The translations under genes were made by a program, and so were the position numbers. A DNA stretch of 64,000 bases from Anaeramoeba ignava BMAN (Eukaryota > Protista > Anaeramoebae): positions 496,001-560,000 of the forward strand of contig JAPDFW010000059.1 of NCBI GenBank assembly GCA_028826165.1. The letters are read 5' to 3'. The notes beneath the pieces were generated by a model, which saw nothing but the letters and a program-made list of their open reading frames with translations, ran no database searches and was not told the DNA's origin. Shown here piece by piece: positions 1 through 64,000 of the stretch (its first letter is position 1; each line of letters begins with the position of its first letter).

Positions 1-2484
1 ATATAATATTAAATATAAAATTAAATATTTTAGTTTTATATTAAATATAAATTAAATATAATATTAAATATAAAATTAAATATAAAAATTAAATATAAAA
101 TTAAATATAAAATAAAAATAAATATAAAATTAAATATAAAATAAATATAAAAATAAATATAATAAAAATTAAATATAAAATTAAAATATAAAATTAAATA
201 TAAAATTAAAATATAAAATTAAAATAAAAATTAAATATAAAAAAAATAAAATTAAATACAAAATTAAAAAATTAAAATATAAAATTAAATATAATATTAA
301 ATATAAAATTAAAATATAATTAATAAATATAAAATTAAATATAAATAAAATTAAAATATTAAATATAAAATTAAATAAAAATTAAATATAAAATTAAATA
401 TAAAATTAAATATAATATTAAATATAATATTAAATATAATATTAAATATAAAATTAAATATAAAATTAAATATAATATTAAATATAAAATTAAATATAAA
501 ATTAAATATAATATTAAATATAAAATTAAATATAAAATTAAATATAATATTAAATATAATATTAAATATAAAATTAAATATAAAATTAAATATAAAATTA
601 AATATAAAATAATTAAATATTATTAAATATAAAAATTAAATATAATAAAATTAAATATAAAATTAAATATAAAATTAAATATTAAATATAAAATTAAATA
701 TATTAAATATAAAATTAAATAAAATATAAATATAAAATATAAAAATAAATATAAATATAAAATTTAAATATAAAATTAAAATATAATATTAAAAATATAA
801 TAATAAAAATATAAAATTAAATATAATATTAAATATAAAATTAAATATAAAATTAAATATAATATTAAATATAATATTAAATATAATATTAAATATAAAA
901 TTAAATATAATATTAAATATAAAATTAAATATATAAAAATTAAATATAAAAAAATATAAAATTAAATTATAAAAATTAAATAAAATTAAATAAAAAATTA
1001 AAATAAAATTAAATATAAAATTAAATATAATATTAAATATAAAATTAAATATAATATTAAATATATTAAATATAAAATTAAATATAAAATTAAATATAAT
1101 ATTAAATATAAAATTAAATATAATATTAAATATAAAATTAAATATAAAAATTAAATATAAAAATTAAAATAAAATTAAATAAAAATATTAAATAAAAATT
1201 AAAACAAAAATTAAATATAAAAATTAAATATAAAATTAAATATAAAACAAAATAAAAAAATTAAAATATAAAATATTAAATATAAATATAAATATAAAAA
1301 AAATAAATATAAAAATTAAATATAATATTAAATAAAAATTAAATATAAAAATAAATATAAAATTAAAATATAAATTAAATAAAAAATTAAAATAAAATAA
1401 TAAAAATAAAATAAAAATATAAAATTAAATATAAAATTAAATATAAAATTAAAAAATATAAAATTAAATATAATATTAAATAAATATAAAATTAAAATAT
1501 AAAATTAAATATAAAATTAAATATTTAAAATTAAATAAATATAATATTAAATATAATATTAAAATATAAAATTATAAAATTAAATATAATATTAAATAAA
1601 AAAAAAATAAATTAAATATAAAATTAAATATAATATTAAATATAAAAATTAAATATTAAATATAAAATTAAATATAAAATTAAAATATAATATTAAATAT
1701 AATATTAAATATAAAATTAAATATAAAATTAAATATAAATGACAAAATAAAATTAAATATAAAATTAAATATAATATTAAATATAATATTAAATATAATA
1801 TTAAATATAATATTAAAATATAATATTAAATATAAAATTAAATATAATATTAAATATAATATTAAAATAAAATAAAATTATACAATATTAAATATTAAAT
1901 ATAAAATTAAATATAATATTAAATATAAAATTAAATATAATAAAATTAAATATAATATTAAATATAATATTAAATATAATATTAAATATAATATTAAATA
2001 TAATATTAAATATAATATTAAATATAAAAATATAAAATAAATATAAAATTAAATATAAAAATTAATATAAAAATATATTAATAAAAAAAAGAAAATAAAA
2101 TATTAAAAATGAAAAAATGTAAATTTTATAAATATAAAAAAAGGAAAATATAATATTAAATATAATATTAAATATAAAATTAAATATAATATTAAATATA
2201 AAATTAAATATAATATTAAATATAAAAATTAAAATAAAATAAATTAAATATATAAAATAAATATAAATATTAAAATATAAAATATAAAATTAAAATTAAA
2301 TATAATATTAAATATAATATTAAATATAATATTAAATATAAAATTAAATATAATATTAAATATAAAATTAAATACAAAATTAAATATAATAATAAATATA
2401 AAATTAAATATAATATTAAATATAATATTAAATATAATATTAAATATAAAATTAAATATAAATTTAAATTCAATAATAAATTAG
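1..2484 (+). repeat. Almost pure A/T degenerate 12-bp satellite (TTAAATATAAWA) forming a >2.4 kb intron of the Rab gene
   Basis: The repeat runs to TTAG at 2481-2484, which is directly followed by the Rab WDTAG exon. The donor lies upstream of the window. Confidence 0.85.
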
Positions 2485-3232
2485 TGGGATACAGCAGGTA
2501 TTTATAGGAAAAATAAGAAAACAAAATCAATAAAAATGAAAAATTGTAATTTTTTATAACGATTTAACAAAAAAGGACAAGATAGATTTCGATCGATAAC
2601 ACCATCTTATTACAGAAACACAACCGGAATTATGATTGTTTATGATGTAACAAATGAAGAAACCTTTGAGCACATTTCCACTTGGTTTCAAGAAATTAAA
2701 TCAAATGCACCTGAAGATGTTGTTATTATGATTGTCGGAAATAAAACAGATTTAGAAGAACGTCGTGCTGTTTCTTATCAAAAAGGTCAAAAACTTGCTG
2801 GTTCTTATGGTTGTTTATTTGGGGAAATGAGTGCTAAAACTGGTATAAATGTTCGTGAATCTTTTACTCAAATGGCTTCTCAAGCCTTAAAATTGTAATT
2901 GTGTTCTTTCTTTCTTTTCAAATTTCAATACAAGATTAAAATGAATTTATAATTAAATTTATAATTAAATTTATAATTAAATTTATAATTAAATTTATAA
3001 TTAAATTTATAATTAAATTTATAATTAAATTTATAATTAAATTTATAATGAAATTTATAATTAAATTTATAATTAAATTTATAATAAAATTTATAATTAA
3101 ATTTATAATTAAATTTATAATTAAATTTATATTAAAATTTTTTATTATTTTAGGCAGAAAAAATCAAAAAAAAAACCAAAACAAAAAGAAGTTTCATTCA
3201 CAAAAAAAACTTCAACAAAAAAGAATTGCTAA
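2485..3232 (+). CDS. Rab-family small GTPase, 3' part (exons 2485-2497, 2576-2894, 3154-3232)
   Basis: Spliced translation WDTAG/QDRFRSITPSYYR...VGNKTDL...EMSAKTG...KKNC*. GT-AG introns at 2498-2575 and 2895-3153. Subfamily not assignable by eye. Confidence 0.93.
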
Positions 3233-3454
3233 TTTCTAAAAATATTGTTTTTCCGTATAATTTCAATCTTCTTTCTTTTATCAATTTGTTTTTTTTTTCT
3301 TTTCTTTTTGAACTTTTTCTTTTTTTTTTGGAAAATGAATTCAATATAAATTGATCAGCCTTTTTGTTCACTTTTTTAAATAATATTTTTTGATTTAAAT
3401 TTTTTAGAATAATTCACTTTTGAAAACAAAGAAAAGAAAAATCTAATTTTGGAA

Positions 3455-6194
3455 TTATTTTTTGGAATATAAAAGAAGACTCATTAAATCCAAATGAAGT
3501 GCTAATTGATTAATTTCTTGATTTGTTTCTTGATTAATTTCTTGATTTGTTTCTTGATTAATTTCTTGATTAATTTCTTGATTAATTTCTTGATTTGTTT
3601 CTTGATTTTGTTTGTTTTTCATTTCAATCAAAAATTTCTTAATTCTTTCAAATTGATTTTCAATCAATCCAATTTTCATTTCAATATTTTTTTCCAAATT
3701 TTGATAATTTTCTTCAAATATAACAATCAATTCTTCAAATTGATTTTTTGTTTGATTCAAAATCAATTTGTTTGATAATTTTGATGTTGTTTCTTTTTGT
3801 TGAGAAATTTTAAGTAAATGTTCAAGTTGTAAAATCTTATTTTTTTGTTCATTAATTTTTGGATTGAAATCTAAATCAATTAGTTTCTGAAAAGAATCCA
3901 ATTTTTTAGAAAGATTTTCATTTTCAATATTTAAAGTTTTTTGGATTTCTTTGTGTTTTTTTTCATTTTGTTCTTTTTGATTGATAAACTCTTTTTCCAT
4001 ATTTTTCATCAAACAAGAAGAAATGACTGAATTAACCAAATCACGTGATAAATTTTGTTTTAAATCACATTCAAGAGTTAAACATTCATTCCTAAAATGA
4101 TCAACTTCTTTTTCAGTTTTTTGCAAATAAGATTCAAGAAGAAGAATTTTATTTTGAAGTTCCTTTTTTTTCTTCTGGAATTTTTCTTTTTCTAGCTCCA
4201 GATATTGCTCCTTTTCCTCATAAAGCTTGTTTATTTGTTCTCTATTAATTGTGTCTATTTTGATAAGTTCGTTAGAATGCCCAATTTTTAATTCAAAAAT
4301 AGAATTTTCAAGTTGCGAATTTTTGGATTCGAGTTGACTAATTTGATCCTTCATTTCCTTATTTCGAGAAGAGGAACTCTCAAATGCAATTTCTAATTCA
4401 GTTATTCTCAGCTTTTTTTCTTCGAGTTTCAATTTTATTTTCTGATTTTCATCTTTCAGTCCTTGTATTTCACTTGCAAATTTATTTTCAGCATTGAAAA
4501 GAATTTGTTTCGATATTTCTATAATTTTTTCAAGTTCTTGAGTTTGTTGATTAAGAAGTGAATTGTGAGTCTCTTGCAACTTCTTGCTTGAAATGACCTT
4601 ATCAGCCTCTTTTTGGATAAGTATTTTTTCTTTGTTGATCCAAGAAGTTTGATCTTGTTGTAATTTTTGGATATTCTCAACTTCAGAAAGAAAAGAATTT
4701 AGTTTTGAAATTTGTTCCAAGAATTGCTTGTTTAAAACCATTGCTTGCGCATATTTTTCCTTGATTTTATTGAGTTCTTCGTTTTTGGATGATTTTTGTA
4801 TTTCTTTTTGTTGCTTTTTATATATTCTGACAAAATCAGTTTCAAGATTGGAAATTTGCACTTTTTGTTGATTTACAATTTGTTCTAAATTGCTTTTTTG
4901 AATTGCGTCTTTTGCTTCGTTTTGTCTGGATTGTTCTAGTTGTTCTTGCAACTCTTTAAATTTAGTTTCTGTTGAGTTCTGTAAATTTTGATAACTTTTC
5001 TCTAATTGATTCATTTCAAATTTTTTCGTATTTAGTTTTGATAAGTTTATTTTCGCTTCTTTAGATATTGATTCATTTTTTTTCGCAAGTTCTTCCGTTT
5101 CGATTTTGTGATTTTGATTCATTTCATCAATTTTGTTTTTGAGTTGATTTATTGTTTCATTCATTTTCTGTTTTTTTTTGTGATATTTATTTTTTTTGGT
5201 TGAATATTTTCTGTCCAAATCTGCAACTTTATCTCTTAATAATTGGTTTGAAATGGAAAATAGTTTAATTCTTTTATCCATTTCCTCTATTGATGTATTT
5301 GAGCTTTTATTTTGATCATGAACTTCTTTATTATCCTTTTTATCCAAAAAAAAATAAGATATTAAGATATTAAGATATTAAGATATTAAAATATTAAAAT
5401 TACATTTCGGTGTGAATTTTTTTCATTTGATTCATGTTTACTTAAAATTTTATTAAAAACATTTTGAATAGTTGATTTTGAAAAATCGGAAATTATTTTT
5501 TTTTCAAATTCTTTGATTTTTGATTGTAATCTTTGATTTTGATTTATTAATTTCTGATTTTGAATTTTTTCTTCAGAAACTTTTTTTTGATAATGAATTT
5601 TTTCGAGTTTTAAAGCTTCTCTTTCGTTAATAACTTTAATATTTTGTTGTTGTAATTCTGTCATTGAAATTAAATTTTGTTTAAGTTTTTGCATATTTGT
5701 TTTATATTTATTTTTCCAAATTTGGACTTTTTCAGCTTCTAATTTCCATTGTTCTGTTAATTCTTGGATTTGATGATTCTTTTTTAAAATTATATTAAAT
5801 ATTATATTAAATATTATATTAAATATTATATTAAATATTATATTAAATATTATATTAAATATTAGATTAAATATTAGATTAAATATTAGATTAAATATTA
5901 AATTAAATATTAAATATTATATTAAATATTAAATTAAATATTAAATTAAATATTAAATTAAATATTAAATTAAATATTAAATATTAGATTAAATATTAGA
6001 TTAAATATTATATTAAATATTATATTAAATATTATATTAAATATTATATTAAATATTATATTAAATATTATATTAAATATTAAATTAATTATTAAATTAA
6101 ATATTATATTAAATATTAGATTAAATATTATATTAAATATTAGATTAAATATTACTTGAAGTTTTTGAAGTTCTTCTTTATAATCACTTGTCAT
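3455..6194 (-). CDS. Long coiled-coil protein of unknown family (exons 6194-6156, 5778-5404, 5335-3455)
   Basis: E/K/Q/L-rich heptad ORFs join in phase through GT-AG introns 6155-5779 and 5403-5336. Confidence 0.8.
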
Positions 6195-6348
6195 AAATAA
6201 TTAAATTATTTTTTAATTAAAAATTAAAAATTAAAAATGAATTTGAGTTTTGAAAAAATGGTTTTTTTTATTTGTTTTTAACGGTTCGATTTGATGAAAT
6301 TGGATTTTTAATTTTCATTTTTTCTTTTCTTTTGTTTAAAAATAATTA

Positions 6349-9300
6349 ATGGCTTTATCAGATATTTATCAAACTTTTATAATTCTATTAATTATTTTCT
6401 TTTCAATGTTAATTATTATAATAATATTTAGACTTCTTTCATTTATAATAAAAACGTTTGTTATTGCTATAAAAATTAAATTAAATTAAATTAAATTAAA
6501 TTTAAATTAAATTAAAAATATAAATGTTTAGACCTTCATTTATTATTTATTATTATACAAAAATTCAAGAAAAACTCACTGAATTATTATCTTTTTCAAC
6601 AAAATCAGGAAGATTATGGGTAAAAAAAAACCATTTATATTTCTTTTAGATAATCAAATTCTCATCAAAATAAAATATAAAATATAAAATTAAAAAAAAA
6701 GGATCTTTTTCAATTTATAACTACAGTTATTGTTTGCATTGCTTTTGTTATTGAGACTTATCTTGTTCAAATACCAAAATCTTTACTTAATGCAGAGTTT
6801 ATTGTTCTTTTTATTTTTTTTATTGATTATATTTTCTATTTTATAATTTCAAAAAACAAGTATTTATATATTCAAATCAAAATATTAGTTTTGGATCATT
6901 TTCTCTGATTAATTTATATATAAAAACAAAAAAAAAAAAAAAAGGTTGAAATACTTTTTATCAATGTTCGCAATTTTAGATTTTATCATCATTATTCCTT
7001 TTATTATTTTGTAAAAATATCCAATCCAATTCAATTTTTTCAAGTGGAAAAAAATAAATTATTAAATATACTATTTTGTTTTCCAAATCAAGATATGCTC
7101 GTGGAAACCCAGAATCTAGTGATGCAAGTAAACCTTTACGTGCTTTGAGAGTTTTTCGAATATTCCGAACTTTCCGTTTTCTTTCTCTTTCAAAATCAAG
7201 TATTTTGTTCCATATTTTTTTTTAGATCAAATATTTTTATTCTTCTTTTTTTTTTTTCTTTTAACAAAAAGTTTTAAGAAGATCAATTGAAAAACTTGCT
7301 TTAATTATTATTTCTTTATTATTTTGTGGAGCAGGAATTATGCAATTTATTGAAGACTCTCAACATTTATCTTTTCATGAAACAATATATTTTATTGTTA
7401 TTGTATCCTTTAAAAAAAGAAAATGTTTTTAAAAAAAGAAAATGATTTTAAAAAAAGAAAATGATTTAAAAAAAGGAAATCATTTTAAAAAAAGAAATCA
7501 TTTTAAAAAAAGAAAATGATTTTAAAAAGAAAATCATTTTAAAAAGAAAATCATTTTAAAAAAGAAAATGATTATAAAAAAGAAAATGATTTTTAAAAAG
7601 AAAATCATTTAAAAAAGAAAATATTTTTTTGTTCCACTTTTGTTTTTCCTTGACACCTTTATATTCCATTTCAACTGTTGGTTATGGTGATATTTCACCA
7701 TTAACAGAAATAGGAAAAATGGCGATGATGTTCACAATTTTATTCACACTTGTTTTAGTTCCTGTTCAAATATCAAAAGTTATTGATCTTTCAATTAGAT
7801 ATAAAAGTATTTAATTTTAAATTTTAATTTTATTTTTATTGATTTTTATTGATTTAATTTTAATTTTAAATTTTAAAGGCGAAGAAACAAAATACACAAA
7901 AAATAGAAAACATGCAATAATTAAGAGTTCAAATGAATTTTCATCTTTATTTCATTTATTGATTGAATTCGGAATTCAGGTTTATTATTATAGCAAAATA
8001 TATATATATATATATGTTTCATTTAAATTTATCAAAACAAAACAATTTTATTTTTTACATAAAAAAAAGATCCGAAAAGTAAGAGAAAAGTTTTTCGATA
8101 TTGTAATTATATTTGATCAAGAACCCCCACAAAATATCAAAAGAATTTTCAAAAATCCATTTTTTGATCAACGAATTAAAGTTGTCATTTTAAAATCTTT
8201 AAATGAATTCACACTTGAAAAAGTATCTATTGATACAGCAAAAATGTGTATTTTATTAGCAGACAAACAAGAAAAATCAAGAATAAAACAAGATTCAAGA
8301 ATTTTACATGATGCATTAACAATTCAAAATTTTAAACCAAAAATCAAAACTTGTTTGCAAATGATTGATTTTGGAGGAAGTGACAGTTTAACAAATTTTA
8401 AAGGAGATGCAATTCTAATAAATGGAATGAAAAATGTATCAAAAATTCAATTTAATTCAATTTAAATGAATATTTATTGTTTTTATAAATAAAATAAAAA
8501 AAAAAAAAAAGAGTATAATTGCTTTAAATTCTTTGTATCCAGGATTTGCAACATTCATCTCAAATCTCATTCAATCAACCCCAAATATTCCTTATTCTGA
8601 TGATTATAAATTTATACCTTGGATACAAGAATATCATATTGGAATGAAAATGGAAATTTTTACAATAATATTCCCTCAAAGATTTAATCAATTGACATTT
8701 ATTGAAGCTTGTACAAAAATTTATTCTTCGTTTTCTGCAATTTTGATTGGCGTAATTTATTCAAATATGGATAGAAAATGCACTTTGTTACTCAATCCTG
8801 GAGATTCTTATTATATCAAAAAAGGAGATGTTGGATATATCATTTGTGATCCTGAAAAAATTGATGAAATTGCAGTTCATTTTGTAGATGATTATTTTTT
8901 GGAAAAAGACAATTTGAATGGTAATCCATTTTTTCAAAAAAAAAAAAAAATAACAGAAAATTAAACAATAACATGAAATATCCAAAAATTAAAATAAACA
9001 TGAAATTGAAATAGAAACGAAAACAAGCACTGATTTTATTGATACGATAGAATTAAATGAATTTAATCCCCAAGGACACAATGATCTCGATTATGAATTT
9101 CATTTTGGAGTTGAAAATGATAAGAAAATAAACAAGCAAAGAAAAGAATTCATTGCAAAAAAATTTCGCAGTTTGCAAAAAACTAAGCATTTAAAATCCA
9201 GTAGTTTTTGGACAAGTTTTTCAAAGATGTATTCACCAATCATTCATTCAATAACAAGAATGAGCAATTCATTTTACAAAGAGGATGAGGCAAACAATTT

Positions 9301-10530
9301 TGAAACTGAGAATTTAAGCACTTCAAATTTAGCAGAAACAAATGAGGAAAATAAGTTAAGCTCAAAACACGGAAAAGAGAAGGTTGATGATAAGAAAATC
9401 AACCCAAATAATTTAACTTTAAAAAAAATCACAAATATCAAAAACACGAAAAATGTTGAATATCAAAAATTTGATTGGATCAACTTATCATATCCTTATC
9501 CAATTCTTCATCAAGTCACCTATCAAGAAGTTATTCTATTTCGAATTAAAAATATGTCAAACCACATTTTGTTTCTTGGAGATTTTAATAATTTCTTTGA
9601 GTTTGTTTGCGCACTTCGAACACATGAACTATCGCTATATTTCAGAAAACTCACACAAAATAAATCAGGAAATGAACGTTTGCTATTCAATCCTGTACCT
9701 GTGCTTTATTCGACAGTTGAATGGCTTAAAAAGGCTCAATGGAAACTAATTCAAGATGAGCCCGTTATTTTTGCAAATGTTTTTTTTGACGATCTAAATC
9801 CTTTTTTGAATTTCGAATATTCATCGGATCGCATGATCCAAAATGCAAGAAGTTTAGTTGTAACTGATTATCATGATTTATTTGAACCAAAAGATGTTGA
9901 GAGGAAACTTTTGGATTCTTCTTCCATTTTGATTTCAAAGGTTGTTCAAAATTTACAAAATTCTCCTCATTTTACAATTAATTTAAACATCCCTTCAAAT
10001 GCTCTTTTTTTGGGTCTTTCAAGTGCAACAATTCCTATTGCAAAAGACCAAATACTTGATGAAATATTATCTTTAAAAAATTATACTCATAATGTTTATT
10101 ATGCAAGTAGTAATGTTTTTACTTCCGTTATTTTTGAATCTTTAATGGTTCAAGTAATATTTTTTTTTCATAAACAAAAAAAACCAAAAAAAAAAGAATA
10201 TAATTTTTTTTTAAAACAATTTCATCTCAAAAGAATTTTTATAAAGCAGATATAATTGAAATTATGAAAGCATTCATTTGGGATTTACCAAAAAATCTTC
10301 CATTAGATTTGAACTATTCCACTTTTTCAGTAATTGATATTCCTCAAGAATTTGAAAATCGGACATTTTTAGAATTGTTTATAAATTTAGCTCAATTTAA
10401 GTCTATTGTTGTTCTTGGATTATATAGAAAAATTATAGGAGAAAAACATTTTTATGTTGTAACAAATCCAAAACAATCTACAATTTGTTTATCAAGTGAT
10501 CGTTTATTGATTCTTTTACTTCATAAATAA
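6349..10530 (+). CDS. BK/Slo-family potassium channel (S0-S6 plus RCK domains), multi-exon
   Basis: N-terminal hydrophobic S0; S4 KPLRALRVFRIFRTFRF; pore STVGYGDISP; RCK motifs (AKMCILLAD, IALNSLYPGFATFISNL, NHILFLG, IVVLGLYR, YVVTNP). Confidence 0.92.
7403..7664 (+). other. U12-type (minor spliceosome) intron, apparent GT-AT termini
   Basis: 5' site GTATCCTTT (7403-7411); branch TTTTTCCTTGAC (7643-7654) with the A 11 nt from the end. Removal gives YFIVI/SISTVGYGD, matching Slo pore-helix spacing. Confidence 0.85.
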
Positions 10531-10563
10531 AAATGGATATATTTTATTATTTATTTTATTATT

Positions 10564-13500
10564 TTATTTTCTTTTAAGTAAGGATTTAGAAGTTAAAAAG
10601 GAAAGATCTTGAAGAGAATCAATAAATTCTTGAGCTGCAGGAGATAAAATTTTTTGTTTTGGGTTTTGGATAATATCAACAATTTCAATATCTAAAAGAT
10701 CTTCGTTGTTTGAAATTATTAAATCTTTTTTTGGTTTTTGGAGATTTTGAGAAAATATATTCAAGATATCTTTTCCTTGATCAAAATTTAAATCTATCAG
10801 TTGTTTATTTGAATTATTTGAATTATTTTCATTTGATTCATTTAAATCTATCAGTTGTTTATTTGAATTATTTGATTTATTTTCATTTGATTCTTTTTTT
10901 GATTTATCTTTTGATTCTTCATTTAAATCTATCAGTTGTTTATTTGAATTATTTGATTCTTTTTTTGATTTATCTTTTGATTCAATTTTTGATTTATCTT
11001 TTGATTCAATTTTTGATTCTTTTTTTGGTTTAATTTTTGATTCTACATTTAAATCTATCAGTTGTTTATTTGATTCTTTTTTTGATTTATCTTTTGATTT
11101 ATTTTTTGATTCAATTTTTGATTCAATTTTTGATTTATCTTTTGATTTATTTTTTGATTTATCTTTTGATTCTTTTTTTGATTCTTTTTTTGATTTAATT
11201 TTTGATTCTTCATTTAAATCTATCAGTTGTTTATTTGAATTATTTGATTCATTTTTTGATTGTTTATTTGATTTATCTTTTGATTCAATTTTTGATTCAT
11301 TTTTTGATTCATTTTTTGATTGTTTATTTGAATTATTTGATTTATCATTTGATTCAATTTTTGATTCTTTTTTTGATTCTTTTTTTGATTCTTTTTTTGA
11401 TTTATTTTTTGATTCTTTTTTTGATGTAATTTTGGTTGTTATTTGTAATTTTGGTTCATAAATATCATATAATTTCTTTGAAAATGAAGAATTTTTCCAA
11501 TTAAATGATTCTAATTTTTCATCTAAATCGAATTGATTTGAATTATTTATTGAATACCGAATAAAATAAGCATCTAATAATTTATGCTTAGAATTTACAT
11601 TTTCATTTACATTTTCATTTTCATTTTCATTTTTGATTCCAAAAATTTTTTCAAATTCAAGATGAAGTGATTTTTGTATTTCTTTAGTATCCAATTTTTT
11701 TGTTTCTGGAAAAATTAGTTTTTGAGCTATAAATGATTCTGAATTTTTTATATTTTTTGATTTTTCAAGATCATTTTTTCCATCATTTTGTTTATTATCT
11801 AAATTTTGATTGGATTGACTATCAAAGTTAGAAAAATTAGTTTCAAATTCGAAAGAACTTTTTGTATTTTTCTCTTGTTTTGTTTGATCAAATTTTAAAT
11901 TTTCATCAAAATTAGCATCAAAATTAGCATCAAAATCGAATTTAGCATCAAATTCAATATTTTTTGTTAACTCTTGTTTTTCGTTTTGTATTTCATTTTC
12001 ATTTTGATTTTGATTTTTATTTTGATTTTCATTTTCATTTTCAAAATTAAAATTATTATCAAATTTAATATCAAAATTATTATCAAATTCAAAATTTGAT
12101 TCAAATTGATTTTCAAATTGATCTTGATTTTCATTTTCATTTTGGTTTTGATTTTGATTTTCATTTTGATTTTCATTTTCATTTTCATTTTGATTTTCAT
12201 TTTCATTTTGATTTTGGTTTTGATTTTCATTTTCATTTTCAAAATTAAAATTATCATCAAATTTAGTATCAAAATTATTATCAAATTCAAAATTTGATTC
12301 AAATTGATTTTCAAATTGGTTGATTTTGATTTTGGTTTTGATTTTCATTTTGATTTTCATTTTGATTTTCATTTTCATTTTGATTTTGATTTTCATTTTC
12401 ATTTTGATTTTCATTTTGATTTTGATTTTGATATTGATTTTGATTTTGATTTTGATTTTGATTTCATTTGATTTTGATTTTGATTTTGATTTTGATTTTG
12501 ATTTTCATTTTGAATGTTTTTTTCATTTTCAAAATTAAAATTATTATCAAATTTAGTATCAAAATTATTATCAAATTCAAAATTTGATTCAAATTGATTT
12601 TCAAATTGGTTTTGATTTTTGTTTTGATTTTCATTTTGATTTTCATTTTGATTTTCATTTTGATTTTTATTTTGATTTTCATTTTCATTTTGATTTTGAT
12701 TTTCATTTTCATTTTGATTTTGATTTTCATTTTGATTTTGATTTTGATTTTGATTTTCATTTTGGTTTTGATTTTCATTTTGATTTTCATTTTCAAAATT
12801 AAAATTATCATCAAATTTAGTATAAAAATTATTATCAAATTCAAAATTTGATTCAAATTGATTTTCAAATTGGTTTTGATTTTGGTTTTGATTTTCATTT
12901 TGATTTTCGTTTTGATTTTCATTTTCATTTTGATTTTGATTTTGATTTTGATTTTGATTTTGATTTTGATTTTGATTTTGATTTTGATTTTCATTTTGAT
13001 TTTGATTTTGATTTTGATTTTGATTTTCATTTTGATTTTGATTTTCATTTTGATTTTCATTTTCAAAATTTGATTCAAATTGATTTTCAAATTGGTTTTG
13101 ATTTTGATTTTGATTTTTATTTTCGTTTTGATTTTGATTTTGATTTTGATTTTGATTTTGATTTTCATTTTGATTTTCATTTTGATTTTCATTTTGATTT
13201 TCATTTTGATTTTGATTTTGATTTTGATTTTGATTTTGATTTTGGTTTTGATTTTGATTTTCAATTTGATTTTGATTTTGGTTTTGATTTTCATTTTGAT
13301 TTTGATTTTCATTTTCATTTTGGTTTTGATTTTGATTTTGATTTTGGTTTTGATTTTCATTTTCATTTTCATTTTCATTTTCATTTTGATTTTGATTTTG
13401 ATTTTGATTTTGATTTTGATTTTGATTTTGATTTTCATTTTCATTTTGGTTTTGATTTTGATTTTGATTTTCATTTTCATTTTCATTTTGATTTTGATTT

Positions 13501-14330
13501 TCAAAATTAAAATTATCATTTGATTTTCGTTTTTGATTTTCTGATTTTGATTTTCATTTGATTTTGATTTTGATTTTCATTTTGATTTTCAATTTGATTT
13601 TCATTTTGATTTGATTTTGATTTTGATTTTGATTTTCATTTTGATTTTCATTTTGATTTTCATTTTGATTTTGATTTTGATTTTGATTTTGATTTTCATT
13701 TTGATTTTCATTTTGATTTTGATTTTGATTTTGATTTTGATTTTGATTTTGATTTTGATTTTGATTTTGATTTTGATTTTGATTTTGATTTTGATTTTGA
13801 TTTTGAATGTTGTTTTTTGAATCGAAATTAGTATCGAAATTAGTATCGAAATTAGTATCGAAATTAGTATCAAAATTAGTATCAAAATTAGTATCAAAAT
13901 TAGTATCAAAATTAGTATCAAAATTAGTATTAAATTCCCCAAATTCAAAATTTGATTCAAATTGATTTTCATTTTGATTTTCAGAATTAAAATTATCATC
14001 AAAATAAACATCAAAAGGATCTTCTATATTTTGATTTTTATTTTGGTTTTGATTTTGGTTTTGGTTTTGGTTTTGGTTTTGATTTTTATTTTGGTTTTGG
14101 ATTTTGATTTTTATTTTGGTTTTGATTTTGATTTTGATTTTGATTTTGGTTTTGATTTTGATTTTCTAAATACAAAATTTTATCTGTTATTTTGTTTGTT
14201 TGTTGTTTATTTTGTTTTATTTAAAAAAATTACTTTTTGTTTCTTCATCTGAAAAATTAATATCATCTGAAAAATTAGTTTGATCATAATCATCTTGAAA
14301 AAATTGTGAAATTTCATCATTTGAATTCAT
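10564..14330 (-). CDS. Low-complexity clathrin/AP-adaptor-binding protein, aftiphilin-like (apparent frameshifts in the NQ/EN repeat region)
   Basis: ATG at 14330; likely intron ~14233-14166. Many FD/FE motifs, one FGEF, repeated LIDLN clathrin-box-like motifs. The C-terminus LSPAAQEFIDSLQDLSFL resembles the aftiphilin tail as recalled. Confidence 0.55.
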
Positions 14331-14430
14331 TTTTGTTAATAAAAATGGTAAAAATAAAAATGGTAAAAAAAAAATGAAAAAAAAAAATGAAAAATTGAAT
14401 TTTTTTTTATTGAAAAATTTAAAAAAAAAA

Positions 14431-14510
14431 TTAATAAAGAAATTGCTTTCTGATTTATATCTTCATTTAGATTTAAATATAAACCATCATTTACAATTAT
14501 TCTTTATTAA
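14431..14510 (-). promoter_or_regulatory. Eukaryotic SECIS element in the 3' UTR of the selenoprotein gene
   Basis: Minus strand reads TTAATAAAGA-ATAATTG-TAA-ATGA-TGGTTTATATTT-AAA-TCTAAATGA-AGATATAAATCA-GA-AAG-CAATT-TCTTTATTAA. This gives helix I, the AUGA/GA core, a 12-bp helix II and an apical AAA. Confidence 0.92.
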
Positions 14511-14547
14511 ATTTTTTTTTTATTTGAAAAATTATTTGAAAAATTAT

Positions 14548-15147
14548 TTATTTAAGAAATTCACGAAGAATTTCAAAAATATCTTCTTTATGAGGATATC
14601 TACCACTTTTGTATTTAGAAAATAAAACTTCACCATCACTTGTAAGAAGATCAACAGTTGGACATCTTGTACTATAAACCAAAAAAGAAAAAAAATTATA
14701 AAAAAAAATTGTAAATAAAAATTGTAAATAAAAATTGTAAATAAAAATTGTAAATAAAAATTATTTACTTGTCATCAATCTTTTTTACATCAACTTCAAA
14801 ACCTTCTTTCTCTAAAGTTTCTCTGAGTGTTCTTGCAGTACGACTATCGGATCATCCTTTTTTTTTTAAATTAATTTTTTTAAGTTAATTTTTTTAATTA
14901 AATTTTTAATTAGATTTTTAAATTAGATTTTTAAATTAAATTTTTAATTAGATTTTTTAATTAGATTTTTAAGTTAAATCTTTATTAACCTCCACAAAAT
15001 TCAATTAAAAGTGATAATCCTTCAGGAATAATAAATTTTTGTTTCTGTTTCTGTTTCTGGATTTGATTCACCTATTTGAGTTGAATCATTTTGAAGTGTT
15101 GGAATTGAAAGAAATAAAATGAATAATAAGAGAAAAAATCTTATCAT
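14548..15147 (-). CDS. Rdx-family (SelW/SelT/SelH-like) selenoprotein with CxxU motif and signal peptide (exons 15147-14990, 14856-14769, 14671-14548)
   Basis: Spliced: MIRFFLLLFILFLSIPTLQ...LLIEFCGG-U(TGA 14854-14852)-SDSRTARTLRETL...GEVLFSKYKSGRYP...EFLK*. A SECIS follows the stop. Exon 1 needs one base removed from the homopolymer at 15036-15040. Confidence 0.88.
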
Positions 15148-15249
15148 TCAATTAAAAAAAATTAATTAAAAAAAATTAATTAAAAAAAATGAAAAAAAAA
15201 TGAATTTAAAAATTTTCTTTCATTTTTATCTTTTTTTTTTTTGATTATT

Positions 15250-18200
15250 ATGAATACAAATTCTAGATTTCCTAATTGGAAAAATTCTTATCCTTTTATA
15301 AGAATTCAACCTTATAATTCTTTAAATGAAATACCAAAAGAAAGAGCTGGTCATACATCAGTTATTTATCAAAATAAAATGTATATTTATGGAGGAGCTC
15401 GTTTTTTTGAAGATTCTTTTAATGATTTTTATTCATTTGATTTATGTAAATTTTTATTCTTATTTTTATTTTTATTTTCATTTTTTATTTTTTTTTGCTT
15501 TTTTTTTTTTAGATTTAAAAAAATGGGAAATTGTTAATCAAATTGGGGATATCCCCATTGGAAGAAGAGGTCATTCTGCTATTGTTCATTTAAATAGAAT
15601 GTGGATTTTTGGAGGAGCAATTTCTGATGAAATTTATACTAATGATTTTTTAAGTTTTTCTTTTGGTAATCAAAATTAAAATTAAAATCAAAATCAAAAT
15701 TAAAATCAAAATTAAAATTTAAATTAAAATCAAAATCAAAATCAAAATTAAAATTAAAATTAAAATCTAAAATTAAAATTAAAAATTAAAATTAAAATTA
15801 AAATTAAAATTAAAATTAAAATCAAAATTAAAAATTGATATTTTTATTGATATATTTATTTAAATTAAAAAAATAAGAAACAAATACTTGGGAACAAGTT
15901 CCTTATAAAGGATCAATCTTACCAAGAATGCTTCATAAATGTTTTCTAATTAACGAAAAACAATTGGTAATTTATGGAGGAATTGATTTAACAGGAAATT
16001 TCCTTTTTGATCTAAATATATTTGATTTTGAAAGTGGAATTTTAACAGAATTGCCACCTTCTCCATCACAAACAGATTCTCTTAATAGTTTTCTTTTTGA
16101 TCAAAAATTGTTCACTTTTGATCAATTCTTCAAAACAACTTTTTACTTTGATTTTCAAAATAACCAATGGAAAGGTCCATTTAATAACAAAGGAATTATC
16201 CCAAAAGGTTATTTTGGAAATTCTCTATCAGTTGTTGATAATTTTGTAATTGCTTCTTGTGGTTGTTTACATGATTTTTCATCAACTAGTGATATTTATT
16301 TATTTAATCCAAAAACATTCTGTTGGATTTTAATATCAACTCCACAAATATTATCACCAAGATGTAAAAAAAATAATATTATTATTTTTATATTCAAAAA
16401 CAAAAAAAAATAATTTCTTTATATTTTTTATATTGATTTTTAGATCAACATACTTCAATTTCTTATAAACATAAAACCTCAAATCAAACTAAGGTTTTGA
16501 TATTTGGTGGTTGCTTTGATCAAACAAGATGCCTGAATGACTTATTTGAATTATCTTTACCAATTGGTGATATTCCACAAGAAAGAAACTCATCTTCTTT
16601 AGTTATTTTAGAAAAAAATGCTTATATTTTTGGAGGGAAATATAACTCAATTTTATTTAATGATTTATTTGAATATAATATCCATCAAAATCAATGGAAA
16701 AAAATCGAATCTGTTGGAGATATACCAACACCTAGATTTGGGGCTTCTTCGGTTTTGGATAGAAATAGAAATGATCATAATAATATGATAATTTTTGGAG
16801 GAAAAGAAACAAAAGAATATTCAAATTCACTTTACACTCTAGACTTGAAAAATTATCAATGGAAATGTTTAATCCAAAAATCGCAAATAATTTCCCCAAG
16901 AATTTTTGCCTATTCGTTTATTTATTTGAATGAGATTTATGTTGTTGGAGGTTATAATTTGGAAAAGGATTCAAACGAACTTTCTTTGTTTAAATTTTCA
17001 ACTGAAATGAATGAATTCATTCCAATTGCAATTCAATTTCCAGAAAAAACTCATTTCCCTATTCCTTTTAATAAAACACCCAAAGTTTTTGACCAAGGAG
17101 CACTTTATGTTATTGCAGATGAATTATATATTGGGAATATTGATCCAAAAAAAAAGAGTTTGAAAATGAAAAAGAAATCACTAAGAAATGCAAATCCTCC
17201 AATGATTAACAAGCAAATACAAGCAGCACAGCGTTCGAGAATAAAGCCAAATATTGGATCTGTTATTCAAGATTCTTCTTTTGCTGTTTTTGTTAAAGAA
17301 TCAATTGTTGTTTTTGGAGGATTTTCTCCAAATAATTTGGAATTACCAGATGAACCAATCATAATTGATGTTGAAAAAAAAGTGTGGAAATTTCTTTTCA
17401 ATTGTAATAATCAACCAAAAAGAATTTCAAATTATTCATGTTCAAATTTTGATAATTCCATATTGTATTTTGGTGGGAATCATTCTGATAATGATTCAAA
17501 TTCAACAAATACAGTGCAAATTTTGCATTTGGAATCTCCAATTCAACCCATTATTCAAGATTTTCTTTCTCTTTATCATAACCCTGTTTTCTCAGATTTC
17601 AAAATCAATCTTGAAACCATTGATAAAAAGCCAATGCAATTATTTTTTCACTCTTTCATTTTCAAAGAAAGATGCAATTTTCCAGAAGATTTTTCTTCAG
17701 AAAAAATCATTAATATCATTGAGAAATTTAATTTTGAAATTGTAGATTTTGCAATGATTTTTGTTTATTCTTCCCATTTCGATACCCACAAATTCAACTC
17801 TTTTTCTTTTCAAATGCTTGTTTCTCTTTTCCAATTATCAAAGCAACTCAATTTGGACTATATTTCTTATAGATGCGAAGAAAAACTTACCAATTATCAT
17901 CTAAACATCAATAATTGCATCGATTTAGTTCAATTATTTGATAATGAAAAATCGGCAAATTCACTAAATATTGCTATAAATTTTATTCATCAACATCAAG
18001 AACAATTATTTTCTCAAATGGAAAAATTTGAGCAATTATCACAATTACATCCACATTTAATAACCAAAATTGAGACAGGAAATCAACCAATAACAAATTC
18101 AAAAGCAGTTTTATTACAAGAAGAAAAACCAAAGATTGAATTGATTCAGCATTTCCAAAACATTTTCCATTCATCAAAATCAACTGATTTTACAATCATT

Positions 18201-18596
18201 GCTTCATCACCAATTATTAATAATAATGATGAAAAGAATAATTTGCAAAATGAAAATATTGATCCAAATCAAAATAAGCATTTGATTCCTGTTCATAAAT
18301 CAATATTATATTCAAGATCAAAATTTTTTCATGATTTGTTTCTTCTTAATTCTGCAGAAAATCTTACTGTTTTTGAAGAAAATAACCAAATTTCTTTTGA
18401 AGCAATTTATCATTTTTTCAGATATTTTTATACTGAATCTCTTGATATGAATCTGAATCTTCAACTTCTTTTTGAAATTCAATTTCTGATTGAAATTTAT
18501 TGTCCAAATGATTATTATTTTAAAGAAAAATGTTCAGATTTTATTAACACTCTTCTTTCTAATCAATTTCAAAAGGATCAAATTTTTTTCAAATGA
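15250..18596 (+). CDS. Kelch-repeat plus tandem BTB protein (LZTR1-like architecture)
   Basis: Repeated R-x-GH[TS]...IYGG/IFGG Kelch blades, then BTB signatures (FSDFKI...FHSFIF; STDFTI...VHKSILYSRSKFF). Three GT-AG introns in the 5' part. Confidence 0.9.
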
Positions 18597-18930
18597 ATTT
18601 ATTTGATCCATTTCTTCTTTCTTATTTTTTTTTTAATCAAATAAAAAAATTCTAAAAGATCTTTAACTTATTTTTTAATTTAATTTTTTATTTATTTGAA
18701 AAAAAAGAAAGAAAAAAAAAAAGAAAGAAATAATAGATCGACTCAGTTTGATTGATTTAAAATTTTTTAACCCAAATTAAATTTTTTCAAACTTGATATT
18801 AATAAATTCGTAATTAGATTTTCCAAAAAAAAGAAACAAAAATAACCCTTTTTTTTTTTTCCAAATTTTTTTCCACTTTTCTAAAAAAAAAAGTCCACTA
18901 AATTGATCCACTTTTTTTTTTTATTTTGAA

Positions 18931-20798
18931 TTAGATAAAATTATCTAATTTCACGGAGATTTTTCTTCCATCCAGTTCACTCTCATCAAACATTTCTATA
19001 AATTATTTTGAAATGTAAATTATTTCAGTTAACCCCAATCCAACATCAACAAATTTAAAATGCAATAAAATAATTTTAAACCCCAATTATAAGGAAAAGC
19101 GAAGAAAAGAAATATTTTAAAAGGATTTATTATTATTTATTATTTAATATTTAATATTTAATATTTAATATTTAATATTTAAGAAAAAAGATTACGAATT
19201 GCTCTTTGTGCTTCTTCTTTTGTTTCATAAATTACAGTTCCTTGACCTTTAGATCTACCACTTTCTGTTTCAATTATATCAGCTCTTATAACGCTTCCTG
19301 CTTTTTTAAATGTATCTTTAAGTTTCATCCAAGTTGTTGAAAAAGGTAACTTAAATTTTATAAATTTGATAAATTTTATAAATGAATTTTATAAATGAAT
19401 TTGATAAAGGAATTCGCTTAAAATTAAAAATAGATATACATTATCAACAAACAATCTTCTTCCTCTATCATCATATTTATTTTTTTTATATGATCTGCAT
19501 TCTCGAACATTAACAACTCTTCCATTTAAAATTGTATTACTTAAAGAATTAATTGCAAGTTTAGCTGAATCAGCATTTTCAAATTCAACAATTCTAATTA
19601 AAATTAATTTTGAAATTGAAATTGAAATTGAAATTGATTTTGATTTTGAAATTAATTTTAATTAATATTGAAAAACTAACGCAGAACCCCTAGATTTTCC
19701 ATCTCTATCATAAAAAATATCTACTTGAGAAACATTTCCAACTGTTGACATAAAATTCTTTAATTCATTCCAACCAATACGATAAGATAAACCAGTAACA
19801 AAAACACGTTTTCCCAATAAATCATTGGTATTATGATTTAAAATATTTTCCACTCTTGAAGGAGGTGGAGAAGGTGAAGGTGATCGTGATCTAGATCGAG
19901 AAGATAAACGATTTGGAAGATAATGACGACGGTTACGATTACTATTTTGAAATTGATTAAATTTTCCATCATAATTTTCATTCATCTCCTCTTTCCTTTT
20001 TTCTTCTATTGAATTTTCTTGATTTAATAAAGATTGGTTTGATTTTTGCAAATCTTGGAATTTTTGTGATTGTAAAAGAAGAAGAAGATTAGGATTTGAA
20101 AGTAAAAGTTGCTGGAACATTAACTGTTCCTGTTGTTTTTGTTGATTTTTTTGTTTTTCTTGTTGAAGCTCTAATTGTTTAATTTGATCGTTATGTGTTT
20201 TTTGTAGTTGTTCTAATGTTTGTAAATGTAATTGCTGTAATTGTTCTAATTGCTGTTGGATTTGCTGATGAAAATTTTTTTGCTGTTCTTGATGATGTTC
20301 TTGTTGTTCTTGATTGTGTTGAATTAATTTTTTTCGAAGTAAATCTTTTTGGGTTTCTTGTTGCTCCATTAAAACCCGTTTTTGTTCTTCTTGTTGTTGT
20401 TTGAGTTGCTGTTTTAGTTTTTGCTCTTTTTCTTCTTGAGCTTTTTTCAGTTGTTGACTTAAATTAAGTTGAAATTCTAATTGCAAATTAAGTGGTAATT
20501 GCAATTTTTGCTCTTGATTTAACTGCTGTATTTGCTGCAACTGCTTTAATTGTTGCAATTGCTGTAATTGTTGTAGTTGTTGTATTTGCTGCAATTTTTG
20601 TAATTGCTGTATTTGTTGTAATTGTTGTAGTTGTTGTATTTGTTGTTCTGAATTAAATTGAGTTTTTTTTTGATTATCATTTAAATTTGATCCATTTGAA
20701 TAATTTAAATTATTTCTTGCATTAAAATTTGTGTTTTGTTTATTTTTTTGTTGGTTTTGTGCTAAAGAAAAAAGAGATTCAAATGATTTTGGATTCAT
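18931..20798 (-). CDS. Gbp2/Hrb1-like RNA-binding protein: Q-rich N-terminus, RS patch, two RRMs
   Basis: RVFVTGLSYRIGWNELKNFM...GKSRGSAIVEF and RLFVDNLPFSTTWMKLKDTFKKAG...GRSKGQGTVIY...MFDESELDGRKISVK across three GT-AG introns. Confidence 0.85.
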
Positions 20799-20916
20799 AA
20801 TTAAAAATGAAAAAAAATGAAAAAAAAAATGAAAAAAAAATTTTATCATTTTTTTTCTTTTTTCATTTTCTTTAAAAAATTTTTTAATTCAAAAAAAAAC
20901 CCATAATTTATCTTTT

Positions 20917-21399
20917 ATGAGACTATTTTTTATCTTTCTTTCCTTTCTTGTAACAGAAAAAATTAAAAAAATTTTATTAACAAATCCTGAAGAATTAGAA
21001 ATTAAAAGAAAAATTGAAATACTTCGTGAAGAATCAACTAAATTAAATAAAATGACTGATTTTCGAGAATATTCAAAAATTTCAAGAGCAATAATACAAC
21101 TTGAAAATGAAAAGAAAAAATCACAAGAACAATTTTCACCAAGAAAAAGCCTTGTTTATGGAATTATTTTATTTCAAATTATTTTTTCAGTTATTTTAAT
21201 ATATTATTTTTGGGGTCAAGAATTTTTTCAAGTTACTCAATTAAATATAAATTCAAAAATGTGCAAATTTCCTTTTTCTTATCTTATCCCTGGTTTATCT
21301 TTTACTAAAATTCCTCAAATGGGCTTTTGTTCTGTTTCAGTTAAATTGTTTTCTTGGATTTTAAGCTCTTTTTTTTTATCAAGAAAAATTCTAAGTTGA
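20917..21399 (+). CDS. GET1/WRB-like tail-anchored protein insertase
   Basis: TM, then a coiled coil with LNKMTDFREYSKISRAI (compare GET1 ISAQDEFAKWAKLRR), then TM segments; 160 aa. Confidence 0.65.
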   Translation: MRLFFIFLSFLVTEKIKKILLTNPEELEIKRKIEILREESTKLNKMTDFREYSKISRAIIQLENEKKKSQEQFSPRKSLVYGIILFQIIFSVILIYYFWGQEFFQVTQLNINSKMCKFPFSYLIPGLSFTKIPQMGFCSVSVKLFSWILSSFFLSRKILS

Positions 21400-21609
21400 T
21401 CAAAGAATAAAAGTTTATAAATAATTAATTCATTTAATTTTCATCATCTTTTTTTTTCTTTTATTATATTAATTTATATTATATTAAATTAATTATTTTT
21501 CCATTTATTGAATTAGATCATTTTTGGATTGAAATCTTTTAAATTATTTTTTTTTTTTAAATTCATTTTTCATTTTCCAAAAAAAAATTTTTTTTTTTTT
21601 AAAAATAAA

Positions 21610-22884
21610 ATGAGTTCTTTATCTCTTTATTTACGTGCTTTAAAACTATTTCAAGACAACACTCAACCATCTCAATCTCAATTACAAAAATTATTTTTAG
21701 CTCAACCCCAAAAATTTCCTCAACCTTTGATTGAATTTTTTAAAGATGATAAATGTTATGATTATAAAATTAAAGTTAAAGAATTTGAACAGAAAAATTC
21801 GAATAATAATCACAACACTGTTTCTCAAGAAAAAAATACTTCTGATAATAAAATGCTCACAAATAATCATCATGTTAATAATGTTGACAAAAACTCTCAA
21901 GAAAAAAATGAGAAAAATTATAATGATGATAATATTAAAAATGGAAATAATAAAATCAAAGAAAATCAAAATAATCAATTAATTGAAAATCAAAATCAAA
22001 ATCAAAATCAATTAGAAAATGGAAAAAATAATTTAAATCAAAATGGAATTAACCAAAAGAAAAAAATTACAAAACGAAAAAAGCAAATGAAAACAAAATT
22101 AAAAAAGAACAAGAAGCTAACAAAAAAACATAATAAAAAGCATAAAAAACAGAAACAGAAACAAAAACAGAAACAAAAACAGAAACAGAAACAAAAACAG
22201 AAACAGAAACAAAAACAGAAACAGAAACAAAATAATAAACAAAATAAAGAAAAAGAAAAAGAAAAAGAAAAAGAAACAACAGGAATTCAAAAAGGAAAAT
22301 ACATTATTAGAAATTTAAGGACAAAAAGAAGAACAAGAAATGGAAGATTTATTGATTCAGATGAAGAAAGTGAAGAAGAATCAGATCAAGAAATGGAACA
22401 AACAGATTCAAATGAAAATGAAAATGAAAATGAAAATGAAAATGAAAGTGATAATGAAAATGAAAGTGAAAATGATAATGATAATGATAATGAAAGTGAT
22501 AATGAAAATGAAAATGATAATGATAATGATAATGATAATGAAAGTGATAATGAAAGTGATAATGAAAGTGAAAATGAAAATGAAAATGAAAATGAAAATG
22601 AAAATGAAAATGAAAATCAAAATCAAAATCAAAATCAAAATGAAAATGAAAATGAAAATCAAAATGAAAATCAAAATGAAAATCAAAATGAAATTCAAAA
22701 TCAAAATGAAAATCAAAATCAAAGTGAAAATCAAAGTGAAAATGAAAATCAAAGTGAAAATCAAAATAAAAATAAAAATCAAAATCAAAATGAAAATGAA
22801 ATTCAACAAGAAAAAAAAAGAAGAAAAAAAACAAAATCCAAAAAAAAATTACAAAAAAATCTTAAAAAAAAGAATACAGATTAA
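21610..22884 (+). CDS. Low-complexity protein with basic (KQ) and acidic (ENDS) tracts, function unknown
   Basis: Open frame from ATG 21610. The 3' end is uncertain. Confidence 0.55.
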   Translation: MSSLSLYLRALKLFQDNTQPSQSQLQKLFLAQPQKFPQPLIEFFKDDKCYDYKIKVKEFEQKNSNNNHNTVSQEKNTSDNKMLTNNHHVNNVDKNSQEKNEKNYNDDNIKNGNNKIKENQNNQLIENQNQNQNQLENGKNNLNQNGINQKKKITKRKKQMKTKLKKNKKLTKKHNKKHKKQKQKQKQKQKQKQKQKQKQKQKQKQKQNNKQNKEKEKEKEKETTGIQKGKYIIRNLRTKRRTRNGRFIDSDEESEEESDQEMEQTDSNENENENENENESDNENESENDNDNDNESDNENENDNDNDNDNESDNESDNESENENENENENENENENQNQNQNQNENENENQNENQNENQNEIQNQNENQNQSENQSENENQSENQNKNKNQNQNENEIQQEKKRRKKTKSKKKLQKNLKKKNTD

Positions 22885-22985
22885 ATTTAAAATTAAAAAT
22901 AAAGAATTAAATTTTTTAATTTTGAATTTTATTGAATCTTTTTTAAATTTTAAATTTTAAATTTGAAATTTTAAATTTTATTGAA

Positions 22986-23951
22986 TCAGTTCAATGAATA
23001 AGTAAAATAAACATCATCAAAATCTTCCTGAATATCAAAATTATAAACGGTAGACTCAGTGATCCAAATCAAATTACTCATTTTAAATTGAGAAATCAAA
23101 TATTGAGTTTTATAAGAATTTTGAGGTGATAAAATATATTGCAAAAAAGCATTTGTAAAATCAGTTCTAAGATTTGAATGCATAATTTCTCTTGCAAAAG
23201 AAAGAAAACAAGGAGAAAAAGAATAAATTCCAGGTGAATAAGTTTTAAGGAAAGAAGTGTCTTTGGGTTTTTGTGAAAAATCTTTAAGATTAGAAGCTTT
23301 TTGCCAAAAAGACTCTGAAGAAAATATTGAGGAATCATGAAGCTTTAATAACCAATCTTTTCTTATTGGATGAACTTTTGGATTCATAAAAAAAAAATAA
23401 CGGTATCGAATTTTTAGATCAGCATCAGTTAATAAATTATAAAACATTCTATTATTCAAAATAGTGTCTGATTTCGGGTTTTCAAATTTCGCATTTAAAT
23501 AGTAAATTGTATCAAACATTTCTTTGATTTCACTATTTGATTTCATCCAATTTTCTATTTGTAATTTAACTGGGGATCCCCGATTGTCTTCGAAATTTCC
23601 TTGATAATAAAATATCAAATCCGTTATTATTTTGGATTGCATTTCTGAATCCGGCAAAAAATTTTTCCACAAATTAAGAAAATCAAAAAGTATTTTTTCA
23701 TCTTTAAATGTAACTGGAATAATAACTGCAAATTTTTTCAACTCTAAAAATTTGGAATCTTTTTCTTTTTTTCGACATTGTTGCCATTTTTGAGTAAAAT
23801 CTTTTTGGTTTTCGGGAAATTTTGGATCATAAAATACTACTCTTAAAGCTAAAATAAATCCGATAAAAAATGCAACTCCACACATGATTCTATACGTTTT
23901 TCTTGGCCATGATGTTGTTGATAAATGCGGTTGAAAACCTGTAACTCTCAT
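22986..23951 (-). CDS. Type II membrane protein, possibly glycosyltransferase-like
   Basis: 321-aa ORF with a single N-terminal TM and a lumenal domain starting KFAVIIP. Family not certain. Confidence 0.6.
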   Translation of the reverse strand: MRVTGFQPHLSTTSWPRKTYRIMCGVAFFIGFILALRVVFYDPKFPENQKDFTQKWQQCRKKEKDSKFLELKKFAVIIPVTFKDEKILFDFLNLWKNFLPDSEMQSKIITDLIFYYQGNFEDNRGSPVKLQIENWMKSNSEIKEMFDTIYYLNAKFENPKSDTILNNRMFYNLLTDADLKIRYRYFFFMNPKVHPIRKDWLLKLHDSSIFSSESFWQKASNLKDFSQKPKDTSFLKTYSPGIYSFSPCFLSFAREIMHSNLRTDFTNAFLQYILSPQNSYKTQYLISQFKMSNLIWITESTVYNFDIQEDFDDVYFTYSLN

Positions 23952-24095
23952 TTATATAAAAATTTTTAATTGAAAACTCGAAAAAAATGAAAAAAAAAAA
24001 TGAAAAAAAATTTTTTAAAAATCTTTTTTTTTTTTCATTTTTTTTTCTTGTTTTGTTTTGGTTTTTTTTATTTTTCTTTAAATATATCAAATCAA

Positions 24096-27000
24096 ATGTC
24101 GTTAAGATTTACATTTAAAAGAGGAACAACACATTTAATTATTCGAACTCTTCCAAATTCTTATGTAAAGCAAAAAATAAAAATTAAAAAAATTTTTTTC
24201 CGTTTTTTTTTTTTTCATCAATTTTTTTATTTAATAAATTTAATTTTTAATTTGTAATTCAGTTTATAATTTCATCTTTATCAACAAGAAAAGACACACA
24301 GTTGTTTACAATTGATATAAATACTGGAAATATATGTTATAATGCTCAACAAGGAATTGATTTATTTGAAAATGAAAAAAGTGCATTATTTCATCTTACA
24401 AATGAAAGAAAACTTAAAATCAAAACAACAATCAGAGCCAAAGGTTTAATTGGAATCAGAATCGTTAATAATTCTTTATATCTTCTTATTGCTACTGTTG
24501 TAAAAAAAGCAACAAATTGATTTTTTAAAAAATTTTTTTTGATATTTTTTTTATTTAAATTTTATTATTATTTTTTTTATTTTAAAAAGACTAAACCAAC
24601 TGCACAATTATTTAATCAACATCAAATTAATACTGTTGCTACTACTCAATGGGTACAAATTCAACTTTCGTATCCGTTTTCCACTGGAAAGTAAATTTTT
24701 TTAAATATTTTTAATTTAAATTTTTTTAAATAATTTTTTAAATAATTTTTTTAAAAGAGAATCGGATAATAAATTATTAACAGAATTTCCGATTGATGGA
24801 TTTCATTATTTTTGTGAAACATTAGATATAACTCGACCTTTTCCTTCAAAACATTCAGTTTCAGAGTTTGGATTTAAAATTCAATTTAAAATTCAATTCA
24901 ATTCAATTTAAATTCAATTCAAAATTCAATTCAAAATTCAAAATTCAAAATTCAAAATTCAATTCAAAATTCAATTCAAAATTCAATTCAAAATTCAATT
25001 CAAAATTCAATTCAATTCAAAATTCAATTTAAAATTCAATTTAAATTAAATTCAATTCAAAATTCAATTCAATTCAAAATTCAATTCAAAATTCAATTCA
25101 ATTCAAAATTAAATTCAATTAAATTCAAAATTCAATTTAAATTCAATTCAATTCAATTCAATTCAAAATTAAATTCAAAATTCAATTTAAAATTCAATTC
25201 AAAATTCAATTTAAATTAAATTCAATTCAAAATTCAATTCAATTCAAAATTCAATTCAAAATTCAATTCAATTCAAAATTAAATTCAATTAAATTCAATT
25301 CAATTCAATTAAATTCAAATTCAAAATTTAAAATTCAAAATTCAATTCAAAATTCAAAATTAAATTCAAATTCAAATTCAAATTCAATTCAATTCAAAAT
25401 TCAATTCAATTAAATTCAAAATTAAATTCAATTCAATTCAAAATTCAATTCAAAATTCAATTAAATTCAATTCAATTTAAATTCAAAATTCAATTCAAAA
25501 TTCAAAATTAAATTAAATCCAAAATTAAATTCAAAATTAAATTCAAAATTCAATTCAATTCAAATTCAATTCAAATTCAAAATTCAAATTCAATTAAAAA
25601 TTCAAAATTCTTTTCAAAATTTTAGTTACAATCCAAACTTTTGTTGTAATAATGCTTTCCTTGAACCATTTAAGAAATTAGGCCTTTTAGATTGGTGTAT
25701 CATTTTAGTTCAAGGAATTGTAATCGGACAACAAATCAAACTTGAAAATCGCAAAACTCTAAAAGAACAATTAGAAAATCCTTTAAAAAGTGATGAAAAC
25801 ATTGAAAATATGAATATAATTTATTTATCAAGAAAATTAATAACTTATTTTATCAATGAAGATCATTCAGATGAAATTGATAAACATTCTGGTAATTTTT
25901 CTTCTTCTTTTTTTTTGAAGAAACCAAAAACAAAATTTCGATTTATATATTCTTTCATTTAAAAGAAGTTGAAAACGAAACTGAATATGAAATCATATGT
26001 TTTGCTGATCATGATCAAGAAATAGAATGGTTTTCATATGATTGGATATCTGGAAATGCAAATATTTCTTTAGAACAAAAAGAAGAAAAATTACAAGATG
26101 TATTAAAACAAAGAAAATCATCTGCTTTTATGGAAAAATATTACCAAATAATTGGAAAAAGATTTAATATCAAAAGCATTAGTTGTTGCAATTTATTGAA
26201 TCAAGAAATATCACAAATTGAATCTGAATCAAATTTTCAATTGAAAAAATCACTTCAAAATGTTCACAAAAATGTTGGCATCAATCTTGAATTTTTAGAT
26301 ATTTATTTAAAATGGAATAAAAAATTAGAAGAAAAAGATCGTTTAAGGGATTTATATGAAACACTTAAAAAAGAATTGTTGAAATATGATTGTAATCATG
26401 GAATTATTAGCTCATTTGTTTTCCAAGAAGAAGATTTTTCAAAACAAGAAAATAATAATGAAAATAATGAAAATAATGAAAATAATGAAAATAATAATAA
26501 TGAAAATAATGAAAATAACAATGAAAATAATAATGAAAATAATGAAAATAATAATAATAATGAAAATAACGACAAATTTATTGAGATTGATTTTCTAAGA
26601 AATTTCCCACTTAGTATATTCAGATGTCCAGATGGTAATTGGGTCCATATCCAACTATTACAAAAACAAAAAGGACTTGTTAAATTCAACTCATTTAATT
26701 CTTTGGATCGAATAATCTCAACAAATTTCTTTCAAATACATCCAATAGTTGCAGAAATTGTTCACAGAGTTAATCAAAAAAATGTTTCACAAGAAAAAGA
26801 AGAAAAAGAAGAAAAAGAAGAAAAAAACAATCAATGGAGTTTTTTCGATAAAAAATTATTTCAAATACAAAAATCATTATCTATCAAAATCAATGATTTT
26901 ATTCAAAAAGGAATTTTGCGTGAATGTCATGCAAATAGTATATTGTGTTCAGGTTTTCTTCGGGATCTTGTCCCGATTAGTTTTCAATCGATATGGAATT

Positions 27001-30000
27001 TACTTGATAATTGCACAGATAATATTACATCATTAATAATAAGAAGATATCAAAAAAATTCAAAAGATTTGATTAACAAAAAGAAATATGATTTTTTTGT
27101 TGGAATAAAAGAAGGAAATTTGAAGAGATCGAAAAATAACAAAATATTGAATATTCGGAACGTTAGTAGTCCACCTTCTTGGTGTTTGAATGAATTTCAT
27201 AATGAAATTGAAGATCAAAATAATAACGATTTTATTCCTGAAAGAATATTTTCTGATCCAAATATATATTGGAAATTTCCATTAGGACGTTCTGCAAAAG
27301 TATAAAAAAAATATACAAAAATATACAAAAATATAAAAAGCAAATTTTAATTGATTAATTGATTGATTGTTTTTTTAATATTGAATTATTAGATTTATCT
27401 TTGTTTGAACAAACCAACAAAAATCACTGAAATTTGCTTAACAATGAGAGGAAATACTATTGAAGAAAACAGGCTTAGAATGGATGTTTTTATTGGACAA
27501 TATTTGGATAATTTATTTGTTGTGCTTAGTCAAGTGCAATTGCCTGTGTGTTCAGAAGGAACACAACTTTATTTCCCATTTTCTAACACCACAAACTATG
27601 TGAAAACAATTGGGACACAATTCAGATCTTTTGATACAAGTCCTTTTATTTCTTCAATGTATTCAAGAGTTGTTTTATTACAGTTTCATTCTTTATCTCC
27701 AATAAAACGAAGTGTTGTTATTGGAAAAATTGATATTTATGGAGTTGAATACTCAGAAAATCATCAGGAATTTTCCACTAATTTTTCCATAAGAAAACCC
27801 TCATTTGATAGTTTTGCAAATTTTCAATTTCCTCTTAACAATGATATCCCACAAAATCTCACATTTCTAAATGAGAATAATTCCAAGCCAGAAAAAAGTA
27901 TCAAGAAATTTTATAATGGAAAGCAATATTCACACAAAGAAATTTCTTCAGCTCATCTTATGAAAACTGGGATTGATAAGGTTATTGGCCAAGAAGAAAA
28001 GGATGATAAATCAGAAGATATTTTCAATCAAGTCGAAAAACTGTTGAATGAAGAATTTCAAGAATATGAAATTGTTTCTGATTCTGTTCAAGTTATTCAT
28101 GAATATTTAAACAGTGAAAATTGCGAAAAAAATAGAAAATCAGAAAATAATAACAAAAATATTGAAAATAATCAAAATAACAAAAATAATGAAAATAATA
28201 ACAAAAATAATGAAAATAATGAAAATAACGAAAATATTCAAAATGGAACAAATTGGTATCTCAAAGTATCAACAGATTCAAATGAATCTATTTTTCTTAA
28301 AAATTCAGAAGAATCTATTGACATTCTGACATTCAAGAATTTAATTAATAAATTGGTTCAAGAAAAAGTAGCACATCAAAAAAAAATATCATTACTCGAT
28401 TCGTTAAGAATAGAAGAAAAAAGATTGTTTCTTGGATTAAAACAACATGAAAGAGACATTATTTTCCAAAAATTCAGTATTTCTGCTCAAGAATTTGATC
28501 CAAGAAGATTTTTTTATCCAAGAAGCAAAAAAATTATTAATGAACTTAAAAGAAGTCCTCGATTTAAAGCAAAAAGATGTTCTAATCCAGGTTGTAATAA
28601 TTCTCTACGTTTTCACTATAAACAATGCAATTATTGTTTACGCAGATTTTGTCCAAGTTGCATGCATCCTAGAAAAATACAAGTTTGAATATTAAAAATA
28701 ATTTAAAAACAAAAGCAAAACAACAAATTATTCATTTATTTATTTATTATTTTTTTACAAAAATAGATTACAGAATTTATGTGGACAGGATTGTCTAAAG
28801 TTTGTAAAAGTTGTGGTGAAATTATATTTAAACAAACATCTACAATGCAAATAATTCAAGATTTGGATAATTCACAAGAAGAAGAAATTTTAGAGGAATC
28901 TCAAGAGAATATTTTGGATTTACTTTATTCAAAAAGTTCACATAAATTATTTGGAATGAAATGGCAAAGAGATATTGATCATTCATTAAAATTGATAGAA
29001 AATTCAAATGAAAATTTAAATGAAAATTCAAATGAAAATTCAAATGAAAATTTAAATGAAAATAAAAAAAATATCAATATTCAAGAAATTCGAAAAAAAT
29101 ATCCAAAAGCAATTCAAAATGTCTCAACATTTCCTTCAGCAAGTATTTTAAAATATGTAAAAACAGATCCATTATCACTACCAATTGAAACGTTAATATG
29201 CGATGAAGGTTTCCAAGATGAAGATTATTGGAAAGCCTCTGAAGATGTTTCTTCAGTTGAAATTATGATTTCATTAAATAGTTATTCAGAAGTATTCAGT
29301 ATCAAAATTATTGCAGACAAAAATGGATTTACAAGTTTGGATTGCCCATTAATAACTGTTTTGGGAGGAATGAATTATCCAAAAAGAATTCTTCCGTTAG
29401 CATTTTGTGATCTTAAGGAATTCCAGAATCAACAACAAGAACCTATTATTAAACCGTTTTCTGAAATTGAAATTGTTTTAAAAGAACCGACTGAATGCAA
29501 AATTGTTTCTTTGATTTTGAATTTACCGGAATCAAAACAGAATCAAACAGAAAATTTGGAATTGAATTCTCCAAGAGAGAAAAGAGTTATTCATTTGGCA
29601 AAAATAATTGTGAATGGAATTCCCAAATCGGACCCAATTTTATATGCTTCATCAAATTATTCATCATTAAAAGATAAAGAAATTAAACTTGGAATGTTTT
29701 TAGAAAATTTGGAAAAAATTCAAAAAGAAAATTTTACATCAGCATTTGATGAAACCACTTATTCTCTCACTTATGAATTTGAAACACCCAAAGTTGTTCA
29801 TGGTTTTTATTGGATATCAGAAGGAATGCGTTTTGAAATGAATAGGTTGATTTTTTCAGCTGTAACAACAACTAAAAAGGGTGATCTCAATGAGCATATT
29901 TTTCTTGGGTTTTTTTTTATTCCAAAATGTGAAGATGGAAATATTTTAAAGTATTATTTTTATTTGAATCAATCAAGTTTGATCGAGACAATTACAGTTA

Positions 30001-30059
30001 AATTTTTATTTCCAATTCAATCCAAAGTTTTTTCTGGGGAGACAATTTTATTTTTTTAG
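24096..30059 (+). CDS. SAC9-like phosphoinositide phosphatase homologue (degenerate active site) with a C-terminal FYVE-like zinc finger
   Basis: IISSLSTRKDTQ...IDINTG...GIDLFENE, HYFCETLDITRPFPS and WCIILVQG match the plant SAC9 N-terminus as recalled. The catalytic region reads KFNSFNSLDR. Cys pairs at ~28575-28815. Confidence 0.8.
24866..25625 (+). repeat. 760-nt intron filled with AATTC/AAAATTC microsatellite
   Basis: GT...TTTAG boundaries keep the SAC9 frame. Confidence 0.85.
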
Positions 30060-30880
30060 AAATTTAAAAATTGATTTAAATAATTGATTTGAAAAGAAAT
30101 TTGAAAAGAAGTTTGAAAAGAAATTGATTTAAAAATTGATTTAAAAAGAAATTAATTTAAAAAGAAATTAATTTAAAAAGAAATTGATTTAAAAATTGAT
30201 TTAAAAAAAATTTGAAAGAAATTTAAAAAGAAATTGATTTAAAAAAATTAATTTAAAAAAAGTTTGAAAGAAATTAAAAAAAGTTGATTTAAAAATTGGT
30301 TTAAAATTGGTTTGAAAAGAAATTAATTTAAAAATTGATTTAAAAAATTGATTTAAAAAGAAGTTTGAAAAGAAATTAATTTAAAAAATTGATTTAAAAA
30401 GAAGATTTGATTTAAAAATTGATTTAAATAATTGATTTAAAAAGAAATTTGAAAAGAAGATTTAAAAATTGGTTTAAAAATTGGTTTAAAAAGAAATTAA
30501 TTTAAAAAGAAGATTTAAAAATTGATTTAAAAATTGATTTAAAAATTGATTTAAAAAGAAATTAATTTGAAAAGAAATTTGAAAAGAAGATTTAAAAAGA
30601 AATTTGAAAAGAAATTAATTTGAAAAGAAATTGATTTAAAAAGAAATTGATTTAAAAAGAAATTAATTTAAAAAGGAATTAATTTAAAAAGAAATTAATT
30701 TAAAAAGAATTTTAAAAGAAATTTGAAAAGAAATTAATTTAAAAAGAAGTTTGAAAAGAAATTAATTTAAAAAGAATTTTAAAAAGAAATTGATTTAAAA
30801 AGAAGTTTGAAAAGGAATTAATTTAAAAAATTGATTTAAAAAAGAAGTTTGAAAAGAAAATTGATTCAAAAAGAAAAAGA
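30060..30880. repeat. Degenerate GATTTAAAAAGAAATT-type repeat between convergent genes
   Basis: Visible short-period degenerate tandem repeat. Confidence 0.8.
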
Positions 30881-30882
30881 AA

Positions 30883-33449
30883 TTATTTAATTTTTTGATC
30901 TTCTTTTTCAGGATTTTGAAGCATTTCAGTTAATGATTCTATTTGATCGAATTTTAAATTGAAAACATCTTCAATATTTGGACCATAATAAACTTTTGAA
31001 GTTTGAGAAATGCTTTCTATCATTTTCATTTTTAAATACTCAGGCGTTAATAATTGAGAATAAGCTTCAGCTTCTTTCATTGTTTGATAATAAAAAGAAT
31101 CAGCTTCTTTCTTGATTTTTGCTGAATGAATTTGATCTTCAATTTCAGACATTTGTTGTAAACTTTTTTTCTCTTCAATTTCTTGTTGCATTTTAATAAT
31201 AGAAACTTCTTTTTCTTTTTGAGCTTCAATATTTGCTTTCATTCTTTCAGTTTCAGCTTCTATTAAATTTAACAATAAAAATTTAACATTTAAAATTTAA
31301 TCAATTAAAATTTAATCATTTAAAATTTAATAATTTAAAATTTAATCATTTAAAATTTAATAATTTAAAATTTAATAATTAAAATTTAATATTTTAAAAT
31401 TTAATAATTTAAAATTTAAACAATTAAAATTTAATAATTTAAAATCTAATAATTTAAAATTTAATCATTTAAGATTTAATCAATTAAAATTTAATCATTT
31501 AAAATTTAATAAATTAAAATTTAATAATTTAAAATTTAATCAATTAAGATTTAATAATTTAAAATTTAATAATTTAAAAATTTAATAATTTAAAATTTAA
31601 TCAATTAAGATTTAATCATTTTAAAATTTAATAATTTAAAATTTAATCAATTAAGATTTAATAATTTAATAATTTAAAATTTAATAATTTAAAATTTAAT
31701 AATTTAAAATTTAATAATTTAAAATTTAATAATTTAAATTTAAATAATTTAAAATTTAATAATTTAAAATTTAATAATTTAAGATTTAATAATTTAAAAT
31801 TTAATAATTTAAAATTTAAATTTAATAATTTAAAATTTAATCATTTAAAATTTAATAATTTAAAATTTAATAATTTAAAATTTAATAATTTAAAATTTAA
31901 TCATTTAAAATTTAATAATTTAAAATTTAATAATTTAAAATTTAATAATTTAAAATTTAACCATTTAAAATTTAATAATTTAAAATTTTTACTTCTTTCA
32001 GATATTTGTTGTTCTTGATCTGCAATTTTAAGTTCTGTTTTTTTCTTTTCAATTTCTTCATAATTTCTCATAATTGCTTTTGGAACAATTGGTTTTGTAA
32101 CACGAATTGATATTAATTCAATTCCAGGAGCCCAAACATTAATTGATTCTTGTAAAGCCTTTTAAAAATAAAAATTAAAATCAAAATTAAAATTAATATT
32201 AAAATTGAATAAATACTTCGCTTAATCTTTCATCAATTGTATCAAAAAGTGTAATATAAACTTCTTCTAAAGTATGAAGTGAACAAAATTGATTAATTTC
32301 ATGTGCAATTTTTTCATAAATCCATATCTTATCATATTGAGTTGTATAATTCTTAATAGTATCCCAAGCATAAAGTTTTTTAAGTCTATTTACAACTTCA
32401 ATTTTTTCTAATAAAGAAAAAAATTATAAATTAAATTATTAAATCAAAATAGACATAAAAAAAAGAGGAACAATATACCAAAATAAAGCATAACACCTCC
32501 ACTTGTACCACATGGAATATCTTATTTTAATATTAAAATTAAAATTAAAATTTAAATTAAAATTAAAATTAAAATTAAAATTAAAATTAAAATTAAAATT
32601 AAAATTAAAATTAAAATTAAATTTAAAATTAAAATTAAAATTAAAATTAAAATTAAAATTAAAATTAAAATTAAAATTAAAAATTTAAATTAAAATTAAA
32701 AAATTAAAATTAGAATTAATATCATAATTAAAATTAAAATTAAAATTCAAAAAATTAAAAATTAAAATTAAAATTAAAATAAAAATTAAAATTAAAATTA
32801 AAAAATTAAAATTAAAATTAAAATTAAAAATTAAAAATTAAAATTAAAATTAAAATTAAAATTAAAATTAAAATTAAAATTAAAATTAAAATTAAAATTA
32901 AAATTAAAATTAAAATTAAAATTAAAATTAAAATTAAAATCAAAATTAAAATTAAAATTAAAATTAAAATTAAAATTAAAATTAAAATTAAAAATTAAAA
33001 TTAAAATTAAAATTAAAATTAAAATTAAAATTAGAAATTCAAAAAATTAATAAAAAATTAAAATTAAAATTTAGAATTAAAATTAAAATTAAAATTAAAA
33101 TTAAAATTAAAATTAAAATTAAAATTAAAATTAAAATTAAAATTAAAATTAAAATTAAAATCAAAATTAAAATTAAAATTAAAATTAAAATTAAAATTAA
33201 AATTAAAATTCAAAATTGCTTATAATCTTACTTCTAACTTCATCTGTTTGTACTGATATTTGTACAAATCTCAACTGTAGTTAAAAAAGGGAATTTTAAA
33301 TGATAACCAGGTTCTTCATAAGAAGGTAATAAAGCACCTCCTCTCCAATATAAACCTATATAACCTTCTGGAATATGATGAATTCCATTAAGAAGAACAG
33401 CAATAATCCCAATAACTAAAGGTAAAAAAACAAAAAATAAAGAAGCCAT
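30883..33449 (-). CDS. ERLIN: Erlin (SPFH/band-7) homologue
   Basis: [18 protein letters not shown]...[57 protein letters not shown]. Satellite introns 33231-32521 and 31992-31260. One apparent +1 indel near 33270. Confidence 0.92.
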
Positions 33450-33650
33450 TTTGAGAAAATAAAAAAGGAGAAAAATGAAAAAAAAAATATTTAATTTTTG
33501 TTTTTGTTTTTGTTTTTGTTTTTGTTTTAAATTTTGTTTTTGTTTTCTGTTTTCTGGCAAATTAATTAAAATAAAAAAATTCCAAATAAATTCATTTTTT
33601 CATTTTTTCATTTTTTCATTTTTTCATTTTTTTAAAATAATAATAAATAA

Positions 33651-35464
33651 ATGGATCCAATCACAGAAGCAATTTGGAATGGAGACTTAAAAGAAATACA
33701 AAAATTAATAAAAGCAGGAGAAGATATTAATAAACAATCTGAATTCAGTGGACAAACACCAATTCATTTAGCATTACAAGAGAACAAAAGAGAAATAGCG
33801 ATATATTTAGTAGAAAACGGAGCAAATTTAAATATAATTGACAATAATGGATTAACACCATTGATGATAGCGGTTGACATTCCATCTCGCGATATGGTTG
33901 AGCTTCTGCTACTTCACGGCGCAAATGTTGATGCTATTAATGAATATGGTGAAACTTGTCTTCATAAAGTTATCGATCAAAATAGCAAAATTGCACATCT
34001 TTTGATGTCTTATGGTGCAAATCCCTTTTTCAAGGATAATGATAATGCCATTCCTCGTGATTATGTTACAAATAAAGGTGTTCTCTCATTCTTGGAAAGA
34101 TATTCTAATAAATTTAGAGATTATTCTCCTGCTCTCTTTTTTGATTTCGTTAATGAATATAAAAATATTGCTATGGAAATTGGAAATGAATTTATAATTG
34201 ATATTAATAAACTTAAAGAAATTGATTTTATTAAAAGAGGTGCTTTTGGTGATGTTTGGAAAGGTATTTATGATGGAAAACCTGTTGCTATTAAAAAATT
34301 CTTGAAAGAATTACGTGGTTCAGATTTAGAAATGTTTTATCGCGAAGTTGCTCTTTTAGTGTAAAAATTAAAATTAAAATTAAAATTAAAATTTAATAAA
34401 ATTAAAATTAAAATTAAAATTTAATATTAAAATTAAAATTAAAATTAAAATTAAAATTAAAATTAAAATTAAATTAAAATTAAAATTTAAATCAAAATTC
34501 AAATCCAAATTAAAATTAAAATTTAAATTAAAATTAAAATCAAATTTAAATTAAAATTAAATCAAATTAAATTAAATCAAAATTAAATTATAATTAAAAT
34601 TAAAATTAAAATTAAAATTAAAATTAAAATCAAAATTAAATTAAATCAAATTAAATTAAATTAAAATTAATATCAAAATTAAAATTATAATTAATATTAA
34701 AATTAAATTTAAATCAAAATCAAAATTATAATTAAATTTAATTAAATTAAATCAAATTAAAATTAAATTTGAAATAAAGGAAATGTAAACATCCAAATAT
34801 TGTTGAAACTATTGGATTTCATCTTCTTGACAAAGCAGATCCAATCAAAAGTACATATCCAACATGTATAGTTCTTGAATATGTTCCAAGAGGAAGTTTA
34901 TCAGAAAGATTAAAGAAACTTTTAGAAAAGAATCTAAGAATAAAAAAAGACACAATAATATCTTATGCGATTGACATAGCAGAAGGAATGAAATACTTAC
35001 ACGATAAGGGAGTAATTCATCGAGATTTAAAATCAGGGAATATTTTAATAACAAATGAAAATCATTTGAAAATCATTGATTTTGGATTAGCTCGATATAA
35101 AGCAGGAGAAACTGATATTACAGGAGAAATGACAATTAACATTGGAACACCTAATTGGATGGCACCCGAAATTTTAAGAGGTGAATCTGATTATACTCCA
35201 AAAGTTGATGTTTATAGTTATGGTCTTGTTTTATGGGAAATGGTTTATCGTGAAATTCCTTATAAAAAACTTCTTTTGCAAGTCGGAATGGAAGAATTTA
35301 AATCTAAAGTTGGTTTTGATAAACCTACTTTGAAACTCCCAAAAAAATATCTTCCTGAAGAAATGAATAATTTAATGGCAAGATGTTGGGATCATGACCC
35401 TGATAAACGTCCTGAATTTTCTGAAATTTGTGAAATTTTAAAAGAAATTAAAAACAAAAAATAA
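33651..35464 (+). CDS. Ankyrin-repeat TKL protein kinase, copy 1 (intron 34361-34779)
   Basis: ANK repeats followed by GAFG, VAIK, HRDLKSGN, DFG and APE motifs. Confidence 0.93.
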
Positions 35465-35689
35465 TTCTTTCGTTCATTAATTCGTTCGTTCAATCATTAA
35501 TTCCTCTTTCTTTTTTTTGCTTTTTTTCTTTCTTTCTTTTGGTTTTTTGATTTTTTGATTTTTTGATTTTTTGATTTTTTGATTTTTTGATTGGATTTAA
35601 ATTTGGATTATTAAAAAAGTGGAACAAAATAATATTTTTCTTTTTTTCAATTTTTAATTTTTCAATTTTTCAATATTTGAAATAAATTT

Positions 35690-37779
35690 ATGTATTCAAT
35701 CGAAAAAGCAATTTGGAATGGAGATTTAAAAGAAATTAAAAAATTAATAACAACAGGAGAAAACATTAATAAACAATCCGAATTGACTGGGCAAACACCA
35801 ATTTATATTGCACTAAAAAAGGAAAAGCATAAAATAGTAAGATATTTAGTAGAAAACGGAGCAAATTTAAATATAATTGATAATAATGGATTAACACCAT
35901 TGATGATAGCGGTTGACAGTCAATCATATGATATGGTTGAGTTTTTATTAAGTCATGGCGCAAATGTTGATGCTTTTAATGAATATGGTGAAACTTGTCT
36001 TCATAAAGTTATCGATCAAAATAGCAAAATTGCACATCTTTTGATGTCTTATGGTGCAAATCCCTTTTTCAAGGATAATGATAATAAACTTCCTCTTGAT
36101 TATGCTACAAATAAAGGTGTTCTCTCATTCTTGGAAAGATATTCTAATAAATTTAGAGATTATTCTCCTGCTCTCTTTTTTGAATTTGTTAATGAATATA
36201 AAAATATTGCTATGGAAATTGGAAATGAATTTATGATTGATATTAATAAACTTAAAAACTTATTTTATTCAAAGAGGTGCTTTTGGTGATGTTTGGAAAG
36301 GTACTTATGATGGAAAACCTGTTGCTATTAAAAAATTCTCTAAAAAATTGCGTGGTTTAAATTTAGAAATGTTTTATCGAGAAGTTGCTCTTTTAATGTT
36401 AATTCATTTATAAAATTATAAATCAAATCAAATCAAATCAAATCAAATCAAATCAAATCAAATTAAATCAAAATTAAATTAAATCAAAATTAAATCAAAT
36501 TAAATTAAATCAAATTAAATTCAAATAAAATTAAATTAAATCAAATCAAATTAAATTAAAATCAAATTAAATTAAATTAAATCAAATCAAATCAAATCAA
36601 ATTCAAATTAAATTAAATTAAAATCAAATCAAATCAAATTAAATCAAATTAAATCAAAATCAAATCAAATCAAATCAAATTCAAATTAAATTAAATTAAA
36701 TCAAATCAAATCAAATTAAAATTAAATCAAAATCAAAATTAAATTAAATCAAATCAAAATTAAATTAAATCAAATTAAAATTAAATCAAATCAAAATTAA
36801 AATCAAATTAAATCAAATCAAATCAAATCAAATTAAATTTAATTAAATTAAAATTAAATTAAATTAAATTAAATCAAAATCAAATTAAATCAATTTAAAT
36901 TTAATTAAAATCAAATCAAAATTAAATTAAATTAAATTTAAATCAAATCAAAATAAATTTAAATCAAATCAAATCAAATCGAAATCAAATTAAATTAAAT
37001 TAAATCAAATTAAATTAAAATTAAATTTAAATCAAATCAAATCAAAATTAAATCAAAATTAAATTAAATTAAATTAAAATTAAATTAAAAGGAAATGTAA
37101 ACATCCAAATATTGTTGAAACTATTGGATTTCATCTTCTTGAAAAAGAAGATCCAATCAAAAATATTTATCCAACATGTATAGTTCTTGAATATGTTCCA
37201 AGAGGAAGTTTATCAGAAAGATTAAATAAACTTTTAGAAAAGAATCTAAGATTAAAAAAAGAAACAATAATATCCTATGCGATTGACATAGCAGAAGGAA
37301 TGAAATACTTACACAATATGGGAATAATTCATCGAGATTTAAAATCAGGGAATATTTTAATAACAAATGAAAATCATTTGAAAATCATTGATTTTGGAAT
37401 ATCAAGATTTAAAGAAGGAGTAACTGATATTACAACAGAAATGTCAATTTATGTTGGAACACCTAATTGGATGGCACCCGAAATTTTAAGAGGTGAATCT
37501 GATTATACTCAAAAAGTTGATGTTTATGATTATGGTCTTGTTTTATGGGAAATGGTTTATCGTGAAATTCCTTATAAAAAACTTCTTAATGATGTTGGTT
37601 TTGAAAAATTTAAATCTAAAGTTGGTTGTAATAAAACTTCTTTGGAAATTCCTAAAAATTCATATCTTCCTGATGAATTTAATAATTTAATGGCAAGATG
37701 TTGGGATTATAATCCTAATAATCGTCCTGAATTTTCTGAAATTTGTGAAACTTTAAAAGAAATTAAAAACAAAAAATAA
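35690..37779 (+). CDS. Ankyrin-repeat TKL kinase, copy 2 (intron 36398-37091; frameshift near 36255-36270)
   Basis: Same motifs. About 2 nt are missing relative to the paralogues before GAFG (error or pseudogene). Confidence 0.8.
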
Positions 37780-37879
37780 TTCATTTCTTTTATTTGATTT
37801 TGATTTTAATTTTGATTTTAATTGTTTTGGAAATTTGGATTAATAAAAAAGTGGAACAAATGAATATTTTTGATACTTT

Positions 37880-38232
37880 TTTATTTATAAATTTAATTTA
37901 GAATTTATTTATAAATTTAATTTTGAATTTGTTTATAAATTTAATTTAGAATTTATTTATAAATTTTATTTAGAATTTATTTATAAATTTTATTTGGAAT
38001 TTATTTATAAATTTAATTTGGAATTTATTTATAAATTTAATTTGGAATTTGTTTATAAATTTAATTTAGAATTTGTTTATAAATTTAATTTAGAATTTAT
38101 TTATAAATTTTATTTGGAATTTATTTATAAATTTAATTTAGAATTTGTTTATAAATTTAATTTGGAATTTGTTTATAAATTTAATTTTGAATTTATTTAT
38201 AAATTTAATTTGGAATTTGTTTATAAATTTGA
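37880..38232. repeat. 24-bp tandem repeat (TTTATAAATTTAATTTRGAATTTR)
   Basis: Roughly 14 visible units between kinase copies 2 and 3. Confidence 0.85.
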
Positions 38233-38334
38233 GTTAATTGTAAACTTGTTGATTTGTAATTAAAAAAAAAATTCCAAAAAAATTCATTTTTTATTTTTAT
38301 TTTTTTTTGAAATAAAAATAATAATAATAAATAA

Positions 38335-40833
38335 ATGGATCCAATTACAGAAGCAATTTGGAATGATGATTTAAAAGAAATCCAAAAATTAATATCATCA
38401 GGAGAAGATATTAATAAACGGTCTGAATTCAGTGGGCAAACACCAATTTATTTAGCATTACAAAAGAACAAAAAAGAAATAGTAAGATATTTAGTAGAAA
38501 ACGGAGCAAATTTAAATATAATTGATAATAATGGATTAACACCATTGATGATAGCGGTTGACAGCGAATCTCATGATATGGTTGAGTTTTTATTAAGTTA
38601 CGGCGCAAATGTTGATGCTGTTAATGAATATGGTGAAACTTGTCTTCATAAAGTTATCGATCAAAATAGCAAAATTTCATATATTTTGTTGTCTTATGGT
38701 GCAAATCCCTTTCTCAAAGATATTGATAATAAACTTCCTCTTGATTATGCTACAAATGGACGTACCGTCTCATTCTTGGAAAGATATTCTAATAAATTTA
38801 GAGATTATTCTCCTGCTCTCTTTTTTGATTTCGTTAATGAATATAAAAATATTGCTATGGAACTTGGAAATAAATTTATGATTGATGTTAATAAACTTAA
38901 AGAAATTAGTCCAATTATAAAAGGTGCTTTTGGTGATATTTGGAAAGGTACTTATAATGGTAATGTTGTTGCTATTAAAAAATTCTTGAAAGAAATGCGT
39001 GGTTTAAATTTAGAAATATTTTATCGAGAAGTTGCTCTTTTAATGTAAATTCATTTATAAAATTATAAATTAAATCAAAATCAAATCAAAAATTAAATTA
39101 AATCAAATTAAAATCAAATTAAATTAAATCAAATTAAATCAAATTAAATTAAATTAAATCAAATTAAATTAAATTAAATCAAATTAAATTTAATCAAAAT
39201 CAAATTAAATCAAATCAAATTAAATTAAATTAAATCAAATTAAATCAAATCAAAATCAAATTAAATCAAATCAAATCAAATCAAATCAAATCAAATCAAA
39301 TCAAATCTAATTAAATTAAATTAAATTAAATTAAATCATAATCAAATAAAATTAAATCAAATTAAATTAAATTAAATTAAATCAAATTAAAATTAAATTA
39401 AATCAAATCAAAATTAAAATTAAAATTAAAATTAAAAATTAAAATTAAAAATTAAAATTAAATTAAATCATCAAATTAAATTAAATTAAATTAAATTAAA
39501 TTAAATTAAATTAAATTAAATCAAATCAAATCAAATTCAAATTAAATTAAATCAAATTAAATAAAATAAAATTAAATTTAAATCAAATTAAATTAAATTA
39601 AAGTAAATCAAAATTAAATTAAATTAAATTAAATCAAATTAAAATCAAAATTAAAATTAAATTAAAATTAAATTAAATCAAAAATCAAAATCAAATCAAA
39701 ATTAAATTAAATTTAATCAAATCAAATTAAATTAAATCATTAAATTAAATTAAATTAAATTAAAATTAAAATTAAATTAAAATTAAATTAAATCAAAATC
39801 AAAATCAAATCAAAATCAAATCAAATTAAATTAAAATCAAATTAAATTAAATTAAATTAAATTAAATTAAATTAAATTAAATTAAATTAAAATCAAATCA
39901 AATCAAATCAAATTAAAATTAAAATTAAAATTAAAATTAAAATTAAATTAAATCAAAATCAAATCAAAATCAAAATCAAAATCAAAATTAAATCAAAATC
40001 AAATTAAATCAAAATTAAATTAAATCAAATCATATCAAAATTAAATTAAATTAAATTAAATTAAATTAAATCATAATTAAATTAAATTTAATCATTAAAT
40101 TAAATTAAATTAAATTAAATTAAATCAAATTAAATCAAATTAAAGTAAATGTAAACATCCAAATATTGTTGAAACTATTGGATTTCATCTCTTTAAAAAA
40201 GAAGATCCAATCAAAAATATTTATCCAACATGTATAGTTCTTGAATATTTTAAAACTGGAAGTTTATCAGAAAGAATAAAGAAACTTTTAAAAAAGAATC
40301 TAAGATTAAAAAAAGAAACAATAATATCTTATGCGATTGACATAGCAGAAGGAATGAAATATTTACACAATATGGGAGTAATTCATCGAGATTTAAAATC
40401 AGGGAATATTTTAATAACAAATGAAAATCATTTGAAAATCATTGATTTTGGATTATCTAGATTTAAACCAGGAGTAACTAACATTACAACAGAAATGTCA
40501 ATTGGAGTTGGAACATTTAATTGGATGGCACCCGAAATTTTAAGAGGTGAATCTGATTATACTCCAAAAGTTGATGTTTATAGTTATGGTCTTGTTTTAT
40601 GGCAAATGGTTTTTCGTGAAATTCCTTATAAAAAACTTCTTTTGCATAAAGGAAGAGAAGAATTTAGATCTAAAGTTGGTTTTGGTAAAACTTCTTTGAG
40701 AATTCCTAAAAGGAGTTATCTTCCTGATGAATTTATTAATTTAATGGCAAGATGTTGGGATTATAATCCTAATAATCGTCCTGAATTTTCTGAAATTTGT
40801 GAAATTTTAAAAGAAATTAAAAACAAAAAATAA
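38335..40833 (+). CDS. Ankyrin-repeat TKL kinase, copy 3 (intron 39045-40145)
   Basis: Same architecture; intact. Confidence 0.93.
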
Positions 40834-41071
40834 TTCATTTCTTTTATTTGATTTTGATTTTAATTTTGATTTTAATTGTTTTGGAAATTTGGAATTAAAT
40901 GAGAAAAAATATTTTTGATACTTTTTTGTTTATAAATTTAATTTGGAATTAATAAAAAAGTGGAACAAATGAATTTATTTAATTTTAATATTTAATTTTG
41001 ATTTTTCATTTTTCATTTTTCATTTTTCATTTTTAATTTTTTTTTAAAATAATAATAATAATAATAAATAA

Positions 41072-43113
41072 ATGGATCCAATTACAGAAGCAATTTGGAA
41101 TGATGATTTAAAAGAAATACAAAAATTAATATCATCAGGAGAAGATATTAATAAACGGTCTGAATTCAGTGGACAAACACCAATTCATTTAGCATTACAA
41201 GAGAACAAAAAAGAAATAGCGATATATTTAGTAGAAAACGGAGCAAATTTAAATATAATTGATAATAATGGATTAACACCATTGATGATAGCGGTTGACA
41301 TTCGATCTCGTGATATGGTTGAGCTTTTATTAGGCTATGGCGCAAATGTTGATGCTATTGATGAATATGGTGAAACTTGTCTTCATAAAGCTATTGATCA
41401 AAATAGCAAAATTGCTCATCTTTTGTTGTCTTATGGTGCAAATCCCTTTTTCAAGGATAATGATAATGCTATTCCTCTTAATTATGCTACAAATAAAGGT
41501 GTCGCCTCATTCTTGGAAAGATATTCTAATAAATTTAGAGATTATTCTCCTGCTCTCTTTTTTGATTTCGTTAATGAATATAAAAATATTGCTATGGAAA
41601 TTGGAAATGAATTTGTGATTGATATTAATAAACTTAAAGAAATTAATCCTATTAAAAAAGGTGCTTTTGGTGATGTTTGGAAAGGTACTTATAATGGTAA
41701 TATTGTTGCTATTAAAAAATTCATGAAAGAAATGCGTGGTTCAAGTTTAGAAATGTTTTATCGAGAAGTTGCTCTTTTAGTGTAAATTCATTTATAAAAT
41801 TATAAATTAAATCAAATCAAATCAAATTAAATCAAATTAAACCAAATTAAAAATTAAATCAAAATTAAAAATTAAATCAAAATTAAAATTAAATTAAATT
41901 AAATTAAATTAAATTAAATTAAATCATAATCAAATCTAAATTAAATTAAATTTAAATTAAATTAAATTAAAATTAAATCAAAATCAAATTAAATCAAATC
42001 AAATCAAAATTAAAATTAAATCAAATTAAAATCAAATTATAATCAAATCAAATCAAAATCAAATTAAATTAAATTAAATTAAAATTAAAATTAAATTAAA
42101 TTAAATCAAAATTAAATCAAAATCAAATTAAATTAAATTAAATCAAAATCAAAAATTAAATCAAAATTAAATCAAATTAAATCAAAATAAATTAAATTAA
42201 AATTAAATTAAATCAAAATTAAATTAAAAATTAAATCAAAATTAAATCAAAAATCAAAATAAAAATTAAATCAAAATCAAAATAAATTAAATTAAATCAA
42301 ATTAAATTAAAATTAAATTAAATTAAATTAAATTAAATTAAATTAAAATCAAATTAAATTAAATTAAATCAAAATTAAATCAAAATTAAATTAAATTAAA
42401 ATTAAAATTAAAATTAAATTAAAAGGAAATGTAAACATCAAAATATTGTTGAAACTATTGGATACCATCTTCTTGACAAAGCAGATCCAATCAAAAGTCT
42501 TTATCCAACATGTATAGTTCTTGAATATGTTCCAAGAGGAAGTTTATCAGAAAGATTAAAGAAATTAAAAGCAAAAAAATTAAGATTAAAAAAAGACACA
42601 ATAATATCCTATGCGATTGACATAGCAGAAGGAATGAAATACTTACACAATATGGGAGTAATTCATCGAGATTTAAAATCAGGGAATATTTTAATAACAA
42701 AAGAAAATCATTTGAAAATCATTGATTTTGGATTAGCTCGATATAAAGCAGGAGCAACTGATATTACAACAGAAATGTCAATTAACATTGGAACATTTAA
42801 TTGGATGGCACCCGAAATTTTAAGAGGTGAATCTGATTATACTTCAAAAGTTGATGTTTATAGTTATGGTCTTGTTTTATGGGAAATGGTTTTTCGTGAT
42901 ATTCCTTATAAAAAACTTCTTATGGATGTTGGAAGAGAAGAATTTAGATCTAAAGTTGGTTTTGATAAACCTACTTTGAAACTCCCAAAAAAGAAATATC
43001 TTCCTGATGAAATGATTGATTTGTTGGCTAGGTGTTGGGATTATAATCCTAATAATCGTCCTGAATTTTCTGAAATTTGTGAAACTTTAAAAGAAATTAA
43101 AAACAAAAAATAA
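41072..43113 (+). CDS. Ankyrin-repeat TKL kinase, copy 4 (intron 41782-42425)
   Basis: Same architecture; intact. Confidence 0.93.
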
Positions 43114-43376
43114 TTCATTTCTTTTTTCTTTTCTTTTTCAAATAAATCAAAAAATTGATTTAAAAATTCAAACAAAAAAATTATTTTTTTTTTGTTAAAA
43201 GTTTTTAATTTCTTGAAAATTAAAAAAAAAAAAGCAAAAAAAAAAAAAAGTGGAACAAAAAAAAAAAGTTGAACAAGCCAAAATTCTTATAAAATTCTTA
43301 TAAAATTCCTTTTAAAAAAATTCAAAAAAAAAAAAGAAATATTGTTTCTTTTTCTTTTTCTTTTTCTTTTTCTTTT

Positions 43377-45167
43377 TTAGATCAGCTTTTTTAAATTTTC
43401 CTTTTCCATTTCAGCTAATTTTAATTTGTTTGTTAATCTTTCAACTTCCATTTTATATTTCTTTTTCTTTTCTTTATATTTGTCAATTTTGCCTTGAAAA
43501 TCAGATTGTTTTTGACTTGAATCATTATCATTCTTAACTTCTTCAAGATATTCTTGAAGAACCAACAATTCATTTTTAAGTTTTGAGTTTTCTTCATTTT
43601 TTTCATCAATACTTTTTTGAAGTAATCGAATTTCTTGATTAAATAAATCTTTTCTTGTTTGCATTAATTTTCTGTTTTTTGTTTCTAATTCTTGGATTTG
43701 GGAATCAATAGAATAATGTGAGGTTCCAATTTGTGTTTGAAGTTTTGTTTGGGTTTCTTCTTTTGGTGTGTTTGTTTGTTCTAATGTTTGTTCAGATTCT
43801 GTTGTTGGAAGATCGCTTTCTGATTGTTTGGGAAATAATGTTTCATTATCTACAATAGTATGTTCTGACTCTAATTTTTGTTTTGCTTCTTCCAATGTTT
43901 TCATTGTTGATTTAATTAATCCTTGAATTGCTTTTTTATTTCAATTTTTTTTTATTTTTTTATTAAAATCAATTCCTTTTTTTTTGTTTTGAATTTATTT
44001 ACCATAATGTTTATTAATGTGAATAACCTATTTAAATTTAAATTTAAATTCAATTTTTAATTTAGATTTTATTTTATTTTTTATTTTTTATTTTTACTGT
44101 AAAATAAATTTCGCCAAAAAATTCTTCAGCTGTAGTTTTCTTTAAATTAAGAATTTGACGAACAGGTTCTGAAGGTTTTCTATATAATATTAATTTTAAT
44201 TTTAATTTTAATATTGATATTAATTATAATTTTAATATTAATTTTAATTTATTTTGATTTTAATATTAAATTTTGATTTTGATTTTAATTTTAATTTTAA
44301 TATTAATTTTGATATTAATTTTAATTTTAAATTTAAAATTGATTTTAATTTTGATTTTGATTTTAATTTTTAATTTTGATTTTAATTTTAATTTTAAATT
44401 TAAAATTAATTTTAATTTTAATTTTAATTTTAATTTTAATTTTGATTTAAATTTTAATTTTAATTTTAATTTTAAATTTAAAATTAATTTTAATATTAAT
44501 ATTAATTTTAATTTTAAATTTTGATTTTGATTTTGATTTTGATTTTAATTTTAATTTTAATTTTCATTTTGATTATAATTTTAATTATAATTATAATTTT
44601 AATTTTAATATTTAATTTTGATTTTGATTTTAATTTTAATTTTTAATTTTGATTATAATTTTAATTTTAATTTTAATTTTAATTTTAATTTTAAATTTAA
44701 TTTTAATTTTTAATTTTAATTATAATTATAATGTTAATTTTGATTTTAATGTTAAAATTAATTTTAATTTGATTGTTAAAATTAATTGGGGTATTTTAAT
44801 AAAAAAAATAAATGATCAAGAACAAAAGAAAAAAAAAAAGGAAAAAAGAAAAAAAAAGAAGAAGTAAAAATTACTCTTGTAATTTAGCGAAAACAGCACG
44901 AACAATTTCCATTGTATGAGCATTTTCGAATTGAGGTTGAGTTAAAGTTAAAAATTGTTGAGGCGGATGAGCCAAAAAATCTTTTTTAGATTTTGATCCA
45001 AACAATTCAATTACAGGATTATTACATTCAATAAAACCCTTTTCAAGTGTACATGCAAATAATGCATCTTTTTCTTTACTTAGTTTTTTCCGATAAACTC
45101 GTTCTTTTAATCCTTTTGTTTTTAGATTATTCGCATTTATTTGTGGTTGAAATGTTATTTGTCCCAT
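43377..45167 (-). CDS. PAS-like sensor domain plus coiled-coil protein, multi-exon
   Basis: DALFACTLEKGFIECNNPVIELFG resembles a PAS start. Small exons near 44179-44098 and 44028-44003; coiled-coil last exon. Confidence 0.6.
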
Positions 45168-45732
45168 ATTTTAATTTTAAAAAAAAAATTTGAAGTAAAA
45201 ATTTGAAGTAAAAAAAATGAAAAATGGATCTTTTGAAAAATGGTAAATTTTTAAATTAATTTTGTTTTTGTTTTTGATTTTGTTTTTGTTTTTGTTTTTG
45301 TTTTTGATTTTGTTTTTGTTTTTGATTTTGTTTTTGTTTTTGTTTTTGTTTTTATTTTAAGATTTTGTTTTTGTTTTTGATTTTGATTTTGTTTTTGTTT
45401 TTGTTTTTGTTTTTGTTTTTGTTTTTGTTTTTGTTTTTAATTTTGTTTTTGATTTTGTTTTTGTTTTTGTTTTTGTTTTTGTTTTAAGATCAAAAAATTT
45501 TTTAATTAAAAAAAAAAAATTGGAATAAATAAGAATAAATAAGAATAAATAAGAATAAATAAGAATACAACTTGGAAAACTTTTTTATTCTTTATTTTAA
45601 ATTATTTGATCAATAAATTCTCCTTTTTTATTTTTTATTTTTTATTTAAAAAAAAAGGAGAAAAAAAAATATTTTTTTAATTTTTTTTTAATTTTTTTTT
45701 CATTTTTTTTTTAACAAAATTTTTAATTAAAT

Positions 45733-45825
45733 TAAGAGGTTAATGATTAAGAAAAAAGATGTCATGCACCACACAGATAATTTTTATATTATGAAGATTC
45801 ATCTAAACCATTATGAAACCTCTTA
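45733..45825 (+). ncRNA. Box C/D snoRNA, snR40/SNORD32-like guide for SSU rRNA
   Basis: 9-bp terminal stem TAAGAGGTT/AACCTCTTA; box C ATGATTA 45743-45749; guide GTCATGCACCAC 45761-45772; D' CAGA; C' ATGAAGA; box D ATGA 45813-45816. Confidence 0.8.
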
Positions 45826-46115
45826 TAAATTTTAAATTAAAAAAAAAACAAAAAATATTTTTTTTTCTTTTTTAAATTTTTTTTTATTAAAGCTTTCCTA
45901 AAAAAAAATCTTATTAAAATTAAAATTAAAATTAAAAATTAAAATTAGAATTAAAATTAAAATCAAAATTAAAATTAAAAATTAAATTTAAAATTAAAAT
46001 TAAAATTAAAATTAAAATTAAAATTTAAAATTAAAATTAAAATTAAAATTAAAATTAAAATTAATATTAAAATTAAATTTGAAATTAAAATTAAAATTAA
46101 AATTGAAATTGTTGA

Positions 46116-48547
46116 TTAATTTTGATTGTTTGAAAAAGATTTGGAATAAAAATCAAGTAAATAAGATCCTAAAATTGATTTTTGATTTAATTGATAAAAT
46201 TCTTTTAAATCAGTAAATTCTTCAATATTTTCTTTGGTTAATTTTGTTTCATCAATTTTATCATTATAAAGAAAATAAATTAATTGTTGAATTGTTTCAA
46301 ATGATTTTCCTGAATAATCATGAACTTGATTTGATAAATCATTAACACTTAAAAACATTCCTTTAAATAATTCACTTCTTATTTGTAATATTAATTTATG
46401 AACTTTAATTTCTTTTTCTTCAATAATTATTGTAAAATCTTTAGTTTCATTTTCTTGATAAAATTGTTGAAAATCTTTTAATATTCCTTTTATTCCTTCT
46501 TTTTCTTTAATCCATTTTAAATCAAATCCTGTTTCTTCAAATAAATCATAAATTATTCCTTTTTCAAATTCTTCTTTTTTATTTTCAATTTCATTTAAAA
46601 TTAATTCTTGTTCTTTTTTTTGTTCTTCAAATTCAATTTCATTTGAAAATAAAAATTGAAAATTTGAATTAATTTGTGTTTGATTTTGAATAAATTGATT
46701 ATTAAATTTTTCAATAAATTTATCAAAATCAATAAATCCTGTATAAAGAAAATTTAATGAAAATTGAATAATTTCTTTTGATTTTCTTCTGCAAATATTA
46801 ATAAATCTTGTTAAAATTTTTTGATTATTATTAAATCTAATTAATAAAATTTGTTTATGAGCTTTGATTCTTTCATTATCATTACTTTTAATTTCAATAT
46901 CTTTAAATTCATTTGATTTCAAAAAATTGTTTAAATCATCATTAAATGAATAAATTTTTGGAAATAAATCAATTATTTCTTGATTAATTTCATTTTCTTT
47001 CAATTCAAAAATATTCAAATCTCTCATTAATAATATTTTGATTTCATTTGAATATTTATTTTTCAAAGCAATATGTAAAGGTATTTCATTCCATTTATTT
47101 TTTGAATTAATATCAAAACCTTTGGAAATTAATAATTTAATAATTTCATTTGGATATTTATTTTCTAAAGCAAAATGTAAAGGTATTTCTTTTCCATCTA
47201 TTTTTAAATTAAGATTAGAACCTTTGGAAATTAATAATTTAATAATTTCATTTGGATATTTATTTTTCAAAGCAATATGTTAAAGGTATTTCATTTAGAA
47301 TATTTTTTGAATTAATATCAGATTCTTTGGAAATTAATAATTCAATAATTTCTTTTGAATATTGATTTTTCAAAGCAAAATGTAAAGGTATTTCATTTTG
47401 AATTAATATTAGATTCTTTGGAAATTAATAATTCAATAATTTCATTTGAATATTTATTTTTCAAAGCAATATGTAAAGGTATTTCATTCCATTATTTTTG
47501 AATTAATATCAGAACCTTTGGAAATTAATAATTCAATAATTTCATTTGGATATTTATTTTCAAAGCAATATGTAAAGGTATTTCATTTTGATTATTTTTT
47601 GAATTAATATCAGAACCTTTGGAAATTAATAATTTAATAATTTCTTTTGAATATTTATTTTTCAAAGCAATATGTAAAGGTATTTTATATTCATTGTTTT
47701 TTGAATTAATATCTAAACCTTTGGAAATTAATAATTTAATAATTTCATTTGAATATTTATTTTCTAAAGCAATATGTAAAGGTATTTCATTTTCATTTAT
47801 TTTTGAATTAATATTAGAACCTTTGGAAATTAATAATTCAATAATTTCATTTGGATATTTATTTTTCAAAGCAATATGTAAAGGTATTTCATTTCCATCT
47901 ATTTTTGAATTAATATCAGATTCTTTGGAAATTAATAATTTAATAATTTCATTTGAATATTGATATTTCAAAGCAAAATGTAAAGGTATTTCATCTTCAT
48001 TATTTTTTGAATTAATATCAGAACCTTTGGAAATTAATAATTTAATAATTTCATTTGGATATTTATTTTTCAAAGCAATATGTAAAGGTATTTTATATTC
48101 ATTGTTTTTTGAATTAATATTAGAACATTTGGAAATTAATAATTTAATAATTTCATTTGGATATTTATTGGAAAGAGCTGAATGTAAAGAATTATTTTTG
48201 TTTTTATCAATCCAATTTAAATTAGTTTCTTTTTCAATAAGTTTTTGAATAATTTCTTTTTTTGATTTATGTTTAAAAGCATAATTTAAAAAAGGTTTAT
48301 TTTCTTTTTCAAATTGTTCTGTTGTTTTCAAAGTTAAAATTGAATCAAAAAATTGAATATCATTTTTTAGAATTGCTTTATAAACTTTTTTTAATTGATT
48401 TATATTTTGATTTGTGTTTTGATTTATATTTTGATTTATGTTTTGATTTATGTTTTGGTTTGTGTTTTGATTTATGTTTTGATTTATAAATTGATTGAGA
48501 TAATTTGTTAATAATTCATTTATGTTTTGATTTATATTTTGATTCAT
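46116..48547 (-). CDS. Ankyrin-repeat (~12) BTB-BTB protein, single module, several apparent frameshifts
   Basis: 99-bp ANK units (EIPLHIAL...IIKLLISKGSDINSKN), then BTB1 (DIEIKS...AHKQIL) and BTB2 (DFTIII...VHKLILQIRSELF). Confidence 0.85.
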
Positions 48548-48835
48548 GTTTTGATTTATGTTTTAATTTATGTTTTGGTTTGTGTTTTGATTTATAAATT
48601 GATTGAGATAATGTGTTAATAATTGATTTATGTTTTGATTTATATTTTTATTTATGTTTTGATTTATGTTTTGATTTATGTTTTGATTTATGTTTTGTTT
48701 TTTTTTATGTTTTTTTGTTTTATGTATTAGGAATTAATTTGTGTTTTGCTTTAAATGAATTAAAAAGAATAAAAAGAAAAAAATGAATTTTGAATTTTTA
48801 ATTTTTTAATTTTTTAATTTTTTGATTTTAATTTT

Positions 48836-48985
48836 TTAAATGAAATAAGTTTCAAGTTCATCAACTTTCCATTGATTATAAGAACCAGCTAAATAAATTT
48901 TAGCTTCATTAGTATTTGGTTTAATTCCATCAGGTAAATTATAAGTATTTCCAAAAAAAGTAAATCCACTTCTCAAATCACAATT
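48836..48985 (-). pseudogene. 150-bp orphan copy of the TLDc gene 3' end
   Basis: Matches 57156-57305 with no difference seen by eye, and ends abruptly in the TTAAAA repeat. Confidence 0.85.
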
Positions 48986-49007
48986 AAAATTAAAATTAAA
49001 ATTAAAA

Positions 49008-52000
49008 TTAAAAATTAAAATTATAATTAAAATTAAAATTGAAATTGAAATTAAAATTGTTGATTAATTTTGATTTTTTTGAAAAAGATTTGGAATAAAA
49101 ATCAATTAAATAAGATCCTAAAATTGATTTTTGATTTAATTGATAATAATCTTTTAAATCAATAAATTCTTCAATATTTTCTTTGGTTAATTTTGTTTCA
49201 TCAATTTTATCATTATAAAGAAAATAAATTAATTGATTAATTGTTTCAAATGATTTTCTTGAATAATCATGAACTTGATTTGATGGATCATTAACACTTA
49301 AAAACATTCCTTTAAATAATTCACTTCTTATTTGTAATATTAATTTATGAACTTTAATTTCTTTTTTTTCAATAATTATTTTAAAATCTTTAGTTTCATT
49401 TTGTTGATAAAATTCTTCAAAATCTTTTAATATTCCTTTTATTCCTTCTTTTTCTTTAATCCATTTTAAATCAAATCCTGTTTCTTCAAATAAATCATAA
49501 ATTAATCCTTTTTCAAATTCTTCTTTTTTATTTTCAATTTCATTTAAAATTAATTCTTCTTCTTTTTTTTGATTTTCAAATTCAATTTGATTTGAAAATA
49601 AAAATTGAAAATTTGAATTTTGATTATTAAATTTTTCAATAAATTTATCAAAATCAATAAATCCTGTATAAAGAAAATTTAATGCAAATTGAATAATTTC
49701 TTTTGATTTTCTTCTGCAAATATTAATAAATCTTGTTAAAATTGTTGGATTATTATTAAATCTAATTAATAAAATTTGTTTATGAGCTTTGATTATTTCA
49801 TTATCACTACTTTTAATTTCAATATCTTTAAATTCATTTGATTTCAAAAAATTGTTTAAATCATCAATAAATGAATAAATTTTTGGAAATAAATCAATTA
49901 TTTCTTGATTAATTTCATTTTGATTTAATTCAAAAATATTCAAATCTTTCATTAATAATATTTTGATTTCATTTATATATTTATTTTTCAAAGCAATATG
50001 TAAAGGTATTTCATTCCATTTATTTTTTGAATTAATATTAGATCCTTTGGAAATTAATAATTCAATAATTTCATTTGGATATTTATTTTGTAAAGCAATA
50101 TGTAAAGGTATTTCATTCCAATTATTTTTTGAATTAATATTAGATCCTTTGGAAATTAATAATTCAATAATTTCATTTGAATTTTATATTTCAAAGCAAT
50201 ATGTAAAGGTATTTCATTCCATTTATTTTTTGAATTAATATCAGAACCTTTGGAAATTAATAATTCAATGATTTCATTTGGATTTTGGTATTTCAAAGCA
50301 ATATGTAAAGGTATTTCATTCCATTTATTTTTTGAATTAATATCAGATTCTTTGGAAATTAATTCAATAATTTCATTTGAATATTTATTTTCCAAAGCAA
50401 TATGTAAAGGTATTTCATTCCATTTATTTTTTGAATTAATATCAGAACCTTTGGAAATTAATAATTTAATAATTTCATTTGGATATTCATTTTTCAAAGC
50501 AATATGTAAAGGTATTTCATTCAAATTATTTTTTGAATTAATATCAGAACTTTTGGAAATTAATAATTCAATAATTTCATTTGAATATTTATTTTCCAAA
50601 GCAATATGTAAAGGTATTTCATTCAAATTATTTTTTAAATTAATATTAGAACCTTTGGAAATTAATAATTTAATAATTTCATTTGAATATTTATTTTTCA
50701 AAGCAATATGTAAAGGTATTTCATTTTCATTATTTTTTGAATTGATATCAGAACTTTTGGAAATTAATAATTTAATAATTTCATTTGGATTTTTATTGGA
50801 AAGAGCTGAATGTAAAGAATTATTTTTGTTTTTATCAATCCAATTTAATTTAGTTTCTTTTTCAATAAGTTTTTGAATAATTTCTTTTTTTGATTTATTT
50901 TCAAAAGCATAATTTAAAAAAGGTTTATTTTCTTTTTCAAATTGTTCTGTTGTTTTTAAAGTTGAAATTGGATTAAAAAATTGAATATTATTTTTTAGAA
51001 TTTCTTCATAAACTTTTTTTAATTGATTTGTGTTTTGGTTTGTTTTGATTTATGTTTTGATTTATGTTTTGATTCATATTTTGATTCATGTTTTGATTTA
51101 TGTTTTGATTTGTGTTTTGATTTGTGTTTTGATTTGTGTTTTGATTTTGTTTGTTTTCATTTGGATATAAATTTGAATTTTGATTGTTTGATAAAGATTT
51201 GGAATAAAAATCAATTAAATAAGATCCTAAAATTGATTTTTGATTTAATTGATAATAATCTTTTAAATCAGTAAATTCTTCAATATTTTCTTTGGTTAAT
51301 TTTGTTTCATCAATTTTATCATTATAAAGAAAATAAATTAATTGATTAATTGTTTCAAATGATTTTCCTGAATATTCATGAACTTGATTTGATGAATCAT
51401 TAACATTTAAAAACATTCCTTTAAATAATTCACTTCTTATTTGTAATATTAATTTATGAACTTTAATTTCTTTTTCTTCAATAATTATTTTAAAATCTTT
51501 AGTTTCATTTTGTTGATAAAATTCTTCAAAATCTTTTAATATTCCTTTTATTCCTTCTTTTTCTTTAATCCATTTTAAATCAAATCCTGTTTGTTCAAAT
51601 AAATCATAAATTAATCCTTTTTCAAATTCTTCTTTTTTATTTTCAATTTCATTTAAAATTAATTCTTCTTCTTTTTTTTGATTTTCAAATTCAATTTGAT
51701 TTGAAAATAAAAATTGAAAATTTGAATTAAATTGTGTTTGATTTTGAATAAATTGATTATTAAATTTTTCAATAAATTTATCAAAATCAATAAATCCTGT
51801 ATAAAGAAAATTTAATGCAAATTGAATAATTTTTTTTGATTTTCTTCTGCAAATATTAATAAATCTTGTTAAAATTTTTGATTATTATTAAATCTAATTA
51901 ATAAAATTTGTTTATGAGCTTTGATTATTTCACCATCATTACTTTTAATTTCAATATCTGTAAATTCATTTGATTTCAAAAATTGATTTAAATCATCATT

Positions 52001-55000
52001 AAATGAATAAATTTTTGGAAATAAATCAATTATTTCTTGATTAATTTCATTTTCTTTCAATTCAAAAATATTCAAATCTTTCATTAATAATATTTTGGTT
52101 TCATTTGGATATTTATTTTCCAAAGCAATATGTAAAGGTATTTCATTTAGAACATTTTTTGAATTAATATTAGAACCTTTGGAAATTAATAATTTAATAA
52201 TTTCATTTGGGTATTTATTTTGTAAAGCAATATGTAAAGGTATTTCATTTTGATTATTTTTTGAATTAATATTAGATCCTTTGGAAATTAATAATTTAAT
52301 AATTTCATTTGGATTTTTATTGGAAAGAGCTGAATGTAAAGGTATTTCATTTTGATTATTTTTTGAATTAATATCAGATCCTTTTGAAATTAATAATTTA
52401 ATAATTTCTTTTGGATTTTGGTATTTCAAAGCAATATGTAAAGGTATTTCATTCCATTTATTTTTTGAATTAATATTAGAACCTTTGGAAATTAATAATT
52501 TAATAATTTCATTTGGATTTTGGTATTTCAAAGCAATATGTAAAGATATTTCATTTAGAATATTTTTTGAATTAATATCAGAACCTTTGGAAATTAATAA
52601 TTTAATAATTTCTTTTGGATTTTGGTATTTCAAAGCAATATGTAAAGGTATTTCATTTTCATTATTTTTTGAATTAATATCAGAACCTTTGGAAATTAAT
52701 AATTCAATAATTTCATTTGTATTTTGGTATTTCAAAGCAATATGTAAAGGTATTTCATTTAGAACATTTTTTGAATTAATATTAGAACCTTTGGAAATTA
52801 ATAATTTAATAATTTCTTTTGGATTTTTATGTTCCAAAGCAATATGTAAAGGTATTTCATTCCATTTATTTTTTGAATTAATATTAGAACCTTTGGAAAT
52901 TAATAATTCAATAATTTCATTTGAATATTTATTTTGTAAAGCAATATGTAAAGGTATTTCATTCAAATTATTTTTTAAATTAATATCAGAACCTTTGGAA
53001 ATTAATAATTTAATAATTTCATTTGAATATTTATTTTTCAAAGCAATATGTAAAGGTATTTCATTTTCATTATTTTTTGAATTAATATCAGAACTTTTGG
53101 AAATTAATAATTCAATAATTTCATTTGGATTTTGGTATTTCAAAGCAATATGTAAAGTTATTTCATTTAGAACATTTTTTGAATTAATATCAGAACCTTT
53201 GGAAATTAATAATTTAATAATTTCATTTGGATATTTATTTTCCAAAGCAATATGTAAAGGTATTTCATTCCATTTATTTTTTGAATTAATATCAGAACCT
53301 TTGGAAATTAATAATTCAATAATTTCATTTGAATATTGATTTTTTAAAGCAATATGTAAAGGTATTTCATTCCATTTATTTTTTGAATTAATATCAGAAC
53401 CTTTGGAAATTAATAATTCAATAATTTCATTTGAATATTGATTTTTTAAAGCAATATGTAAAGGTATTTCATTTTCATTATTTTTTGAATTAATATTAGA
53501 ACTTTTGGAAATTAATAATTCAATAATTTCATTTGAATTTTGGTATTTCAAAGCAATATGTAAAGATATTTCATTCAAATTATTTTTTGAATTAATATTA
53601 GAACCTTTGGAAATTAATAATTTAATAATTTCATTTGAATATTTATTTTTCAAAGCAATATGTAAAGATATTTCATTCAAATTATTTTTTGAATTAATAT
53701 CAGAACTTTTGGAAATTAATAATTCAATAATTTCTTTTGGATATTTATTTTTCAAAGCAATATGTAAAGGTATTTCATTTTCATTATTTTTTGAATTAAT
53801 ATCAGATTCTTTGGAAATTAATAATTTAATAATTTCATTTGAATATTTATTTTCCAAAGCAATATGTAAAGGTATTTCATTTTCATTATTTTTTGAATTA
53901 ATATCAGAACTTTTGGAAATTAATAATTTAATAATTTCATTTGGATTTTTATTGGAAAGAGCTGAATGTAAAGAATTATTTTTGTTTTTATCAACCCAAT
54001 TTAAATTAGTTTCTTTTTCAATAAGTTTTTGAATAATTTCTTTTTTTGATTTATTTTCAAAAGCATAATTTAAAAAAGGTTTATTTTCTTTTTCAAATTG
54101 TTCTGTTGTTTTTAAAGTTGAAATTGGATTAAAAAATTGAATATTATTTTTTAGAATTTCTTCATAAACTTTTTTTAATTGATTTGTGTTTTGGTTTATG
54201 TTTTGATTTATGTTTTGATTTATGTTTTGATTCATATTTTGATTCATGTTTTGATTTATGTTTTGATTTGTGTTTTGATTTGTGTTTTGATTTGTGTTTT
54301 GATTTTGTTTGTTTTCATTTGGATATAAATTTGAATTTTGATTGTTTGATAAAGATTTGAAATAAAAATCAAGTAAATAAGATCCTAAAATTGATTTTTG
54401 ATTTAATTGATAATAATCTTTTAAATCAGTAAATTCTTCAATATTTTCTTTGGTTAATTTTGTTTCATCAATTTTATCATTATAAAGAAAATAAATTAAT
54501 TGTTGAATTGTTTCAAATGATTTTTCTGAATATTCATGAACTTGATTTGATGAATCATTAACATTTAAAAACATTCCTTTAAATAATTCACTTCTTATTT
54601 GTAATATTAATTTATGAACTTTAATTTCTTTTTTTTCAATAATTATTTTAAAATCTTTAGTTTCATTTTGTTGATAAAATTCTTCAAAATCTTTTAATAT
54701 TCCTTTTATTCCTTCTTTTTCTTTAATCCATTTTAAATCAAATCCTGTTTCTTCAAATAAATCATAAATTAATTCTTTTTCAAATTCTTCTTTTTTATTT
54801 TCAATTTCATTTGAATTTAGTTCTTCTTCTTTTTTTTGATTTTCAAATTCAATTTGATTTGAAAATAAAAATTGAAAATTTGAATTAAATTGTGTTTGAT
54901 TTTGAATAAATTGATTATTAAATTTTTCAATAAATTTATCAAAATCAATAAATCCTGTATAAAGAAAATTTAATGCAAATTGAATAATTTTTTTTGATTT

Positions 55001-56974
55001 TCTTCTGCAAATATTAATAAATCTTGTTAAAATTGTTGGATTATTATTAAATCTAATTAATAAAATTTGTTTATGAGCTTTAATTATTTCACCATCATTA
55101 CTTTTAATTTCAATATCAGTGAATTCATTTGATTTCAAAAAATTGTTTAAATCATCATTAAATGAATAAATTTTTGGAAATAAATCAATTATTTCTTGAT
55201 TAATTTCATTTTCTTTCAATTCAAAAATATTCAAATATCTCATTAATAATATTTTGATTTCATTTGAATATTTATTTTCTAAAGCAATATATAAAGGTAT
55301 TTCATTTAGAACATTTTTTGAATTAATATCAGATCCTTTGGAAATTAATAATTCAATAATTTCTTTTGGATTTTGGTATTTCAAAGCAATATGTAAAGGT
55401 GTTTCATTCCATTTATTTTTTGAATTAATATCAGAACCTTTGGAAATTAATAATTTAATAATTTCATTTGGATTTTGGTATTTCAAAGCAATATGTAAAG
55501 GTATTTCATTCCATTTATTTTTTGAATTAATATCAGATCCTTTTGAAATTAATAATTCAATAATTTCATTTGAATATTTATTTTTCAAAGCAATATGTAA
55601 AGGTATTTCATTCCATTTATTTTTTGAATTAATATCAGAACCTTTGGAAATTAATAATTTAATAATTTCATTTGGATTTTGGTATTTCAAAGCAATATGT
55701 AAAGATATTTCATTTTCATTATTTTTTGAATTAATATCAGAACCTTTGGAAATTAATAATTCAATAATTTCTTTTGAATATTTATTTTTCAAAGCAATAT
55801 ATAAAGGTATTTCATTCCATTTATTTTTTGAATTAATATTAGATCCTTTGGAAATTAATAATTTAATAATTTCATTTGTATTTTGGTATTTCAAAGCAAT
55901 ATGTAAAGGTATTTCATTCCATTTATTTTTTGAATTAATATCAGAACCTTTGGAAATTAATAATTCAATAATTTCATTTGAATATTTATTTTTCAAAGCA
56001 ATATGTAAAGGTATTTCATTTTCATTATTTTTTGAATTAATATTAGATCCTTTGGAAATTAATAATTTAATAATTTCATTTGGATTTTGGTATTTCAAAG
56101 CAATATGTAAAGGTATTTCATTTCATTTATTTTTTGAATTAATATCAGAACCTTTGGAAATTAATAATTTAATAATTTCTTTTGAATATTTATTTTTCAA
56201 AGCAATATATAAAGGTATTTCATTCCATTTATTTTTTGAGTTAATATTAGAACTTTTGGAAATTAATAATTCAATAATTTCATTTGGATTTTTATTGGAA
56301 AGAGATGAATGTAAAGAATTATTTTTGTTTTTATCAATCCAATTTAAATTAGTTTCTTTTTCAATAAGTTTTTGAATAATTTCTTTTTTTGATTTATTTT
56401 CAAAAGCATAATTTAAAAAAGGTTTATTTTCTTTTTCAAATTGTTCTGTTGTTTTTAAAGTTGAAATTGAATCAAAAAATTGAATGTTATTTTTTAAAAT
56501 TGCTTCATAAATTTTTTTTAATTGATTTATATTTTGATTTATATTTTGATTTGTATTTTGATTTATGTTTTGATTTGTGTTTTGATTTATATTTTGATTT
56601 ATATTTTGATTCATGTTTTGATTTATGTTTTGATTTATGTTTTGATTTGTGTTTTGATTTATATTTTGATTTGTATTTTGATTTATATTTTGATTTGTGT
56701 TTTGATTTATGTTTTGTTTTGTGTTTTGATTTATATTTTGATTTGTATTTTGATTTATATTTTGGTTTATATTTTGATTTATATTTTGATTTATATTTTG
56801 ATTTATATTTTGATTTATATTTTGATTTATGTTTTGATTTGTGTTTTGATTTATGTTTTGTTTTGTGTTTTGATTTATATTTTGATTTATATTTTGGTTT
56901 ATGTTTTGATTTATGTTTTGATTTATATTTTGATTTATATTTTGATTTATATTTTGATTTATGTTTTGATTCAT
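49008..56974 (-). CDS. Fused polyprotein of three [NQ tract-ANKn-BTB-BTB] modules (approx. 11, 19 and 9 ANK repeats)
   Basis: ORF 51869-56098 reads through BTB2 via SNNQNSNLYPNENKQNQN into the next module, and the same linker recurs at ~51140-51185. Interrupted by TGA at 56125-56123 and a few indels. Confidence 0.75.
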
Positions 56975-57155
56975 GTTTTGATTTTGTATTTTTTTGTTTT
57001 TTGTGTTTTGTTTTTTTTTGTTTTGTTTTATGTTTTGTTTTGTATTTTGTGTTTTGTTTTTAATTTAAATGAATTAAAAAAAAAGAATAAAAAAAAAGAA
57101 AAAAATGAATTTTGAATTTTTAATTTTTTAATTTTTGATTTTTAATTTTAATTTT

Positions 57156-58616
57156 TTAAATGAAATAAGTTTCAAGTTCATCAACTTTCCATTGATTATA
57201 AGAACCAGCTAAATAAATTTTAGCTTCATTAGTATTTGGTTTAATTCCATCAGGTAAATTATAAGTATTTCCAAAAAAAGTAAATCCACTTCTCAAATCA
57301 CAATTTAAATGAATATCATTTCCTCCTCCAAAAGAAGGTCCTTGATTTGCTCGATAATAATAAATTGCTAATTGACTTAATTCAGGTTTAATTGTAAATT
57401 TTTCTGGATATTTTCTTTCATTAATTAAGGAAAAAAGAAATGCATTTGGATCTTCAATATATGAATAATTCAAATTTGTATTATTGGGAAGCCATTTTGT
57501 TTTATCATTTGTAAATCCAACTGAAGTAAATCCTCCAAAAATGTAATCATCTTCTGTTTTGATAATAATTAATGTTTTTCCTTTGTTTTCACAAATTTCA
57601 TACCATTTTTTACAATCAAATCCTTCTTTTTTGGCTGAAAATCCTCTTTTCATTTTGGAAAGAAATTATCATCATTTATCCATTCTTTTAATTTATTGAA
57701 ATGTTCTTTTTCTTTAATTATTGTTGATGAATTTAAACTTAATCTTGATTTGAAAATTAATGAATTTTCTTTTTCAATAAATTGATTTAATTCTTTTTCT
57801 TCATTTTCATTTTGTTCAAGTTTTTGGAATTGAATTAATTTTTGTGAAATTTGATTTGGAATTAATTCTTGTTTCAAAGTATCTTCAATTTCTTCTTTTG
57901 TAAAATCAATAAATCTTATTTTATCAATAACATTGGAAATTTGATTTTGAATTTTTTCTTTTTCTTCTTTGTTCAAATTTTTGATTAATATTTGATTTAT
58001 GTTTTCCCCATTTTATTATTGATTGGAAAAGTTTAAATTCATTTATTGAAATATTATCATTTGATAAAATTGAATTTAAATGATTTTCTTCAAGTTCAAG
58101 AAAAAATGAAGTTTTGATAAATTCTTCAAAATTATCTAAAATAAATTTATAAGAAGAATCTAATAATTGATTGAAATTCATTGATTCAGATAATTTAAGA
58201 ATATCAATAATAATTTCAAATTGTAAATTATTTTTGATAAAATTTGAAGAAAATTCAATTAATTCATCAATTAAATATTTTGATGAAAAAATTAAAATTT
58301 GAATTGCATTTTCTGAATTAATTTCTATTTTTCCTGAATAAAAATAATTCAAAATTGAAGACAAAATTGGACTTGAAACTTCTTGAAGAATTAATTTGTT
58401 TTCTTGATATTCTTTCATTTTGGAATTGAAAAGAGATTTAAAATATTGACTTCTTGAAGAAAGGATTGATTTATGAGTTTTAAATGAAGTTTGATCTTGT
58501 TCGCAAATTATTTCAAAATCAAAATACGTTTCTTCTTCTTTTTCATTTTGGTTTTGATTTTGGAATAAATTTTTTAAATCATTTGAAAGTTTTTCTAAAT
58601 TTGAATAAGTTTCCAT
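57156..58616 (-). CDS. BTB-BACK-TLDc protein (two apparent frameshifts)
   Basis: DFEIIC...THKSILSSRSQYF; BACK region; TLDc motifs GFSAKKEGF, IFGGFTS, AFLFSL, GPSFGGG and a terminal VDELETY. Confidence 0.88.
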
Positions 58617-58689
58617 TTTTTAAAAATAAAAATAAAAAAAAAATGAAAATGAAAATGAAAAATTTCTTTTTAAAATTTTCTTAAATTGA

Positions 58690-60135
58690 GAACTCATTAT
58701 TTCATCAACTTTTCTTTATTTAAAATAATATAAAATAATTCAAAATGATTTAATAAAATTGATAAAATATTTTAATTAATTTTATTTCAAAAATGAAATT
58801 ATATATTTTATTAACTTTTCCTTATTTAAATTAATATAAAATTATTCAAAATAATTTAATAAAATTGATGAAATATTTTAATTAATTTTATTTCAAAAAT
58901 GAAATAAATAATATTAAGTAATTAAATTTAAAATTAATTCTAATTTATATATTTTATTAACTTTTCCTTATTTAAATTAATATAAAATTAATTTAAAATA
59001 ACTTAATAAAATTGATAAAATATTTTAATCAACTTATTTCAAAAATGGAATAAATAATATTAAGTAATTAAATTTAAAATTAATTCTAATTTATATATTT
59101 TATTAACTTTTCTTTATTTAAATTAATATAAAATTATTCAAAATAACTTAATAAAATTGATGAAATATTTTAATTAATTTATTTCAAAAATGGAATAAAT
59201 AATATTAAGTAATTAAATTTAAAATTAATTCTAATTTATATATTTTATTAACTTTTCCTTTATTTAAAATAATTTAAAATAATTCAAAATGATTTAATAA
59301 AATTGATAAAATATTTTAATTAATTTATTTCAAAAATGAAATAATTAATATTAAGTAATTAAATTTAGAATTAATTCTAATTTATATATTTTATCAACTT
59401 TCCTTTATTTAAATTAATATAAAATAATTCAAAATAATTTAATAAAATTAATGAAATATTTTAATTAATTTATTTCAAAAATGGAATAAATAATATTAAA
59501 TAAGTAAATTTAAAATTAATTCTAATTTATATATTTTATTAACTTTCTTTTATTTAAAATAATTCAAAAATAATTTAAAATAAAATTTTAAAATATTTTA
59601 ATTAATTTATTTCAAAAAAAATGAAAAATATTTAAATTAATTTTAATTTCAAAAATTAAATTTATTTAAATTAATATAAAATAATTCAAAAATAAAATTA
59701 ATAAAATATTTTAATTAATTTATTTCAAAAATGAAATAAATTAATAAAAAATAAATTTAAAATGAATTTAATAAAATTTATTAACTTTTTTATTTTAATT
59801 AAAATAATTCAAAAAATAAATTGATAAAATATTTTAATTAATTTATTTCAAAAATGAAATAAATAATATTAAATAAGTAAATTTAAAATTAATTCTAATT
59901 TATATATTTATTAACTTTTATTTATTTAAATTAATATAAAATAATTCAAAATAATTTAATAAAATTAATGAAATATTTTAATTATTTTATTTCAAAAATG
60001 GAATAAATAATATTAAATAAGTAAATTTAAAATTAATTCTAATTTATATATTTTATTAACTTTTCCTTATTTAAATTAATTTAAAATAATTCAAAATGAT
60101 TTAATAAAATTGATAAAATATTTTAATTATTTTTA
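58690..60135. repeat. AT-rich tandem satellite, ~145-146 bp monomer, roughly 10 copies
   Basis: The landmark TTAATTCTAATTTATAT recurs at ~58940, 59086, 59231, 59377, 59522, 59895 and 60039. Confidence 0.9.
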
Positions 60136-60268
60136 ATAAGATTTTTAAATTAAAATTAAAATTTTAAAATTGGATTTGTTTCCTTTTTTATTGATTTGGA
60201 GAATTTAATTTGATTGAAAATAAAAGAAAATAGGATTGAATTTTGAAAAAAAAAGAGAAAGTAAATCT

Positions 60269-61825
60269 TTAAATGAAAAAAGTTTCAAGTTCATCAACAA
60301 CCCAATTATTCCAAGAACCAGCTAAATAACGTTTAGCTTTATCTGTATTCCATTTAATTCCATTAGGAAGATTGTAACAATTACCAAAATTTGAATAACC
60401 AGGTTGTAATTTATTATTTAAAGAAATATCACCAGCTCCAGATCCAAATCTATTTTTTCCAAAACCTGGACCATGAAATTGATCATACCAAATTGCAAAT
60501 TTCTCTTGAGTTTTTCTAACAGGAAATTTCTCAGGTTTTCTATTATTCTTGTCATTTCTTAATGAAAAAATAAATGCAGTTGAATCAACAATCCATTCAT
60601 TATCAATTTCATCACCACTATCTTCATCACTATCTTCATCACTATCTTCTTCAAATTTGTCAAATTTTTTATCCCATTTTAATATATCTCCTTTCCATCC
60701 AATTGAAGTAAATCCTCCAAAAATGTAATTATCTTTTGTTTTAATAATAACTAGTGTTTTTCCTTTATTATCACATTTTAAATGCCATTTTTTACAATTA
60801 AATCCATCTCTTTTGGCTGAAAATCCTCTTTTCATTTTGGAAAAGAATTCATTATCATTTATCCATTCTTTTAATTGATTCAAATGTTCTTTTTCTTGAA
60901 TTATTGTTGATTCAAATTTAAGTCTTGTTTTGAAAATGAATGAATATTGGTTTCGATTTTCATTTTCAATAAATTGGTCTAATTTGTTTTTGTGTTTTTT
61001 TTGGTCATTTTGAAGTTTTTGGAATTCAAATAATTTTTGTGAAATTTGATTTGGAATTAAATCTTGTTTCAAAGTATCTTCAATTTCTTGTTTTGAGAAA
61101 TCAATAAATCTGATTTTATCAATAACATTTGAAATTTGGATTTGAATTTGCTCTTTTTCTTTTTTATCAAGTTTTTTATTTCTTTTTTCTTGATTGATGT
61201 TTGATTTATGCTTTCCCCATTTTATTATTGATTGGAACATTTCGAATTCATTTATTGGAATTTCATCATTTAATAAAATTGAATTTAGATTATTTTCTTC
61301 AAGTCCAAGAAAAAAAGGAGTTTTGGCAAATTCTTTAAAATTTTCGGAAATAAATTGATAAGAAGAATCCATTAATTTATTGAAATTCATTGCTTCAGAT
61401 AATTTAAGAACATCAACAACTGATTCAATTTTTAAATTCTTTTTGATAAAATTTGAGCACAATTCAATTAATTCATCAATTAAATATTTTGATGAAAAGA
61501 ACAAAATTTCAATTGCATTTTGTAAATTAATTTCTATTTTTCCTGAATAAAAATAGTTCAAAATTGAAGATATAGTTGAAAATGAAACATCTTTTAGAAT
61601 TAATTTATTTTCTTGAAATTCTTTCATTTTGGAATTGAAAAGAGATTTAAAATATTGACTTCTTGAAGAAAGAATTGATTTATGAGTTTTAAATGAAACT
61701 TGTTTTGTTTCTTGATTTTGTTCGCAAATTATTTCAAAATCGAAATATGTTTCTTCTTGGTTTTGGTTTTGAAATAAATTTTTTAAATCATTTGAAAGTT
61801 TTTCTAAATTTAAATAAGTTTCCAT
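60269..61825 (-). CDS. BTB-BACK-TLDc protein (intact paralogue)
   Basis: 518-aa ORF with the same motifs, plus an acidic EDSD-repeat insertion in TLDc. Confidence 0.92.
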   Translation of the reverse strand: METYLNLEKLSNDLKNLFQNQNQEETYFDFEIICEQNQETKQVSFKTHKSILSSRSQYFKSLFNSKMKEFQENKLILKDVSFSTISSILNYFYSGKIEINLQNAIEILFFSSKYLIDELIELCSNFIKKNLKIESVVDVLKLSEAMNFNKLMDSSYQFISENFKEFAKTPFFLGLEENNLNSILLNDEIPINEFEMFQSIIKWGKHKSNINQEKRNKKLDKKEKEQIQIQISNVIDKIRFIDFSKQEIEDTLKQDLIPNQISQKLFEFQKLQNDQKKHKNKLDQFIENENRNQYSFIFKTRLKFESTIIQEKEHLNQLKEWINDNEFFSKMKRGFSAKRDGFNCKKWHLKCDNKGKTLVIIKTKDNYIFGGFTSIGWKGDILKWDKKFDKFEEDSDEDSDEDSGDEIDNEWIVDSTAFIFSLRNDKNNRKPEKFPVRKTQEKFAIWYDQFHGPGFGKNRFGSGAGDISLNNKLQPGYSNFGNCYNLPNGIKWNTDKAKRYLAGSWNNWVVDELETFFI

Positions 61826-61945
61826 TTTTTAAAAATAAAAAAGAAAAAAAATGAAAAAAAAAAATTTTTGGAATTTTTTAATTTTTAATTTTTCATTTTT
61901 TTTTAATTTTTAAATAAAAAAAATAAAAACAAATCTTAAATAAAA

Positions 61946-64000
61946 ATGCTAAATGAACAAGTATTATTATTATTTTATATAAATACTAAATAAATAATAA
62001 AAATAACTTTTGACATTTTTTTTTCTCACTTTTTATCAAAATAAAATAAAATAAAATAAAATAAAATAAAATAAAATAAAATAAATAGACATTTTTAAAT
62101 TGGGCAAATCCATTTCTTTCCAAAAGAGATATTCAAATTACAAATGTAAAAGAAGGATTTTCTGAAGGAGTTAATCTTCCTATTTTAATTGAAGAAGTTT
62201 TTAATGTGAAACTAAGATATAAACCAAGTCCAAAACACAGATTTATGAAAATTGCAAATATTTCAATTGCTTTTGAATATTTAAAACAAATAGGTTTAAA
62301 AAATCTTTGTGATCCAGCTGGTAAATAATTTCTAATTTAAATTTTTATTGGAAAAAAAAAAGCAAAAAAAAAATAAAAATAAATCAAAAAAAAAATAACA
62401 ATTCAAACTACAGTCATAATTACAAACACAAATTAAAATTAAAATTAAAATTAAAATTAAAATTAAAATTAAAATTAAAATTAAAATAAAAATAAAAATA
62501 AAAATTAAAATTAAAATTAAAATTAAAATTAAAATTAAAATTAAAATTAAAATTAAAATCAAAATTAAAATTAAAATTAAAATTAAAATTAAAATTAAAA
62601 TTAAAATTAAAATTTAAAATTAAAATTAAAATTAAAATTAAAATTAAAATTAAAATTAAAATTAAAATTAAAATTAAAATTAAAATTAAAATTAAAATTT
62701 AAAATTAAAATTAAAATTAATTATAAAATTAAAACTAAAATTAAAATTAAAATTCATTTACAAAATTAAAATTAAAATTAAAATTAAAATTAAAATTTAA
62801 AATTAAAATTAAAATTAAAAATTAAAATTAAAATTTAAAATTAAAATTATAATTAAAATTAAAATTAAAATTAAAATTAAAATCAAAATTAAAATTAAAA
62901 TTTAAAATTAAAATTTATTTGTAAAATTAAAAATAAAATTGAAATAGATTTTGTTGATGAAAAAGTTGAAACTATTCTTGGAACTTTGTTTAATATTATG
63001 AAATCTAAAAATAGACAATATTTAAGTCCGAAAAAATTAAACCGAATGAGTACATATCTATTTCCCAATACTGAACCTTTAAACAAACAAAAAAACGAAA
63101 CTAAACTTAAAAGAAGTCAAACATTATCAGTTTCTTCTAAAGTTATGCGACCAAAATTTGATAGATTTGAAGAATTGAATTTAAATTATCAAAAACAAAA
63201 AGCAAAAAAACAAATTAATTTTAACAAAAAAGATGAAAAAAAGAATTTAAAATCAAAAGAAATTGATTTAACATCTAAAAATGAATCAATTCAAAATTCA
63301 AAACAAATTGAAAAAAAAGATGAAAAAATTGAAAAGAAAAATATTCCAAAATCAGAATCAGTTTCAAAAAGAGTTAATTTCCAAGAAAATAATCAAAATC
63401 AAAATTCAAAACAAATTGAAAAAAAAGATGAAAATATTGAAAATCAAAATCAAAATCAAAAAATCAAAACAAATTGAAAAGAAAAATGATTTTATTCAAA
63501 AAATAAAACAATTTGAATCTAAAAATGAAAATATTCAAAAACAAACTCATCAAAAAAGAAATATACAAAATCAAAATCAAAATCAAAAACCAAAACAAAT
63601 TGAAAAGAAAAATGAAAATAAAAAATCAAAATCAAAAACCAAAACAAATTGAAAAGAAAATTGAAAAGAAAAATGAAAATATAAATAAAAATCAAAATCA
63701 AAAGAAAATTGAAAATCAAAATCAAAAGAAAATTGAAAATCAAAATCAAATTGAAAAGAAAATTGAAAAGAAAAATGAAAATATAAATAAAAATCAAAAT
63801 CAAAAGAAAATTGAAAATATAAATAAAAATCAAAATCAAAAGAAAATTGAAAATCAAAATCAAAATATAAATAAAAATCAAAATCAAAATCAAAAACAAA
63901 TTGAAAAGAAAATTGAAAAGAAAAATCAAAATATAAATAAAAATCAAAATCAAAAGAAAATTGAAAATCAAAATCAAAATATAAATAAAAATCAAAATCA
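61946..64000 (+). CDS. Calponin-homology (CH) domain protein, 5' part (exons 61946-61960, 62089-62320, 62948-)
   Basis: MLNEQ/TFLNWAN...GFSEGVNLPILIEEV...KIANISIAFEYLK...PA/DFVDEKVETILGTLFNI is a CH1-type domain, followed by a low-complexity tail. Confidence 0.85.

Follow-up and report, generated by a model that had tools for sequence, protein, structure and literature searches.

Does the minus strand at positions 14431-15147 of a 64,000-nucleotide stretch of DNA from Anaeramoeba ignava BMAN (hereafter the window) encode a selenoprotein whose active site is absent from the current gene catalogue? Anaeramoeba ignava is a deep-branching anaerobic relative of metamonads. In the literature that we searched, we found no description of host selenoproteins of Anaeramoeba. 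The A. ignava genome paper mentions selenocysteine (Sec) for bacterial symbionts only (PMC11550330), a 2026 preprint mentions just two tRNA-Sec genes, in A. pumila, and a tRNA-Sec found in Spironucleus provided a hint of Sec use in metamonads (PMC1805757). The best explanation of the locus, to which we assign a probability of about 0.8, is that it is a nuclear selenoprotein gene of the Rdx family (SelW/SelT/SelH), with a spliced CGGU motif and a form-2 SECIS, that has been misannotated publicly. The features on which this reading draws are the following:

14990-15147, minus strand: exon 1, from three-frame translation, with the ATG at 15147-15145 as in the public model KAJ5076849.1
15022-15074, minus strand: interval of exon 1 in which the frame changes, from three-frame translation
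14996-14994, minus strand: Cys codon (TGT) of the CGGU motif, read from the sequence
14989-14857, minus strand: intron 1, GTTAAT...AAG, 133 nt, phase 1, with GT-AG ends; paralogues L010 and L011 are interrupted at the identical site
14856-14769, minus strand: exon 2, opening GA TGA TCC, GC 35 %, colinear with the paralogues
14854-14852, minus strand: TGA (predicted Sec) at the U of CxxU, its position matching the TGA of L009, L010 and L011
14768-14672, minus strand: intron 2, GTAAAT...TAG, 97 nt, phase 2, with GT-AG ends, also in the public model
14671-14548, minus strand: exon 3, C-terminal half of the Rdx domain (DGEVLFSKYKSGRYP), from Pfam, BLASTP and hhalign
14550-14548, minus strand: TAA stop at the end of exon 3
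14431-14510, core 14441-14498, minus strand: form-2 SECIS in the 3' UTR, from Rfam SECIS_1, folding and a species-specific model

The initial annotation had proposed three minus-strand exons with two GT-AG introns, and a TGA exactly at the U of a CxxU motif that only splicing assembles. Both proposals are borne out, the former by the coordinates and the GC contrast, the latter by the second Gly codon of the motif, which is split across intron 1 (g at 14990, ga at 14856-14855), so that F-C-G-G-TGA is present only once the intron has been spliced out. The final 82 nt of exon 1, in the frame one step from that of the ATG (frame A+1, whose translation ending at 14990 is ...FIIPEGLSLLIEFCGG), encode ...FIIPEGLSLLIEFCG and base 1 of this Gly; exon 2 continues with the remaining ga, the TGA, SDSRTARTLRETLEKEGFEVDVKKIDD and the aa of an Asn codon, and the exon 2/3 junction reads ...KKIDD-N-TRC.... 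We read the locus in this way because its GC contrast, with exons at 23-35 % against 6.8 % in intron 1 and 9.3 % in intron 2, matches that of the neighbouring gene (M0811_00168, a hypothetical protein with exons at 23-28 % and introns at 6.1-9.0 %, whose public protein is reproduced exactly from the DNA) as well as the published intron mean of 8.14 % for this species (n=32,108; median length 102 nt, mode 76, shortest 35; PMC11550330, Table S3A). Exon 1, at 23-29 % GC, is comparable to the exons of that neighbour. Within the genome itself, the best argument for the proposed splicing of intron 1 is that L010 and L011 share its position. The locus is very probably a real A. ignava gene for a small Sec-containing redox protein, as far as its sequence can tell.

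The family assignment made in the initial annotation is supported by several searches. When the exons were compared with Pfam one by one, exon 3 matched Rdx (PF10262) over positions 48-74 of 74 with 15.4 bits (E 0.021), below the gathering score of 22.6 bits, and the partial protein KAJ5076849.1 reached 14.6 bits against the same threshold, which L009, L010 and L011 exceed. BLASTP related exon 3 to L010 (E 2e-7) and L011 (E 1e-7), and hhalign aligned the exon 2-3 part of KAJ5076849.1 with a profile of four paralogues at a probability of 94 % (E 1.4e-7); exon 2 alone aligned with this profile weakly and in the correct place. The single match of a PDB search was an Rdx protein, MIEN1/C17orf37 (2ljk, E 0.28). 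Among ESM Atlas look-alikes of KAJ5076849.1, which we treat as a lead only, Rdx clusters came first, and the low-confidence model of this protein has a TM of 0.76 to one of them. The CxxU lies directly behind the first beta-strand (...LSLLIEF-C-G-G-TGA), in the register of MQVSITFCGG-TGA in L011 and MNVHIEFCLV-TGA in L009, and the in-frame UGA aligns with the Sec of the homologues L009, L010 and L011. A C-terminal motif of the form G-x-L-[IVF]-[FYW]-S-[KR]...G-x-[FY]-P is present, with DGEVLFSKYKSGRYP aligning with both the paralogues and MIEN1. A phmmer search of exon 3 against 1.84 billion representatives returned no orthologue in other species, only KAJ5076849.1 and unrelated repeat proteins; no further relatives came from word-based searches, for which KAJ5076849.1 and the L010 exon served as queries, and a contig search returned no other contig encoding the protein of the neighbouring gene.

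A Sep15/SelM reading of CGGU was rejected, there being no PF08806 match at E<=10 for any exon or at E<=1 for the public protein. SelT proteins have ~190 residues, a hydrophobic insertion inside the domain and a CVSU motif; the domain predicted here is a contiguous one of ~85 residues, and nothing is inserted between exons 2 and 3.

With PF10262 as query, the genome yielded four other Rdx loci (a slash marks an intron boundary):

Contig C71, 143338-143559 (L009, 1498-1731): single-exon gene, MNVHIEFCLV-TGA-NYDPEF..., 66 bits against Pfam Rdx
L009, 1830-1899: SECIS in the 3' UTR of that gene, 21 bits with the species model R2 described below
Contig C137 (L011, 954-1659): two-exon gene, MQVSITFCGG-intron-U-GIYGEF..., with a Lys/Glu-rich tail
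L011, 1780-1841: SECIS of the C137 gene, at 39.5 bits the best of the genome and above the Rfam gathering score
Contig C15 (L010, 1265-1690), minus strand: paralogue of the C137 gene, reading atag/GA TGA GGT
Contig C78 (L012, 1480-2185), minus strand: Rdx selenoprotein with first exon MSREIKYRVCIFLELG-TGA-TGC-AAG/gtaaaa

With the window gene, the genome would thus hold at least five Rdx selenoprotein genes. A phase-1 intron within the Gly codon before Sec is common to the window gene, L010 and L011. In L011 the junction reads ATG..ATC ACA TTT TGT GGT G/gtaaat...atag/GA TGA GGA, and in L010 the intron before the acceptor is made up of repeats of the AATAATAATTTT type and exceeds 1.3 kb, with the first exon lying beyond the retrieved locus. 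The window gene also resembles these two in its C-terminal ...SRKKTGR[YF]P and in a SECIS with a 12-nt AUGA-to-AAA spacing and an AAAUC...GA apex. However, its identity to them is only 33-38 % over ~30 residues, and, unlike the window gene, they have no hydrophobic leader, no second intron, and Lys/Glu-rich tails; the paralogue start, shown for L011, lies 7 residues before the Cys, which also differs from the window gene. L012 departs from the usual motif in that Glu replaces the partner Cys three residues before Sec and a Cys follows Sec directly; a SECIS-like hairpin (UGUAAAUGAU...) lies ~80 nt past its stop.

The claim that a canonical SECIS starts some 40 nt after the stop proved accurate in its details. 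The Rfam SECIS_1 model matches 14441-14498 over its full length with 21.1 bits (gathering score 35), and the parts can be placed individually: AUGA at 14490-14487, the apical AAA at 14474-14472 and GA at 14450-14449. Helix II has 12 bp, the AAA is unpaired, and there is a 2-bp mini-stem; helix I reaches 14510 and 14431, and the extended stem begins 38 nt past the stop. Folding of the 81-nt region gives -19.6 kcal/mol (z -5.1), a stability matched by none of 200 shuffled sequences. Across the 42.8 Mb of the genome, SECIS_1 has five matches at E<=10, which follow L011, the thioredoxin reductase gene, a small ORF on contig C73, L010 and the window gene, so that three of the five lie downstream of Rdx genes and one downstream of thioredoxin reductase. 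We also built a covariance model (R2) from four other SECIS elements of the genome, those of L010, L011, thioredoxin reductase and SPS2. Over 73 kb, both strands, the window element ranks first with R2 at 29.8 bits (E 0.008), the next window match scoring 18.9, and the spacing between AUGA and AAA is 12 nt in all five elements, that is, the four of the model and that of the window. On sequence grounds, the window SECIS is more than a chance match, since it is both one of the five genome SECIS_1 matches and the top match of the species model.

A model made from two sequences (R1) had been too weak, with repeat-derived partial matches outscoring true elements, and R2 was used instead. Three identical 37-nt stretches of the plus strand (35043-35079, 37355-37391 and 40409-40445), spaced ~2.3-3 kb apart, carry the same partial R1 match and look like a piece of a dispersed or tandem repeat rather than SECIS elements.

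Decoding of the TGA as Sec would also call on the machinery and company of a Sec-using genome, and here the expectation that the organism has eukaryotic Sec machinery is upheld for tRNA-Sec, eEFSec, SepSecS and a Sec-containing SPS2, while PSTK and SBP2 stand at candidate level. The tRNA-Sec scores 70.3 bits and is called by ARAGORN as tRNA-SeC(tca), with anticodon TCA. SepSecS is spread over two exons (493 and 85 bits). The eEFSec gene on contig C24 has domains III (92 bits) and IV (50 bits) beside its GTPase exons; these two domains are eukaryote-specific. The top TIGR00475 match was rejected as eEFSec, being EF-1alpha. A KTI12/PSTK-like ORF, at 74 bits to the PSTK model and far under its cut-off, is our candidate PSTK, and the candidate SBP2 contains an L7Ae module that matches eL8 and SBP2 equally. 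The other relevant loci of the genome are:

Contig C64, 1028999-1030481 (L015/L016): SPS2 in three exons, with an in-frame TGA (...MKG-U-SCKLPQ) that we take to be the known Sec site, and its own SECIS at L016 2837-2899
Contig C73, 330596-330814 (L036, 1288-3027): candidate SBP2, a 579-codon ORF in which a very long Asn/Gln/Ile/Glu repeat comes after the L7Ae module
Contig C2, 449778-449840 (L024, 47-812 and 1501-1563): thioredoxin reductase ending ...KKTGC-TGA-G-stop, the canonical GCUG, with a SECIS of 32.2 bits ~700 nt downstream
Contig C73, 332204-332265 (L025, 1501-1838), minus strand: SECIS_1 match of 29 bits, ~100 nt past a 59-codon ORF

The 59-codon ORF, which is rich in Cys, Ser and Arg, has the ending ...SECSEG-TGA-N-stop and may code for a small selenoprotein whose Sec lies close to the C-terminus. 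Elsewhere in the window, the plus strand at 45738-45820 shows a C/D-box snoRNA-like match (Rfam snoZ221_snoR21b, 31.3 bits, under gathering).

In the assembled sequence the reading frame of exon 1 is broken, as the initial annotation had warned. The ATG frame (frame A) runs from 15147 for 41 codons (MIRFFLLLFILFLS...) and terminates at TGA 15024-15022, before FCGG; the FCGG frame opens only past TAG 15074-15072, and three-frame translation finds no ATG in that frame of exon 1. An upstream exon, with the tag/g at 15072 as acceptor, was rejected because the ~100 nt upstream that separate the ATG from the divergent gene next to it offer no GT donor. We favour a 1-nt indel, which would be an error of the Nanopore-based assembly, over a 52-nt intron, and the latter over a real frameshift; the longest homopolymer within 15074-15022 is an A5 at 15040-15036, and the assembly is based on Nanopore R9 reads, with polishing by Racon, Nanopolish and two Pilon rounds (PMC11550330). 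If the assembly were instead correct, the same selenoprotein could be encoded with a real intron interrupting exon 1 at 15071-15020 (52 nt, GTGAAT...GAAG, phase 1), the single GT..AG pair that bridges the ATG and FCGG frames and the only reading that joins them without any correction. The precursor would then read ...NDSTQI-G-LSLLIEFCGGU... and be ~18 residues shorter. The published range allows an intron of this length (shortest 35 nt, mode 76 nt), but its GC content of 28.8 % compares with 6-9 % in all five introns examined and a published mean of 8.14 % (13 of its 48 inner nucleotides are G or C, binomial P 9e-5 at that mean), and it contains a codon-like (GAAACA)3 repeat; we consider such an intron unlikely. 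The public model shares its donor, which was however the sole GT open to the gene predictor, and its public use is therefore uninformative. We give still less credence to a pseudogene, that is, a recently inactivated paralogue with a true frameshift, no usable start codon and no product. The frame break does persist in the assembly after two Illumina polishing rounds, and at least four other Rdx selenoprotein genes in the genome could cover the function, yet the splice sites of both introns, the TGA, the frames of exons 2 and 3, the stop and a well-formed SECIS are all intact, and the exons retain their GC contrast where non-coding DNA drifts to ~8 % GC.

The initial annotation had also stated that the gene has no ORF call, which does not match the public record, where the locus appears as KAJ5076849.1 (M0811_00167), a hypothetical protein of 83 aa that is reproduced exactly by joining 15147-15072, 14820-14769 and 14671-14548. 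This model leaves the ATG frame at its sole GT and resumes midway through exon 2, and in doing so omits strand 1, the CGG-TGA and the beginning of helix 1. We judge it to be an artefact of the gene predictor, since predictors usually dodge in-frame stops by such splicing. Were the annotation right, the 15072-to-14820 splice would give a secreted protein of 83 aa that has no redox centre, and the SECIS-like hairpin would be fortuitous. Its coordinates do give KAJ5076849.1 exactly; nevertheless, its first intron, 251 nt at 19.5 % GC, has an acceptor without an A/T tract, the splice deletes strand 1 and the active site from a domain whose rest is conserved, and both the SECIS and the intron position shared by the paralogues are left unexplained. 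We find this account barely credible, and we return to the selenoprotein gene with a probable single-nucleotide assembly error.

For that gene, a precursor of ~105-125 residues is predicted. Splicing of intron 1 would join ...IEFCG-G to the UGA and thereby create the CGGU redox motif, with the UGA placed ~265 nt upstream of the SECIS in the predicted mature mRNA. If decoding follows the established eukaryotic route, eEFSec and Sec-tRNA would be recruited by SBP2 once it has bound the SECIS, and the UGA would be decoded as selenocysteine. Judging from the Rdx family, the Cys-x-x-Sec pair would then serve as a redox centre, alternating between a selenenylsulfide and its reduced state in the manner of thioredoxin-like oxidoreductases. 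Less firmly, the hydrophobic N-terminus could act as a signal peptide and direct the protein to the ER, the endomembrane system or the extracellular space. The leader has an Arg at position 3 and ~11 hydrophobic residues followed by a polar stretch, and the predicted protein has no KDEL-type or other ER-retention ending. The signal peptide and the ER or secreted location are inferences only: the hydrophobic N-terminus meets the Rdx frame only with the 1-nt correction or the 52-nt intron in exon 1, and T-rich DNA in this genome readily encodes runs of Phe, Leu and Ile.

Compared with known systems, the gene product is most readily set beside SelW (SELENOW, PF10262), with which it shares small size, a CxxU right after the first strand, a single UGA, a 3'-UTR SECIS and the C-terminal ...G-x-L-x-S-K...G-x-[FY]-P. 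In contrast to SelW, where CGAU is followed by Gly-Tyr, CGGU is followed here by Ser; the middle strand GxFEV is replaced by PTVDLL, and a hydrophobic N-terminal extension is present, whereas SelW is cytosolic. MIEN1 (2ljk) aligns over ...G-x-L-V-F-S-K...G-x-[FY]-P, but at E 0.28, and is a prenylated cytosolic protein with CxxC in place of CxxU. SELENOT is likewise a selenoprotein of the Rdx family; it has a signal sequence at its N-terminus and resides in the ER, as the protein predicted here may, and the insertion in its domain sets it apart. SelM and Sep15 (PF08806) offer parallels in their signal peptide, in the CGGU of SelM and in an ER redox role, although their thioredoxin-like fold is a different one.

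Anaeramoeba ignava houses sulfate-reducing symbionts. It is tempting to speculate that the Rdx family expanded to at least five genes and that the window member became secretory, serving redox or sulfide/selenium chemistry at the symbiont interface, either secreted or in the symbiosome lumen; we regard this scenario as very improbable.

The finding is that of a real but ordinary misannotated selenoprotein, which stands out for its hydrophobic leader and for an intron, common across the family, that splits CxxU. It corrects a public gene model, KAJ5076849.1, that is without the active site, and it is an example of selenoproteins being masked by gene prediction. For tracing duplications in the family, the shared intron within CxxU offers a handy marker. 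Together with the paralogues, thioredoxin reductase and SPS2, the gene described here indicates that A. ignava possesses several selenoproteins and a Sec system that looks functional.
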